From Podarcis erhardii (Eukaryota), in assembly GCA_964252035.1 (NCBI GenBank), contig OZ176212.1: a DNA stretch of 64,000 bases; one strand, given 5' to 3'. Under the pieces are notes generated by a model. It was not told the DNA's origin, ran no database searches, and saw only the letters and a program-made list of their open reading frames with translations. The position numbers and the translations under genes are program-made. This document shows positions 1 to 64,000 of the stretch, in pieces. How positions within the stretch are numbered: position 1 is the stretch's first letter; each line of letters starts with the position of its first letter.

Positions 1-241
1 CGAAAGCACGTCAAAGTGGAAGTAGATTAATAGGTACTGCTCCGGTGGGAAGGTAAACAGCATTTCCATGCGCTGTTCTGGTTTTGCCAGAAGTGGCTTA
101 GTCATGCTGGACACATGACCCGAAAAAACTGTCTGCGGACAAACGCCAGCTCCCTCGGCCTGTAAAGCGAGATGAGCGCCGCAACCCCAGAGTCGTTCGC
201 GACTGGACTTAACTGTCAGGGGTTCTTTACATTTACCTTTA
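1..241 (+). mobile_element. Sauria SINE, 3' part (cut by window edge)
   Basis: Matches the recalled Sauria SINE body (cgaaagcacgtcaaagtg...gagatgagcgccgcaaccccagagtc) and ends in a (ttaccttt)-type tail. Confidence 0.8.
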
Positions 242-939
242 AATCTCAGACTCCAAGTAATTTCAAAGTAAATTTAAATATATACAACACACAATAATAA
301 GCCACACCATTCTGTCTTCCACCTTGGCTCTTCTTTTCTCACCCACGGCAGAGCCCTTTCCCTGGTCTCAGTTACATCGTCACTAGCAGCCATTGATAGC
401 CCTACCCTGCATCCACATGCTTGCTGACAGTCAAAAAACTCTATTAGTGAGACATTTATTTCCTCCCCCAGTCAAGCCTCTATTCTTGCATGAGGTAGAC
501 ACTGTGATGTCTCCATTAATATTTTACTTAGTATTTTAAATGTCATGGTTTCAGAACAATATCAAAGTCCTTCCAGAAATTCCCACTGATGCCTGCTCTT
601 TTGCCTTTTTACACTGAAGAACTCATGCCCTTTCTCTCATTGAAAAGAGGGGTAGGCCCCAACAAATTGATACTTTGTTCCTTATAATCCCAACCCCAAT
701 ACCTTTTTGAATTCCATTAACTGAAAGAAATTATAACATCTCACTCACTAGTCCCATCTCATCAAACAGAAGTTCAACTATAACTGCCAAACTGCCTTTG
801 GCAGTCACCCTCAGACTGTGGAATAACCAGCCTCATATAAGCAATATGCTTAAGTCTAATTAATACACTACAGGGTTAAGACCATAGAATTCTCCTTTAG
901 TACCTATATTTTTGCTCGTATTCATTCAACTTGTTTTTA

Positions 940-1000
940 TTATTGCTTGTTAGCTGCCCTGAGCCTGGCCTTGGCTGGGGAGGGCGGGGTATAAATAAAA

Positions 1001-1044
<44 letters not shown>
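940..1044 (+). repeat. LINE-type 3' end with (ATT)n microsatellite tail
   Basis: agctgccctgagc...gggcggggtataaataaa followed by about 14 ATT units at 1001-1044. Confidence 0.6.
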
Positions 1045-1230
1045 CACCAACAGAAAACAAATATGTCTAGCCTCAGGGAGTGATGGGGGATAGGCAGGAC
1101 ATCTTGAGATGGTTGAAGGTTTTATGGGGATCCAATGGTGTAAGCCCCCTAGTATGGACTATTATTCATTGGAACACACAGGTTTGAAGGGCAAACTTCT
1201 ATGCACACTTACAAGGAAATAAGTCTTGTA

Positions 1231-1473
1231 CAGTCGTACCTTGGAAGTCAAACAGAATCTCTTCCAGAAGTCCACTCAACTTCCAAAACATTCGGAAACT
1301 AAAATGTGGCTTCTGATTGGCTGCAGAAAGCTCCAATCGGAAGCTGCAGAAGCCCCGTCGGACGTTCAGCTTCCAAAAATAGTTCGCAAACTGGAACAGT
1401 CACTTCTGGGTTTGCGGCGTTCAGGAGCCAAAACGTTTGAGAACTAAGCTGTTCAAAAACCAAGGTACGACTG
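1231..1473. mobile_element. Tc1/mariner-superfamily MITE
   Basis: 14-bp terminal inverted repeats CAGTCGTACCTTGG / CCAAGGTACGACTG, flanked by TA on both sides. Confidence 0.85.
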
Positions 1474-1617
1474 TATATAGTGGGACTTATGTCCAAGCAA
1501 GTGTGCATAGAATTTGACTAGGGATGTAAAAAGTTATTGATTTTCAGTCCATGTCGCATGCAGCGCTGTTCCTGTTCTGCTGCAGTTTGGCTTGCAACAA
1601 AAACGACATTATTAATG

Positions 1618-1784
1618 AGCTTTCGTGTGCATGCACACTTCTTCAGATACACTGAAGAAGCTTTCGTGTGCATGCACACGAAAGCTCATACCAAGAACTG
1701 ACTTAGTTGGTCTTTAAGGTGCTACTGGAAGGAATTTGTTTTGTTTTGACTATGGCAGACCAACACGGCTACCTATCTGTAACT
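1618..1784. mobile_element. Penelope-like element terminus with fold-back
   Basis: Same sequence as the element at 23.26-23.48 kb; 13-bp direct repeat gacattattaatg at 1605-1617 and 1785-1797 (TSD). Family name from recalled similarity. Confidence 0.6.
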
Positions 1785-4700
1785 GACATTATTAATGTCA
1801 CTGTTCACTGCAGCAGAATTTTATGTAATTAATTAATTAATTATTGTAATGCTATTACACTAGGGTTGCCATATTTAAAAAACCATGACACCTCAAAAGT
1901 TGTTGAGTGCCCGAAATTGTTGAGCGCCTGAAGTTGTTGAGCTTTTTTAAGGAAAAGCTCTACAGTTAATGCATTTTCAACATGATTTGACCCCTGTTGC
2001 CGATATGGCGGCCCTATTACACAACGTATCTCTGCAAAGGAAATTTTATGCAAATAGGGGAAAACATAAATTACGTAATGTTTGGACTGAAGACAAGAAC
2101 AGCAATGAATAGGAATTGTTTTTTCTGGATTGATTTGTTTTTTTGGACATGGGACAAATAAGCAGACATCAGTGATTGCAATTTCTGTTTCTATCAGTGT
2201 TCTCTGATATCCCTAGATGTGGTTGCACATAACCTTTCTCTGGGAAAATTGGTGAACGGCTTCTCTAGAATGCTGTTGGTTTGCTTCCTCAGCAACTGAG
2301 GGCAGAAGTGTGAGCACCTTAGCATGGACTTCTTCTCCACTGTGTTTCCCTCAGCTTCCCTCACCCCACCCCCACAATTTTCTTTACGCCAGCATTTTTT
2401 ATCATTCTTATTTTTTTATGCACATAGTTTGTGTTTTGTAGGTTGTTGTCTCTTGTGCTTGCTTCTAATTACTTTGATTCCCCCTAACCTAAGTAATTTC
2501 CCCCCTTGTAATGTTATGCTATGGCACTTTTCACATTCAGTGTAAGATTCTGCTACCTTCTAATGTGTAGATTCTCTAGTTCCTGATTATCTTTAATGTT
2601 GAAGCTGGCTGAAAGTAAAATAGGTTAGATGAGTACATTTGCAGAAGAGCACCAGTTGGTGTAGAAGTAGTTAAGCAGTCCTCCTTCCCTCATGTTGATT
2701 CTCCCCTGTGAGTGCCCCTACCCTAATATTCTTTGTTACATCAGTAAACATTGTGCTGGGAACAAATATTTACTAGTATAAAGTGTTATTTGGGCTTGAA
2801 ACATCAACATGGAAACTGGCACACATGCTCAGATAACAGCCTGCATTTAAATGATGAATCCGAACTTGATCCCTGCCCCCATGTTTCAGGGGAACAGGAA
2901 GTATGCAAAAGAGAATACAATATAGTATCTGCCATGAGGACTGATATATTGGCATGGAAGTTTATATGTTTGCTCAAGATAACATTTTAGAATTTTATTG
3001 CAGCTTAAAAACTGAGAAATTTATTATGGTATAAGTATCTGTGGTCTAAATACATGTGTTGTCATATTTAGTTGGTAGGTACATACATGTGAGTGTAGAG
3101 TGAGAAAATAGTAAACAGTACAGTCAGATGATTAAATGCAGAAAGTAAAAAAATTGAGACAATTCAATTAACTGACCATTCACAGCAGTAGTAATTAAGG
3201 GCAGGAATTGTGTGCAATACAATACTGTACCTCTTTACAGACTGAGAGGTCATAGAGAAACAAGGTATATAATTTACAACATGATTCTCTGTTTGAAGTT
3301 CAAATATTCAGAGGCTGATACCATTGTTAATGATATATAGGTTCTGGACAAGTTTGTCAAGCTGCGTTTGATTTCCATATGCAAGACCTCTCAACACTGT
3401 GCTTTATTAGTGATAATAATGATGTATCTAAAAAAGGCAACAAATAAATTCCTCCTTAAGTTTCTAGTGCTTAGTCGTTCAGATAATGCTCCTTAGGTTT
3501 AGCTACTTACTGCAGCTTCTTCAAAAGAATTATTACCATCCTATTCCATGGTTACTTATCCCCTGTAACTGGATTTAGGGATGGGAAAACTGCAGGAGGT
3601 TTCCCTAGTAAGACAACCCTAAGTATTTAATTGTGTTTCCTCCCATTTTGATTAATCATTAAATAAAAAAATCAAGAATGATTTGGGAACAGAACAAGAA
3701 TCACAGAGACATATTGAGAAAAGTCAAATAATATTCTTTATAACAATGCAATTTTTAAAAATTCGTACCAGCATTAACTACATGTCTCTAATTTTGCATG
3801 AGAATATGTAAAATCAGGTAGCAGAAATTCTGTAAACAGGCAGTTTAAAAACACACTATTGCTGCTAAGAAACACTTTACAAGGGACTACACTGCATGTG
3901 TGTCTTCTAAATCTGAGTAAGTGCAGTAAAGCAGCAACTTCTGGCCTGGAAGCTCTGGTAATATGGAGTGACGCCTCAAAGAGAGGTGCCTCCAAACCCT
4001 TTTGTTCCCCTGAGCTTGAGAAGGGGATCAGTGCCAGACAGCATGACACAAACTGAGATTTCACTATTCTACTTCAAGTATCCATAAGTTAAATATGAAT
4101 TTGAGGCAGATGCCTATGGCTTTAGTGCTTATCCTGCAAATGCACATGCAGGAACAGAGGCTGGCAACTATTATGTACATGCTTACCTGTGCGTAAGGCC
4201 CATTGCACTTACTTTTGACTATAGGATTGAGCTGCATGGCAATAATCTGGTGTGCCTTCTGCCATTTCATATGCTGTAGATGGGGTGGTCAATCTACAGG
4301 TTTACAGGTGCTGTAAACACCTTTAAAAAAACTTTTAAATAGTGTGGCTAGATTCAAGCTTTTTGGGTTGTTTAAAAACCAAAGCACTGCTTCCCTTCTC
4401 CATAAGCTCTGATAAACAACTATCCAACCAAGTAGTCTCCAACAACTAAGTATATCTTCACTACTTGTGATAGATTAATGAAATATTAATAATTTGGATC
4501 CAAGGAAAGGAGGCTCCTTGAGAAATTGCACCAGTATTTCAACAACTTTCACCCATCATCAAATGGAGACCAGACCAGTCCACACAGTAGGCTGACTTTC
4601 TGGACACCACTGTCAGTGCAGCACAAGCCAAACAGAAGAAGTAAGGCATCCTTTAGGGCAAAGATAGGGAATCTCAGGCTGTTGGCCAAAAGTGGCTCTC

Positions 4701-6299
4701 TGTGCTTCTCTGTGTGGCCCTTGAGACTCTCCCCAAGTTACAGCTCTCACTGGCCCTGCTTTACACCCTCCTTGAGTGTTGTTACTCATAGTTGGCCCAC
4801 CCATGAGGCAGAGGGCCACCTCAGGCAGTAGAAGTGCAAGAGGCAACATCCCACCCGCCTGCCGCACCACTTCTACTGCCAGAACTCCCCCCACTTGGCA
4901 GGTGTCAGCAAGGGGGGAAGGTGATCCAGTGGCACGGGTTGGCACATTCATGTTTCTCCTCAGGTGGTGAGATGGGATGGGCCTTCCTTGTTGTTACCTG
5001 ACTGGAATGTGTCCTTGAACTGTGATGTTGCCTTTTGGTTGCCTGGATGAAGGAGAGAGGAGGAGGTGGTGGTGGGTGTTTGTGTAGAAACTAGTCTACC
5101 CTACAAAGGTTAAATTCACATTAGTTGTTCTGTGCACCCTTGCTTCTGACCATGTTTGTATCCCCTTTGGCCTGGCCCACAGTATAGGAAGCAAAGCAAA
5201 GCCTCCGTCAACAAGTAACAGCATAAAGGAGGAGGGGTGCTCAGGTAGCAATCCTTGATGCAAGAATAGTACATGTGTTCCTATTTTAATGTGTGTAATG
5301 TTGAAAGGTATGATAGATACTAAATTCTGAACGATTAATAAAAAGTAATGTCTGTGACATTGGCATTCCCAGGAATTCTTGCCCTCGCTGCTTTGTTCCC
5401 TCTAGTCCTTAATTTTGCTGCCAATCCCCGCTCCAAAATGCATTTCCCTTTAAAAAAGCAACAACCCCAATACACCAGGATAGTAACATTGGACTACCAT
5501 TCAGGGTTGTTGTATACTTTCTCCTCTCTCAGCAACTTTCTCCTCTCCCAGCAAGAGGCATATAACAGTTGCAGTTGGTTACTTTGCAGAACTGGCGTAA
5601 CTCACTCTCCCAGCCACAGCCCTGCCCTCTGCAGTATGGGCATAATAATGATGAATTGTCTCTATGTATGTATTGACAGAGTGTTTTTTAAAAGATTACA
5701 AACTGGGGAGGGGGAAAATCTAATTAAGATCCACATTAGAAATATATTGTCTTTGCTATTACCTTTTGTTTTGGGTTGGCACACTACTTCCCAGTCACAG
5801 TGATACTAAAATTCTGGATAAATGAGTTGTTTTTTATGGGGAAATCACTTCTCCACAGGGAAGAACAGTAGAAAATGCTTAAAAGCAAACGAAGATTTTT
5901 TTCTCTCTAGAGTCTTCTAGGCAGTTGGTCTTCTAGCCTGCTCTTTGTTTAGCTGGCAAGATTTGCTTTCCCAAATGTCAGTCATTACTATGACCTCATT
6001 TATTGGCTAAAAATGCAGACAGATGGGAGAGGCTAGTTCCTCACAAAACAAAAATGCTTCATATTCCTGATTCTACAAGTGCTGGGATCTTTCATTTTTA
6101 AAAAGTAAGATTGGGAATCTGGGGATTATGGCTAATGAGGGAGCAATGCGCCCCCTTGCGGACCCCCATGGTATATACCTAAGTGTAAACATGCGTGTTC
6201 TGAGAGAAGGGATGTTAAAAAACGCTTTCCAGTATGACTTCAGAGTGGGTCACCACACTCTTAATTATAGCACTATAACAAACCCTGCTTTGTCTGTAA

Positions 6300-7060
6300 T
6301 CTTGCTGCGCTGACCTTGTGTCCCATGCGCTATAAAGAACGGTAACTATTATTATTTGATAAATAGCGCTCACGCCGGCGCGGCTCCAAAAGGAGGATTT
6401 TTTGTGTGTTTTTGTTTAAACCCGGCTTTTCCAAAGAAGACAAAGAACACATTGGGAGTCGGTGTAAAGCCTCCACGCATGCGCCTACGGTCGTAGGGAG
6501 GTGTCTGAAAGATGAGACGGGCGGGCATTGTGCGCGTGCGTGGGAGAGCCATCTCGGGCAGCCTTTCATTGTGGGAGCAACCTTATTTCTCGAGGAGCTG
6601 GGAGGGCCCTTGCGAGCGCGCATATACGAGTTCTTCTTGGGAAGGTTCCGGAGCCTGTGCGCGCTCCCGTCGCTAGATAGGCGCGTTCTCTTTCTGTCTG
6701 TCTCTCCCTCTTTCCTGTCACTCCCCCTCCTCCCGGCTTTGGTGAGCGAGACTTTCCAGAGAGCTCTCCCTGCAGCAGCATTAGCAGCCGCAGCGCCAGG
6801 TAGGGTTTCCCAGCACGGTGCGATCTGCTCTTAGGAGAGCAGCTGCACCGAGGGCCTTCAGACTTTGCAAACCTTTGGGTGGTGGGGATGGACGGGCGGG
6901 GGTGCGTTAGGCGTACAGGTGCGTACGGTTACGCAGTGAATGCGCTTGCAGTGGCTGGAGGGAGAGGCGCCGCGCCATACAATATAGCTTTGGATCCGAT
7001 GGCTTCAGTACGCGGCGTAATTCCGTTTGCATATGATGTCGGTAGATCTCTTAATGCTCT
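6300..7060 (+). promoter_or_regulatory. MAPT: CpG island, probable MAPT promoter
   Basis: Local CpG/GC enrichment in an AT-rich, CpG-poor background; NRF1-like motifs (ACGCATGCGC at ~6475-6484, TGCGCGTGCG at ~6531-6540); lies ~21 kb upstream of the first coding exon, matching the mammalian exon 0 / long intron 0 layout. Confidence 0.75.
6650..6799 (+). other. MAPT: Putative non-coding exon 0 of MAPT (start approximate)
   Basis: Donor CCAG|GTAGGG at 6799/6800 inside the CpG island; a second possible donor TTG|GTGAGC at 6741/6742. The TSS cannot be determined from sequence. Confidence 0.5.
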
Positions 7061-10000
7061 CTTCACAGTTATACAACTCTCCTAATTTTCAGCAATCTGA
7101 ACAGCATTCATCTCTTCTCCTTTAACCACACCCCTGCCTCTGAAAAGAGGAGCCCTATTGCAAAGAAATACGCACTCGCCACCTGCCAGCGCGTGTGGCA
7201 GTACAAATACGTTATTTTCCTCCCTGGTCTATTGTAGCTTTATTAGGGCTCCTTTCTATCATCATTCAGTGGAGAGGCTTGTAATCGTAATGCAAAATGG
7301 GGCAGTAGGGGTGTGTCTCTTAGGATCTCAAGGGTAGGCTTAATTGTATGTATCTCTTTATAAATATTTTGCAACAACGACATCTACTTTTATTCTTTTT
7401 TTTAAAAAAAATAACATTCTATAGTAATAAGTTGCTTGGAATGCAGTTTTTGCTTGTTTTTGGCAATTTGAGGCACACTTTCTTTTTTCTTTTTAAAAAA
7501 CACCCATATGTAACATTTTATTTTATCATTTAACAAATGATCTGCTAACTTCATTTGGAATTATAGGTGAATTTTAAGGAACCCCTTTTTTGACCCTGTT
7601 AACTCTCATTTCCCCCCATCTCTTGTCTCTGATAGGTTTGGTTTCCTGCTTGGGAGACTGGTTTTGATTGTGAGGGTGATGGCGAATGATAGGCTGTTGG
7701 TGCTGCAGTAGGTGTGGATCTTGGAGAGAGAAAAAGGGTGGGCTCTCCTTCATATCAGTGGTGCCATGTTTTGCAGTCCATGTCATATTTCTAGTATTGC
7801 TTAGATAATTATGATGTTGGGGAAAATAGCCTAAGAAAGGAAAATGTTTTCTGTGTTAGCATTTTTTTTCCATTGTGGAAATCTGAGATAGGGTAAATGA
7901 CCTGCACAGTACTCTTTTCTAAGAGCTGAGTTGCTTTGTTCCTCTATATGGGTCAGTATTATGGGATTTATATTTAGGATTCTTAATTCTTGGGTGTAAC
8001 AGTAGCACAAGACTGGTGAGTTGAAAGAGAATGAAAATGACTTTCCCCCTTCTCCATGCTTATTATGTTAATAGTTACTGTTCGGAGCAGAAATCTAACA
8101 GGGAGATAGATGATTCCTGATCAAGATGTGGTGGAGAGCTGGGGGGGGGGGGCGCACACAGCTTTATAGAGAATCATAGTCACCCAAAGATTCCAGCTTG
8201 ATTATTCTGTGCATTCATTGTTTTTCTCTCTGTCTCAGATGGTTTTCTCTGAGAGAAAAATGGATCTGAGTGTAATAGCAGCAGCTGGTCACGCCCCTGT
8301 TAGGCTAGAATACATGGATGCAAAGTGCAGTTCTCATTGGGTAAAGACTGTGGTATGCTCCTGTAGTTTTGGGTGGGGATAGAGAGGAAAAAACCCTTTT
8401 GTCTACCAGCAGAATTGGCATTAAAATAGATGCCTTGCTAGAATGAATATAGAAACACATTTTTATTATGGATTTTCCCCGTAATTGATGCTGCATCTTC
8501 CATTTTTTTTTAGTGGGGATAATTGGTCATTGTAATGTGCAAATAAACTACTATATTGGTAAGTAATGCCACTGATTTGTCAGCAAGGGCTGCATGGTTA
8601 GGCTGGTGAGATCATAGAATTCTAGGGTAAAAAAGATTCCTGGCATTGTCCATATATTTATTCAGCCTTTTAAATAGTCAATGTATGTGCTATAACTTCC
8701 CTAATCCATGGTTGCTAATTTATAGTTCTTTAGACTGTTTAAATCATTTGCATATGATGTCATTAATTCTTAAAACAATCCTGTATGGTAGGTTAGTTTA
8801 TTGTCCCTATGCTACAGGTGGGAATTGGGGATGAGGGACTGACTGGTCTCTGAGTTCATAGCTGAGGTGAGATTTGAAGAAGGAACTTCTTGGCCACTAC
8901 ACCAGCTCTCTAATACATTATTTATTAATTCTTTCTATTCTACTTCAGTCATGAATGAAAGCATAGCATTTGAACATATTTGGTGGTAATCCCTTTAGAT
9001 GCATTGCAAAGCTTTAATTTTATGGTTATAAGAAAAGAGCTCTGTCTCTAGGATCTGGTACTGGAGTTAGCCAGATTTTGGTCTTGCATCATCCTTGCAT
9101 TTCACTTAATGTTTTAGAAGAAATTTAGGGAAATTCCTGCCACTAGCTAATACAGGTATTTTAGCTGGAGAAACTCTTATTTCTTGGGTTGTTTGGAACC
9201 AAGGAAAAAGCTGATGTGGCCATCAGGTTTCCCCCTAGTTCCTTCTAACTGGTGTGTGTCTGAGCATTCCAGTAGATGTATTTGTGGTTGCAGTGCCAAG
9301 AGGCAGAGACAACCTCACCAGTGCAAAGCAGAGCAATACTATCATGTTTATTTGGAAGGAAGTTCCACTGTGTTCAGTGAGGTACTATTAGTGCTAAGTA
9401 TGTTTAGGGTTCCAACCTAATTTGCACAAGAAACTCAACTGAAGTTACCACTATACTTATGAAACATTACTTTCAAGCATCATTCCTAAATACATCAAAT
9501 TCAAAGACAACATGGGTTTTCCACACTTGCACCAAGTTGTTTGCATGATTTCAATGTATTATAAGTAGAAACCCATTTCCCTGTATCGCCCACCGCAAAA
9601 GCCAACAAGAAGAAGGTAGGTATATTGTATCTTGACTGAGAGTTCCATTCCCTGTAAAGAAGAGTTCTCATAGCTCATACTTTCGAAGTAAGGTAGAGGT
9701 ATATGCATGCACATAACGCCCTCCTCAATATGTCAACACCAAATTGTTTTAAACTAATTTTATCATTAAAATATATTTAAAATGCATACCTTGAGGTATG
9801 CCATTTTTATTTTGCTGATCTGCATATATTGTATCTTGTGCAGCCTACCAAATTTAAGGCCCAATATTTCTCCAGGAAAAAACACATTTGTTTGATAGTC
9901 TCTTTGTGCTGGGGTGTGTGTGCAGATTTCATGCAGAACAGCAGCACACGAGGAAATAAACCGCAAAAGTTGCTGCAGAAAATTATATAATTCACAAACT

Positions 10001-12559
10001 TACTCTACTTTTTTATTATGCCTGATGCATTTTTGAGTGTGAACATACTCTTGATCAGAAGCAGCTATTAAAAAACAAAACAAAACTTCATATTTCAGAA
10101 AATACTTCATAAACTTAGCAGCCTCCTCATACCTTTTTTTTTTGTGTGTAAAAGAGTGATCATTGCATGCTATTGTAAATGTATGCCTTGAATAATGTTC
10201 TTCTTTAAAAAAAAGTGTTATGTCCAGGATCTTAAAGCTGAATGGAACAGAGGGTTAAAGTATTCCATTCAGCTCTGTCAGTCGAAAGTTGCATGTATAT
10301 GCAGTGTTTCGTTAGATTTAAAATTGAGAGTGATACAACAAAAAATCATGTTTCCATATGCTGGACATCACAGTGCTCTTACAGGAAGAGATTTGTTAGT
10401 TAGATGTTGGCAGTGTAATGCTGAAAATTCCTCTTTATGATGTGGGCATGTCCTGTAATGGTTTCTTTCTTGTCAGAAGTTACTGCTCATATCAACTTTG
10501 TTTTGAGAAAATCATTAATATTTGCACTCATAAATTATATTGAACTAACCGAATGACAACAAAAGTGAGTTCTATGAGTCAGTCCTTTTGGTGTCTAAGA
10601 GACTTAAACTGCAAGGTTGGAAGGACAAACATCTACCATCTATCACCCAATGGATTGAAGATCTCACTGCCCTTTCTGTATTTGAACACGTGGATTGTAA
10701 TAATTAGTTTAGATACCTATTTGGACTGTCTTTATTAATAATGTACATATAAGTACTGTACATATAAACCAGGATTGGTGGAATATACTTACTGTTATTA
10801 TCAGCTGGCAATGGGGTTTTTTAATTATTAGGTTTTATTTGCTTTTCTTCTCTCTGCTATATTTCTAAATATAGGAATGTCTTTAAAAAAAACCTAACCT
10901 GCCTCCTTAAATCAGCATTGACAGTTTCATTAATTCTGTATGGGTGTGCCAACTTAGTGGGTTGTAGCCAGCTATGTTCTACTCAGAGTAGACCCAATAA
11001 AATTACTAGACCAAAGTTAATAATGACCATTACTTTAAATAGTTCTATTCTATGTTGGATACAACCTGATATAAGCCATTGTTTCTGTTATCAAGACATG
11101 ACTTCAGAGACTCCTACTTATTCTTAAAAAGAGACAAGAACATTTTAGTTATCTGTAAAGATTATTGTGATGGGAAGGAACCTTAGGTGGTAGAGTCCAT
11201 GTTGGGATGTAGAAAGTCCTAGGTCCAGTCCCTAGTATCTCCAGCTAAAATATCTGGTAGGAGGTCATGTGGAAGATCTATCTGCTTAAGACCTGGACAG
11301 TTGCTGGATGAACAAATCTGAGTTGACAGGTAGCTTCCCTGTGGTTTTAATGCAATGGTTTTAAGCAACAGCAGAGACCTTGAACTTGTAGATCTTCAGT
11401 GTGTCTTCTGAATGAGGAGCTTTTTATCTTTTAGAAAGAAGCTTCTAAGAAAGTCATTACAAGAACCTTTTATGCAATCTCCTTCGGGAGTTTGCTCCAA
11501 GCTTGCATTTTATCCTAAGATCCAAAAAGCCACAACTGGTCTTAAACTGTAGAGTAAACTCTAAAACACATGCAAGGAGGTTGAAAAGGAAAAATGGGCC
11601 TAGAATTACTTGTTTTAGAAGAACTTACTGTATAAATTTCTTCCTATCACTGTCAAAACTAATTCATTCCTTAGAAGAAACATGGTTCTGAACTAAAGAA
11701 TAGGAATACCAGACTCTTAATTCAGCACTTTAAGGGTGAACTGTATAGTTTTAGAAGGCACTATGGATCCAAAGACAAAACTGGCGGTTATAAAATGATA
11801 GTTAGAAAATGCTCAGTCATTGATTCAAGTGAACAAATTTGTCAGTCCTAGACTTGTATATGGATCAGAATGCAGCTATTAAACTGCATACTTCTTCAAA
11901 TTTTGCCTTTCAGTTTTAGTTAAAAATGCATAGAAAAATGTCTTTTCTTGGGAAATGCATTGAGAAGTATAAAAAATGCATGTGTACATTTTATACATTT
12001 TTTTAAAAAACAGAACAGGAAAGACTTATTGAATGTATTGAGTGGATGTGAAACTGATACAGAATGGAAGTATTTGCCCATTCCTACTTGTGCACCCTGA
12101 TTCATTTTTTAAAATTCTTATAGCTTATGACAAGGATGCTAAATAGCATAAAACACTGGAGCTACTACATGTTATAAAACAAATGAGAACACGTGTTCTG
12201 CGGTCTACAAGGTTATAGGAAAATGTTTGTCTAACTGTGTTTACCGTATATATAGTTTCCTCAAGGAAAAAAGTTCTTGTAGTGAGTACATTCCTGGCAA
12301 TAATTCTGATCTTTTTAAATTTAACACTTTTAATGCTGTGCATCAACTTTGGACATATAGATATGTCCAGTTGTATTCAAGTTGCATGCTGGCTGATCTG
12401 ATGTTCAGCCTACACCATTACCAAGACCACAAAGGAAAAATCTTATTTAAATTTTGAGGTATTTCTACCCCACACTTCAATAAAATTGGCTTACAAAACG
12501 TAAAAACACAATAAAACATATTAAAAGCATATGGAGCTGTATTAAAACCAGTAAATCAC

Positions 12560-13460
12560 TAGAAGCAGCATAAAAACAACAAATCCAGTTAACGGGTCAA
12601 ATTGAATTGCAAAGCCTGAAAAGATAAATATCTATCTTATTTGGTGCTGAAATGAGTTTTCAGTGGTGGTGCCCTGATTTTATAATGCTCTTCCTGGGAA
12701 GGCCCTTTCTCTGGTAGCCATCTGCACCTCAAGTGGTGGAAGAACTTAAAGAGCCTTGCCTAGTGTACGTACAGGAACATGTTAATACAATCCTTTGGGT
12801 ATCCTAGTGCCAAGCCATGAAGGATAAAAACTAGCACTTGAGAACTGAACCTGGAAATGAATTGAGAGTCTGTGCAGTTGATGGAGCACTAGTATAATTT
12901 TATAATGCCTGGTCTTTGTTATTTAGCAGCTATTGTCTAAACTAACTTGTGATTCTGAACTGTCTTCAGAGGCAACCAAATGTATACTAGATAACAGTAG
13001 TTTAACCTGGCCATCACTGGAGCATGAGACCTGAGACCTAGCTTTCTTGATAGGTACGCAGCTGACAAAGCAGCTTAAGCTTCTAGAAGGTGCTTTCTGC
13101 CAATATGGAAATGTGATTGAGATGGTTTAAGAAGCACTCTGAGACTGCAGGCCTATTCCTTTGGAGACACTACAACTCTGTCCAAAACAGGATGAACATC
13201 ATTTACCTGAGCAGATTTGCACCTATGTATTCTTTGTCTTCATCCTGCCAGTTTCTATTCTCAACCATCAGTTATGCTGGGTGTGATCTGCATATTGATG
13301 GTACCTAACTCCAAATCTTCTTGTGTTCTCTTTGCTGATACTGTCCAAGTCCAGTAAATAATTTCCTACACTCCACTGCCAGAAATACCGGTATATCTTT
13401 AGAAAGGCTTTGGAACAAAGTCTTACTTGCTTAACCTGAGAAAATGAACCTTGGACCATG
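12560..13460 (-). mobile_element. Degenerate L2/CR1-like LINE fragment
   Basis: Minus-strand translation ...RRFGVRYHQYADHTQ resembles the L2/CR1 RT YADD region; boundaries approximate. Confidence 0.5.
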
Positions 13461-16400
13461 CAGCTCTTAATGGTCCAAGACATAGAAAGAGCAACATCTT
13501 TTCCAGCCTGAGGTTACATCAAAGGACAAAAACAAATCTGTGTGTTGGCATAAAAGTTGAGCATTTGGGAGCTCACATAATTCCTTTCTGTGGCTTCATT
13601 CCCAGAGACTACAGCAGTGGAGTATTAAGAAGCAGAGTGATATATTATTACACAGCATTACAGGAGGGCTACTGTTGCTTGTTTATGGAGAGCATAAAAT
13701 CAAGGGACAATGTAGAGGAACTCGCTCTTTCAATTAATGGAACTGTACCAGACTCTGGAAAAGCACCCACATGTGATATTAACCCTCTCTTCACTTCTGC
13801 AGCCAGATACTACTTTACCAAATTTGACAACTTATTGAGCACTATTGAAATTTTCTGAATATTTATAGATTTCATGAGGAATCGGTGCTGGACTACAACT
13901 TCATCCCTGACCATTGGGCTTGATGGCCGTTGGTAACCCCAAATCATCTGAAGACCTAGGTTAGCCCCCCCCCCATGAATGGTGCTAGTCCATGGGGCAT
14001 TTCCTGGACATGGCTAGCTCCAGATTTTGTGGCTCTTGGGCAAAAGATCTGCAGTGAACCCCTGTCCTCATAGCTTGCCTGTCTCCGATTCCAATGACTG
14101 TAGTGGCAGTAGGCTTACTGGCTCTATTGGGAGGCAAGATTTAATTGTTTTGCAGCTGTCGTACCAACCCTTCTTCAGCCCCAGTCTCCATCACTTCTGA
14201 AAACCCGTACTAGTGTTCAAAGTAACTTCAAAACACACCAGCTTTTCTTCTGGTACTTCCAGTCTGCTGCTGCTGATGTTTGTGCTTGCACTCATGCGAG
14301 AGCTGGATTGAGGTGCTGCTGGATGACTGCAAGGAGGAGCAACTACCACTGTTCTGTGGAGGTAGTGCATGGCAGCAGCGTTTGCTGTTCTACAACCTGT
14401 CCAGTTCTGTCTGGCTTTGTGTGTTTGAGAACATATACAAGGCGAGTAGAGGAGCTGGTAGGCTAGCTGCAGGTAAGTGTGTATGTTTCTTTACAACTAC
14501 TTTGTTCCACTTCTGCTCAAGGTGGCCTGTTGAGCAGGAGCAGTGGTTTCCCCACTGTTTACGGGGCTAGAGTCCTGATGTCAGCAGTTGATGTTGAGCT
14601 ATCGTAGGTACCTCACAAAGCAGCCTACTACTGATCCTGATCTTGATAGAATTCTGCTTTGCCCCAGTGCCCAGACTCGGATAATGGTAACCGAGAGAAG
14701 CTTTTCTCTCCTGTTGCAAGTTGGAAAGTATTTACTTCTTGCATTCAAGTGTCCACCTTCCTGCTGCATAGAGAGAATTGCCAGCTGGGTGTGTGGCTGA
14801 CATGGAGTCCTGATATTGAAATTGGGTCTTTCATTTTTCCTCCAATTAAGGGAGCATGTGACTGTCCAGGAAAAATATACTGAAGATAAAGTATATTTTG
14901 TGGCAGCTATGACATAGAGGAGGAATTTCAGTGTTGTTGCATGGATTTGGTCTGAGGAACTGATCCAGCTGTAGACGTTAGGTTCCTTAGCTTGTGACTG
15001 CAATAATTTGCTACAACCCACACATAATTCTGTGGCTAAGGGAAATAAAATCCTTTAAAAAACAAACAAACCAAAACAGCAGATGTGTATTGTGCTCTGT
15101 AGCGAGGAAAGTACTTAAGGTGTAGCATTTAAATAACTTCAGCATTTCAGGCATTATGTCCTGCAGCCTTTGATAGAGACTCCATTAAGAGGATGGAAAG
15201 CAGAGAGGCCTTCATTTCAAAGGCTATTCAGCTAAGTGCAGGCTGTTTGTGTGTGGTTTTTTCTTCTTCTGAAAGCCTGCATTCATTGACAACAAGCATC
15301 CAAGAAGCAAACTGTCCGTTGACTTTTCACAGAAAAATGCAAGTATTACTGCTGGAGTATATTATAAGTACATCTAAGTTTGGGACTCACTTTTAACGAT
15401 ACTGCTGCTATAACGAACTATTTTAAAATTTATAGCAAGCAGTTTCTCTTTCTTCACTTGGAATATGGGCAGTGGTTTGAAAATTACTTGTTTTTATGAT
15501 GAAACTATTATGTAGGACTTGGGGTTCACCACACAACCACAGGGGCATTGTTCAGATTTGGGTGTCCTAAGAATCTTCATTCTATTTATTTAAGTTCCTA
15601 TAATGGCACCCAAAAATGTCTGATTCAGAACTTAATAAAGTTGAGTAGAATTTCAGCATTTTGGTGCTGAGGAAAGAAAGAACAAAGAGAGAGTCAGTGC
15701 CAAAAAAGAAGAAGCAAAGCTTCAAAATGAGTTTTGAAATGGAAGAAGCTGTGGTTGTTTCAATGAGGTTTCACTGAAGAAAGCCAGTCTTCAAGACAAT
15801 TATGTCTTTGTGGGAAAGGTGTGGTAGGAGATATCACTTTACATCTCCTGAGGTGTAAAGTGAGCTTCAACTGCTCACTAACTGATGAGCCCCTTTGCAT
15901 GGTGGCTTGGTAGGCATGCTTACCTTCAAACATACACCTAAAGTGAGACAGGAAGAGTTCTTTTTTTGAGGGGAGAAATACACATAAACTGGGCCCCTGC
16001 ATGGAGCATCTATGTTTACACATCTTGGATATGTGTTCAGATGAAGTTGTGTGTGTACATTGCAGAAGACTGTCAACTGGTTAAGTGTGTGAACTAGAAC
16101 TGAGGACTGATAATGAAAACAGAATCCTGTACTTATCCTTGGATTGGATTTAAGCATTTGGTGATATGCTTAAACTCTCTCTATTTCAGGGAACACAGAA
16201 GGAGGGCATGTGACTGATGTGAGGGTGGAATTTCAAGGTTTAATTCCAAAGGTTCTAGGCTGAAGACATCACATATATATTGCAGCTATGCAAGTGGAAG
16301 AAAGTGTTCTGCCTTGAGTATAGCCAGTACCTTAGATGCTGTGAGAAGTGGGACAGGGAACTGCCATGGGAAAATGGAAGGGGAATTAACTTGGGCATGT

Positions 16401-19400
16401 GAGCCTGGTGAAATAAGATGACAGATTGCCTAAAGCAAAAGTGGAAATACTCTGGCTGTGTTCACATATTTAGAGGTGTGGTGGTCTGGGGTTGCGGGAG
16501 GTCACAGAGCCTGCAGCAGAGTCCCTGTCATCAGTGACCATCCAATCAGCACTAAAGGTTGCTTTTTAGCCACAGAGACGTATTTTCACCCTTTGTGCTG
16601 ATGGGAGCCAGTCAGAGTAGAAGGAGGTGAGTCAGTGACAGGATTGGCTCCTAGCTAGGGTCACTCTGAGGAAGGCACACAGGAAGAATACAGAGGAGTT
16701 GTTCTGTATGCTCCAAAGCTAAATATTTAGGAACACTGAAAACACAAGGTGCTTCAGTTTCAAAATAATTGTTTGCAAGTTCTGTTACATACGTTGGAAC
16801 CTGAAGGAAAAGACAGTTGATGTCACTCCAAAAAAAGATATTTCAGCACTCCAAATTATTTGCACAGAAAATAGCAGCTCTATCTGAAAGGCAACACATG
16901 GAGATCTGTATTGATCATTGTAATACATCCCTAATTATTATTGTATAATTAAAACTCTTGTATAATCTTTTTTAAAAAATCTGTGTATTGATTTTGTATG
17001 ACATTGAACAAACCTAAGTGCATAATAATCTCCCTCCCACCTTTTAATTATTGTATTATTAGAAGGGTGTGTGGCTGTGGGGGGGGGGAGGTGCAGTTGT
17101 GACTCATGAAGGGACCCTTAATTTCTGAACTTGCCACAACACTACTGCACATAACCAACTGTAAGATGTAGTCTGAAACATGTTATAGATTACCAGTAAT
17201 GCAGTAATGTGCCCACCCTACTCCTCTCTGCTGAGTGGGGAGGAAATAAGCCACAGTTTAGCGTTATATGTGAATCAACACTTGCAGTTTGTTTCTCTCC
17301 ATGTGCTGATTTGCACATGATGTTACGCCATTGCTGTAGTTTGCTTATTTCCAGCTTGACAAAGGGAGGAGCAAGGTGGGAGCAGTTTGAACAGTTCCTC
17401 CTTGTTGATGTCATTGGATAAAAAGTGCTGTATAAGGGCAAAGGATTTCATTATCTCAAAACTGTTGAAATTCTCAATCTGTAGGTTCAACAGGATGAAT
17501 AAAAGGGACTAAGGCTACCCTAGACTCCCCGCCTTCTATGTATATATTTCATGGATTTCACAGCACAGGTTGTTAGTTTACGATGCAAGGGAGAGAAGGG
17601 GAGATGACCAAAACAATGAATGTCACCCTTTGTTTGCCCTTCCCATTATGTGGTCTTCTGTGCTGCCACCAAGTAGATGGTTGCCCCCCCCCCCAACTGC
17701 CTTAATTGAAAGAGCACTTTATATTAGGGGCAGGGAACCTGTGGCCCAATAGATGTTGCTAGACTACATCTTCCATCATCCCAGACGCTGTATGGAAATA
17801 GATATATGAGTCATCCCAGACGCTGTATGGAAATAGATATATGAGTCCAACAATATCTGGAGGGCCCTCGGGCCCCCAAACGTGTGTTATAACTTTGGTG
17901 TTTCTTGTAGACTTTTTGCTGACCCAGCTGGACTGGATAAAGTGCAGCTTGGATGTGAGTTGAAAATCAAGGAATCGGGCCAAGGCTAAATCTCCATTAA
18001 ATTTAGTTTTTACTAAAGGCGTTGAAAAGCAGTAGTTATTATAATGGTGCTTCTAGGGGAAAAACAAGGTTTTAAAGCTGCGTTAGCAGTTAAGCAACTA
18101 GGATATGAAAGTAACATGGTAAAACACATCCATTTAAATCTTGTCTACAATGTTTTCCTACTTAAGCAAAGTTTACTTCAGCTCATCCTACTTCTGTGGC
18201 AGGGCAGTTTCCAGACTTCTTGTTTAGATCAGCTTCTTTTATCCCTGTAATCTGGGTCTTATGCAACTCTCAGCATCCTGGCTTTTTCCAGTTTTAATCT
18301 TTTTGAATGGACTTCCTGTCTTGTCAGTTTCACTTATAAGCAATATTCCATTCAATCAGTAGTGCAATAGAGTATTGCTAAATTTCTAATTTGTATAAGG
18401 TTTCTCTTTGTAGTTTACCTTCCATGATCTTTTTGACACACACCCCACCTGGAACAGCTAAATTCCAAATGACCCAATACCTAAACAGAAGGCAACCATT
18501 TTATAACTAAACACAAAATGGCTGAAGTTTAGTTTTCTTCACACACATTTGGAATCAAAGGAAACAGGGTTGTATTCAACCAAATCCTACTCAGAATAGA
18601 CCCATAGAAACCAATGAACCTAAGTTAGTAATGTCCTTTATTTTCAGTGGTTCTACTCTCAGTACACCTCACATAAATTGTGTCAGTTTAAAAATTAATT
18701 ATAACAAAATAAATTGCCAGATAATCTTAGTAAAGCACTTATCTGAGCTGTTTGTACCAACTCTGCCATGAAGCTCTATTTTTATATTAAACTATATTAT
18801 AAAAATAGTTCCTTTGACAATGATCTATGCCTATGGCAGAGTTAAGTAATGTGCAGCCACTCAGTCTGAATGTAGGACATGAAATCATGGTGCAGCTGTC
18901 ATGTAGAGGGAAAACGGCAATTTTCTAAACTTTATAGTTGCACAGCTAAATATAATAGGCCAAAATGATAAAAGAAGGAAATTAAAAATCCTTGAGGCTA
19001 ATTCTGCCCTGAAGGACAGGATAGAAATTTAATAAATAAATATTTTTTATTTTGCTGATCCTTGCATAATCTGCTTTAAAAATGCTGCCAATTTCTAGAG
19101 AGATCTTGACCTTGTTTTAAAGTACAAACTTAGAAGTCCTTTTTATAATTAAACTTGCTTTTCTACTCTAAGATGCCTGACAAAAACTGATTTCATGAGT
19201 GTAGTGATTTGATGCAAGTAAGTGAATTCCCTTTTCCTCTGCCCCATTCTCATAGAAGATCCAGTTGATTCCAGCTACCATTTTATTGACATTGAGTGAG
19301 TCATATGATCCTATGTGCAACCATGAATGAATCTTCAGTAACATGAGATTTCAGAGAAACATTATTTTGGGCTGGCTCTAAAGTAGGTTGTGCGTTCATG

Positions 19401-20288
19401 CTTACAGCATGTGTATCTATAAATGGTTTTTCCATTCTAATTATAAAGCTTATTTCATAACATTTTTGAGAAGTTGAATTATACACCAAAAGTCTAGTAG
19501 CCCCCTCTGCTGAGTGAATATCACACTTCATGGGACCAGTGATGTGATGTGCCTGACCTGGTGAACAGCAGCAACCAAATACAAATCAGTGGCCTATTTA
19601 AGGGACTACCTTTCATGCAGGGTAGGTAGAGATTAGGGTAGCAATGAGCAGATCCACACCATAAATTTGAAGCACATTCAGTGCATATAACCTTCCCCTA
19701 AAGAATTCTGGGAACTGTAGTTTCACACTCAGAGCTGTAATGTCCTGGGGGGGGGAGGCGGGGAGGAAAGAGAAGGGGGAGGGAATAAAAGGGGGCAGAC
19801 ATCAAGGGAAAAAAACTTTAGCAATCATGCACCCCCACACACCATTGCACCCAATTGTGTTTTGACTCTACTTGATTTTGGCTTTATGCCCTATCTATAG
19901 AATGTAACCCCCATGTAAGCTGTGGGTCTAGTGTGTTTTATTTTTGTTCAGTTGCATTAATTATGTCTCAATTTGTTTCTGTACCTATAGATTAGCATCT
20001 GCAAATTTTATGTAAATATACCTTTCTGTCCATTTTTAATGATACAGTTTCCACTCTTTGTGGGTGGGTGGGTGGGTGGTTTGCTAGTAACTATCCTAGT
20101 AGAAGTGGGTGGAGATTGACATTATGTGACATTTTTGCCACAATCTTTGGTGATGTTCTAAAGTTCATCACAACTGGGGCTGAGACTGTAACTGAGCTAC
20201 CACTGCATAGAACAAGTTTTTATTTTAGGGGCAGACATTCTGTTAGCAATAATTTTACTTTTGTGGCAAATTTGTTGGCTCTCCAAAG

Positions 20289-20560
20289 CAGGGGTCGTCG
20301 GCAAGGTTTACCTCGCATGGGCCAGTTCACTCCAGCAGAGATACTTTTGTGTGCCGGATTGCACGTGCGTGTGAATGCACGCACCCGCGATTTCCGGTGT
20401 CTGTGCAGACATGATGATCAGCGCCATGGAAGTAAGTCCCCACTCCGTGCTGTGCCAGTTTAGCGCAGTGGGCGGGGACTCGCCGAGCAGTCGGCTCGGT
20501 TCAGGGGTGGCTTGTGGGCTGGTTAAACAACCCCCGTGGGCCTTAGGTTGCCTAACCCTG
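20289..20560. mobile_element. hAT-type MITE
   Basis: Termini CAGGGGTC... / ...TGCCTAACCCTG with near-identical 8-bp flanks ctccaaag / ccccaaag (hAT-length TSD). Confidence 0.7.
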
Positions 20561-20640
20561 CCCCAAAGCCTTTGAGATAAAATTATGTCTTATTTGGTGA
20601 TTCCTTATCCTGCAGTCTCCAGCCCTTTCACTTAGTAGTA

Positions 20641-20882
20641 CAGTGGTACCTTGGGTTAAGTACTTAATTTGTTCTGGAGGTCTGTTCTTAACCTGAAACT
20701 GTTCTTAACCTGAAGCACCACTTTAGCTAATAGGGCCTCCTGCTGCCACCGTGCCGCCGGAGCACGATTTCTGTTCTCATCCTGAAGCAAAGTTCTTAAC
20801 CTGAGGTAATATTTCTGGGTTAGCGGAGTCTATAACCTGAAGCATATGTAACCTGAAGCGTATGTAACCTGAGGTACCACTG
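20641..20882 (-). mobile_element. Tc1/mariner MITE, CAGTGGTACC family, copy 1 (opposite orientation to copies 2 and 3)
   Basis: TA-CAGTGGTACCT...AGGTACCACTG-TA; internal sequence is the reverse complement of the copies at 47.0 and 56.5 kb. Confidence 0.9.
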
Positions 20883-23261
20883 TAAAGTACATATCCAGTT
20901 CCACAGCAGGAATAGGAAATGGAATGTCACAGGGATAGGCTAGAAAAAGGGATTCTTTAAAAAAGAAGCTTTTTATTTTTTCTTTCCTCTAAAGAGCTCA
21001 GGGCAGCATGCATGGTATTTCCGTCCTCATTTTATTCTTACAATTGTGTGTTGAAGTCAGTCCAGGAGATTGGCCCAATAAACTTATGGCTGGGCAGAGA
21101 TTTGAACAGAGGCCTCTCTGGTCCCTACTCTTCCATTACTAGTAAGGAGTTGTAGGATAGAGCAGAACTAGAACTAATACCGGACTAAATTAGTGCTGAT
21201 TAATCCCAAGAGACATGTATTGACCCATCTTTAATGGGAAACAAAGAACAGCTTTTAGAATGTTCATTCCCATGCCAGGCCACTTCATCAGTTATCTATG
21301 CCCCATTGTAGTCTTCACAGATCACTTCAACTGTAGAAAGTTAAATGTGTAAAGACAATATAGTGTGGTTACTTTTAGTAATAAAGGGATACTCTGAATA
21401 ATTCTGTCTAACAAACAAAGCAAGAACAATCTGTTTCTTAGATTGTTTTTTGTTTCTTTAGGCAAAATTATCCCTTTTCCAAAGAGCAGTTTCTTTCTCC
21501 TGCCGGAACTAATGTGCAAATGAAGGGGAAAAGCAATAGGCTTTTGGAGCAGAACATTGCAATATCATCTGGAATGGCTCAAGTCATACGCTGCCATAAG
21601 CATTATGGGAAGCATGGCTGTGACTCTGCTCCAACTAAAGTCTAGACTGGCATTCTAGTATTTATTTAGTGGGTTTCTATCCTGCTTTTTTTAACTGAGT
21701 TCTCAAAGTGGCTTACAATGTAACAAAATGCAGGTAATACATTAAAAGCTCCACACCTTTGGGGGTGGGAGAACAAGTCTGGCTGATATCTTCACCCCCT
21801 TTCTATCCATATGTTGATTTTTTAAGTTGTTTGTAATAAAATGGACAACGCTCCTAATCAAAGAAGACCCAGGGAACCAGAAGCAATGCACTTTAAATCA
21901 GTGTGTCAAGTTGATAGCTTAAATGAACAATTATTGCCTTATTCTGCCATTAAAAAAATGCAATTCTGGAAAATAGATGTAGGTTAGGGGTAAGGCAGTT
22001 CACATGATGTTTGCAGAAGCCTCACAAGCTATATATCAAACTAAGAATTAGATTTTTTTAATGTTCAAGAAAGAAAACTCAGAATCTCAAGAAGTCATTT
22101 CATGCTAGAATGCCAATTCACACAAAGTGTAATGAGCATCTCTAATTCTTCCAACTGCCTGTAATAAAATTACAGCATGCAAGTGCATGTGTAGTTTGGT
22201 TTTTTAAAAATGAATTGGGAGCACTAAATTAGTTCAGTGCTGATTATTCCTCAGTGCTATTGAGTACCAGCATTTTGCATCCACTTTTGGCCTGTCATAT
22301 GCACAGAATTGTCCCATGAAAATTATAGCCTACCATATTATGTTTATTATAATGCCACATGAGCTAGGAATAACGGTTAACTATGAGAAGGTGCTCAGAT
22401 CCGGCTAAAGTTGGTTATGATTAACTAAGGCTGCAGATTGTTCTCAAAGGCTTCGTACACTGTATTCACCTCACAGAGCTACAATTCCCAATGTGTTTAA
22501 CCTATAGTTCCCAAGATTCTTCGGAGGAAGTCATGTGCTTTAAATATACAGTACATGGTGAACATGTGAAATAGGCCCAGTCTGAAAACAACTGTTTTCT
22601 GGAGGCATTGCACTTGAAAGTTGAGATGGACAAATCTGACAGTTTCTGATCTGTCAGGTTTTGTGGGGGTTTTTGCATGTTTTTACCCATAATTTCATGC
22701 TACTTCTGCATTAATCCTCTCAAAATGCATATTTATGTTTATGTGTGTTCTCAAAGTATATATTTAAATATATATTCTAAGATAATTTTTAAATTGCTGA
22801 GGTGCATTGCAATGTTTGGAGAAGTGTAAAATCCAATAGATTGCTGAATTCTGATCCGCACAGTAGTATTATATTTCATATAATAATTTATGAAAACTGA
22901 ATTCTTCTAGCATTCATATCTCAGAGGGGGAGCATGTCCTCACTTCATTGTAACAAAAATGTTTTGTGAGCATCTAATTCTTGCTGACTGGTCGTCATGA
23001 CTGGTTGCTTGCATTATGTAGGCTTCCCCCCCTCGCTAAGTGTTTTTGTGTTTTGTTCTATAAATTTCCAGTAATACAACTGTCTTGAGTGATTAATTGT
23101 AATAAAGGGTGCTTTGGAAGATTGACAGATGATCAGCTAGACAATTAAATTATTCATTTGTATGTGCAGAGCGCACAGTGGTGGGAGGCAGTAGTTGATG
23201 TATAGGAGCATATTTCAGAGCTGTATGCATTCCCACACAAAATATAACTGCTATCTTGTAA

Positions 23262-23478
23262 CAGATAGGTAGCCGTGTTGGTCTGCCATAGTCAAAACAA
23301 AACAAATTCCTTCCAGTAGCACCTTAAAGACCAACTAAGTCAGTTCTTGGTATGAGCTTTCGTGTGCATGCACACTTCTTCAGATACTGGTATCTGAAGA
23401 AGTGTGCATGCACACGAAAGCTCATACCAAGAACTGACTTAGTTGGTCTTTAAGGTGCTACTGGAAGGAATTTGTTTT
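23262..23478. mobile_element. Penelope-like inverted terminus forming a perfect hairpin
   Basis: 90-bp arms 23298-23387 and 23390-23479 with 2-nt spacer; 12-bp direct repeat gctatcttgtaa at 23250-23261 and 23479-23490. Confidence 0.7.
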
Positions 23479-23709
23479 GCTATCTTGTAATTCAGATTTG
23501 GCCTTAAAGTACAACTATCAGTGTGCTTCCCTTGTTCGTGTATAAAATAACCACACACTCCAGTCTGCTCTATTTGAAGCCTAATTTCAGTGAGGGGAGA
23601 GGATCCAGTGGTACCAGGAAAGGCCCATACGGGCATAACTGCACTCACAGGTCCTAGAATGGAAATTGCACTCTGTGAGTATAACTTTCACTATCTGAGG
23701 TCCAAACTA

Positions 23710-24387
23710 TTTGTTGTTATTGTTTAGTCGTTTAGTTGTGTCCGACTCTTCGTGACCGCATGGACCAGAGCACTGCAGGCACTCCTGTCTTCCGCTGCCT
23801 TCTGCAGCTTGGTCAAACTCATGTTGGTTGCTTCGAGAACACTGTCCAACCATCTTGCCCTCTGTCGTCCCCTTCTCCTTGTGCCCTCCATCTTTCCCAG
23901 CATCAGGGTCTTTTCCAGGGAGTCTGCTCATGAGGTGGCCAAAGTATTGGAGCCTCAGCTTCAGGATCTGTCCTTCCAGTGAGCACTCAGGGCTGATTTC
24001 CTTAAGAATGGATAGGTTTGATCTTCTTGCAGTCCATGGGACTCTCAAGAGCCTCCTCCAGCACCATAATTCAAAAGCATCAATTCTTCAGTGATCAGCC
24101 TTCTTTATGGTTCAGCTCTCACTTCCATACATCACTACTCAGAAAACCATAGCTTTAACTATACGGGCCTTTGTTGGCAAGGTGAGGTCTCTGCTTTTTA
24201 AGATGCTGTCTAGGTTTGTCATCACTTTTCTCCAAAGAAGCAGGCGTCTTTTAATTTCGTGACTGCTGTCACCATCTGCAGTGATCATGGAACCCAAGAA
24301 AGTAAAATCTCTCACTGCCTCCATTTCTTCCCCTTCTGTTTGCCAGGAGGAGATGGGACCAGTGGCCATGATCTTAGTTTTTTTTTA
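23710..24387 (-). mobile_element. Bov-B (RTE clade) LINE 3' fragment
   Basis: Minus-strand peptides MATGPISSWQ...DFTFLGSMITADGDSSHEIKRRLLL and ...LKLRLQYFGHLM are typical of the Bov-B ORF C-terminus; (AAC)n-like tail. Confidence 0.9.
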
Positions 24388-25329
24388 TGCTAAACTATAT
24401 GTGATGCTAAATGTGTAGAAATGTGTTAAGTACTAGGTGCTGTGCCTTTGCTTGCCAACTCTACCTTACCCCCAATCCTCCTCAAAGCCATTTACCCTTC
24501 TCCATACTTCTCGCCAAACCTACCACCTTCCTTTGCCCTTTGCAAAGATAACCCAGCAAGTCCAAGCTTACTGTGACAGCCACCTGATTTTCTCCACACT
24601 CATACCCTTGCATTTCTAGCATCTTCTGTGGTGATTTCCCTAACACCAGCATCCAGGAATATAGCTAGGACTGGCTAGAGGCAGTCTATGTGTGTGGAAA
24701 GGAGATTGTTGCTGTGGCCCCAGTGCCTGCTATTTGCACTAGAAAAGCCTATAGGGTGAATAGGGTCTCTCTCACACCATGAAATAGCAGGTCCCTTGGC
24801 TCCCTTAAAAAAGCTCAAAATTTTAGCCCTGCAACCCCCCCAATGGTGCTCTCCTGCTCCCTAAAATGCTCAACAACTTTGACCTGAACCCCCAAAAAGC
24901 AGGTAGATCGCAGCCTCTTGGGAGTTGGCCACCCTTGCCACAGGCCATCTGGTTGGCCAGTGTGAAAAACGATGTAGAATTACACGGCCCTTCAGTCTGA
25001 TCTAGCAGGGTTCTTCATATATTCAAACTGCTGTTCTGGAATTTCATAAATCTCTGTCTGGTCTGTATTAGGCAGCATTTCTTTTACTTCTCTTGAAGAA
25101 TCAAGTACTCAGTTTGGGTGTGTTCCTGGCTCATTACTCGAATTTTCAAATGGTAGTAGTGGCCTGGAGCACTTTCCAGCAGCTTTGGCTTGTGTACATT
25201 GATAAAATGGATCTGCCCACAGTCATTCGTCTGCTTGTTACATTCAGATTTGATTATCATAATGTGGTTATGTTTCCTGCCACTAAGTGAACATCTTTAC
25301 TCTTCATGGCTTCCTCTACTGAAACAGCA

Positions 25330-26450
25330 CTTTATCCTTTGTAACTCTGTATTTTCAATTTTACTTAATAATGACAATTTGTTTTACATATATAACATCC
25401 TTAGTCACTTTGATCGACTCTCCCCCCACCCCAATTTCCAAATTTCCCCTTTTTATTTTCATTGCATCTAATTATTTATCCACTTAAATTTTACTTTAAA
25501 TTTCTCATCATGCTTCTCGCTTTAGTTCATAAATGATACAACAATCCTGCTAATGTCTCAACATTCTTGCAATGTTCTTTGAAATAAACTATGAAGTTTT
25601 TCCAGTCTTAACTAAATTTTCCTTCATCTTGGTGCCTGATCTTCATGGTTAATTTTGCCATTTCGGCATAGTACATCATCTTTATCCTCCATTCTTCTTT
25701 CGTTGGTAGACACTCATCGTTCCACTTCTGGGCAAGCAGCATTCTGGCAGCTGTGGTCGCATTCATGAACAGTCGCTTTTGCTTCTTTGCTACTTCCTCT
25801 CCTAAAATTCCTCTGGTTTTCTAACAAAAAACCTCTGGTTTTCTAACAAAAGTTTACAATCCCCCCCCCCATTTCATTGTATATCATTTCCCAGAAGCTT
25901 TTTACCTTTTTACATGTCCACCATGTACCTTCTTATTCTTTAAATTTCCAACAGATATTAGATGAATTTTTGTACATCTTAGTAAGCTTTACCAGAGTTA
26001 AATACCATCTATACATCATTTTCATATAGTTTTCTTTTAGTTAACTACATGCCGTAAATTTCTTTCCACAGCTTTCCCCATGATTCAAGTGGTATGTTAT
26101 ATCCTATATCTTGTGCCCAGTGTATTATTACTGCCTTTACCTCTTTGTCTTTCATTTCCCATTCCAACAGGAGCTTGTACATTTTTGATAACAATTTCTA
26201 ATTATTATCCAGTAATTCCTTTTTGAACTTTGAGAATTCCTTCCCAAAGCCCGTCTCTTTATCACTTCTAAATATGTCAATTGGTTAGAAATATTGTAAC
26301 CAATCTGTTAACATAGATTTTATATCGTTATATTCCTTCATCTTTAATTTATAATCTGATTCTGTTAACAGATAATTTATATGTTGACCAATTGCCTATC
26401 ATATATTCTCTGTAACTTTCATGTCTCCTGTGTACTTTCTTTCTTACCCA
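25330..26450 (-). mobile_element. Decayed L1/Tx1-like LINE 3' fragment
   Basis: A-rich minus strand resembling the end of squamate L1-type ORF2 plus 3' UTR; many stops; boundaries approximate. Confidence 0.45.
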
Positions 26451-27812
26451 GCTAACTAACATACTGAGTACAGTGAGAAAGCATGGTGTTGCAGTCAAGG
26501 CATTAGACCAGGGTTAAATGGAACAATTAATTTAAAGAGAATTTATTTTATTCTCAAATTTTAAAATGAAAACTTAAAACCTTTTTCAAATTTCAGCCTT
26601 CAAATTTAACCACTTCCCCTCTTGCATAGCTGTGAAATACATGGTTGTTTTTAATTTGTTTGCTTCTCCTATCATTAGTGTCCAATGACATTCCATTTAA
26701 GAACGGCAAGAAGAGTGCCAACATGATCATATGATATATATCATTACAGTGGTTTATTTTAAGCAGGCAATTCCTACCCCTCACCCCCATCTAACTTGAA
26801 TGTCTTGTGAAATTAAGTGCACATTTAGTTTTATTCTTCTATATCAAACTGATACAAACTTTTGTAATATTTGTTGGAGGGAGTCTAGAAAGTATACCCT
26901 CTGACTTCCAAACATTTTTGTATCTGATTTAGGACATATTTTTAATTGCATAATAAACAACACTGCAGGAGACAGCATACAAAGTAGCAAAAAACTAGGG
27001 CTTGAGGATGCTGTTAATTAGAAGGTGTAATTCTGTATCTGTTGCTGGACTTTCACTTATGTTTGCAAACAATGGATTGATACTCTGCTTACACATCTGA
27101 AAAACTAATGCATAGAAAACATGTTGGGGGTAAGCTAGAACTTGTGTGAAACACAATGCCATTTCATGCAAAATAATACCATGTCATGTAAAATTGGTGG
27201 TATTTTTATTTTTTGTGAAAACATGCACGCTTCATTCCCAAAGCTACCAGGGAAGCTTAGAGTTAGAATTTTCTGTTTCTGCAAAATGATATGTTGTTGC
27301 TGATCACTTAAGTCACAGTTATTAGCTACTTTAAAAATATGGTGTTTTTCTTCTTCCCACTACCTGAGGTTTCAGATTGCAAAATTGCTTGCTATCATAG
27401 TCATAAGCTAAATAATGTCTCACTTTGGATTTACTTGAAATCGGGAATCCCCCATCATCTCTAGCATAGTTTATAGAATCTATGCTGTAGATGGATAACT
27501 GGTAGATCTTGGGCCTCATTGAGTCTTCTTGGGATTGGGAGAATGTGGTACTGCTTCTTACCTCTCATGTGTTATGAATAAGACTGACCCAAAGGCTTCT
27601 GCAGCATCACAGCTGTTGATGGAATTAGCTCTCATTTCTGAATGAGCCAGCTGCATTCTTCACCATGGGAGGATGAATACTATGTAAAAAAAATTACTGG
27701 GGGTAGTGGTAGGGAAATGCTAAGACCTTATGGCTGGAGGAGTTTCTGCTCTAAAGCACTAAAGGAAGCCTGATCCCACCATCTACTAAACTAAAGAACC
27801 TGACCTTTGATA

Positions 27813-27848
<36 letters not shown>

Positions 27849-28226
27849 ACAGCCTATTATGTCAGGTGGGAGGCAGGTGAGTATGGTTTGGGGAAAACTA
27901 CTTCATGGGCTAAATGGGGAGAGTTGGTGGGCCAAATTTGGTCCACAGACCAGAAGTTTCCTTAAGGGTGTCAGTAGCAACGAAGGGTGATAATGATATT
28001 TGCAGAGATCTGGTTGTTTGGTATGGATTTAGGTAGTCACAATTTTGGAGTAAGATGGATGATGAACATGTATTGCAAAGGAGGCAGGAGCTACAGAAGA
28101 AGGCTTGCTTTTTAAACTTTACTGACATTCTGCAATAATCTACTCTTTTCAAGTCACACCAAAACTTTATTGCTATGGTCAATAACCAGTACTACTATTC
28201 ATTTTCTAGATAACCTTTGTGACAAG

Positions 28227-28299
28227 ATGGCTGACCAGCACCAGGATTTCAATATGACAGATGACCATTTGGTGAGCCAAGCTAGATGGAACCAGACAG
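28227..28299 (+). CDS. MAPT: Microtubule-associated protein tau, coding exon 1 (exon starts 28210)
   Basis: Acceptor ttttctAG at 28208-09, 17-nt UTR, ATG at 28227, MADQHQDFNMTDDHLVSQARWNQT, donor CAG|GTGAGC, phase 1. Homologous to human MAEPRQEFEVMEDH. Confidence 0.9.
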
Positions 28300-28544
28300 G
28301 TGAGCCCAACCGGGTGGGAGACAGGAAGGAGCTTCTTCCACAGGATGGAATCCAGGATGTTGGTTCACAGTTTGGAGAAAGGCTGTATGTGGGGATGGAG
28401 CCTGGAAGTATAAATGGGTTAAGGAAAGGTTAGTCATGAATCCTAGTCAAAACTACTATTGTGCATGTTATTGCCACTTGCTGCCAGCTTTACTGCTTAA
28501 ATATCAGTTTACTAACAAGGAACTTAAATAATTGCTGTTTAAGA

Positions 28545-28746
28545 TGGTTTTATTTATTTATTTGGTAAATATCCATACCACCCTTCATCCAAGGATTACA
28601 GGTTTACAATATGAAAGCACAAGAATACATAAAATAGTAACAAAAAACAACAATAACCACCCACAGTGTTTAAAACACCATATAATGTTTAATTAGTCAA
28701 AGGTCTGAGAGAAGAGGAATGTTTCTGTCCAGCACCTAAAGGTATG
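28545..28746 (-). mobile_element. L2-like LINE 3' end, left piece (interrupted by the gypsy element)
   Basis: (ATAA)n-type tail at the left end; the sequence resumes at 35762 with aatggggagtcaccacagaaaaggccc, typical of the same family by recollection. Confidence 0.55.
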
Positions 28747-29572
28747 TGTCAGAGCTGCCCCAAGGTCCCAGCTCACAGAGGACCAACGCCAGGTCGTCGT
28801 TATGTACAAAAGTCTTTATTAAAGTTCAGTTTCCATTTCAAAGCCGCAGCGCGCAGCTCTACGTCTTAAACCCTAGACCGTCGAAGTTCCGTCTGAATCT
28901 CCTCCCCCCTGACACCAGTTTAAGATTCTAGCCCTGCTCCACCTCTTCCTCTGCTCTCTCCTCCGCTGGGTCCTCCTGCCCGCTGAGGCATTCCCCTTTC
29001 TGGACTCTTCTGACGCTGAGTCGCCTGACTCCTCCCCCTGCCTCCGGCGGGCTTTAGGACCTGGTTCCCAGTCCTCGTTCTCTACTGTCCCGCTCGCCTG
29101 TACATTTGAACTTGGCTCTCGCGCCAACCCAGTGACCTTCCTCCTGACCGTTACACTGCTTCTATCACTGCTTCCCTCTTCCGGGATGCTGGCTGGACCT
29201 GACCTCCCCTCCGTTGCCTGACTCTCCGATGGAGGCGTGGTCAGCCCTGACTCATCTTCTCTCCCTGGTGGGGGATACGCTGGACCCGATATCTGGGACT
29301 CTTCCCCCCCACTATGCTCTGGTGGGGAAGCTGGTCCTGATCTCCAACTGCTGCTCTGGGAGTCCCCGCTGGCCCCTTGCTTCTGGAGTGTCCCCCTTGG
29401 GACCCCCCTTGCCCTGGCCACCGGGGCCCCCTTCTGTGAATCTTCCGATTCGCTGGAGAGGCTCATGGAATCTCTCGGGCCATTGTCATCTTCTCCTACG
29501 CTGCCCTCCGATTCTTCCCCTTCGCTCTCCCTTTCCTCCCTTCCCTGTGCTTCTGCTCCTGAGCCCCTGACA
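28747..29572 (-). repeat. 3' LTR (826 bp)
   Basis: Minus strand begins TGTCAG (29572) and ends CTGACA (28747); preceded by the purine tract GAGGGGGGATGGA; AATAAA at 28815-28820; TATA-like CTTAAA at 28919-28924. Confidence 0.85.
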
Positions 29573-29577
29573 TCCAT
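28873..29577 (-). CDS. U3-encoded 234-aa Ser/Glu/Gly-rich ORF with basic C-terminus, function unknown
   Basis: ATG lies in the PPT, the ORF spans all of U3 and stops ~20 nt into the predicted R region, before AATAAA; internal RSGPASxPE repeats; basic clusters PKARRR and RRTQRRREQRKR. Confidence 0.5.
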   Translation of the reverse strand: MDVRGSGAEAQGREERESEGEESEGSVGEDDNGPRDSMSLSSESEDSQKGAPVARARGVPRGTLQKQGASGDSQSSSWRSGPASPPEHSGGEESQISGPAYPPPGREDESGLTTPPSESQATEGRSGPASIPEEGSSDRSSVTVRRKVTGLAREPSSNVQASGTVENEDWEPGPKARRRQGEESGDSASEESRKGNASAGRRTQRRREQRKRWSRARILNWCQGGGDSDGTSTV

Positions 29578-29614
29578 CCCCCCTCGAAGCCCCCCCTTCC
29601 CCCCTCCCCCTCTT
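29573..29614 (-). other. Polypurine tract (G-run rich, G-quadruplex-like)
   Basis: GAAGAGGGGGAGGGGGGAAGGGGGGGCTTCGAGGGGGGATGGA directly precedes the LTR TG. Confidence 0.8.
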
Positions 29615-32600
29615 CTGGTGTGGGTTCCGGGTGCTCCAGTGTTGTGGGGGTGAGTGCAGGATACAGTTCATCCCCCCTGGTGTGCAGCCAGCCGGCTGGA
29701 TTCTGCCAGTCCGTGACGGGCTCGTCGACGTCGATCTCCTCTGCTTCCATTTCTCTGCAGGTGTGCTCGAACCCAGGATCCTCCCCCAACACATCCATGT
29801 CCCCCTCTCCCCCTGTTGCCTCGGGTGACGTTGTGTGCAAGGACCCTCCCGGCAGTTCCCTGCTCCACCCCACCTCCGGTTGATCTTCCCACCAATATAG
29901 GTGCCAAAACCCAAGACCGATCCCTCTGGAGAGGTAGTCTCTGGCGCCGTTTCCTCAGCTGATGAGAACTCCTGGAACGTGCTGGCTGAGAGTGTGGGTG
30001 TGAAAAGATATTCATCGAAGTAATCTGCCGGCATGGGTCTGTGTGGGAAGAGTGCATGAAACTCGTCTTTGAGGTAGTTCTCCTCCACCGCATAGTAAGG
30101 AACCCACCTGTTGTCGCTTGCTGGGGTACCTTCCCTGGCTAGTAGATATTCAACCCCCTCTTCCCCCCATCTCGGGTCTAAAATCTCTGTGGCCTCGTTG
30201 AGTGGCGCCGCCCTCGGTGACCCCCCCTTCGTGGGCGCCTCGCTGAGTGGGTCTGGTGCGGTCCCTGGCGCCTGGAACCTGTGGGGTGCCTTGTAGGGTG
30301 TGAGCACTGATCTATGAAAGACCGGATGCATTCTGGAACCCTCTGGGAGTGTCAGCCGGAAGGCTACTGGATTGATTTGTGCCTCGACTTGATAAGGCCC
30401 TAGCTGCTTGTGTCCGAGCTTCTTCTTAGCTAACGATCTGGCCGGCACTGCCTGGGCTGCTAACCAGACCCAGTCCCCCACCTGGATGTCTTCCCCAACT
30501 CTCCTGTGTCTGTCCGCTTGCATTTTGTAGGCGTGTTTTGCTAGCTCCAACTGCCGTCGGAGTTGTTCGTGGACCTCCTGTAACTCCACTGCCAAGGCCT
30601 CTGCTCCCTGTGGCTCCCCCTCCTCTACTCTCTCTAATCCCGGGAAGGTTCTGGGATGTCGCCCATTGTTAGCGAAGAACGGTGTCACCCCCGTGGACAC
30701 GTGCTTTGTGTTGTTGTAGGCAAACTCGGCTAGCGGTAGGTAGTCCACCTAGGTCGAGGGCTATTGATTCGCGTAGCATCTCAGGTACTGCTGCATGATG
30801 GCGCTGACCCTCTCCGCTTGTCCGTTGGTCTGCGGGTGTCTTGCCGACGCTAGGTTGATCTTGACGTTCAGGATGCCCAGCAGCTTCCGCCAGAAGCTCG
30901 AGATGAACTGGCGCCCCCGGTCGGACAGGATATACCGCGGTAGGCCGTGCACCTTGAACACTTGGTCTATGAACAGCTTGGCGGTCTGTTCCGCCGTGGC
31001 CACCTTCCCGCAAGGAATGAAGTGCGCCATCTTGGTGAACATGTCTACTACCACGAGTACTGCTGTTTTGCCCCGCGAGCTGGGCAGATCTGTGACAAAG
31101 TCCAGGGCCACCCTCTCCCACGGTTCGAGCGGTGTCTGTAGCGGTTCCAGCAGTCCCGCCGGCGGTCTGTGTACTGGCTTGGCCCTTTGGCATGTGTCGC
31201 ACCTGGTGACGTAATCCGCGACTTCTCCCCTCATCTTGGGCCACCAAAAGTCTCTGGCTACTAATTCCGCCGTCTTGTCCTTGCCGAAGTGCCCGGCGCT
31301 GGGCGCGTCGTGTAACTGTTGCAGTACTTTCGCGCGGAGGTCGTCTCCTGGCATGTAGAGGGCCCCCTTGCGGATGAGCAGTCCGTCGCGTATCTGGAAC
31401 TCGTCGTCCTTCGCTGTGCCTCTTCGCACCTCCTCCATCTTGGATTGTGCGAAGGAATCCGTCTGCAGCGCGTGACGTACCGCGTCCAGGTCCACGGTGG
31501 CTGAAGCGCATGCCCACGCTTTCGGTGCGAAAATGTGTTTGGCCGCCGCCGGTGCCGCTTCCTCGAGGTACTGCGGCTTCCTGGATAGCGCATCCGCCAT
31601 GACGTTGTTGTCTCCCGGGATGTATTCTATCCTGAAGTTGAAATCCGCAAAGAACTCCGCCCAGCGGATGTGTCTCTGGTTCAGGAACCGCGCTGTGCGC
31701 CAGTACTCCAGGTTCTTATGGTCCGTGCGGCCCTGCACTGTGTGTTTGGCTCCGATGAGGAAGTGCCGCCACGCCTTGAAGGCTGCATGAATGGCCAGCA
31801 ACTCCCTGTCCCAGATGGTGTAGTTCTGCTCTGACTTGCTGAGTTTCCTGGAGTAGAAAGCACACGGCCTCCAGTCCCCTTGCGGATCTTGCTGCAACAG
31901 GACCGCCCCCACGGCTCTGTCCGAGGCGTCCGTCTCAACCCTCATTGGTTTGCTGGGGTTGACGTGTAGCAGTTGCTCTTCGGACGCGAAGAGACGTTTG
32001 AGTTTCTGAAAGGACCGCTCCGCCTGGTCTGTCCAGGTGAACTTCTTCTTCTTGGAGCTGAGGGTGTCCGTGATGGCCACCGTCTGCATAGCGAATCCCT
32101 TGATAAACTTGCGATAGAAGTTGGCGAAGCCGATGAACTTCTGGACCTCCTTCCGATTGCGCGGGCTCTTCCAGTCCAACACCGAATGGACCTTGGCGCT
32201 GTCCATGGCGAGTCCCTTGTCGGACAGCTTGTAGCCCAGGAAATCCACCTCCGTCATGTTGAACTGGCACTTCTCCAATTTGGCGTAAAGTCTGTGCTCC
32301 CATAGTCTCTGCAGGACCTCCTTGACGTCTCTGTCGTGAGCCTCCTGCGATTCCGAGAAAATCAGGATGTCGTCCAGGAAGCATACGCACTTCTTGTAGA
32401 GGAGTCCCGCTAACACGTGGTGCATGAAGGCTTGGAAACAATGGGAGCCATTTTGCAAGCCAAACGGCATAACTCTGTATTCATAGGTGCCTAAAGGCGT
32501 AAACATGGCCGTCTTCCACTCGTCGCCCTCCCGCATGCGTATAAGGTTGTACGCCCCTCGCAGATCCAACTTGGTGAAGATGCGTCCCTTCCGCACCGTC

Positions 32601-33450
32601 GCAAGCAGGTCGTCGATCTTGGGCATGGGGAATGCCATGGGCTTCGTCCTCGAATTTATGACCCGGTAATCAACTACAAGCCTCTTTTGGGGCGTGTCTT
32701 TTTTCTTCACGAAAAACACGGGACTGCCCTCCACTGCTTTGGATTCTTGGATGAATCCCCGCTTCAAGTTGTGATCTATGAACTCCCTGAGCTCTTGCAG
32801 TTCGTCTTCAGACATGGAATACAGTTTTCCAGTCAGCAGCGTCGCCCCCGGCAGGAGGTCAATCTTGCAGTCGTAGGGCCTGTGGGGAGGCAGCTTGTCC
32901 GCTTCCTTCTCGCAGAAGACCTCCAAAAATGCCTTGTACTTGTCGGGCACCGCTTGCAGCATGCCCAAGTGTAGCTGCGGTTCATCCTCTCGCCCCTCAT
33001 CTTCCTGGCTAGTCAGGATGCAGTGTTCTGCGCAGTAGGAGGAGGAGGAGGTCAATTGACGCTGGTACCATGCTAGTGCCGGGCTGTGCCTGTCCAGCCA
33101 ACTCATGCCCAATACTATGGGCATGTCCGACAGGTGGGTGACATTGAAGCTGATGACTTCGCGGTGATTTCCAATTTGCATCACCATTGGCGGTGTTTGC
33201 TGTACCACCTGTCCTCCCAGTAGCTCTCTGCCATCAACCGTGACGACGTTCAGGGGCATCGTGGCAGGTAGGAGTGCTATGTGATGTTGCTTGATAAAGT
33301 CCACTCCTACAAAGTCTGCATTACTGCCACAGTCAATGGTAATAGGGACTTCCATGGTGAGTCCATTGGGTAGCTGGAGCGATGCGGTGAGTTGCACCAC
33401 TGGTTTGGGCGGGAGGGGGTCTGTGGGCTGTAAGATCCCTGGGGACTGCT

Positions 33451-34516
33451 TCACTGACTCGTCTGGCTGGGCCCCAGTGCCTCTGTCTCCAGCCAGACTC
33501 CGTCGTTTCCCTGCTGTTGTTCTGCTTCCTTTACTGTTGCTGAGGCTGCAGTGTGCTTGTGGAGCCTCTGGGGACACTCTTTCGCCATGTGCTGAGCACT
33601 GTCGCAGATGTAACACTTCCTGTTCCCTCTAGGAGCCTTCGTCTTGACTGCTCCTGGTGTTTGGGCTCTGGTTGCTGTCTGAGCCCTGGCACCACCTATC
33701 TCCATCGGCTCTTCTCCCCCTCCCAGTGGAGGCGTGGATTGGGCGTGCGCTGTCTCTCTGGGAAAGAAAGGAGGTGATCTAGCTGGCGTGCGTCCCCAAC
33801 GTCCTTCATCCTTGCTCCAAGGACGTTCTTCCAGACGCACCCCTATCGCCAGCGCTCTCTGGACGACTTCCTGAGTGCTCTGGGGTCTCTCCCCCCTCGC
33901 AATTTCATCTTTCACAGCCCCATTCAGCCCCTCCCAGAACAGGTCCCGGGCGGCAGCTGAGTTCTTTTCCCATCCCAGCGCATTAACCAACGCAAAAAAG
34001 TGGGAGTGATATTGTCGCACAGTGGCTTTGCCCTGTTTCAGTCCATGAATCTCCCTCATGGCAACATCCACATCTACTGCAGATTGAAAACAAGCATCCA
34101 TAGCCTTAATAAAGGCATCTGAATTTTGGAGGGCAGGATCATTGTCGCGCCAAAGATTGCGCAGCCACGCTTTAGCTTCCCCATGCAGAGGAGTTAGTAT
34201 GAAGCCTACTTTTTCCTGCTCATCTCTAAAGTCCTTCTGCAGCAACTTGAGCGCGAAAACTACGTCTGCTCTGAAGTTAGGATACTGCTGCAGGCTCCCA
34301 TCGAAATGAGACACGAGGCTGCCCCTCCCTCTTTCCGAGACCAATCCCCTCCGGTTTGGCACCTGGCAGCCCCTGCTTGCTCAACATTTCCAACCTGGTT
34401 TGCAGATCCTGGCAGGCAGCGGCTGCTTCGTCCTCTCTCTTTCTGGATGCTGCTATTTCCATGGTAAGCCTTGTGACTGCGTCTTGCAGGGCTGCCATTC
34501 TTTCGTCTGTACTCAT
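33451..34516 (-). pseudogene. gag (coiled coil, retrotransposon-gag capsid, CCHC knuckle) with a 1-nt frameshift near 34365
   Basis: AGG ATG at 34516 (MSTDERMAALQDAV...); continues in the 33451..34362 frame (FDGS...LHGEAKAW...LFWEGLNGAVKDEI, CYICDSAQHMAKEC). Confidence 0.85.
33505..33511 (-). promoter_or_regulatory. -1 ribosomal frameshift slippery site G GGA AAC
   Basis: In gag phase (CAG GGA AAC), pol is in the -1 frame; 8-nt spacer, then an 8-bp stem CTGGCTGG/CCAGCCAG. Confidence 0.8.
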
Positions 34517-34596
34517 CCTTCCCAATCTTCGTGAGCTCCCAAAGCACCAAGCTTCGCCCCTCGCTGCGTCAACTCACGCTGCGAAGGTTTTTATGG

Positions 34597-34607
34597 AGAC
34601 GGAACTT
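34597..34607 (-). promoter_or_regulatory. Primer-binding site, self-priming (Tf1-type)
   Basis: AAGTTCCGTCT, 2 nt after the 5' LTR, is the exact complement of AGACGGAACTT at 34757-34747 in the LTR, ~29 nt downstream of a TATA-like box. Confidence 0.85.
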
Positions 34608-34609
34608 AC

Positions 34610-35438
34610 TGTCAGAGCTGCCCCAAGGTCCCAGCTCACAGAGGACCAACGCCAGGTCGTCGTTATGTACAAAAGTCTTTATTAAAGTTCAGTTTCCATT
34701 TCAAAGCCGCAGCGCGCAGCTCTACGTCTTAAACCCTAGACCGTCGAAGTTCCGTCTGAATCTCCTCCCCCCTGACACCAGTTTAAGATTCTAGCCCTGC
34801 TCCACCTCTTCCTCTGCTCTCTCCTCCGCTGGGTCCTCCTGCCCGCTGAGGCATTCCCCTTTCTGGACTCTTCTGACGCTGAGTCGCCTGACTCCTCCCC
34901 CTGCCTCCGGCGGGCTTTAGGACCTGGTTCCCAGTCCTCGTTCTCTACTGTCCCGCTCGCCTGTACATTTGAACTTGGCTCTCGCGCCAACCCAGTGACC
35001 TTCCTCCTGACCGTTACACTGCTTCTATCACTGCTTCCCTCTTCCGGGATGCTGGCTGGACCTGACCTCCCCTCCGTTGCCTGACTCTCCGATGGAGGCG
35101 TGGTCAGCCCTGACTCATCTTCTCTCCCTGGTGGGGGATACGCTGGACCCGATATCTGGGACTCTTCCCCCCCCCACTATGCTCTGGTGGGGAAGCTGGT
35201 CCTGATCTCCAACTGCTGCTCTGGGAGTCCCCTGCTGGCCCCTTGCTTCTGGAGTGTCCCCCTTGGGACCCCCCTTGCCCTGGCCACCGGGGCCCCCTTC
35301 TGTGAATCTTCCAATTCGCTGGAGAGGCTCATGGAATCTCTCGGGCCATTGTCATCTTCTCCTACGCTGCCCTCCGATTCTTCCCCTTCGCTCTCCCTTT
35401 CCTCCCTTCCCTGTGCTTCTGCTCCTGAGCCCCTGACA
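34610..35438 (-). repeat. 5' LTR (829 bp)
   Basis: Matches the 3' LTR apart from a C-run 2 nt longer, one extra base and one substitution that I could see; AATAAA at 34678-34683; TATA-like box at 34782-34787. Confidence 0.85.
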
Positions 35439-35761
35439 TCCATCCCCCCTCGAAGCCCCCCCTTCCCCCCTCCCCCTCTTCTGGTGTGGGTTCCGGGTGC
35501 TCCAGTGTTGTGGGGGTGAGTGCAGGATACAGTTCATCCCCCCTGGTGTGCAGCCAGCCGGCTGGATTCTGCCAGTCCGTGACGGGCTCGTCGACGTCGA
35601 TCTCCTCTGCTTCCATTTCTCTGCAGGTGTGCTCGAACCCAGGATCCTCCCCCAACACATCCATGTCCCCCTCTCCCCCTGTTGCCTCGGGTGACGTTGT
35701 GTGCAAGGACCCTCCCGGCAGTTCCCTGCTCCACCCCACCTCCGGTTGATCTTCCCACCAA
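35439..35761 (-). repeat. Duplicate of the PPT and 3' internal segment (323 bp) upstream of the 5' LTR
   Basis: Matches 29573-29895; similarity stops abruptly at ...cttcccaccaa. Confidence 0.85.
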
Positions 35762-35915
35762 ATGGGGAGTCACCACAGAAAAGGCCCACTCTCATGTTGC
35801 CACCCTCAAGACCTCTTGTGGAGAAGGTACATGAAGGACGGCCTCAGATGATGATTGCAGGGTCTGGGTTGGTTCATATGAGGAGAGGCAGTCCTTGAAG
35901 TATTGTGGTCCAGAA
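35762..35915 (-). mobile_element. L2-like LINE, right piece
   Basis: Continuation of the LINE interrupted at 28746 (recalled family similarity). Confidence 0.5.
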
Positions 35916-38900
35916 CCAAAGTGGTGCCACTCACCCCTAACTCAGACAGCTGCTCCAGAAGGATACCATGGTATTGAAATCCACTGGGAGGTTGAGGAGA
36001 ATTAACAAGGACACATTTTCCCCATCTCTCTCCAACATAGATAATCGCACAGGGTGATCAAAGCATTTTCTGTGCCACAACCGGGCCTAAACCTGGTTAG
36101 TGAACTGAGTTAAACTACAGTTGTCTGTTTTGGGTATAACAGGGAACTGTAGAGTAAGCTGAACTTAAACAAACCCAATGCAGATTATTTGTTGGTTGAA
36201 AAGGGGGACAATAACGTACTTGTTATTATTTGATTGCAGTGTTCCCATTTTCAAAGCTTCTACAAAGTGGTTGTGTTGTCTTTACAGTAAGAGGCAAATC
36301 TTAAATTAAGAAATAGATTCACAGAGTATTTATGAAATGTTACAGTAAAGGAAAGATATTTACAAATTAACAGCTTTTTCTCCAAGCATCCTTGTCCCTT
36401 GAATATTATGTTAAACTCTGGTCTGGGCTATGTGTGACATGTCTCTGTGTAACGTAATGTATATCTCTGTGCATGTATGTATTTGTGTGTATTTCAGTAT
36501 TTGGAAAACAGTTTCTCATAGACTTCACTTACTATGTGAAGAGATATATTCTACAGTTACAAAACACCATATTTTCTCTGTGGACTTTAAAAAAAACCAA
36601 TGTAGTTGTCATTTTTCTGAAACCTTGAAGAATAGTTCTAGCATCCCCTCCCTAGATATCAGAGGTTACCTCTTCTTAGTGTGCATTCGGGTGTTGCATT
36701 GTTTTCTTCAGTGTTATCTGTAATACTGGTTGTTGAAAGCTTCAAGGAGTATCAGTGCCAGCCAGTACTCATCACTGAACAAAGTTGATCAAGCCACTGT
36801 CCCATAGCACATCAAAAGTAGTATTGTGCATGCTTGGAAGTAAGCTTAACTCAGATTAGTGGGAGCATCCAAGTACATTTCATACTGGATGGATAACAGA
36901 GTACAATCGTAAACCAACCAGTTTGTGTACCCAGAAGCAAGGAGCAAATTGGCATCAAGTGCCAGAGATATCTATAAACATAGTAGTATAAGAATTGAGG
37001 TTCAGTATTCTGTCAGTTGCCAGCCAGATGCTCCAAGGAATTCCAAAAGCAAAACTTTAAGGTAGTATTTATTTAATAGGTATAATGTAATCTGCTTGTG
37101 GAAATCATTTCCCCATAACCACCTTTTTTCAGTACCATTTCACTGTAGCATTGTCTATGGCACATGTGCAACTGCCGTACACTGACAGACCACTGGTCTA
37201 ACTAGCCCAGCATTGTCTACTGCAGCTCTCTGTGGTCCCAAGGGACCATTTGCATACACAGCATATGCTGCACCACACTAAACTATGAGTCCTCCCATTA
37301 ACCCAGGATCCACACATACAAGTGAGATCTGCTGGGATGAAGTTGTCCAGAATGGTTAATTCCTTTTAATTTCTGTGGAAGTTCTAGAGCAGGGTTGGGT
37401 TTCCCCATTTGGGCTGCCAGGCTGTCCACCTGCCCCACACCTGATGTCATATGTGATTTCAGGTGTGCAGCAGGCAAAGATGTGGCCACAGAAATCAGGA
37501 CTGAACTACGTGTGCATCTTGCTTGATTTGTGTGCGCCAGCTTGGGATCCACCTCAGTGGTTTATTTTTCAGCTTTGCTTTTAGATGTTGCAAGGCTTCA
37601 ATCATTTCCCCAGGAGATGATTAGTTATTATCAATAGTATTTCTTAGAGTGGCGAATGGCACTATTTAGTGGGAAGAAACTCCAATGAAAATCCTCATTA
37701 TTACATATTTTTACATGGCTGTTTTTTTGTTTATATTTTAAAATTTTATATATGGATGTTTTATGATGGCCTAATGCCTAATAAAGGTTTGGTGAAGTAA
37801 GTAGATTAGTTATTAATTCCATATCCTTGTGATCATTTGGAGATAATTTCTTGGAGTATCGTCTGTGCAACAAGTTGAAACGTCAAGAGTTTTCATGGAA
37901 GCATTCCGAGTTGCAGATACCAGATTATATTATTACTTCTTCCTATTTGAGCTTGATCCCTGCTGCCTTCTATAGTGCTTATCTCCTCCAGCAAGCCATG
38001 TTAATGCAAAGAGAGTCTGAGAAGTCCACCCCCCCTTCTCACTTGCACCCACACATACTCTCCCTCTCTCTCACACACACACAATCCCTCCCAGTGTCAA
38101 CTCTGGTGAAGAACATGGGATAATTGCAGCCTGTTAATTTTGGACAAAAACCTGTAACTTATCAAACTGCATCCCCCCCCCCCCCCGCTGAGTTTGTGAC
38201 AGTAACAATTATCTATGGATTGCTGGACCTCTGAGGGCAGCCCCCATTTGCCTCAGATGGCCTCAACTCTTTGTAATAAGACAGTGCTCTAGTGTCTGGA
38301 GCTTAGCTCACATAGTCAGTCCAGAGACCTATGGTTCTCATATCAGTGCAAAACTTAAGAAGCAATGTTCTTTGTATAATGGAAAGTCCTTGAAACATTG
38401 TGGTGAGTTTGCCACTCAGGATGAGACAGACCTAATGACACGATCCAGGATATGAGGAGGAACAAGGCATAAGGAGTATAACAGTGGATTTCCTGGTGAA
38501 AACACACAGAGAAATGGTTGGACACAGTATTAAACATATCTGGGAGGCTTGGCTCAGCCTTGATTTTTATACTCATGGCAGGATCTTTCCAGACTGATTT
38601 GTTATGGGACATGGCAGCAAAAGTCTGATGACTATTCTGTCCTTTACCCCCTATGAAATCAGTAATAATACCACAGGAAAGTTCTTATCTGTGAGAGTTG
38701 GTTACAGCACCTGCTAGAAAATGTTTACCATGGGCGTACTGTGGGATTATTTGCTGCTGAAGACTTTATCTCTGACTAGTGTGAGGAGCAGCAGAAGAGA
38801 GTTGTAGAAATTAGTTTATAGCTAGCTCAAGCCAGTTTCAAAAACAGTGTGCACTGTTGTATCCTCAGTGCCAAGCTTTTTCATTAAAAAAAAAGCACCC

Positions 38901-39074
38901 AACAGAGAAAAACAGCTGAGATCCCTGTTGATGCCTAGGAAGAATAACAACCTGCCTTGTCTCTACTTAAAACAGAAATAATAAGATGCAATAAAAACAG
39001 CAAAGAAACCTAGCCAGCAAATAAAACTTTTAACAGCAGTAGCAGTAAAATATATAACATGAACAGAAGAATTA

Positions 39075-39333
39075 CCGTATTTTTTGCTCTATAAGACTCA
39101 CTTTTTCCCTCCTAAAAAGTAAGGGGAAATGTGTGTTCGTCTTATGGAGCGAACGCAGGCTGCGCAGCTATCCCAGAAGCCAGAACAGCAAGAGGGATTG
39201 CTGCTTTCACTGCGCAGTGATCCCTCTTGCTGTTCTGGCTTCTGAGATTCAGAATATTTTTTTGTTTGTTTTTCTCCTCCAAAAACTAGGTGCGTCTTGT
39301 GGTCTGGTGCGTCTTATAGAGCGAAAAATACGG
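39075..39333. mobile_element. pogo/Tc2-like MITE
   Basis: TA-CCGTATTTTTTGCTCTATAAGAC ... GTCTTATAGAGCGAAAAATACGG-TA. Confidence 0.85.
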
Positions 39334-41363
39334 TACATACCAATTATGGCAAGACCAAGCTATACAGTACCCCCTCAAAAGCCATAAAGCCTTCCTAAGC
39401 ATGAATTCTTAATTCTGTGGTGGAAGGCCAGCAAGCAGGAAACAAAAATAACTTTCTTAGCCGGAGTGTTCCAAAGTCTGGGCCTGACACAAGAAAAAGC
39501 CCACTGACTCCTTCAAATGAAATGTCTGTTTGAAAGCAATGAAAGGTCTCTGTAGAGGACCTTTGTGTGTAGTCAGGCTCATACAGAAGGAAGTTACCCT
39601 TCACATATCCACTGTGCCCTTAGGTAGTTACCTTTTTAATCTCCGAAAGAGCAGTAGATAGATATGACAGATATGTCATAATTAGTACATTTATCTGTCC
39701 TCTTCAATAGAACTCAAGATGGTGTTGCCAGGGAGGCTCCCACACAGGCACTGACTAGACATAGAGTCGATCAGTTGCTGCATGAGGTGCCTTCAGGCCC
39801 TGATGTCTCCATAGCATCAGGACTATTAACCTCACAGTTAATCAGAGCTCAGGCTGCATTTTGGCTTAACTTCAGAACTACCTTGTTGTTTTCAATCCAC
39901 TTCATTTTGAATTATCAAATCCTTGGCCTTTTCACTTGGAGAAATATGCAGTATGTGGGAGCTTTCCTTCTGTTCCATACAGAAACTTCTTAATGATCTC
40001 CCTTAATGGAACTATTTAGTTGTTAGTGCAAATAGGAGGAGAAAGTGAGGGTATTCTTACAGTCCTTTCTCCTTCCACCATTTGCACATATAAATAAAGT
40101 ACCCATTGACTTCCTCTTCAGCTGACTTTGCCTCCATGTATAGGCTCTGGGCATTACCTCCCAAACCACATGCACCACTACAAATATTTCCATGCTGTTG
40201 TGATTTGTATGCACGTCACCAATTTATTGTGATTGTCCAGAGCCACTTGGAAAGCACTTAGCTGCAGGTAAGCAACTTCCATTTTCTCTCTGTGCAGTTT
40301 TGGTTCTCTTGGACTTAGAATTATGGTGTGGGGTCTAGAGTAACTTTTCGTTGTAACCGCAGCCTGCCTTTGTCTATTTCCTGGCTCATGATTCTTGTCC
40401 ATTTACAACATTCAGTCATTAGGGCTGCCTCCTGATACAGGGGAGAAAATCAAGTCATCTTTATATCGTACAGGTATAAAGGAATTGATAAAAGTTCTGA
40501 AAAGTCTGTTATGTCAGCAGAGAGACTAAAAAAATGAGGTCCACAGTAACACTTTCTCAAATTCTTCTCAGTAGACACTCTGCATGTTGCCCAAGCCCAC
40601 ATAACTAAGAAAACCCCACATTCTTCCCCTCTTCAGCCAGTAACATCTTTTGGGAGACTAAAGAGGCTCAGATCCTGAAGAAAATAGAGACTTATGTCCC
40701 CAAACACTGCCACAATTCAAGCTCATTTTTGTCACTAAGTCCTTTATGCATAAATTGTAGGAGGTTGTGGATTCCTGCTCTTCTGGACGCCCTATTACAA
40801 AAAAGTAGATATCTACCTCTTGATTCTAAAAAGTGGGAATTGACAAATTCCTGACAACAGTGACCAACTGTGGTGATGAATGACTTATTTACCTTTACAG
40901 AATAAATTGCTCTGAACATTTTTTGTTTGCTTTCTTATATAAAGAACCCCTTATTACTGTCATGCTCTAGTGCACTTTCATGCAAAGCAAGGCATGGCCC
41001 ACAAAATTCTTAAAATGGTAGTAGTAGTGATCTGAACCTAGTAGTAAAAGGGGGAAAAATCTGTTATCTTTGGACTTTTTGATTTTTTGCTTTTGTTTTT
41101 GTTGCCAGTTGATGCACCTCACTGATCAGTTGCTTTTAACAGTTTCACCTTAGTTGCTTTGATGCTGCCACTGAAACTTGAATTTGGCGTTTTCTAGTCC
41201 TGCCTTTTCTTGCTAATGCCTGATATTTCTGCTAGCTGACGGTCACATATGCATGCACACTCTTTGCATTATGAAGATGAATTCAAGCACATTTTGCACC
41301 AAGGACAGGCCATACTCCAGAACTGATCTCCTTTTGCTGAGTGCTGAATGTGTGTATTTCCAG

Positions 41364-41450
41364 GCTCTCCCCTCCAGATACCAGTTGATGATGGATCTGA
41401 TGAACCAGAGTCTGAGGCTTCTGATGCTAAGAGTACCCCAACTGTGGAAG
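41364..41450 (+). CDS. MAPT: Tau exon 2 (N1 insert), 87 nt
   Basis: ttccAG acceptor, GSPLQIPVDDGSDEPESEASDAKSTPTVE, donor GAAG|GTGGGA; same length as the human exon. Confidence 0.95.
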
Positions 41451-43264
41451 GTGGGAACTCTTTGTCTCGTTACTTTGAAATTCACAGCAGTCAGCACTTT
41501 ATTTTTTAGAAGTGCACCAATATGTTTCCCTCCCAAATAAGCAGAGACTTTCTTTCATTGTTGCTTCCAATTTTAAATTATCTGTATTTAGTTTTGACAG
41601 TTGCTGACACAAGAATCACTATACACAGGATAAACTGCATTCCTACTTCCTCAAATCCAGCATGTCTACATTCAGCCAAATAATATATTCAAGGTCCTTG
41701 ATAGGGTGTTAGATTTTGACATTCTTTTAACAATTATTATGCAGTAAGAAATTAAACAGAAAAACTTTGTCTGCAGGAAGGCCCTTTCCAGCCCACTGAA
41801 GAAAATTCAGACTGTAGCCACTTTCTCTTAAGGCTCTATCTATACTACTTAAGGCTCTATCTATACTACAGTCACTGCCAAACTGAACTTGATTTCACGA
41901 ACTCTGGTCTTCCTACAGCATCTACACTGTAAATTTCTAAGCATAATAGGGATTTGTATTGTATGCAAGCTTAACTAGACTGCTGTCTTACATACTGCAA
42001 ACAAACTGATGATGTGCTAGTCATTTGAGAACTGAAAGAAATATTGTTCATTAATACATTATAATCCAGAAATCATTCTTGCGCAACACAGGTGAGTAGA
42101 TGGAATTTTGGCAACAAATATCAAAAGATTGAACAATACACAAAACTGAAGCAAATTTATTTGTAACCATATCCTTAGAACATCATCAAACAGAAATATT
42201 TTGAAGGATATCAGACATTTTGAGCTCCTGGCATCAGTATTGTTAGGGAAATCAACAAAAAAGGGAAAAGATCTTATAAAAATTATTCACTCTGAAGATC
42301 TTTAGCTGAAGAAGGACAGTGGATCTATGTGCCAGTCCTTTGAAAAGGGCCAAAATAGCTAACATAATAATAGTTTATCACTTGTTACTCTGGGCTTCTT
42401 TGGGAGCAAGGGCAGGATATAAATTTAGTAAATAAGCCAGTCAAGTCAACTTTGCTGTCCCTAGATCTCTTCTCTCAGAAAAAACTGGAGGTAAAAGTAA
42501 AAAAATAATAATCTCCCATTGTACTCCCATTGTCTGTCTCATTGTTTGTCCTGTCTATGTTCTGTCTCTTGCTTTGCTTGAGTGAAAAACGTGGGTTAAG
42601 GAGTTGATAGCGGAGCATAAATTGTATACTCTGTAACTTGCCATGAGTGGTAAGTCAAGGCCTTTAACACCACTGACCTACCCAAGAAAACAGACACTGC
42701 TTGGGAAGTTTCTGGTGTCATGTTTAATATTTTTGCCATCAGACTTAGTGGTGAACCCTCTGTTCTTTGTATGGCCACTTTCCTATTTTGATCACCCATA
42801 AACACAAACCTATGTCACATGTGCCAGGGCTCAGTTTAGGTATCCCCTTGATCAAGAAGAATCAAAAATGAGTCCATGAAAGTCTGCCACCTACAAACCT
42901 CTGGATGACTCCATGAGCTGACAAGTAAACATGGGGGTGAGGAGAACTACACATTTTATTTTCAAGGAGGTGGAATGAATTGAACAAGGGTCTTGGATGT
43001 GAGCTTCGGGTTCAAATTCCTTTTCAAGCTTGCAGTTTGTGTGGCTTTGAGCAATAATTAGTATGCAGATTTATATCCCAAACCTTCTGGATGCAAACCC
43101 CATCCTCATCTCATCTGAAGAAAACATGGTACATGACTGCCTTTGAGTTGCCATCTTTTACAGCAGGCTATTACTTCATTTTCTTCAAGTAGCTAATATC
43201 TGAAGAATTTTGTTTTTCAGTGCTTTTAAAATGACAGTTGCTTCATTTTGCCTTTTTGTTTCAG

Positions 43265-43351
43265 ATGCTACTGCTCCATTAGTGGAGGAGAGAGTGCATG
43301 AGAATCGAAATGCAACTCGCCAGCATGCAGAGATACCTGAAGGAAATACAG
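43265..43351 (+). CDS. MAPT: Tau exon 3 (N2 insert), 87 nt
   Basis: tttcAG acceptor, DATAPLVEERVHENRNATRQHAEIPEGNT, donor ACAG|GTGAGG. Confidence 0.95.
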
Positions 43352-46300
43352 GTGAGGCCTCTTAGGAAGAAAATGGTATGAAGAAAAGATTGAAATAGGG
43401 CCTCTTCACACATGACCAAATTCCTTCCTGGTATGTTTAGTATATATGTGCTTCGCATTAGTTATTAATAGCACACACCCCTACAAATTAAACTATTAAA
43501 GATCCATGTAAGAAGACATCTTTTGCTGTGTTTTAAGGGGAGATCTCAATATTTATACATGTGTGCACCATTTATAACTGATGCAAAATTTATGTATTCT
43601 GTTTGTGTATATGTATGTATCATAGTTACATCCCCCTCTTACTTTATAAAGCTCTGAGTCAGTTTACATGAGGCTCCAAATGATCAGGTGCACACTTGCT
43701 TAATTTGAGCACCATTGCTACAGCAGGGTCCTCCATACCATTTACTGTTATGCATTCCCTGCTTCCCTGAGTGAGAAAAAGTACAGGGCAGGACTACAGA
43801 GTTTCATTTCTGAAACAAGAGAACACAGTATACTTACAATGTGTCTGTAATGTTTGTTCTTCTTTGCAGTCACACAAGTGGGTTGTGTACCTGTAGGGAG
43901 CAACATCTCAAATAAATAAATAAATAAATAAATAAATAGTGCTTCAGAAAGCAGGAGCTGGCCCTTGCTCTCTTTTCGTAAATGAGTGGATCTTAAGCTA
44001 TGAATGACTCTCAGGAGACAGGCAAGTTCCTGTCCAGTTGTTGTTGTTTTTTGGTTGTTGCCTGAACAGCATTATAGAACATATTATCCTTTTGAGATTT
44101 TGGGAGGGGTTTTTTCCTTACTTTTCTCTCAGAATTAATCCAGACAGTAGTTCAGTTTTGTGGTTACATTCAGTGTCAGAGTAGACCCATAGAAACTAAT
44201 GGACATGACTGACTTAGTTGAATGCAGCCCATTGAAATTAATAGACCTAAGTCCTACTCAAAATAGACCCATTGAAATGAGTGAATCAACTCTGAGTAGG
44301 ACTAACATTGAGTACTACCCAGTGGGCCATCTAAGAGTAAAATTTAGTTGGATACAACCACTTCTTTGTACACATTATCATTCCTTTCCTTTGTTCAGTG
44401 ACTGCTAAGTTCCAGGTTTTCTCCTGATTCACCCTACCCTAGGGCTGGCATTAGCTAGGTGAGATACACAAAGTAGTTTTGTGCTCTGTTGGTTTTATGC
44501 ACACTAGGTAAGCATGCAGGAAAGGAGCCTCTCATCTAAATGCCTCATCTGACAGTGTGCTTTTATAGGCCTTTGATATCAACAAGTGGTCTAAAGATGA
44601 TCATGAAGCTGCTTTTTGTTCCACCCTCCTATATCTATATCTGGAAAAAATACTTTGGCTTTCTGTTTGGACTTTCATATGCTAACAAAGTCTTTGAAAG
44701 GGCATGCCTATTTTTTCTCAATATATTTATTTTTGGCCAACATACACTGTTGAATTGACTTGCCAGTTTAGGAGACGTGGTTTTTTTATCTCTCTTTCAT
44801 TCTGACACCTTAGCCCATTTGCACTCCCCTATTGAAGGGACAAGTCACAATTCAGCAGCACTTTCATAGGCTACACCTTTGCCAGAGCTCTGCCAATCAG
44901 CTACCTGATCTACTTCCTCAAATTTTATCACAGACCATGCTAGCTATATCAGGGCCAGGGCAAATACAACCCTTAGGAGAGTCAGCCTACATAACTGGTT
45001 CAATTGAGCTGCCTCCATCCACCTTCGGGTAGCTCATCTTGGTAATCTCCATATATGTGACTGTGTGGAGCCCACGAATAAAAAGTCAAATTACTTCACG
45101 AGTGGGATAGCACTTGCTTGTCCCTTGAGGCATAAGCATCATGCAGGGTCTGCCCACTCAAGGGGAGAAAGCCAGTGTGAGCTCCTGAATTTCTAAAACT
45201 CTAGACATTTTTGAGATGCTGCTTTGTGCAGATGCAGAATCCGTATGTTCTGATTGCACAGAAGACCACTTAAACATTAGTTACAAGCAAACAACTTGTC
45301 TTTCCATTTACAAATATAGAAGTGGCCTGGAAGCAGTTGACTGCTACAACAGGAAAAGCAGTGATCCTTCATCAGTTTTCTAAAAAGAACAACTACTTAT
45401 GCCCCTATAAATCCCTTTAATTTCTCCCCATTTGATGATTTAAATTTAACTAAATTTGCAGCATTCTCTCTAAATTCAGACCCAGTATAAACAGTTTCTC
45501 TGCTCTTGCTAGCTCTGATTTGTGTCATATTCCACAAGCTGGTTGGGAGGAGAGAGATTTTCAGACCATTAAGGAAAATATCCCCAGTGACTAGGGAAGA
45601 TTAATGTTCATTTGACAAATCCCTAACCCCATCAAGTGACACTGTAGGCAGCAGCAATAATGATAGACTCAATAAAAATAATCAAGGCAGTTCAAGCTCA
45701 TAACAATATTGTAAAAAACAGCCCCTGGAGACAGTCCTAAAGTTATGAAACAAATAACTGAGCCTTGTAAAATGTGTTCCATTAAAAACCAAGATAAATG
45801 GGCAGATCAATCTTAATCATACCTTATGGAGGAAGCAGGGACTTGGGACTTCAAGAGCCCCCCCCCCCAAGGGAAAATGGGGGTGGGGGGATTGACCAGT
45901 TAAATAGGTGTGCTACACTTTGCTCTATGACTTTGTGAAGGCATGCACTAAATCTGAGGTTGAAGGAAAAAAATCAAGAAGCTGCTTGTACCTCCTAGAT
46001 ATGCTTGCTCCCATTGTTCTAAATGAGTATAGCCAAACCTAGGTCTGCATAGTATCAGGCTGTTAACCATTTTGTAGGGAAGGATACTCTCACTTTTGAG
46101 AAACTTCAGAATAAATTCATTACAATATATATGGTCAGATTTATTTTATTTTATTTATTTGTTTGTTTTTTAGTAAGATTCTATTTTATAAAAGCTGTCA
46201 ATTTTACTACATCCTTCTCCATGCTCTGGACATAATTCACTGCTGAATATGGCTCAAGAGTAGATCAGTGCTGATTTGTTTGAGAGGGGATGTTTCTATC

Positions 46301-46467
46301 CATTTCATCCCATTTTCATTTAAATGTGCTGCCATTCAGGTTCAGTATATTTTATTCCTCTGATATTAAAAAAATTTAAGTAAAACTGGTAAGAAGGTTA
46401 GAGGCATTTGTCTTGTACCATTTTTAATGTTGAAACCATTTTCCCATCCTCGACTTGAAAAATGTAG

Positions 46468-46530
46468 CTGAGGAAGCAGACTTAGGCTCTACTTCTAGCC
46501 TTGAAGACCATGCTGCGGGGGATGCTCAAG
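46468..46530 (+). CDS. MAPT: Tau exon 4, 63 nt
   Basis: tgtAG acceptor, AEEADLGSTSSLEDHAAGDAQ (human [22 protein letters not shown]), donor CAAG|GTAAGT. Confidence 0.93.
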
Positions 46531-47008
46531 GTAAGTACAGTATTGTTGCTCTGCAGAACTTAAAATGCTAAGCTCTGGACTGCTGGGTCGGGATGGAAGT
46601 TACAATCAGATAGAAATAATATTTGGTGTGTTGCGTCCTTTTTTATAGCCCACAAATATTAGCAATCCTGCTTTTATTTTTATGGTTGAATCCCCTATTT
46701 TCATTTTTGCTGGGTTCTGCAATTGCTGTTACCATGAAGGAAAGCATCTTAGAATCCTTATACTTCCATCATCTTTTGTGCTGCACTCTTTTATTAAGGA
46801 AATTAATGGAACTTAGTACAGTACAGACAATACTGCAATACCCCTTATTAAATCAGTGATTGGTCTTGTTTGGGAATTACCATAAACCATTGTTTTTCAT
46901 TAGTGAAATGAACCACAGCAAGTCTTGTATTTTCACGCTCCTCTGGCATGGTTAGGAAGAGTTTTTAAAAAAATTCTGTCCATTTGAACTGACTGCAGTT
47001 AAGCAATA

Positions 47009-47238
47009 CTGTGGTACCTTGGGTTACATATGCTTCAGGTTACAGACTCCGCTAACCCAGAAATAGTACCTCGGGTTAAGAACTTTGCTTCAGGATGAGA
47101 ACAGAAATCGTGCAGCGGTGCCCGCGGCAGCAGCATCGGGAGGCCCCATTAGCTAAAGTGGTGCTTCAGGTTAAGAACAGTTTCAGGTTAAGAACGGACC
47201 TCCAGAACGAATTAAGTACGTAACCAGAGGTACCACTG
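47009..47238 (+). mobile_element. Tc1/mariner MITE, CAGTGGTACC family, copy 2
   Basis: TA-CTGTGGTACCT (one mismatch)...AGGTACCACTG-TA. Confidence 0.88.
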
Positions 47239-48232
47239 TATGTTCAAATCAAGACAAATTGTGGTTTGTTAATTCTGTTCAGTTGAAACCAGCATACTTC
47301 AAACAATAGTCTGTGATGCTGGCTTTTTTCAACTAATTAAAGTTAAGATAAAATACGGTTAAGGTTTGGGATGCAGTGTTCGACTGTGGTTAATTGAAAT
47401 CAAAAGTCAAAGCTCCCTGTCTCCTCCTTACAGCCAAACTGGAGGGGAAGGGGGAGTCATTAGCTTGAGGCTAATGCATAGAACAAATCATTGTTAAACC
47501 ATTGTTTATTGTGGAGGCCATTCACCTTCACTACTGTTTTAGAATTTTAGCAACATGCCTCAAAAAAGATAGTAGAGAACTAGTAAAAAGTACAGGAAAG
47601 GGAGGTGGATGGTGGTGATTGAGTGTGGTGGAACACTGCCATTGTGGCCCTAAAGCTGTGACCTTTTTTTTTTTTTTTTAGCATGCCTTTTATAACCCAA
47701 AATAACAGAAATACATTTAGTACTATAGTGATAAAGGCCATGAGTGAATAAGATTACAGAATAATGATAGATGTTATGAAAATGAAAGTTTTCAGGTAAT
47801 TAACCTACAGATCTAATTTTTGAATTACTTCAACAAACTGGTTGAAGTAACTCTTGAAAATGGGAAGAAATATGTGTATGTCTCGTAGAACTGTTTTGAT
47901 AATAGAGGTGTATTTTTTTATACGTCCAGTATCAGTCTCTATTATTTTGCAATATTTGATAGATTTTATAAGTTAAATGCTTGTGTTTGTGTTTCATTAT
48001 CGTAACTCACATTTGAGAAGTACAATATTCAAACAGATTAGGAGTTCTGAGGACTACTTTTAGGCTAACCAAAGTAGAGTTGACTATAGCAAATGGTGCT
48101 GTGGTATTCAGTTTTGCTCTTTTAATGATATTCTCTCAAATATTTATAATTAATTTAGTAGTGTTCCAAAAATGGCTTTGTATTGATATAAACGTGCTAA
48201 CTTCTTACTGTGCTTAATGCCCTTCTTGTATA

Positions 48233-49926
48233 CCGTATTTTTCCTTCTATAACACGCAGATTTTTTCTTCTAAAAAGGAAGGGGAAATGTCTGTGCGTGT
48301 TATAGAGCGAATGTGTGGTCCCTGGAGCCGAAAAATCATGCAAAAATCAAATCGCGGCGCTGCACGCTGCACGGAGAAGCGAAACCTGAAAAGAGGAAGC
48401 GGCTGCTTTCCTGCATTCTGCCTCAGGGTCTTACTGCCCACCCTCCTCTGTTTCGTTGCTGTGTTTGCTGAAACGGAACAAAGAGCAGGGAAAGCCCCTC
48501 CCCTCCAGGCAAGCTCCGGTGCNNNNNNNNNNNNNNNNNNNNNNNNNNNNNNNNNNNNNNNNNNNNNNNNNNNNNNNNNNNNNNNNNNNNNNNNNNNNNN
48601 NNNNNNNNNNNNNNNNNNNNNNNNNNNNNNNNNNNNNNNNNNNNNNNNNNNNNNNNNNNNNNNNNNNGAAACTTTTGCCTTTCTTTCCTCCCTCCCGTTA
48701 AATCCCTCTCCTGCATTCTTAGCCAGCTGCTTCTCTGCACACCCCTCTAATGTCCCTTCTTTGTTTTTCCTTCGCTCCCCACTTAAAATGTGGTTACAAA
48801 GCATGGATCCACAGGGATCCTCAGGATCTTTGCATTGGGTCACCCCAAATTCACCATCAGATCACATAGCATGTCCATGGCTACAGCCTGCACCAAAAAA
48901 ATCAGGCACCCACTGTTGCTTGGGGCTGCAGTGGTGCAAAAATGTGGTTTAAAAGCATGGATCCACAGGGATTCTCAGGATCCTTGCATTGGGTCACCCC
49001 AAATTCACCATCAGATCACATAGCATGTCCATGGCTACAGCCTGCACCAAAAAAATCACGCACCCACTGTTGCCTGGGGCTGCAATGGTGCAAAAATGTG
49101 GTTACAAAGCATGGATCCACAGGGATTCTCAGGATCTTTGCATTGGGTCACCCCAAATTCACCATCAGATCACATAGCATGTCCATGGCTACAGCCTGCC
49201 CCCCCAAAATCACGCACCCACTGTTGCCTGGGGCTGCAATGGTGCAAAAATGTGGTTAAAAAGCATGGATCCCCAGGGATTCTCAGGATCCTTGCATTGG
49301 GTCACCCCAAATTCACCATCAGATCACATAGCATGTCCATGGCTACAGCCTGCCCCCCCAAAATCACGCACCCACTGTTGCCTGGGGCTGCAATGGTGCA
49401 AAAATGTGGTTAAAAAGCATGGATCCACAGGAATTCTCAGGATTTTGGCATTGGGTCACCCCAAATTCACCATCAGATCACATAGCATGTCCATGGCTAC
49501 AGCCTGCCCCCCCCCAAATCACATACCCACTGTTGCCTGGGGCTGCAATGGTGCAAAAACGTGGTTACAAACCATGGATCCACATGGATCCTCAGGATCT
49601 TTGCATTGGGTCAGCCCAAATTCACCATCAGAGCACATAGCATGTCCATGGCTACAGCCTGCCCCCAAAAAATCACGCACCCACTGTTGCCTGGGGATGC
49701 AATGGTGCAAAAACGTGGTTACAAACCATGGATGCACAGGGATTCTCAGGATTTTTGCATTGGGTCAGCCCAAATTCACCATCAGATCACATGTCTGTGG
49801 CCACAGCATGAAGCACAAAAATGATACATCCACTGTTTCATTCAGAATGTTTTTTCCCTTGTTTTCCTCCTCTAAAAACGATGTGCGTGTTATGGTCAGG
49901 TGCGTGTTATAGAGCGAAAAATACGG
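48233..49926. mobile_element. pogo/Tc2-like MITE derivative carrying a tandem array
   Basis: TA-CCGTATTTT...TTATAGAGCGAAAAATACGG-TA; subterminal sequence shared with the MITE at 39075-39333; includes an N gap at 48523-48667. Confidence 0.8.
48785..49792. repeat. 154-bp tandem repeat, ~6.5 copies
   Basis: Unit starts near 48785, 48939, 49093, 49247, 49401, 49556 and 49710; units are highly similar. Confidence 0.95.
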
Positions 49927-50168
49927 TACCTTGATAGAATTGCATAACTCAGTATTGCTGAGGAGAGTGGAACCAAGAATTTAGGAACACATTGCAAATG
50001 GGTTAAGAATGAAATCACTCAAAATCCAAAATAGCTTGTTTATCTGAGCACCTATGAAATCATCCAAGGCATATTATAGCTACTCTCACATTTCCTAGAA
50101 TTTACTCCCTTTGTGGGAGATCATGGGCTAGAGATATTTTTGGGGGGGGAGAATCTCTGCATCACTAG

Positions 50169-50897
50169 GCAATGAAATTGAATCTGCACAGACAGATAAA
50201 GCCCAACAAGCAGATTGTGTGGAACCCTTTTATGTAGCCACTTTGCTAAAGATGCCAGATGGATACATGGAGTTCCACACAGCTGAAAGAAGCCAGGAGA
50301 AGGCTGTCTTCAGAATTCATAATCAGTTGCAGGATCTTATTGAGAAAGTGGTTATTGGCGTGCCTACAACATCAGTACCTAAAAAAGTTGGTGCAGGATT
50401 GGGACCAGCCAGCCTAAAAATGATGGAAGGGATGGGACTTTTGAGCGATTCCCTGCTGATTTCGATAAGCAAGCCGGTGGGAATTGCTCACACGGCATAT
50501 TTCCCAACAGCTGATGGATCACTCTACTTCAGAGGTGATTTGAAAGAAGTTGCATTTGGACAGATAAAGGTTGAAGACAGAGACACTGATGAAACAACTC
50601 AGCAGGATAGTCTGGATGAGAGAAGGCCATTCGTATCAGAAGATGAAAGGTGTGCCATGGTTGCAGAATTGGACCCCTCTGAGCATATTTACCAAGTTGA
50701 GGTTGAAGCTAATGTCCCAAAGGAGAGCAAAACTTTGGAATGTGTACTAGAAGTAGACAAGCTTTCAGGGGAGAGCACCTCCCTGGAAGGGGAGACATTG
50801 GAAACTGTGCAGGCCTCAGAACTGCAAAAGGCTTCTGGAAAAAAAGCTGCCTATTGTACACCAGAGAAACAAAGCAGTCGATTGCCACTTCTGAAAG
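50169..50897 (+). CDS. MAPT: Tau exon 4A (big tau); 5' boundary uncertain (50169 or 50099)
   Basis: Open frame ending ...YQVEVEANVPKE...KQSSRLPLLK (human FHVEITPNVQKE...KPVSRVPQLK); donor AAAG|GTGTGT, phase 1; 729 nt from the acceptor at 50167-68. Confidence 0.8.
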
Positions 50898-53185
50898 GTG
50901 TGTGCATGTGCGTGTGTTGCTCAGTTGTCCTGCTTAAAGAAAGCAAGGCTGCTAAAACCACAAATGATTTTGCACATCTCTCCCTGAATCCTGCTGCTTC
51001 AGCAGTTTCCCTGATAAGTTGACAGGAAACAAAAATGTTTGTGTGGCACTGCTCTACATCCATGGCTGTCTGCTTCATTTGGACTTGGGGTGTGAGTACA
51101 ATCCATTAATACAATGGCTGCATGCTTATGCTGCATGGATGCTGCTGCTGCTTCTCACCAATCGCCACCCCAATTTATATTTTGTGGAATTTTAGCTCTT
51201 TTCACTTCATCTGAGGTCCTCCACTGGCAGGTCTTATAACCAATTAGATCAGACAGTGATGGCCAAACTTGACCCTCCAGCTGTTTTGGGACTACAATGC
51301 CCATCATCCCTGACCACTGGTCCTGTTAGCTAGGGATGATGGGAGTTGTAGCTGAAGACCCAAGTTTTGCCAATACTGAGATAAGATACAGGTAAAGCAA
51401 GAATGGAGCTAACTGATCTTGGCCTTGATCAGAAACTTGTTATATAAGCTGTGTCTCATCATTCTTTCAAGTTTCTGATTCTCATCATGCATTCCCATTC
51501 TAGCTTATCTAATAGTTGTCAGAGATCACTGTGGTGTGTATTAAACAAAGAATGTTTCACTTATGCTGGCACTGGCTTAAATCTGTTTAATGCTAATGTG
51601 AAACATACACTGGCTATAATTTTCTCTCCCTTTCCATTCTGTATTCTACCCATCCATTAACTACACTTACACATGGCACAAATGCTGCACAGTGCACATG
51701 TAAACGTACAATCAAGCCTCATGTGTAAAAACTTGTGTAAGGGTTTTTGTTTTATTATTTTTTGCTCACCTGCATCCAAGAGAAATAAAGTAGGGTAGGG
51801 GTAGCCAATGTGGTGTCCTCAAGATGTTGTGGACTACAACTCTCAGCATCCCTGACTATTGATCACACTAGCTGAGACTAATGGGCATTGTTATCCACAA
51901 CAGCTGAGGGTGATCATGTTGGCTACCCTTTGTATGGGGTGTCAGCTAAAGGTGATAGATGGTATGACCTATAGGCAGCAGAAAATGCTTAACAGTGGTC
52001 CTTCCATAATAAAGGTGGGCTACTTCCTTTACAAATACATTTGCATTAACTTAAAAAAAAGCAATTTGCTGTATGAAATTTTGCATGATTTTAGGCATCT
52101 CAAGCTATTCCTTTTTTTTTTTTGAGGAACTATGTGAATAGAAAATACATGTATGTATCTTCTTTAAGAACATCCCTTTCTACATTGTCTCTTCATAGTT
52201 TCATATGGGGGGGTTGGGGAGGAACCAAAGAGTTTCCTAAATAACAGATATTGACATCACAGTTGGGACCTTTTGGAACTTCTACAATAAGGAGGCATGA
52301 GTCTTCCTCCTCTGCTTGAAAGACTTAATATTTTTGCATCTTGCACAGCAGGCAAGCAGGTGAAACAATTAGCACTGGTATTTCTTTTTTTCCCTCCAGC
52401 TTTTCAGAATTTGTAGTAGAGTAAATTGGAATGTTGAAATCCCTTCTAGAAGGGTAACCTGATCTTCATGGGTTGGGTAAACCTAGCCAGATAGGTGGAG
52501 TATAAATAATAAATTATTATTATATTATTATATGGGTTCCAGTGAACACTGCTAGTCATAAATGGCTCATGGGGGTTGTTAATCCACCATCTTTGGAAGA
52601 AAGATCCTATTGTCAGTTGAGCGTGACCATTGTCTAATATTCCCTAGAGCGGGGCATGCTGTTGAATCCTGCCAGAGCTGCCCAAATTGTGCAAAGAGAT
52701 CTTGGATAGACTTTGTAAATCAGCTCAAAGCACTCATATGGGAGAAAGCCTGTGCTACATCCACTAACAGTTTGCTGGGCTGTCTTTTAGTTTCTCTGAA
52801 GGAATCTTAGCTCAAAGAACTTAACTGTGAGCTTCCTTGGCATTGAAACATCTGGCTGTGTTAGAGGAGATGGCCTTTCTGTCAGCTGCAAAGAGAGCAT
52901 TAGAACTGAAAGGGGAGAAAATCAGTAGAACCAAGAAGAAGAGACCCAAGGCCCAGAACAATCCAAACGATACTTAAATATTCTGTCCAAACCTGAGCAG
53001 TTGATGAATGTGTGAAAATGCTTTGCATAGGCTGATCAGATGACAAGGTTCATAACTCCAGAAGCTTCAGTTTGTAGGAAAGAGGGAGGTGCTGGCTACA
53101 ATTAACTGTCAGAGTCTGCTAGAATGAAGAACCTGTCACTGCTAAGCCATTGAAAAGGAAGCCTCTGGAAAAGAAAAAGATATGT

Positions 53186-53477
53186 AGGTATAAGGTTAGG
53201 TAAAGGATCCTTGGGTGGTTAAGTCCAGTCAAATTTGACTATGGCGTGTGGTTCTCATCTCTGCTTTCAGGCCGAGGCATCCGACGTTTGTCTAGGTCAT
53301 GTGGCCAGCATGGCTAAACTGCTTCTGGCGCAATGGGACACCATGATGGAAACCAGAGCACACAGAAATGCCGTTTATCTTCCTGCCTCAGCAGTACCTA
53401 TTTATTTACTCGTGCTGGTATGCTTTTGAACCGCTAGATTAGCAGGAGCTGGGACAAAGCAATGGGAGCTCACTCCG
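53186..53477 (-). mobile_element. Sauria SINE, diverged
   Basis: Reverse complement of the SINE at 1-241, including the aggtaaagg tail. Confidence 0.75.
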
Positions 53478-56400
53478 CCTGGACTAAGCATTGGTGATTC
53501 TAACATCAAGTCATTCTATGACAAGCTGCTCTTTGAAAGAAACTCAGTGACTCATGTCCTTATGGAATTCTTTTGCATCAAGCTTATCACTTCAGCTTGG
53601 GGTAGCTGAGAAGTGGGCCCTCATACTCACCCTGCAATTTATTGTGTTCTGGCAGCAATGGACAATTGTCTACAAAATTCTATCAAGAACCAGGAAAGAT
53701 GGGTAGCATGATTACAGGCTGTACCTAGAATCTTTCGTTATAAGGCTTCGTTTGTTCAGAAAAGGGTCATGCAGATGTCCATGCAAATATGGGAAATGTA
53801 ATCATCAGTGAGCATATTTATTTATTTATTTATTTGCTTTATATTGCCCAAGGCAACCCAGAGTGACATAGATACACAGCAAAAGATATCAACTTTCTCG
53901 TAACAGAACAAAAACAATGTGTGCACTTCAGCAGCAGAGTATAGTACCAGTCTTTATGTGTCCATGATATACTAGTCAAGGATTATAATCTTTGCATTCC
54001 TTCAGTTTTCTGTAGGGCAAGGGTGAACAGAATGTTGGTTGCAATCAATCCATCTTTCTCTGGCTGATTTGCAGGCAAACATTTCAGCCTCTCTTCTCCT
54101 TTAGCCGATTCTGTTGGCTGAATGTGGGTGTATCAGCCCCATTTTCGATATATGTGTTCAGATTTTGCTATTTAAAAAACAAAAAAATATTTGTGTGTGA
54201 AGCTACTTCCTGCCAGCAGCCTCTTTGTTGCCTTGCTTCTGCAACTTTTCCCTCAGTGAATAATATGAGGTTGACAATTATCATATTGGACCAGATTTCT
54301 GCTGCTCAGCTTTATTGGATGGCCCTAGATTATTGTATGAATAAACCTCAAATGCAGCAGGAGTTGTTCTGGTCCCATGATAATTTTGGTAGCCCTTTTC
54401 TAAAGGGCTTTTCATTGCCAATTACTAATCCACAAGAGAGTCTCTCCTCTTATTCCATGACCACTACCTTTAATCAGGAGTCTTTGGTGAGTTACTTTAT
54501 CAAAGTCTTTTTGAAATTCTAAGTACACAGTGTCCTCACACTACATCTTATGGACAAGTTAGATTTTTTAAAAAGAAGATTCCTTGGCTACAAGGGGATG
54601 AGCTTGTTCCCTGGGGGTCAGGAGCTCACTGCACTGAGTAAACACCCATGACTTCTATCTAGGCAGCCATTAGTTGTTTATGTGGCATTCTGTACAGTGT
54701 TCTAAATAGACCCCACACCCCTGCTGGCTTCCTACCTGAATGCTTTGTGTTGTTTGAATTTTAAATCAAAGAAGAGGTGGAGCATAGTGAGGCTTGACTG
54801 ACTTGCTCTGTTTTAAACTTGCACAAATGCCTAACTTGCATGTTACCTTGACACTTGGTCACTGGGGCTGAGAATCTTCACCAGATGGGGCTCCTTTTGT
54901 GCTTCTAAAACAGATTCTTTCTCTCTAGGTTGCCTGAAGCTTATTGTCCTGTCTAGCTTCCCCCAACTTCTGCAGCAGCCAATTAGATCAGGAAGTCATT
55001 GTTGGAAAAACACAAGGAGACAGGCCCCTGCAAGGGGTGGGGAGGGGGTGCGGGCAGTCGGGTACACTAGCCCCAGGCCTTGCTGGGCTAAGGCGACTAA
55101 CGGGCCCCACCAGGGACTGGCTGCTTTTTTGTTTGAGCTTATAACTTTATTCTAACAAGACTCCAGGCCTCAGACAAGTTCTGCATGAGCCTGCAAGGAG
55201 GTAAGACTCCTTGGGTTGCAATAAATTCCAGTGACTAAAAATCTGAAAGGGAAATTTATGTCAGTTTAGCACCCTGGGTAGTGATATTGAGGGATATGTG
55301 ATGTGGGCAGTTGAAATTCCTCCGGAAATGAAAGTGCTTTAAATCTGAGTGATTTTAACTGATTTTGAAACTGAACAAAAAACCTGAGCTTTCAACTTGC
55401 CCTAAGGTCAACCCTTACCCCTTAGTTTACATGCTATGCTTAATAAGCACAAACCAGGCCTTTACTGAGCTTGAATTGGGGTTTTTTAAATACCCTAATG
55501 TTTTAAGTTTTAACTTAAAATCTATTTAGCATTCAAAATTAGAGTGTGTTATAAAAACTGAATTTAAAGCTAAAAGCCTAGGGTCCCATCCCCCCCCCCC
55601 CCGTTGAACTATTTTAAACTGAACTGAAAGCTGAAACTAGCTTTTAACTTGGACTGAACTTAACCCTTTCACTAAATTTACATGTTGCCCTTTATGGCCT
55701 ATAACTGAACCCTATACTTAGAGTGAGCTGAAAACAAGGCTTACACTTTTCGTTTTAAGCTGATTTTCCCATTAGCTAGGTTGTATTGTTTGGAACTAAT
55801 TAGTAGCTTCTTTATCCCCTATCAAAATGATAAACATTGATTTAGCATTTTGTATGACTTGATCCAAAGCAGGCAAAGCAACATTTTGTTAGAAAGGAGC
55901 ATGAATACTTTTGACACAGAATCATACTTTTTGTCCCAAGTAAGTGTTTTGTTAAACTTGGGTGTTCCATTATAGGGAGTGTGGAAACTACCGGAACCAA
56001 CTAAATGGTTCAGCTTTAACTAGTTTGCTGCTTTTTTCAGATAGTTTAATGCAGACAGGCAGAAGTTATTGGATTACTTGTATTTAGAAGTCTATGGGGT
56101 TATTAAAAGTGATCTGTTACTTCAGTGGTTAAAGGCCACAGTGCTGTTGCCAGTTCCTGACATCACACTGTAAACAGAGCTTCACACAAAACACTTGGAA
56201 GAGCTTCCAAACGTGGTACCAATCAGTTGGGAACTCTTATTATTTTTTCATTCCCAATACAGCTGGCAATACTTATTTATTTTATTTTGTTTTCCCAGAT
56301 GGTGTGAGGCACAACACGCTTGCTTGTTGCATTAAAGCTTAGCCTGAAAGAGTGAGAGCAAATTTATAAATCAGAAATATGGTTCTCTAAGGAATGGAGC

Positions 56401-56481
56401 TTTCCTCACTGTTTATGCAAGGGCAGAGGAGAGTTGCATGCTACAGTTACAATCTGAGTGGCTTACCTTCTCCAGAAGCTA

Positions 56482-56714
56482 CAGTGGTACCTCAGGTTAC
56501 ATACGCTTCAGGTTACACACGCTTCAGGTTACAGACTCCGCTAACCCAGAAATAGTACCTTGGGTTAAGAACTTTGCTTCGGGATGAGAACAGAAATCGT
56601 GCTCCGGCGGCGTGGCAGCAGTGGGAGGCCCCATTAGCTAAAGTGGTGCTTCAAGTTAAGAACAGTTTCAGGTTAAAAACGGACGTAATCAGTACGTAAT
56701 CAGAGGTACCACTG
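56482..56714 (+). mobile_element. Tc1/mariner MITE, CAGTGGTACC family, copy 3
   Basis: TA-CAGTGGTACCT...AGGTACCACTG-TA. Confidence 0.9.
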
Positions 56715-56776
56715 TATTTTAGAACTGTCACCCCTCCACACAGCAAAATGTAACAGTAATTCTCCTTTCTCATCAG

Positions 56777-56832
56777 CTCGAATGGACAACAAAGATAAAA
56801 ATGAGACTGGGACTGAAGAGCCTAAACCAAAG
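56777..56832 (+). CDS. MAPT: Tau exon 5, 56 nt
   Basis: catcAG acceptor, ARMDNKDKNETGTEEPKPK, donor AAG|GTAAGC; same length as the human exon. Confidence 0.93.
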
Positions 56833-57381
56833 GTAAGCTGACAAGCATATATGAACATGGATGCAGTTCATCCTCTCTGCATTCTTGGTTCTTCCTTAAA
56901 ACATTTTTCTTTATCTTTGATGGAGTAAATATTTTGGTTTCTGCTAGAAACCTTTAAATGCAGTTTGTTGTCTCCCCACCACCACCATCATTTATTTTTT
57001 TTGCAAGGCCCAGTGTGCATTCTAAGTTAGAATCCCTTTAAAATCTGTATTTTAAGCTTGAGAAGCCACTTTCTTCCCTGTAACTAAACTAGGTGTGACA
57101 GGAAGTTGCTACTGTAAAACTTGACATCTCCTTTTGCATAGAGTTTCATTCAAGCCCGAGTATCTCTGAGAAGCATTTCTGTGTGGTAATCAGTGTTAAG
57201 CTTTTTTTGTGGAACTTCTGCTCAGGGACAGCCTCTCTTCCTCCCTGTGGTGCTGGCTTTGGAGAATCCTACCCACTAGTTTAAACACGTTTTAATGTGA
57301 GCTTGATTTTATTGTATATTTCTATGTGTAGTTTTTAAAGTGTAACCTACTTAGGGCTAATGGTGAGAGGGATAGAAATAT

Positions 57382-57427
57382 AAACAAACAAAACAAAACA
57401 AAACAAAACAAAACAAAACAAAACAAA
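57382..57427. repeat. (AAAAC)n microsatellite
   Basis: About 9 units seen directly. Confidence 0.95.
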
Positions 57428-58720
57428 GTGAATGAAAGCCCCCTTTTGCTGTACAAAAGCAGCAGCTGCCATACCTTGCCTTATAACTCGAGCTTTGAAA
57501 GGATCGTTTGCCTCTTTAATCAGAACCACAAAAAGAAAAGACTGAATTGCCTAAAGAGCAAATAAGGCAAGCCACAAAATGGATCAGAGCACGCACAGGA
57601 AGCTTGAAAATAAGGATTGCTTTGACAGGCCCACAGACTTGCCTGGAAAAGGCATGTGACTGAAAGGACTACAGTTTTATTCTGCCAGTTTTTTAAAGGC
57701 TTGTTCTCCCAAGCCTCTGTTTCTGTGGTTAAGTTTTGGAACTTAATTGCTCTCTCCCCTTCCTAGCTCTCAAACAGATTGCCTGGAAAATGTCTGCTGG
57801 CCATGTAGATAGCAATACATCCACAGAGCCTGGCTTGTTTGTTGATCGTTGTAGTTCAGAAACCTTTCTTCCTCATTCAGTAGTAATAATGAAGTGGCTT
57901 ACTAGTGAAGAGGCTGAAGCAAACTTCTTTATTTAATGGAAACCTGTTCAGACACTAACCAGCTATTCCCATGGGAGTAAAACAATAAATGGCAAAACCT
58001 GTGGTTTTTCTAGGTTATGTTGCAAGCTCAAAGGGATTGATGGTTCCAGTAGTGGCTGGTAGGTTGGCTCAGGTGGGGCTGAATTTCTGTCCCTGCTTTC
58101 AAACACAGTGTGTTGCTGCTGCTTACTGGGAGGGGGGAGAGGGCAAGGCAGCTGAGCTTAGCAGGTACTGGTGTGGCAGCAGAGCCAGTTGAACACTCCT
58201 CCTACACCAAGTTCTCGTTGCCCTCCTACTCCCCCTCTCAATAAGCAGCAACATCATGTCATGTTTGGAAGGCAAGAGAGTAAGGCAGCCAGATCTGTAA
58301 TGTCCTGCCAGCCACTCCTGGATGTAGCTGTCATCATCTCTCCCAGAATTCTTCTTTATGATGATGTCATGGTGGAAACCAATGCCACAGAAGTGATAAA
58401 TGCAATATGTGGGAGCATGTTTACTTTCAGATGCTCCTTTGATGATGTACTATTCAAAAATCTGTGATTTTGGTACCCTATCCTTCTAAGGGTGAGATAG
58501 ATGATGCGATGCTTTGAAATTCTTTTTAATGCCAGCGCAGTGCAGGAGATAGAGAGCCCGTTTCAGTTAGGTTTTGATTTTCTTTTAACATGCTTAAGGC
58601 CATTGGTCATTCTGACTTTACTTTAACCACCACACTTTTTCAGTTTATTTTTATTAATTTTTTTACTTTTTTCTCATGCTGATCTTTGGTTTTATTTTAT
58701 TTTGTTCACATGTTTTTAAG

Positions 58721-58918
58721 ACATCCATACCTTCCTCTGTCAAAATCTTGGAAGGTAGATCCTCCATTATTCCCAAACGAAACTCCTCTGTTAGTTCTAT
58801 CCCTTTGAAAAAACCCTCCAACCCTGCTGAGTCCTCAGTACCAACTTCCATCCCTAAATGCATCTCTTCTATCGCATCCCGACCAACCAGTACAGGAACA
58901 AAAGAGAAAAGGGGCAAG
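58721..58918 (+). CDS. MAPT: Tau exon 6, 198 nt
   Basis: tttttaAG acceptor, TSIPSSVKIL...PKCISSIASRPTSTGTKEKRGK (66 aa, aligns with human exon 6), donor AAG|GTAAGA. Confidence 0.9.
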
Positions 58919-60143
58919 GTAAGAAATGGTGTAAAAATAAAGTTGGTGGAGTGAGGGGCTGGGGTAAATCTATTTCTTTCCCATTTGCTTAGATTCCTTG
59001 CATTGGGTTGGGCATGCATTTACAGCAAATTGCATGCAAGTGGTCGTTGTGTTTTGCAATTTGTACTTACCTGACTTTTTCTTAATGACCAAGATATGAA
59101 TATACTTTACTTGGTTATGGCTAGCTACTACCACTCCAATGTATTGCCTTTTTCTCCCATTTTAAGAGATTGTGCTAGGATTGACCACTGATTATAGCCA
59201 AGTTAAAGAATACTTCTTTCGAATAGTTGAGCAAGCAGCCTCACAATGCACTTAATATTGTGTTTAATTTGCACATAAATGAAGTCAAATAAATCGCCAC
59301 TTGATACATTAATGTGCTCAGATGGAGTGTTATTTATTTAGTCTACAGACCGCCCCACATCTGCAGATCTCTGAGTAGGTAACAATAAAACTTGGCAATT
59401 TAGAGAAGAAATGAAAAGTGCAAATATATAAATTCCCTTTAGCCAACTTTGTTTATTCTGCTTGAATTCTTCTTAGTTTTTTATGTTCATGGTTTTTTCC
59501 CTGGACATTGCCAGCGTTTTACTGAGCTTTATTTAGTTAATGGATATGTAAGACATTTGATGTTGCTTGTTGCTCAGGTTTTCCAGATGGCACAGTATTT
59601 GCATGTTATCACACCTGCTCCTGCAAGCTGTGGTGACGTAACAGTGAATGATTTATTCAACAGTCACACATGTTTTCATGTGGATATCACATTTTATATG
59701 CAACAGAAAGGACTCATGAAATAAGTGCATTCAATTAATGTGGGTGAAAAAGGGATTATGTAATACTGTTATTACTGTGGATATCTATTCTAAAAGCTGT
59801 ATGTTTAGAAGCTAAGCAGGGACAAGGCATCATCAACTTTGCATTTGGACAAGCCATTAGTTTTACTTTACATAAGTTGTTCATTATTTATGTTCTGAAA
59901 TCAAATGAGAAAATGGTAGAATTGAATAGAATAGCATTTTGTATGGCAAGCCTCATAAAATTACATATAATAAGCACATGGTAAAGTCTTGAAACTTGTA
60001 TTGGCATTATGAGTTCATTTCTCAGGTTTAGGTTGAAAATGTGTAAATAAAGAGGAAATCCCCCTAATCCACAGCAATTTATTCTGCTTTTTTAGTCTAT
60101 GAGCAGTCAATAAATACTGCCCTTTCTCAATTTCTGTCACCAG

Positions 60144-60270
60144 GGTCCAGATATGAAAACAAAGATAGCCACTCCACGTCCTGGTATGGGACAGAATCAG
60201 AAGAGTCCAGCCAATGCTTCTCGGATCCCTGCCAAAACTCCCACCATTCCCAAGACACCACCCAGCCTTG
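60144..60270 (+). CDS. MAPT: Tau exon 7, 127 nt
   Basis: caccAG acceptor, [12 protein letters not shown]...[16 protein letters not shown], donor TTG|GTAAGA. Confidence 0.96.
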
Positions 60271-60859
60271 GTAAGAGAAGAAGGGTTTTTTGTGTGTTGC
60301 ATAGCAGTTTGGTTTTTTTGCTTTCTGGAAATTGCTCCAAACAAACTGTGGTTTACTTGAGCTCCCTCACATTCAAATACAAAGGTGTTGGGTTTTTGCT
60401 TTTATTTGTGGTGTATCAAGAGAAAGTACAAGTCCTTCCTCAGTATATTCCTCTTGGCAGTAGATGTGAGGAAGAACTGTGCCTGTGCAGAGAAACCTTT
60501 TAAAAGAACCCAAAAGGCTCTGAAGAAAGTGGCATGAAGTTGATGTGGCCTAGCACCGCAAAAGTTCATTTGACACAGGCCTCAAGGCAGGAATTTTAAT
60601 AAAAGTAGCATGAGAAGTAGCCTTTTCTCAAAATCATAAGGTGAGCTTTTATAAAGGGCAGGGAGCACCAGCCAACCTGTCCATTTCTGCCTCTGACTGC
60701 CACCATAATCCTGCTTAAGAATCAAATCTCACTCAGCACTGGATGATTGGATAGCAGGTGGCTGCCATCTTGTATCACCCTCAATGCAATGCTTGACATG
60801 ATGACAAAGGGACCTAAGATGGTGGTTTCTTGCTACCAGTTTGTATTCTTTTTAAAGAA

Positions 60860-61125
60860 TCACCAAGTTACAGGGAATCAGCCAAGTTACAGGGAACTAG
60901 GCAGAGGGCCTTCTTGGTAGTGGCACCCACCCTGTGGAACACCCTCTCACCAGATGTCAAAGAGAAAAACAACTACCAGACTTTTAGAAGACATCTGAAG
61001 GCAGCCCTGTTTAGGGAAGCTTATAATGTTTGAAAGACTATTGTATTTTAGAATTTTGTTGGAAGCCACCCACAGTGGCTGGGGTAACCCAGCCAGATGG
61101 GCGGGATATAAATAATAAATTTTTA
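60860..61125 (+). mobile_element. L2-like LINE 3' end
   Basis: ...QRAFLVVAPTLWNTL...FRRHLKAALF is a typical L2/CR1 ORF2 end; gggcgggatataaataataaa tail. Confidence 0.7.
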
Positions 61126-61452
61126 ATATTATTATTAAGGATCACCTCATTGCAACAAGATGCTGAAAGCCTTGAGCCTAGGTCTTGGTCTGGTGCTCTT
61201 CTACCACTTCCAGATACATGTGTTCTCCCATAGTCACCCAATGAGTGGTTTACCCAGTCTTGGAGGTAGGGTTAAAATAGGGCTTAAGCTTCTGCTCCTG
61301 TGCTCCCTGTCCCCTTAGTGCACTTTCCCTGTTTCCCTTTTATTTTCTAATAGTCATTGGAATCTCTGTAGTCTGCCCTTCCTTTCCCCCCTAGCAACCA
61401 GGATACAAGATTATCATTGTTTTTCACGGAGCGGTTGTTTTTGTTCTTTCAG

Positions 61453-61506
61453 CTGCCAAAAAGGAGCAAAGAAGGCCCCCTAACACAGCAGCAAAATCTG
61501 AGAGAG
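61453..61506 (+). CDS. MAPT: Tau exon 8, 54 nt
   Basis: ctttcAG acceptor, AAKKEQRRPPNTAAKSER (human ATKQVQRRPPPAGPRSER), donor GAG|GTAAAA. Confidence 0.9.
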
Positions 61507-62077
61507 GTAAAAAAAAGTTTACTATTTCCTCTTCCTTTCTAACAAATCCTGTCCGCTGGCATTGACCATAAATTCTGTAAAACCTTGATAATTAAATTAC
61601 CTTTTTAGGGGGTAGGTAAAAGGTTGTTTTATTCATATTTTAAAATATCTTTCCATTGGAAAGAAAGTTGCAACAGTACTAAATGCAACATAGCATTTTT
61701 TTTATTTATTTAAAACATTTTTATATCACTCTTCATTAAAATTCTAGGGTGGTCTGCAATAGATGCCGATATAATAAAACAGCATATTAAAATACAATAA
61801 AAACAGTAAAAACGGCAACAACTGCAGTAGCTGAACAGTTTTCAGTGGCAAAGACCTGGATGAACAAGTGTATTTTCAGAAGGTGCTAAAAACTCACCAA
61901 AGTTTGTTCCTGCCTTATTTCAGTGGGGAGATGATTCCATAAGCTAGGTGCTCTAACAGAAAACGTCCTCCCCCTGCTTGCTAATTTCCTTCGTGCATAT
62001 TGAACAGTGTGGAAGGTTCTTTTGAATCAACAGCTAAACGATTACTTAATATATTGTACTTTCATTTCAAATTGCAG

Positions 62078-62343
62078 GTGAACCGGTAAAGTCTGGAGAT
62101 AGGAGTGGCTACAGCAGCCCTGGATCTCCAGGAACTCCTGGCAGTCGCTCCCGCACACCCTCCCTGCCAACTCCACCAAACAGGGAGCCCAAGAAGGTGG
62201 CGGTGGTTCGCACCCCGCCAAAATCCCCTTCTTCTGTCAAGAGCCGCTTGCAGACAGCCCCTGTCCCCATGCCAGACCTGAAGAATATAAAGTCCAAGAT
62301 TGGTTCCACTGAAAATTTGAAGCATCAGCCAGGGGGTGGAAAG
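62078..62343 (+). CDS. MAPT: Tau exon 9 (proline-rich region and repeat R1), 266 nt
   Basis: [34 protein letters not shown]...VRTPPKSPS...[23 protein letters not shown]; canonical AG/GT boundaries. Confidence 0.98.
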
Positions 62344-64000
62344 GTAAATCCAATGCACCTTGTCTTTATGTGTGGGCAAATGAAATACAAGTTTGGAGTT
62401 AGATGGAAGTTACCTACCTTCTGTTGGTCCCCTTCTCAACTTATATTGCATTCTGACCCTTGCAGCGGCAGCCATCTCTTCAATATGTGAGTCCCCTGAA
62501 TCTTTACACACAGATGTCTCTGTGTAGCCCACAACTTTGTATAAAGATCTTTTGACTGGGGCACAAACCCAGCAGTAGCATTACAAGAAAACTGAAACAG
62601 CATCTCAAACTTCCTCCTGAAACTAGCCAGGAGGCAGGATGGAAAGTAGCTCCTGTGGCCAGGCACTCTATAAATGCCCCGGCTGCCACTTTGAGACTTC
62701 CATGGGCAGCACTGTAATTTCAGTTGCTTCAAAACTAAATTTCTGCTGCTGGGAATAAAAGGCCTATGACAGTGCCTACTGTGTTATCTTCTCCCTCTCT
62801 AGAACTCTGTCTTCTGTCCCAGATATCTTGCACTTCCCTGAGGGCCTTTTCTGTAGTTTGAGAACCACTGTACTACAAAGTAGTGAATGGGCTCAATCTT
62901 CTCCATTCCATGTTACATTACTTGCCAAAGTTCTGTTTTCTGGTTCCAACCTCACCATATCTCTGTTCAGAAAGAAGACGTTTCATCTTTCAGATCACCC
63001 TGTGCTCAAAGTGCATTTGTACAAACTAAGTAAGGGTTAGAAAGCACATGGAATCTGAGCAGATAGAGCAAATGGAGTATGTATGGAACACACTTACCAA
63101 GATTGGAGCTGGGGTGACATGTATTTAAAAGTCATATAGAATCACTGACTCACAGTGGTGAGGAAAAGTGCTATGTGCATGGTTAGATACAGCTGTGCTG
63201 TACCCAACCAACATGTGAAAGGAGAATAGACATGGTATACACACGTCACTTGGCAAATTCTTAAGCTAGGTTTATCTATGTCGACAACTTTCACTGCTAG
63301 AACACCTGCTGTGTTTGGAAGAGGCTTGTGCAGGGGGCTGAGAGACAATCTTCCTTCAGCCCAGGGGTGAAGAACCTTTTTTAGCTTGAGGATAACATTC
63401 CTTTCTGGGCCACATATCAGTGATAATCAGGGCCAGAGGCAAAAGTGAGCAGAGCAATGCATTTAAATGTTACCTTTGTGCAGGAGACTAGTTTTTATAC
63501 ACACTATCCTCCATCTAGGTAAGAAAGAGGCATTATCAATGGCCTTGGTGCCATGCAGGCCTTCCATCAGCTTTGGCGGGTGGCTCAGCTACGCCCTTAT
63601 CTGGACAAGGATAGCCTAACTTCTGATAACTTCTAGGGTTCCTGCAATGTGTTATATGTGGGGTTGCCTTTGGAAGCTGCAGCTGATTCAGCCAGATTGC
63701 TGATTGGAGGAAGATGGACTTAGCTCATTACACCAATTCTGACATGACTTCATTGGCCACCAATAAATTTCCCTGCTCAATTCAAAATGCTAATCTTGGC
63801 TGCTTCACTCCTCTCCCCAAGCACTGGGGAGAAAGAGACCGCAATCCTTGCCTTAGGAACTGACACCATTAGGCCCATACCTGGAGATTTCTGAGTTTGA
63901 ACTGGGGACCTTGTGCATGCAAAGCAGATGATCTGTCACTGATCTGTGGCCCTTCTCCTACATGAAGGCATGTTGGGGGCTAATGTGGGGAAGATAGTTG

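Follow-up and report, generated by a model that had tools for sequence, protein, structure and literature searches.

HIV nef and MMTV sag are coding sequences in the U3 region of the 3′ LTR, and their separate proteins are made from RNAs of their own. Plants, and to some extent fish, are known to have elements with a Pol end encoded in the LTR. In the plant CRM group A chromoviruses (CR motif/CHDCR), the Pol frame extends into the 3′ LTR, as seems to be the case here (PMC3059260, PMC3605345, PMC6317226). In V-clade1 of the Tetraodontiformes (pufferfish), pol partly overlaps the LTR, with a Pol of 1119 aa (PMC11117352). With these two precedents, the principle is already known. To our knowledge, little has been established about the insertion-site choice of vertebrate gypsy elements beyond the chromodomain. 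The integrase of the element Ty1 has ~260 disordered C-terminal residues, which hold an NLS and a short targeting domain (PMC8487063). The same integrase is a CK2 substrate, and mutants of the sites were without effect on mobility (PMC9673352).

Neither the family described below nor any vertebrate chromovirus whose U3 is coding throughout was found in the literature searched, the scope of which left Repbase, Dfam and subscription journals aside. These, or supplements, may hold a description of the family.

The gypsy element and its LTRs

The window, i.e. the whole 64,000-nt stretch of Podarcis erhardii DNA analysed, contains a gypsy element at 28747-35761 on the minus strand, on which all its features below are located. 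Pfam matches followed the order gag, protease, RT, RNase H and integrase, which is that of Tf1/sushi chromoviruses. Gag (Ty3 capsid and zinc knuckle, 33454-34516) is broken near 34300. Pol, in which Pfam matched protease, RT, RNase H and the zinc finger and core of the integrase (30764-33628), overlaps gag in the -1 frame at the sequence level. The overlap holds a candidate -1 frameshift site, GGGAAAC (33505-33511), which we take to be the motif of sushi/PEG10. Two in-frame stops near 30750-30765 follow this part of pol. Behind them lies the C-terminal part of the integrase (29896-30748), with a Tf2-like SH3 region, a degenerate chromodomain-like region from which the aromatic cage is absent (30005-30199) and the first part of a linker. 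The second part of this acidic linker of Pol (YWW...MDVLGED...ELYP, 29586-29895) is severed from the upstream frame near 29900. Conserved aromatic-acidic motifs (FDDWLF, YWWD[DE] and ELYP), candidate binding motifs, were seen in the linker before the LTR (29896-30005 and 29586-29895).

A self-priming binding site, present as an 11-nt complement (34597-34607), replaces the tRNA primer site. As read from its sequence, the element works like a Tf1/sushi chromovirus, with domain order, self-priming and the -1 arrangement all present. The copy in the window is dead: gag, pol, linker and polypurine tract are broken, and so is the tail frame of the 5′ LTR.

Repeat comparison and inverted ends (TGTCAG...CTGACA) delimited a 3′ LTR of 826 bp (28747-29572). 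The full repeat of 1149 bp was rejected as the LTR; its extra 323 bp are linker, and the inverted ends, the purine tract and a step in depth place the edge at 29572. At 28747, the contigs of one sequencing run diverge (48 loose ends, agreement 0.38). The LTR ends of Tf1/sushi chromoviruses are TGTYANR ... CNTNACA (PMC3601003). The 5′ end found here, TGTCAGG, fits this consensus, and the 3′ end, TCTGACA, misses one position. The adjacent polypurine tract (29573-29585) contains an ATG, and it is here that linker and tail are read in different frames in the window copy. An indel relative to the window was carried there by 57, 61 and 70% of the contig depth in runs X1, X2 and X14, and 30-43% of the depth was without one.

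The 5′ LTR (829 bp, 34610-35438) differs from the 3′ LTR by one substitution and three gap positions (99.7% identity). Two small indels shift ~21 codons out of frame and introduce a stop, so that its tail frame is broken, a point missed by the initial annotation. No target-site duplication was found at the element ends. Ahead of the 5′ LTR lies an extra 323-bp copy of linker and purine tract (35439-35761), which begins where the internal copy (29573-29895) breaks, near 29900. It may be an aberrant left end, caused by plus-strand priming upstream of the tract, or the remnant of a tandem array; support for such upstream priming was not found in the papers searched. The flanks of the element presumably are parts of one host repeat missing a piece, of which no second copy was found within the window. 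Elsewhere in the window, a tandem array was observed at 48785-49792 (6.5 units of 154 bp, 94% matches), and fragments at 23707-24384 are, judging by eye, presumably from an RTE/Bov-B-like LINE reverse transcriptase.

Within the 3′ LTR, a TATA-like CTTAAA (28919-28924), a putative promoter by its position, sits inside the coding frame, and R is predicted to begin ~25-30 nt after it. Over 11 nt, LTR positions 28894-28884 are perfectly complemented by sequence following the 5′ LTR (0.8% of shuffles), and this complement folds as an outer stem at the sequence level. In Tf1/sushi self-priming, pairing joins the 5′ end of the RNA to the primer site (10.1101/2022.12.06.519325). R is therefore predicted to start near 28894, where the predicted self-primer (28884-28894) overlaps the last codons of the frame (DSDGTS). 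An AATAAA polyadenylation signal follows at 28815-28820. Contig depth, which is not copy number, was several times higher over the LTR than over the internal part. The contigs of run X19, possibly an RNA run but not taken as a sign of expression, cover the LTR and not 29618-30157.

The 234-codon frame and its relatives

The frame (28873-29577) extends from an ATG at 29577-29575 to a TAG at 28875-28873. The initial annotation had described a 234-aa frame whose ATG lies inside the polypurine tract and which stays open through all of U3, across the TATA-like box, to a stop ~20 nt into R. All of this was confirmed, with R as predicted and the stop 52 nt before AATAAA. The product, hereafter the tail, has an acidic start, an invariant SSESEDSQKGAP, a Ser/Pro/Gly middle and a basic end with RKRW..WC. 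The repeated RSGPASxPE motif described earlier is present in the window, but it is characteristic of a subfamily: a 21-residue stretch with its second exact copy is wholly missing from five of the seven tails compared. Shuffling produced a frame at least this long in 0.03-0.6% of cases for the 826-bp LTR and in 0.07-2.2% for the 1149-bp repeat. The antisense frames, with 3-12 stops, were set aside.

The tail had no match in Pfam, PDB sequences, the ESM Atlas, viral contigs or prokaryote genomes, collections with few animal transposon proteins. Four matches, all from the same family, were obtained among 1.84 billion representatives, and near-identical words occurred in sequencing runs of seven organisms at a share of at least 0.25. 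The 234-aa query found five proteins of similar length (three of them, from contigs, with 53-60% identity over 79-99% of the query). A profile search of longer proteins yielded five Podarcis muralis clusters. In the best of these, a 1498-aa Pol ends in a stretch that matches the query over its full length. For these clusters and further ones obtained later, 15 of 23, 15 of 24, 12 of 12, 3 of 3 and 7 of 7 members were listed. All named relatives were Podarcis. In Podarcis Pol models of up to 1506 aa, the integrase, the chromodomain-like region, the acidic linker, a GGFEGG-MDVRG junction and the whole U3 frame form one chain. These long proteins are automatic gene models in which exon structure is not visible, and they are found only if the frame is open.

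The linker mark YWW was present in 32 of the 64 fetched proteins. Half of these 32 (16) share a stop, which they reach without a change of frame through the purine tract and the whole of U3. The integrase core is present in 14 of the 16, and the GGF[EK]GGMD junction is clean in 13 of those 14. Eight others cross the tract in frame and then break or end, P0014 and P0018 doing so 2-9 residues behind it; four leave the tract in another frame, and four end ahead of it. Pol is fused in frame in 24 of the 28 proteins that reach the tract. Mixed-frame junctions were seen in P0055, P0062 and P0005. Complete tails are 211-220 residues long, share the stop position (16/16) and without exception carry the Met of the junction. 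When the query consisted of chromodomain and linker and included no more than 13 residues of the tail, the search gave five clusters, four with a clean in-frame member and one with a mixed-frame member.

An integrase tree, restricted to family members, placed in-frame members in all main groups. Out-of-frame copies adjoin in-frame ones that are nearly identical to them, a pattern suggestive of G-run slips in single copies or assemblies. Within the clade of the window copy, none of the members is open as far as the final stop. One of them, P0012, has a clean crossing of the tract, and U3 is open in the window, from which we infer full read-through in this group too. The frame is very probably the C-terminal end of Pol, i.e. 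of the integrase, in a lacertid Tf1/sushi-type gypsy family. As judged from the relatives, its ATG is an internal Met of Pol with a codon fixed by the purine tract, and its resemblance to a start is due to the frame change of the window copy at that tract.

The initial annotation had left the choice between a C-terminal extension and an accessory protein, and the relatives, fused in one chain, favour the former. A separate protein comparable to HIV Nef or MMTV Sag, with the purine-tract ATG as its start codon and a spliced or internally started RNA as its template, would explain why the Met is found in every complete tail, why the frame fits within the genomic RNA and why the window copy keeps it open though the fusion is broken. 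However, the reading frame of this Met is that of Pol, and the purine tract includes its codon. With the promoter at the opposite end of the frame, no LTR-driven RNA has the ATG at its start, and no joint leading to the ATG was among the contig joints listed. We consider an accessory protein highly improbable, and the proportion of fused proteins given above lends no support to a nef/sag-like separate gene.

Several further forms were observed. The G-run frame slip in the purine tract (29573-29585) recurs in separate groups (P0053, P0048, P0059 and P0061), and the window and P0053 read alike at the tract; the slip may reflect frequent mutation at this site, errors of assembly or a form that naturally has no tail. 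P0014, a RefSeq model, ends two residues past the junction (GGMDTV), possibly because the model is spliced or the copy has a different LTR. P0034 and a contig joint at 29262-30189 represent forms without chromodomain and linker, with the SH3 region joined to the tail. The gene models P0013 and P0043-P0047 start in the U3 frame of a 5′ LTR and run on into gag. They are probably prediction artefacts, yet they show that the LTR looks like an exon.

Possible constraint on the tail

An open frame may also arise as a by-product. The LTR strand is G/A-rich and T-poor (T accounts for 13% of the LTR), pol would merely happen to have no stop before the LTR, and gene models together with the choice of open frames would exaggerate the pattern. 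In line with this, tail identity between subfamilies was 50-75%, vs 89-96% for RT, out-of-frame copies at the purine tract occur in more than one clade, and proteins found by similarity are necessarily open. However, the other two sense frames of the LTR contain 6 and 7 stops. The tail frame is open in at least five diverged tail types, and a model of neutral drift to 50-67% identity predicted 2.5-7 stops per pair. Gaps between subfamilies span 1-21 residues, and all of them keep the frame. The frame is also enriched in Ser: it has 40, whereas the best frame of shuffled sequences has 26.5-28.5 (P up to 0.0005, for a residue picked after looking). All seven tails compared have an acidic start and a basic end.

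The contigs are free of the bias towards open proteins, as they were compared at 80% likeness regardless of open frame. Among the rows listed, which comprise all but two of the indel rows, the three large runs (8047, 16561 and 3067 contigs) had no indel at 10% or more in U3. The one U3 row at this level came from the small run X19, and R/U5 (126 nt) had at least three. Indels in multiples of three, a test put forward with the initial annotation, were found in four of the five sized joints wholly inside the frame and not in the fifth. Two of these joints, with a net 63 nt, match the 21-residue tail gap and are probably one event. The absence of a common U3 indel and the match of the 63-nt indel to the protein gap argue against a by-product, which we regard as quite improbable.

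Tail substitutions had mean BLOSUM62 values of -0.19 to -0.83, vs a neutral expectation of -0.50 to -0.79, and this test between tails gave no sign of selection. Synonymous changes made up 5 of 11 substitutions vs 28% expected, among the rows listed (40 of 337), a difference that chance could equally produce. Most tail residues change at a neutral-like rate. The invariant columns are clustered, and their longest run of 12 residues (SSESEDSQKGAP) was reached in none of 5000 permutations. The conserved blocks could be promoter motifs instead. The picture fits a disordered region that is kept in frame and has a few fixed motifs.

The same data bear on a second alternative, in which the frame is part of Pol and kept open for the sake of translation itself. 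Frameshifted ribosomes, travelling to ~50 nt from the poly(A) signal, would clear the RNA of decay factors, and the tail would be tolerated filler. Long 3′ UTRs trigger UPF1-dependent decay, and read-through protects from it; no paper was found on such protection in retrotransposons. A stop shared by all 16 complete tails while substitutions look neutral, and its closeness to AATAAA (52 nt), are what such protection would leave behind. However, the stop overlaps the self-primer region, which may fix this neighbourhood for another reason, and read-through needs neither the enrichment in Ser and acidic residues nor the clustered invariant blocks or the charge polarity. We rate RNA protection as unlikely, though less so than a by-product.

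Predicted tail function and known systems

The chromodomain-like region was compared with PDB sequences, and all four matches were HP1/CBX1 chromodomains, with weak E-values (0.35-0.82). Pfam Chromo was matched in one of the four proteins holding the region (E 0.066, short of the cut-off), and atlas scores were 0.82-0.83. Three positions align with what we take to be the HP1 cage. Aromatic residues occupy these positions in 0, 0 and 3 of 30 proteins, and methyl-lysine reading has therefore likely been lost. Behind this domain, 334-347 residues are predicted to be disordered, 211-234 of them from the LTR. FoldIndex was negative in 96-100% of tail windows, with values of -0.19 to -0.23 for the tails vs +0.15 for the integrase core. 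The last 45 residues have a net charge of +4 to +8 in all seven tails, and the tails contain 7-15 S/T-x-x-D/E sites.

We consider it rather likely that the tail is translated as the end of Gag-Pol and acts as a disordered integrase tail that helps the enzyme into the nucleus and tethers it to chromatin. A -1 shift in the gag-pol overlap would let ribosomes make Gag-Pol from the genomic RNA, which runs from R to R, and finish ~50 nt before the poly(A) signal. The tail would be translated only as part of Gag-Pol, from which the protease would free an integrase whose cage-less chromodomain is followed by ~340 residues predicted to be disordered. The tail may have a nuclear localisation signal in its basic end, and the short blocks SSESEDSQKGAP, EPG.KARR and RKRW..WC may bind host partners or be phosphorylated. 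Because every round of reverse transcription copies the U3 of the 3′ LTR to both ends, one and the same U3 would have to work as a promoter at the 5′ end and encode protein at the 3′ end. No translation would be expected of the 5′ LTR or of solo LTRs.

A more far-reaching proposal is that this chromovirus lineage disabled its cage and grew a targeting module from its own promoter DNA, with the LTR tail steering insertion to a type of chromatin. We put this forward tentatively and think it rather doubtful. The same low confidence applies to viewing the lineage, by analogy, as an animal parallel to the plant centromeric CRM in which the old chromodomain is still present.

The coding use of U3 is shared with HIV nef and MMTV sag; in contrast to these, the frame described here is fused to Pol. 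Fish elements of the V-clade (sushi-ichi group) have the same domain order, self-priming and -1 gag-pol arrangement, and their Pol measures 801-1119 aa (PMC11117352), vs up to 1506 aa here. Like the Ty1 integrase, this integrase has a long disordered region behind its fold, here a predicted one with a basic end and S/T-x-x-D/E sites in the numbers given above. Ty1, however, is a copia-type element whose tail is encoded within pol, ahead of RT, whereas the tail here is LTR-encoded.

The family proteins are deposited in UniProt under a generic name, and their architecture appears to be unremarked. The double use of the LTR is extreme: ~700 nt are U3 in one LTR and coding in the other, down to the TATA-like box and the self-primer. 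A cage-less chromodomain together with an in-frame LTR tail makes a concrete candidate for a replacement in targeting, and a direct parallel to the plant CRM elements. Membership in CRM was rejected, as the tRNA-Met site is missing. The likeness of the tail to the CR motif is one of arrangement, with neither Pfam nor PDB matches behind it. CRM elements are primed by tRNA-Met (PMC3059260, PMC3605345, PMC6317226), whereas the lizard element has a self-priming complement. In CRM the chromodomain has been replaced; here it is kept, but cage-less. In contrast to CRM, the frame described here spans all of U3, including the TATA-like box and the self-primer.

What the first reader, a model, noticed from the sequence alone, without database searches (positions are those of the whole stretch)
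34540..34790. tRNA-independent self-priming: the PBS is the exact 11-nt complement of the predicted transcript 5' end
Seen: the PBS AAGTTCCGTCT (34607-34597) pairs perfectly, and for exactly 11 nt, with AGACGGAACTT (34757-34747), which starts ~29 nt after a CTTAAA TATA-like box. Extra pairings are possible: two GCTGCG in R with two CGCAGC in the leader, and U5 GTGAGCT with leader AGCTCAC. Knowledge: fission-yeast Tf1 primes with the first 11 nt of its own RNA, and self-priming has been proposed for vertebrate sushi elements. Inference: this predicts the TSS to the base and gives a clear squamate example with its supporting RNA structure.
Basis: partly seen in the sequence, partly recalled or inferred. 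Interest (0 to 1): 0.7.

Follow-up and report, generated by a model that had tools for sequence, protein, structure and literature searches.

The report
Self-priming retrotransposon in a lizard
A jumping gene in a lacertid lizard genome carries, just after its left repeat, an 11-letter site that pairs exactly with the predicted first 11 letters of its own RNA. Related copies change both sites together, so it very probably starts copying itself with its own RNA end instead of a tRNA, a mechanism already known from yeast Tf1 and proposed for other vertebrates.

Summary
AAGTTCCGTCT (34607-34597, minus strand) lies 2 nt after the 5' LTR and is the exact complement of AGACGGAACTT (34757-34747) inside that LTR. 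None of 1000 shuffled LTRs gave a match this long.

The host element is a Ty3/gypsy retrotransposon with a PEG10/RTL-type gag. Its closest relatives are in Podarcis.

Six related 5' LTR-PBS junctions carry four primer/PBS haplotypes. Three of the 11 pairs show compensatory double changes, and every pair stays Watson-Crick. Six further families (Podarcis, two Anolis, Xenopus, two Ranitomeya) have unrelated PBS sequences, each matched by 9-11 nt in its own LTR. In all of them an A/T box starts 29-32 nt upstream of the complement, which places the complement at the transcription start.

No tRNA-type TGG site is present. No RNA data could be obtained, so the start site remains a prediction.

An R:U5 helix and a U5 hairpin covary instead. 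The U5 GTGAGCT and leader AGCTCAC are invariant.

The mechanism is known from Tf1 and has been proposed for vertebrate Tf1/sushi elements, so this is a well-supported new member. This copy has a broken gag and pol. First-stage notes report similar self-priming elements elsewhere in this genome.

The parts
34610..35438 (-). 5' LTR (829 nt, TGTCAG...CTGACA). U3 is 35438-34758 and R-U5 is 34757-34610.
   Evidence: The LTR start is set by homology to the LTR starts of relatives and by the terminal inverted repeat. The LTR end is confirmed by loose ends of contigs at 34610 and by the depth step.
28747..29572 (-). 3' LTR (826 nt). It holds a second copy of the primer 11-mer at 28894-28884.
34782..34787 (-). 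TATA-like box CTTAAA, 30 nt upstream of the predicted start.
   Evidence: An A/T 5-mer at -29 to -32 is present in all nine elements tested; the background frequency is 1-15% per LTR.
34747..34757 (-). Predicted first 11 nt of the transcript (AGACGGAACTT), the self-primer. The predicted TSS is 34757.
   Evidence: It is the exact complement of the PBS, with three covarying pairs. The TSS itself is inferred, not shown.
34716..34725 (-). R nt 33-42 (GTAGAGCTGC), the 5' strand of the R:U5 helix.
   Evidence: RNAalifold; pair counts, (helix 3: 10 pairs, 2 with compensatory changes, 100% paired).
34678..34683 (-). Poly(A) signal AATAAA at +75, invariant in all six related copies. It puts the R/U5 border at about +95 to +100.
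   Evidence: The border itself is inferred.
34627..34647 (-). U5 hairpin (stem GGTCCT/GGGACC). Its loop carries the invariant GTGAGCT (34639-34633).
   Evidence: (helix 5: 6 pairs, 2 compensatory)
34611..34621 (-). U5 nt 137-147 (GCAGCTCTGAC), the 3' strand of the R:U5 helix, directly before the LTR end.
34608..34609 (-). 2-nt spacer GT between the LTR end (CA) and the PBS.
   Evidence: The same 2-nt spacer (GT or GA) occurs in all vertebrate relatives.
34597..34607 (-). Primer binding site AAGTTCCGTCT.
34531..34537 (-). Leader AGCTCAC, 14 nt before the gag ATG. It is invariant in a leader that otherwise varies and has indels, and it is complementary to the U5 loop GTGAGCT.
   Evidence: (helix 6: 7 pairs that never vary)
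34514..34516 (-). gag start codon.
   Evidence: It aligns with the start of the 358-359-aa gag ORFs of relatives.
33451..34362 (-). Main gag ORF (Ty3/PEG10-type capsid, zinc knuckle). It is out of frame with the start codon; the frame changes between 34380 and 34277.
30761..33616 (-). pol ORF (protease, RT, RNase H, integrase core), ending at an in-frame stop at 30763-30761.
29573..30748 (-). Integrase C-terminal part (Tf2-type SH3) and the polypurine tract (29616-29573).
35439..35761 (-). Duplicate of the pol tail plus polypurine tract lying upstream of the 5' LTR, a remnant of an upstream or tandem copy.
   Evidence: 323 of 323 identical to 29573-29895

Best explanation
This is a Ty3/gypsy LTR retrotransposon of a lacertid lizard that starts reverse transcription by Tf1-type self-priming. 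Transcription is predicted to start at 34757, 30 nt after a TATA-like box in the 5' LTR. The first 11 nt of the RNA fold back onto the 11-nt primer binding site, which lies 2 nt after the LTR. An R:U5 helix and a U5 hairpin hold the two ends together. By analogy with Tf1, the element's RNase H then cuts after nt 11, and the 3' OH of this 11-mer primes minus-strand DNA through U5 and R. Because plus-strand synthesis copies the primer, the primer sequence is written back into the PBS at each cycle, which keeps the two 11-mers perfectly matched as they drift. Shown here: the complementarity, its position, its covariation, the covarying flanking helices, and the TATA spacing. Inferred: the exact transcription start, the RNase H cut, whether priming is in cis or in trans, and the copy-back. 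This particular copy has intact cis signals but a broken gag and pol, so it could only move with proteins from other copies.
For: The 11-bp complement is exact and starts 2 nt after the LTR, and 0 of 1000 shuffles reach it. The element is Ty3/gypsy: gag with Ty3_capsid, PEG10/RTL-type domain and zinc knuckle, then PR-RT-RH-IN with a Tf2-type SH3. The best solved relatives are Ty3 Gag-Pol and PEG10. The nearest proteins are Podarcis, up to 94% identical, and more distant relatives carry chromodomains. Six related junctions carry four haplotypes: AGACGGAACTT/AAGTTCCGTCT, AGAGGGGACTT/AAGTCCCCTCT, AGACGGAGCTT/AAGCTCCGTCT and AGATGGAGCTT/AAGCTCCATCT. RNAalifold finds this helix unprompted, with 3 compensatory pairs. 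Over the whole structure, 98.9% of cells are paired against 33-44% when the partners are slid, and 0 of 500 shuffles reach the covariation score. Independent families show the same layout: L006 TTGCTCCCGC, L005 TTGACTCCGC, L010 TTGCCCAACGC, L001 ATGTCCGAGC, L003 ACAATCAGGC and L002-outer AAGCAAAGG. Each is matched exactly in its own LTR, with 0-13 of 1000 shuffles reaching the match. The fungal relative L004 pairs over 12 nt with one G:U. In the cross-family control, own-LTR matches are 9-11 nt while matches to unrelated LTRs never exceed 8 nt. An A/T box starts at -29 to -32 in every case. The literature reports Tf1 self-priming with the first 11 nt and an RNase H cut between nt 11 and 12 (PMC7175516), and the mechanism has been implicated from fungi to vertebrates (PMC4600332, PMC6317226).
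Against: There is no RNA evidence for the start site. The run search returned only assembled contigs, none on record as RNA, and these cannot show RNA ends. The whole-leader fold of this copy alone is not more stable than shuffles (z = -0.9). The six related junctions represent only about four independent lineages. One amphibian relative (L002 inner element) has no such complement, so the trait is not universal among relatives. A chromodomain, typical of Tf1 and sushi, is not detected in this copy. The PBS was not compared with a full host tRNA set, because no tRNA genes occur in the window or the fetched loci.
Confidence: 0.85

Rival explanations
1. The 5'-end/PBS duplex is real, but it serves another purpose, such as genome circularisation, packaging, dimerisation or translation control. 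Reverse transcription would then be primed by something else.
For: Covariation proves pairing, not priming. Long-range 5' leader pairings with such roles exist in retroviruses (my knowledge). The invariant U5 loop and leader 7-mers suggest further regulatory pairing.
Against: The paired site sits exactly where a PBS must be, 2 nt after the LTR's terminal CA, in every family. No alternative PBS is present: there is no TGG within 25 nt of the LTR. The only TGGTGC in the leader is lost in L007A and L008C. The same arrangement is the experimentally proven primer in Tf1 (PMC7175516).
Confidence: 0.07
2. Self-priming occurs, but not as drawn. Either transcription starts upstream and the primer is released by processing on both sides, or the 11-mer of a second, co-packaged RNA primes in trans.
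For: The start site is not mapped. CTTAAA is a weak TATA box. Trans priming has been reported for Tf1 (my knowledge, not checked here).
Against: The A/T box is spaced 29-32 nt from the first paired base in nine elements of seven families, against a 1-15% background. The pairing stops exactly at that base in this family.
Confidence: 0.06
3. The element is primed by a host tRNA or tRNA fragment, and the match within the LTR is coincidental.
For: The host tRNA set could not be searched. Some elements use internal tRNA parts as primers (PMC6317226).
Against: The PBS has no TGG. Chance is excluded. Three PBS variants in one genome each covary with their own LTR, which a fixed tRNA cannot produce.
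Confidence: 0.02

Closest known systems
Tf1 (and Tf2, Tj1) of fission yeasts, the founding self-primed Ty3/gypsy retrotransposons
   Same: The PBS is complementary to the first 11 nt of the element's own RNA, and the duplex is also 11 bp. A structured R-U5 brings the two ends together, with a U5 stem-loop next to the primer duplex. The integrase has a Tf2-type SH3 domain (PMC7175516, PMC4600332).
   Different: The host is a vertebrate and there is no sequence similarity in the LTR or PBS. gag and pol lie in two frames with a -1 overlap. The chromodomain is not detectable in this copy. The RNase H cut and the priming have not been shown for this element.
Vertebrate Tf1/sushi-group elements (sushi-ichi of pufferfish and relatives; Butler et al. 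2001, cited in PMC4600332 and PMC6317226)
   Same: These are vertebrate Ty3/gypsy elements with a predicted self-primer. The gag is of the type that gave rise to mammalian PEG10/RTL genes (PF16297 hit; PEG10 is the best solved match).
   Different: That paper could not be read here. I found no report for squamates in the held library. Here the prediction is backed by within-family compensatory changes and by seven families compared side by side.
Plant and fungal Tcn1-clade chromoviruses and TAR copia elements with predicted self-priming (PMC6317226)
   Same: The PBS matches the element's own LTR instead of a tRNA. The fungal relative L004 (Batrachochytrium) shows a 12-bp pairing with one G:U.
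   Different: These are distant hosts and clades, and their priming is predicted only from complementarity.
Retroviral U5-IR stem-loop and HIV-1 U5:AUG long-range pairing
   Same: There is a U5 hairpin next to the PBS. A U5 segment is complementary to a site just upstream of the gag AUG.
   Different: This is a resemblance from my own knowledge only. The U5/leader 7-mers never vary, so their pairing is unproven.

Membership tests
Tf1-type self-primed LTR retrotransposons | A PBS directly after the 5' LTR that is complementary to a sequence in the element's own LTR and not to a tRNA 3' end | tested here: met
   Exact 11-bp complement 2 nt after the LTR, with no TGG; 0 of 1000 shuffles reach it; cross-family control.
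Tf1-type self-primed LTR retrotransposons | The complementary sequence is the very 5' end of the transcript | tested here: inconclusive
   A TATA-like box lies at -29 to -32 in nine elements. No RNA reads were available.
Tf1-type self-primed LTR retrotransposons | The primer and the PBS are kept complementary in evolution | tested here: met
   3 of 11 pairs show compensatory double changes and all cells are Watson-Crick. Seven families have different sequences.
Tf1-type self-primed LTR retrotransposons | An extended RNA structure around the primer duplex, including a U5 stem-loop | tested here: met
   The R:U5 helix and the U5 hairpin each have 2 compensatory pairs. Equivalence to the Tf1 structure was not tested, because the Tf1 papers are not held.
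Tf1-type self-primed LTR retrotransposons | RNase H cleavage after nt 11 releases the primer, and an 11-nt RNA is found on minus-strand strong-stop DNA | not testable with these tools
   This needs biochemistry.
Tf1/sushi group of chromoviruses (Ty3/gypsy) | Ty3/gypsy gene order: gag, PR, RT, RNase H, IN | tested here: met
   Pfam domains in order; Ty3 Gag-Pol is the best solved match, E = 1.9e-114.
Tf1/sushi group of chromoviruses (Ty3/gypsy) | A chromodomain at the integrase C-terminus | tested here: not met
   There is no Chromo hit in this copy, even at E <= 10. The 94% relative P0001 gives 14 bits, below threshold. Relatives at 47-60% identity have a clear one. I read this lineage as chromovirus-derived with a decayed or lost chromodomain.
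Tf1/sushi group of chromoviruses (Ty3/gypsy) | The pol tree places it with Tf1 and sushi-ichi | not tested
   No reference Tf1 or sushi-ichi sequence was retrievable with the tools. The only indirect evidence is the chromodomain-bearing vertebrate and fungal neighbours and the PEG10/RTL-type gag.

The most novel reading that the evidence does not exclude
Beyond self-priming, the invariant U5 hairpin loop GUGAGCU may pair with the invariant AGCUCAC 14 nt before the gag AUG. This would be a long-range U5:leader contact like the HIV-1 U5:AUG interaction, switching the RNA between translation and priming or packaging. Analogous U5/near-AUG complements of 7-9 nt occur at similar places in the Anolis, Xenopus and Ranitomeya families. 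If real, it would be an ancient shared feature of chromovirus leaders that I have not seen described (my knowledge; no search was made for it).
Probability: 0.25. Interest if true: 0.5.

Novelty: new member of a known kind. Interest (0 to 1): 0.3.

Why it matters
The result gives a clean, covariation-backed case of tRNA-independent priming in a squamate. It also shows the same layout in seven lizard and frog families, so self-priming looks like the rule among these vertebrate relatives of Tf1/sushi elements. In practice, the rule 'PBS = complement of the base about 30 nt after the TATA box' lets annotators place the U3/R border and the transcription start of such LTRs without RNA data. It also explains why tRNA-based PBS finders miss these very abundant elements. 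It does not change what is known about the mechanism.

Tried and rejected
**RNA evidence for the start site.**
- The run search returned only Logan contigs, none on record as RNA.
- Laying four runs showed LTR abundance and the LTR end at 34610, but no molecule starts.

**tRNA priming.**
- No tRNA genes occur in the window or in nine fetched loci, so a host tRNA comparison was impossible.
- I rejected tRNA priming on the lack of TGG and on the covariation.

I rejected them as a conserved structure:
- the leader part is deleted in L007A and L008C;
- pairing is broken in L007B and L008D;
- it is only 4-5 of 6 pairs in L009E.

**My first LTR boundaries.** The 1152-nt repeat was wrong by 323 nt. 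This also explains why I found no target-site duplication and no polypurine tract at that boundary.

**Other dead ends.**
- Rfam gave nothing relevant, and the bacterial promoter/terminator scan is not applicable.
- Podarcis UniRef proteins could not be traced to DNA. One newt locus had no DNA.
- The Tf1 primary papers and review are not held.
- The single-sequence fold is not more stable than shuffles, so stability alone is no argument.
- The large protein search and structure prediction were not needed and were not run.

Full report
**What is there.** On the minus strand the window holds a Ty3/gypsy LTR retrotransposon. BLAST of the region against itself gave two 1152-nt repeats, 99.65% identical: 28747-29895 and 34610-35761. 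Comparison with related elements showed that only part of each repeat is LTR. In all relatives the LTR starts at the position homologous to 29572 (TGTCAG), directly after a long purine tract. The true LTRs are therefore 34610-35438 and 28747-29572, with perfect TGTCAG...CTGACA termini. The 323 nt at 35439-35761 are an identical second copy (323/323) of the pol tail plus polypurine tract. They are the remnant of an upstream or tandem copy.

Between the LTRs lie three coding parts:
- gag, with a Ty3/PEG10-type capsid, PF16297 and a zinc knuckle;
- pol, with protease, RT, RNase H and integrase;
- a Tf2-type SH3 integrase tail.

The best solved relatives are Ty3 Gag-Pol (E = 1.9e-114) and, weakly, PEG10. 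The nearest proteins are from Podarcis muralis and P. lilfordi, at up to 94% identity. More distant relatives (47-60%) in Podarcis, Anolis, frogs and fungi carry chromodomains. In this copy no chromodomain is detectable; a 94% relative shows only a sub-threshold trace.

This copy is damaged. The gag start codon (34516) opens a 79-codon frame, and the main gag ORF is in another frame, so the frame changes between 34380 and 34277. pol has an in-frame stop at 30763-30761.

**The observation.** The 5' LTR ends ...CTGACA at 34610. GT follows, then AAGTTCCGTCT (34607-34597). Its exact complement AGACGGAACTT lies at 34757-34747. The bases flanking the duplex cannot pair, so it is exactly 11 bp. CTTAAA begins 30 nt upstream of 34757 and AATAAA lies at +75. 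None of 1000 dinucleotide shuffles of the LTR gave an 11-nt complement to the first bases after the LTR.

**Covariation within the superfamily.** Protein relatives were traced to DNA with the look-up of encoding contigs. Three Podarcis lilfordi loci (L007, L008, L009) hold five further 5' LTR-PBS junctions of the same superfamily, whose R-U5-leader regions are 75-84% identical to the window. Aligned with the window, they show four primer/PBS haplotypes:

| Copies | First 11 nt of R | PBS |
|---|---|---|
| Window | AGACGGAACTT | AAGTTCCGTCT |
| L007A, L008C | AGAGGGGACTT | AAGTCCCCTCT |
| L007B, L008D | AGACGGAGCTT | AAGCTCCGTCT |
| L009E | AGATGGAGCTT | AAGCTCCATCT |

Every change on one side is matched on the other. 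Pair 4 is C:G, G:C or U:A. Pairs 7 and 8 are A:U or G:C.

RNAalifold, given only the alignment, predicted this helix with three compensatory pairs. Counted on the named structure (44 pairs in 6 helices), 98.9% of cells pair, against 33-44% when the 3' partners are slid by 1-3 columns. No shuffle of 500 reached the observed covariation score. Three PBS variants in one genome, each matched in cis, cannot be explained by a host tRNA.

**Other families.** The same search (longest exact complement of the 30 nt after the 5' LTR, sought inside that LTR) gave the following.

| Locus | Host | PBS | Match in own LTR | Shuffles reaching it (of 1000) |
|---|---|---|---|---|
| L006 | P. lilfordi | TTGCTCCCGC | 10 nt | 2 |
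| L005 | Anolis carolinensis | TTGACTCCGC | 10 nt | 2 |
| L010 | Anolis carolinensis | TTGCCCAACGC | 11 nt | not shuffled |
| L001 | Xenopus tropicalis | ATGTCCGAGC | 10 nt (11 with the LTR end at 8846) | 0 |
| L003 | Ranitomeya variabilis | ACAATCAGGC | 10 nt | 0 |
| L002, outer element | Ranitomeya imitator | AAGCAAAGG | 9 nt | 13 |

In each case the PBS starts 2 nt after the LTR's terminal CA or TA.
- The fungal relative L004 (Batrachochytrium) pairs over 12 nt with one G:U.
- One element, the inner element of L002, has no such complement.
- As a control, each PBS zone was searched against every other element's LTR. Own-LTR matches are 9-11 nt, while matches to unrelated LTRs never exceed 8 nt.

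**Is the complement the RNA 5' end?** No RNA evidence could be obtained. The run search listed only assembled contigs, none on record as RNA, and contigs cannot show ends. That call did confirm the LTR end at 34610 (loose ends) and showed the LTR about ten times deeper than the internal part, which points to many solo LTRs.

The indirect evidence is strong. In all nine elements with a self-complement, a run of at least five A/T bases starts 29-32 nt upstream of the first paired base: TTAAA, ATTAA, ATAAAA, AATATA, ATAAAAT, TATTTA, TATAAAA, TATTT. The background chance is 1-15% per LTR. In the window family the start context TCAGA is invariant and resembles an initiator, which is my knowledge and not a test. 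I therefore treat 34757 as a good prediction, not a mapped site.

**Supporting RNA structure.** The leader partner is deleted in L007A and L008C, and pairing is broken in L007B, L008D and L009E.

The features that do covary or stay conserved are these:
- An R:U5 helix, nt 33-42 with nt 137-147 (34725-34716 with 34621-34611), has two compensatory pairs.
- A U5 hairpin, 34647-34627, also has two compensatory pairs.
- The hairpin loop carries GTGAGCT, which is invariant.
- AGCTCAC, 14 nt before the gag AUG, is likewise invariant, although the leader around it is full of substitutions and indels.

The conservation of the two 7-mers suggests function, but without variation their pairing is unproven. 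Other families show 7-9-nt complements between U5 and the gag AUG region at similar places. Each of these is individually near chance level.

**Mechanism.** By analogy with Tf1, the first 11 nt pair with the PBS and RNase H cuts between nt 11 and 12 (PMC7175516). The 5' 11-mer would then be released as the minus-strand primer. It follows from the standard reverse-transcription scheme that the primer is copied during plus-strand synthesis. A change in the 11-mer would thus be written into the PBS, which explains the perfect matches. This step is inference.

**Comparison and novelty.** Self-priming was demonstrated for Tf1 and has been implicated 'from fungi to vertebrates' (PMC4600332). Surveys treat it as typical of the Tf1/sushi group (PMC6317226), and both papers cite Butler et al. 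2001 for vertebrates. I found no squamate report in the held library, and the primary Tf1 papers could not be read. The finding is a well-supported new member of a known kind. First-stage notes of this scan report similar self-priming elements elsewhere in this genome; I did not check them.

**Limits.**
- There are only about four independent lineages within the superfamily.
- No reference-based pol tree was built.
- No host tRNA set was available.
The copies were only compared.

Noticed in passing
window 35439-35761 and 29573-29895: The 323 nt upstream of the 5' LTR are an exact second copy of the pol tail plus polypurine tract. The element is therefore preceded by the truncated 3' end of another copy, in a tandem LTR-internal-LTR arrangement cut at 35761. 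This is why no target-site duplication is seen at the left side.
   Followed up: partly
window 34277-34380 and 30761-30763: This copy's gag changes frame about 45-80 codons after its start codon, and pol has an in-frame stop between the integrase core and the SH3 tail, even though the LTRs are 99.65% identical. Some related copies have an uninterrupted 358-359-codon gag. All copies examined are interrupted somewhere in pol.
   Followed up: partly
window 33451-35761: In Logan contigs of four runs (three organism labels) the LTR is about ten times deeper than the internal part, and thousands of contig pieces at 85-99% identity were laid. This is a very abundant family with many solo LTRs in several related species.
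   Followed up: no
window 28873-29577 (minus strand): A 234-codon ORF starts in the polypurine tract and runs through U3, the TATA-like box and the self-primer of the 3' LTR. I did not test whether it is coding.
   Followed up: no
L002:7688-8520: An element nested inside the Ranitomeya imitator self-priming element has no self-complement after its LTR. Its downstream sequence, GTACTGGAGGCCCAAAG, contains a TGG, so it may use a tRNA. Priming mode may therefore differ between related elements.
   Followed up: no
L005:8224-19691 and L003:24900-46200: The Anolis locus is a tandem LTR-internal-LTR-internal-LTR array. The Ranitomeya variabilis locus holds two element copies embedded in long arrays of a repeat of about 122 bp.
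   Followed up: no
L005, L001, L002, L003 leaders: U5 segments 29-49 nt before the LTR end are complementary (7-9 nt) to sites at or just upstream of the gag AUG in several unrelated families. This parallels the invariant GTGAGCT/AGCTCAC pair of the window family.
   Followed up: partly
window 29573-30748; P0001:1058-1104: The chromodomain typical of this group is undetectable in the window copy and sub-threshold (14 bits) in its 94% relative, but clear in the 57% relative P0006. It appears to be decaying in this lineage.
   Followed up: partly
window 33454-33628: gag and pol overlap by about 175 nt, with pol in the -1 frame, as in related copies. This is consistent with the separate first-reader note of a PEG10-type -1 frameshift site (s1-238348).
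   Followed up: no
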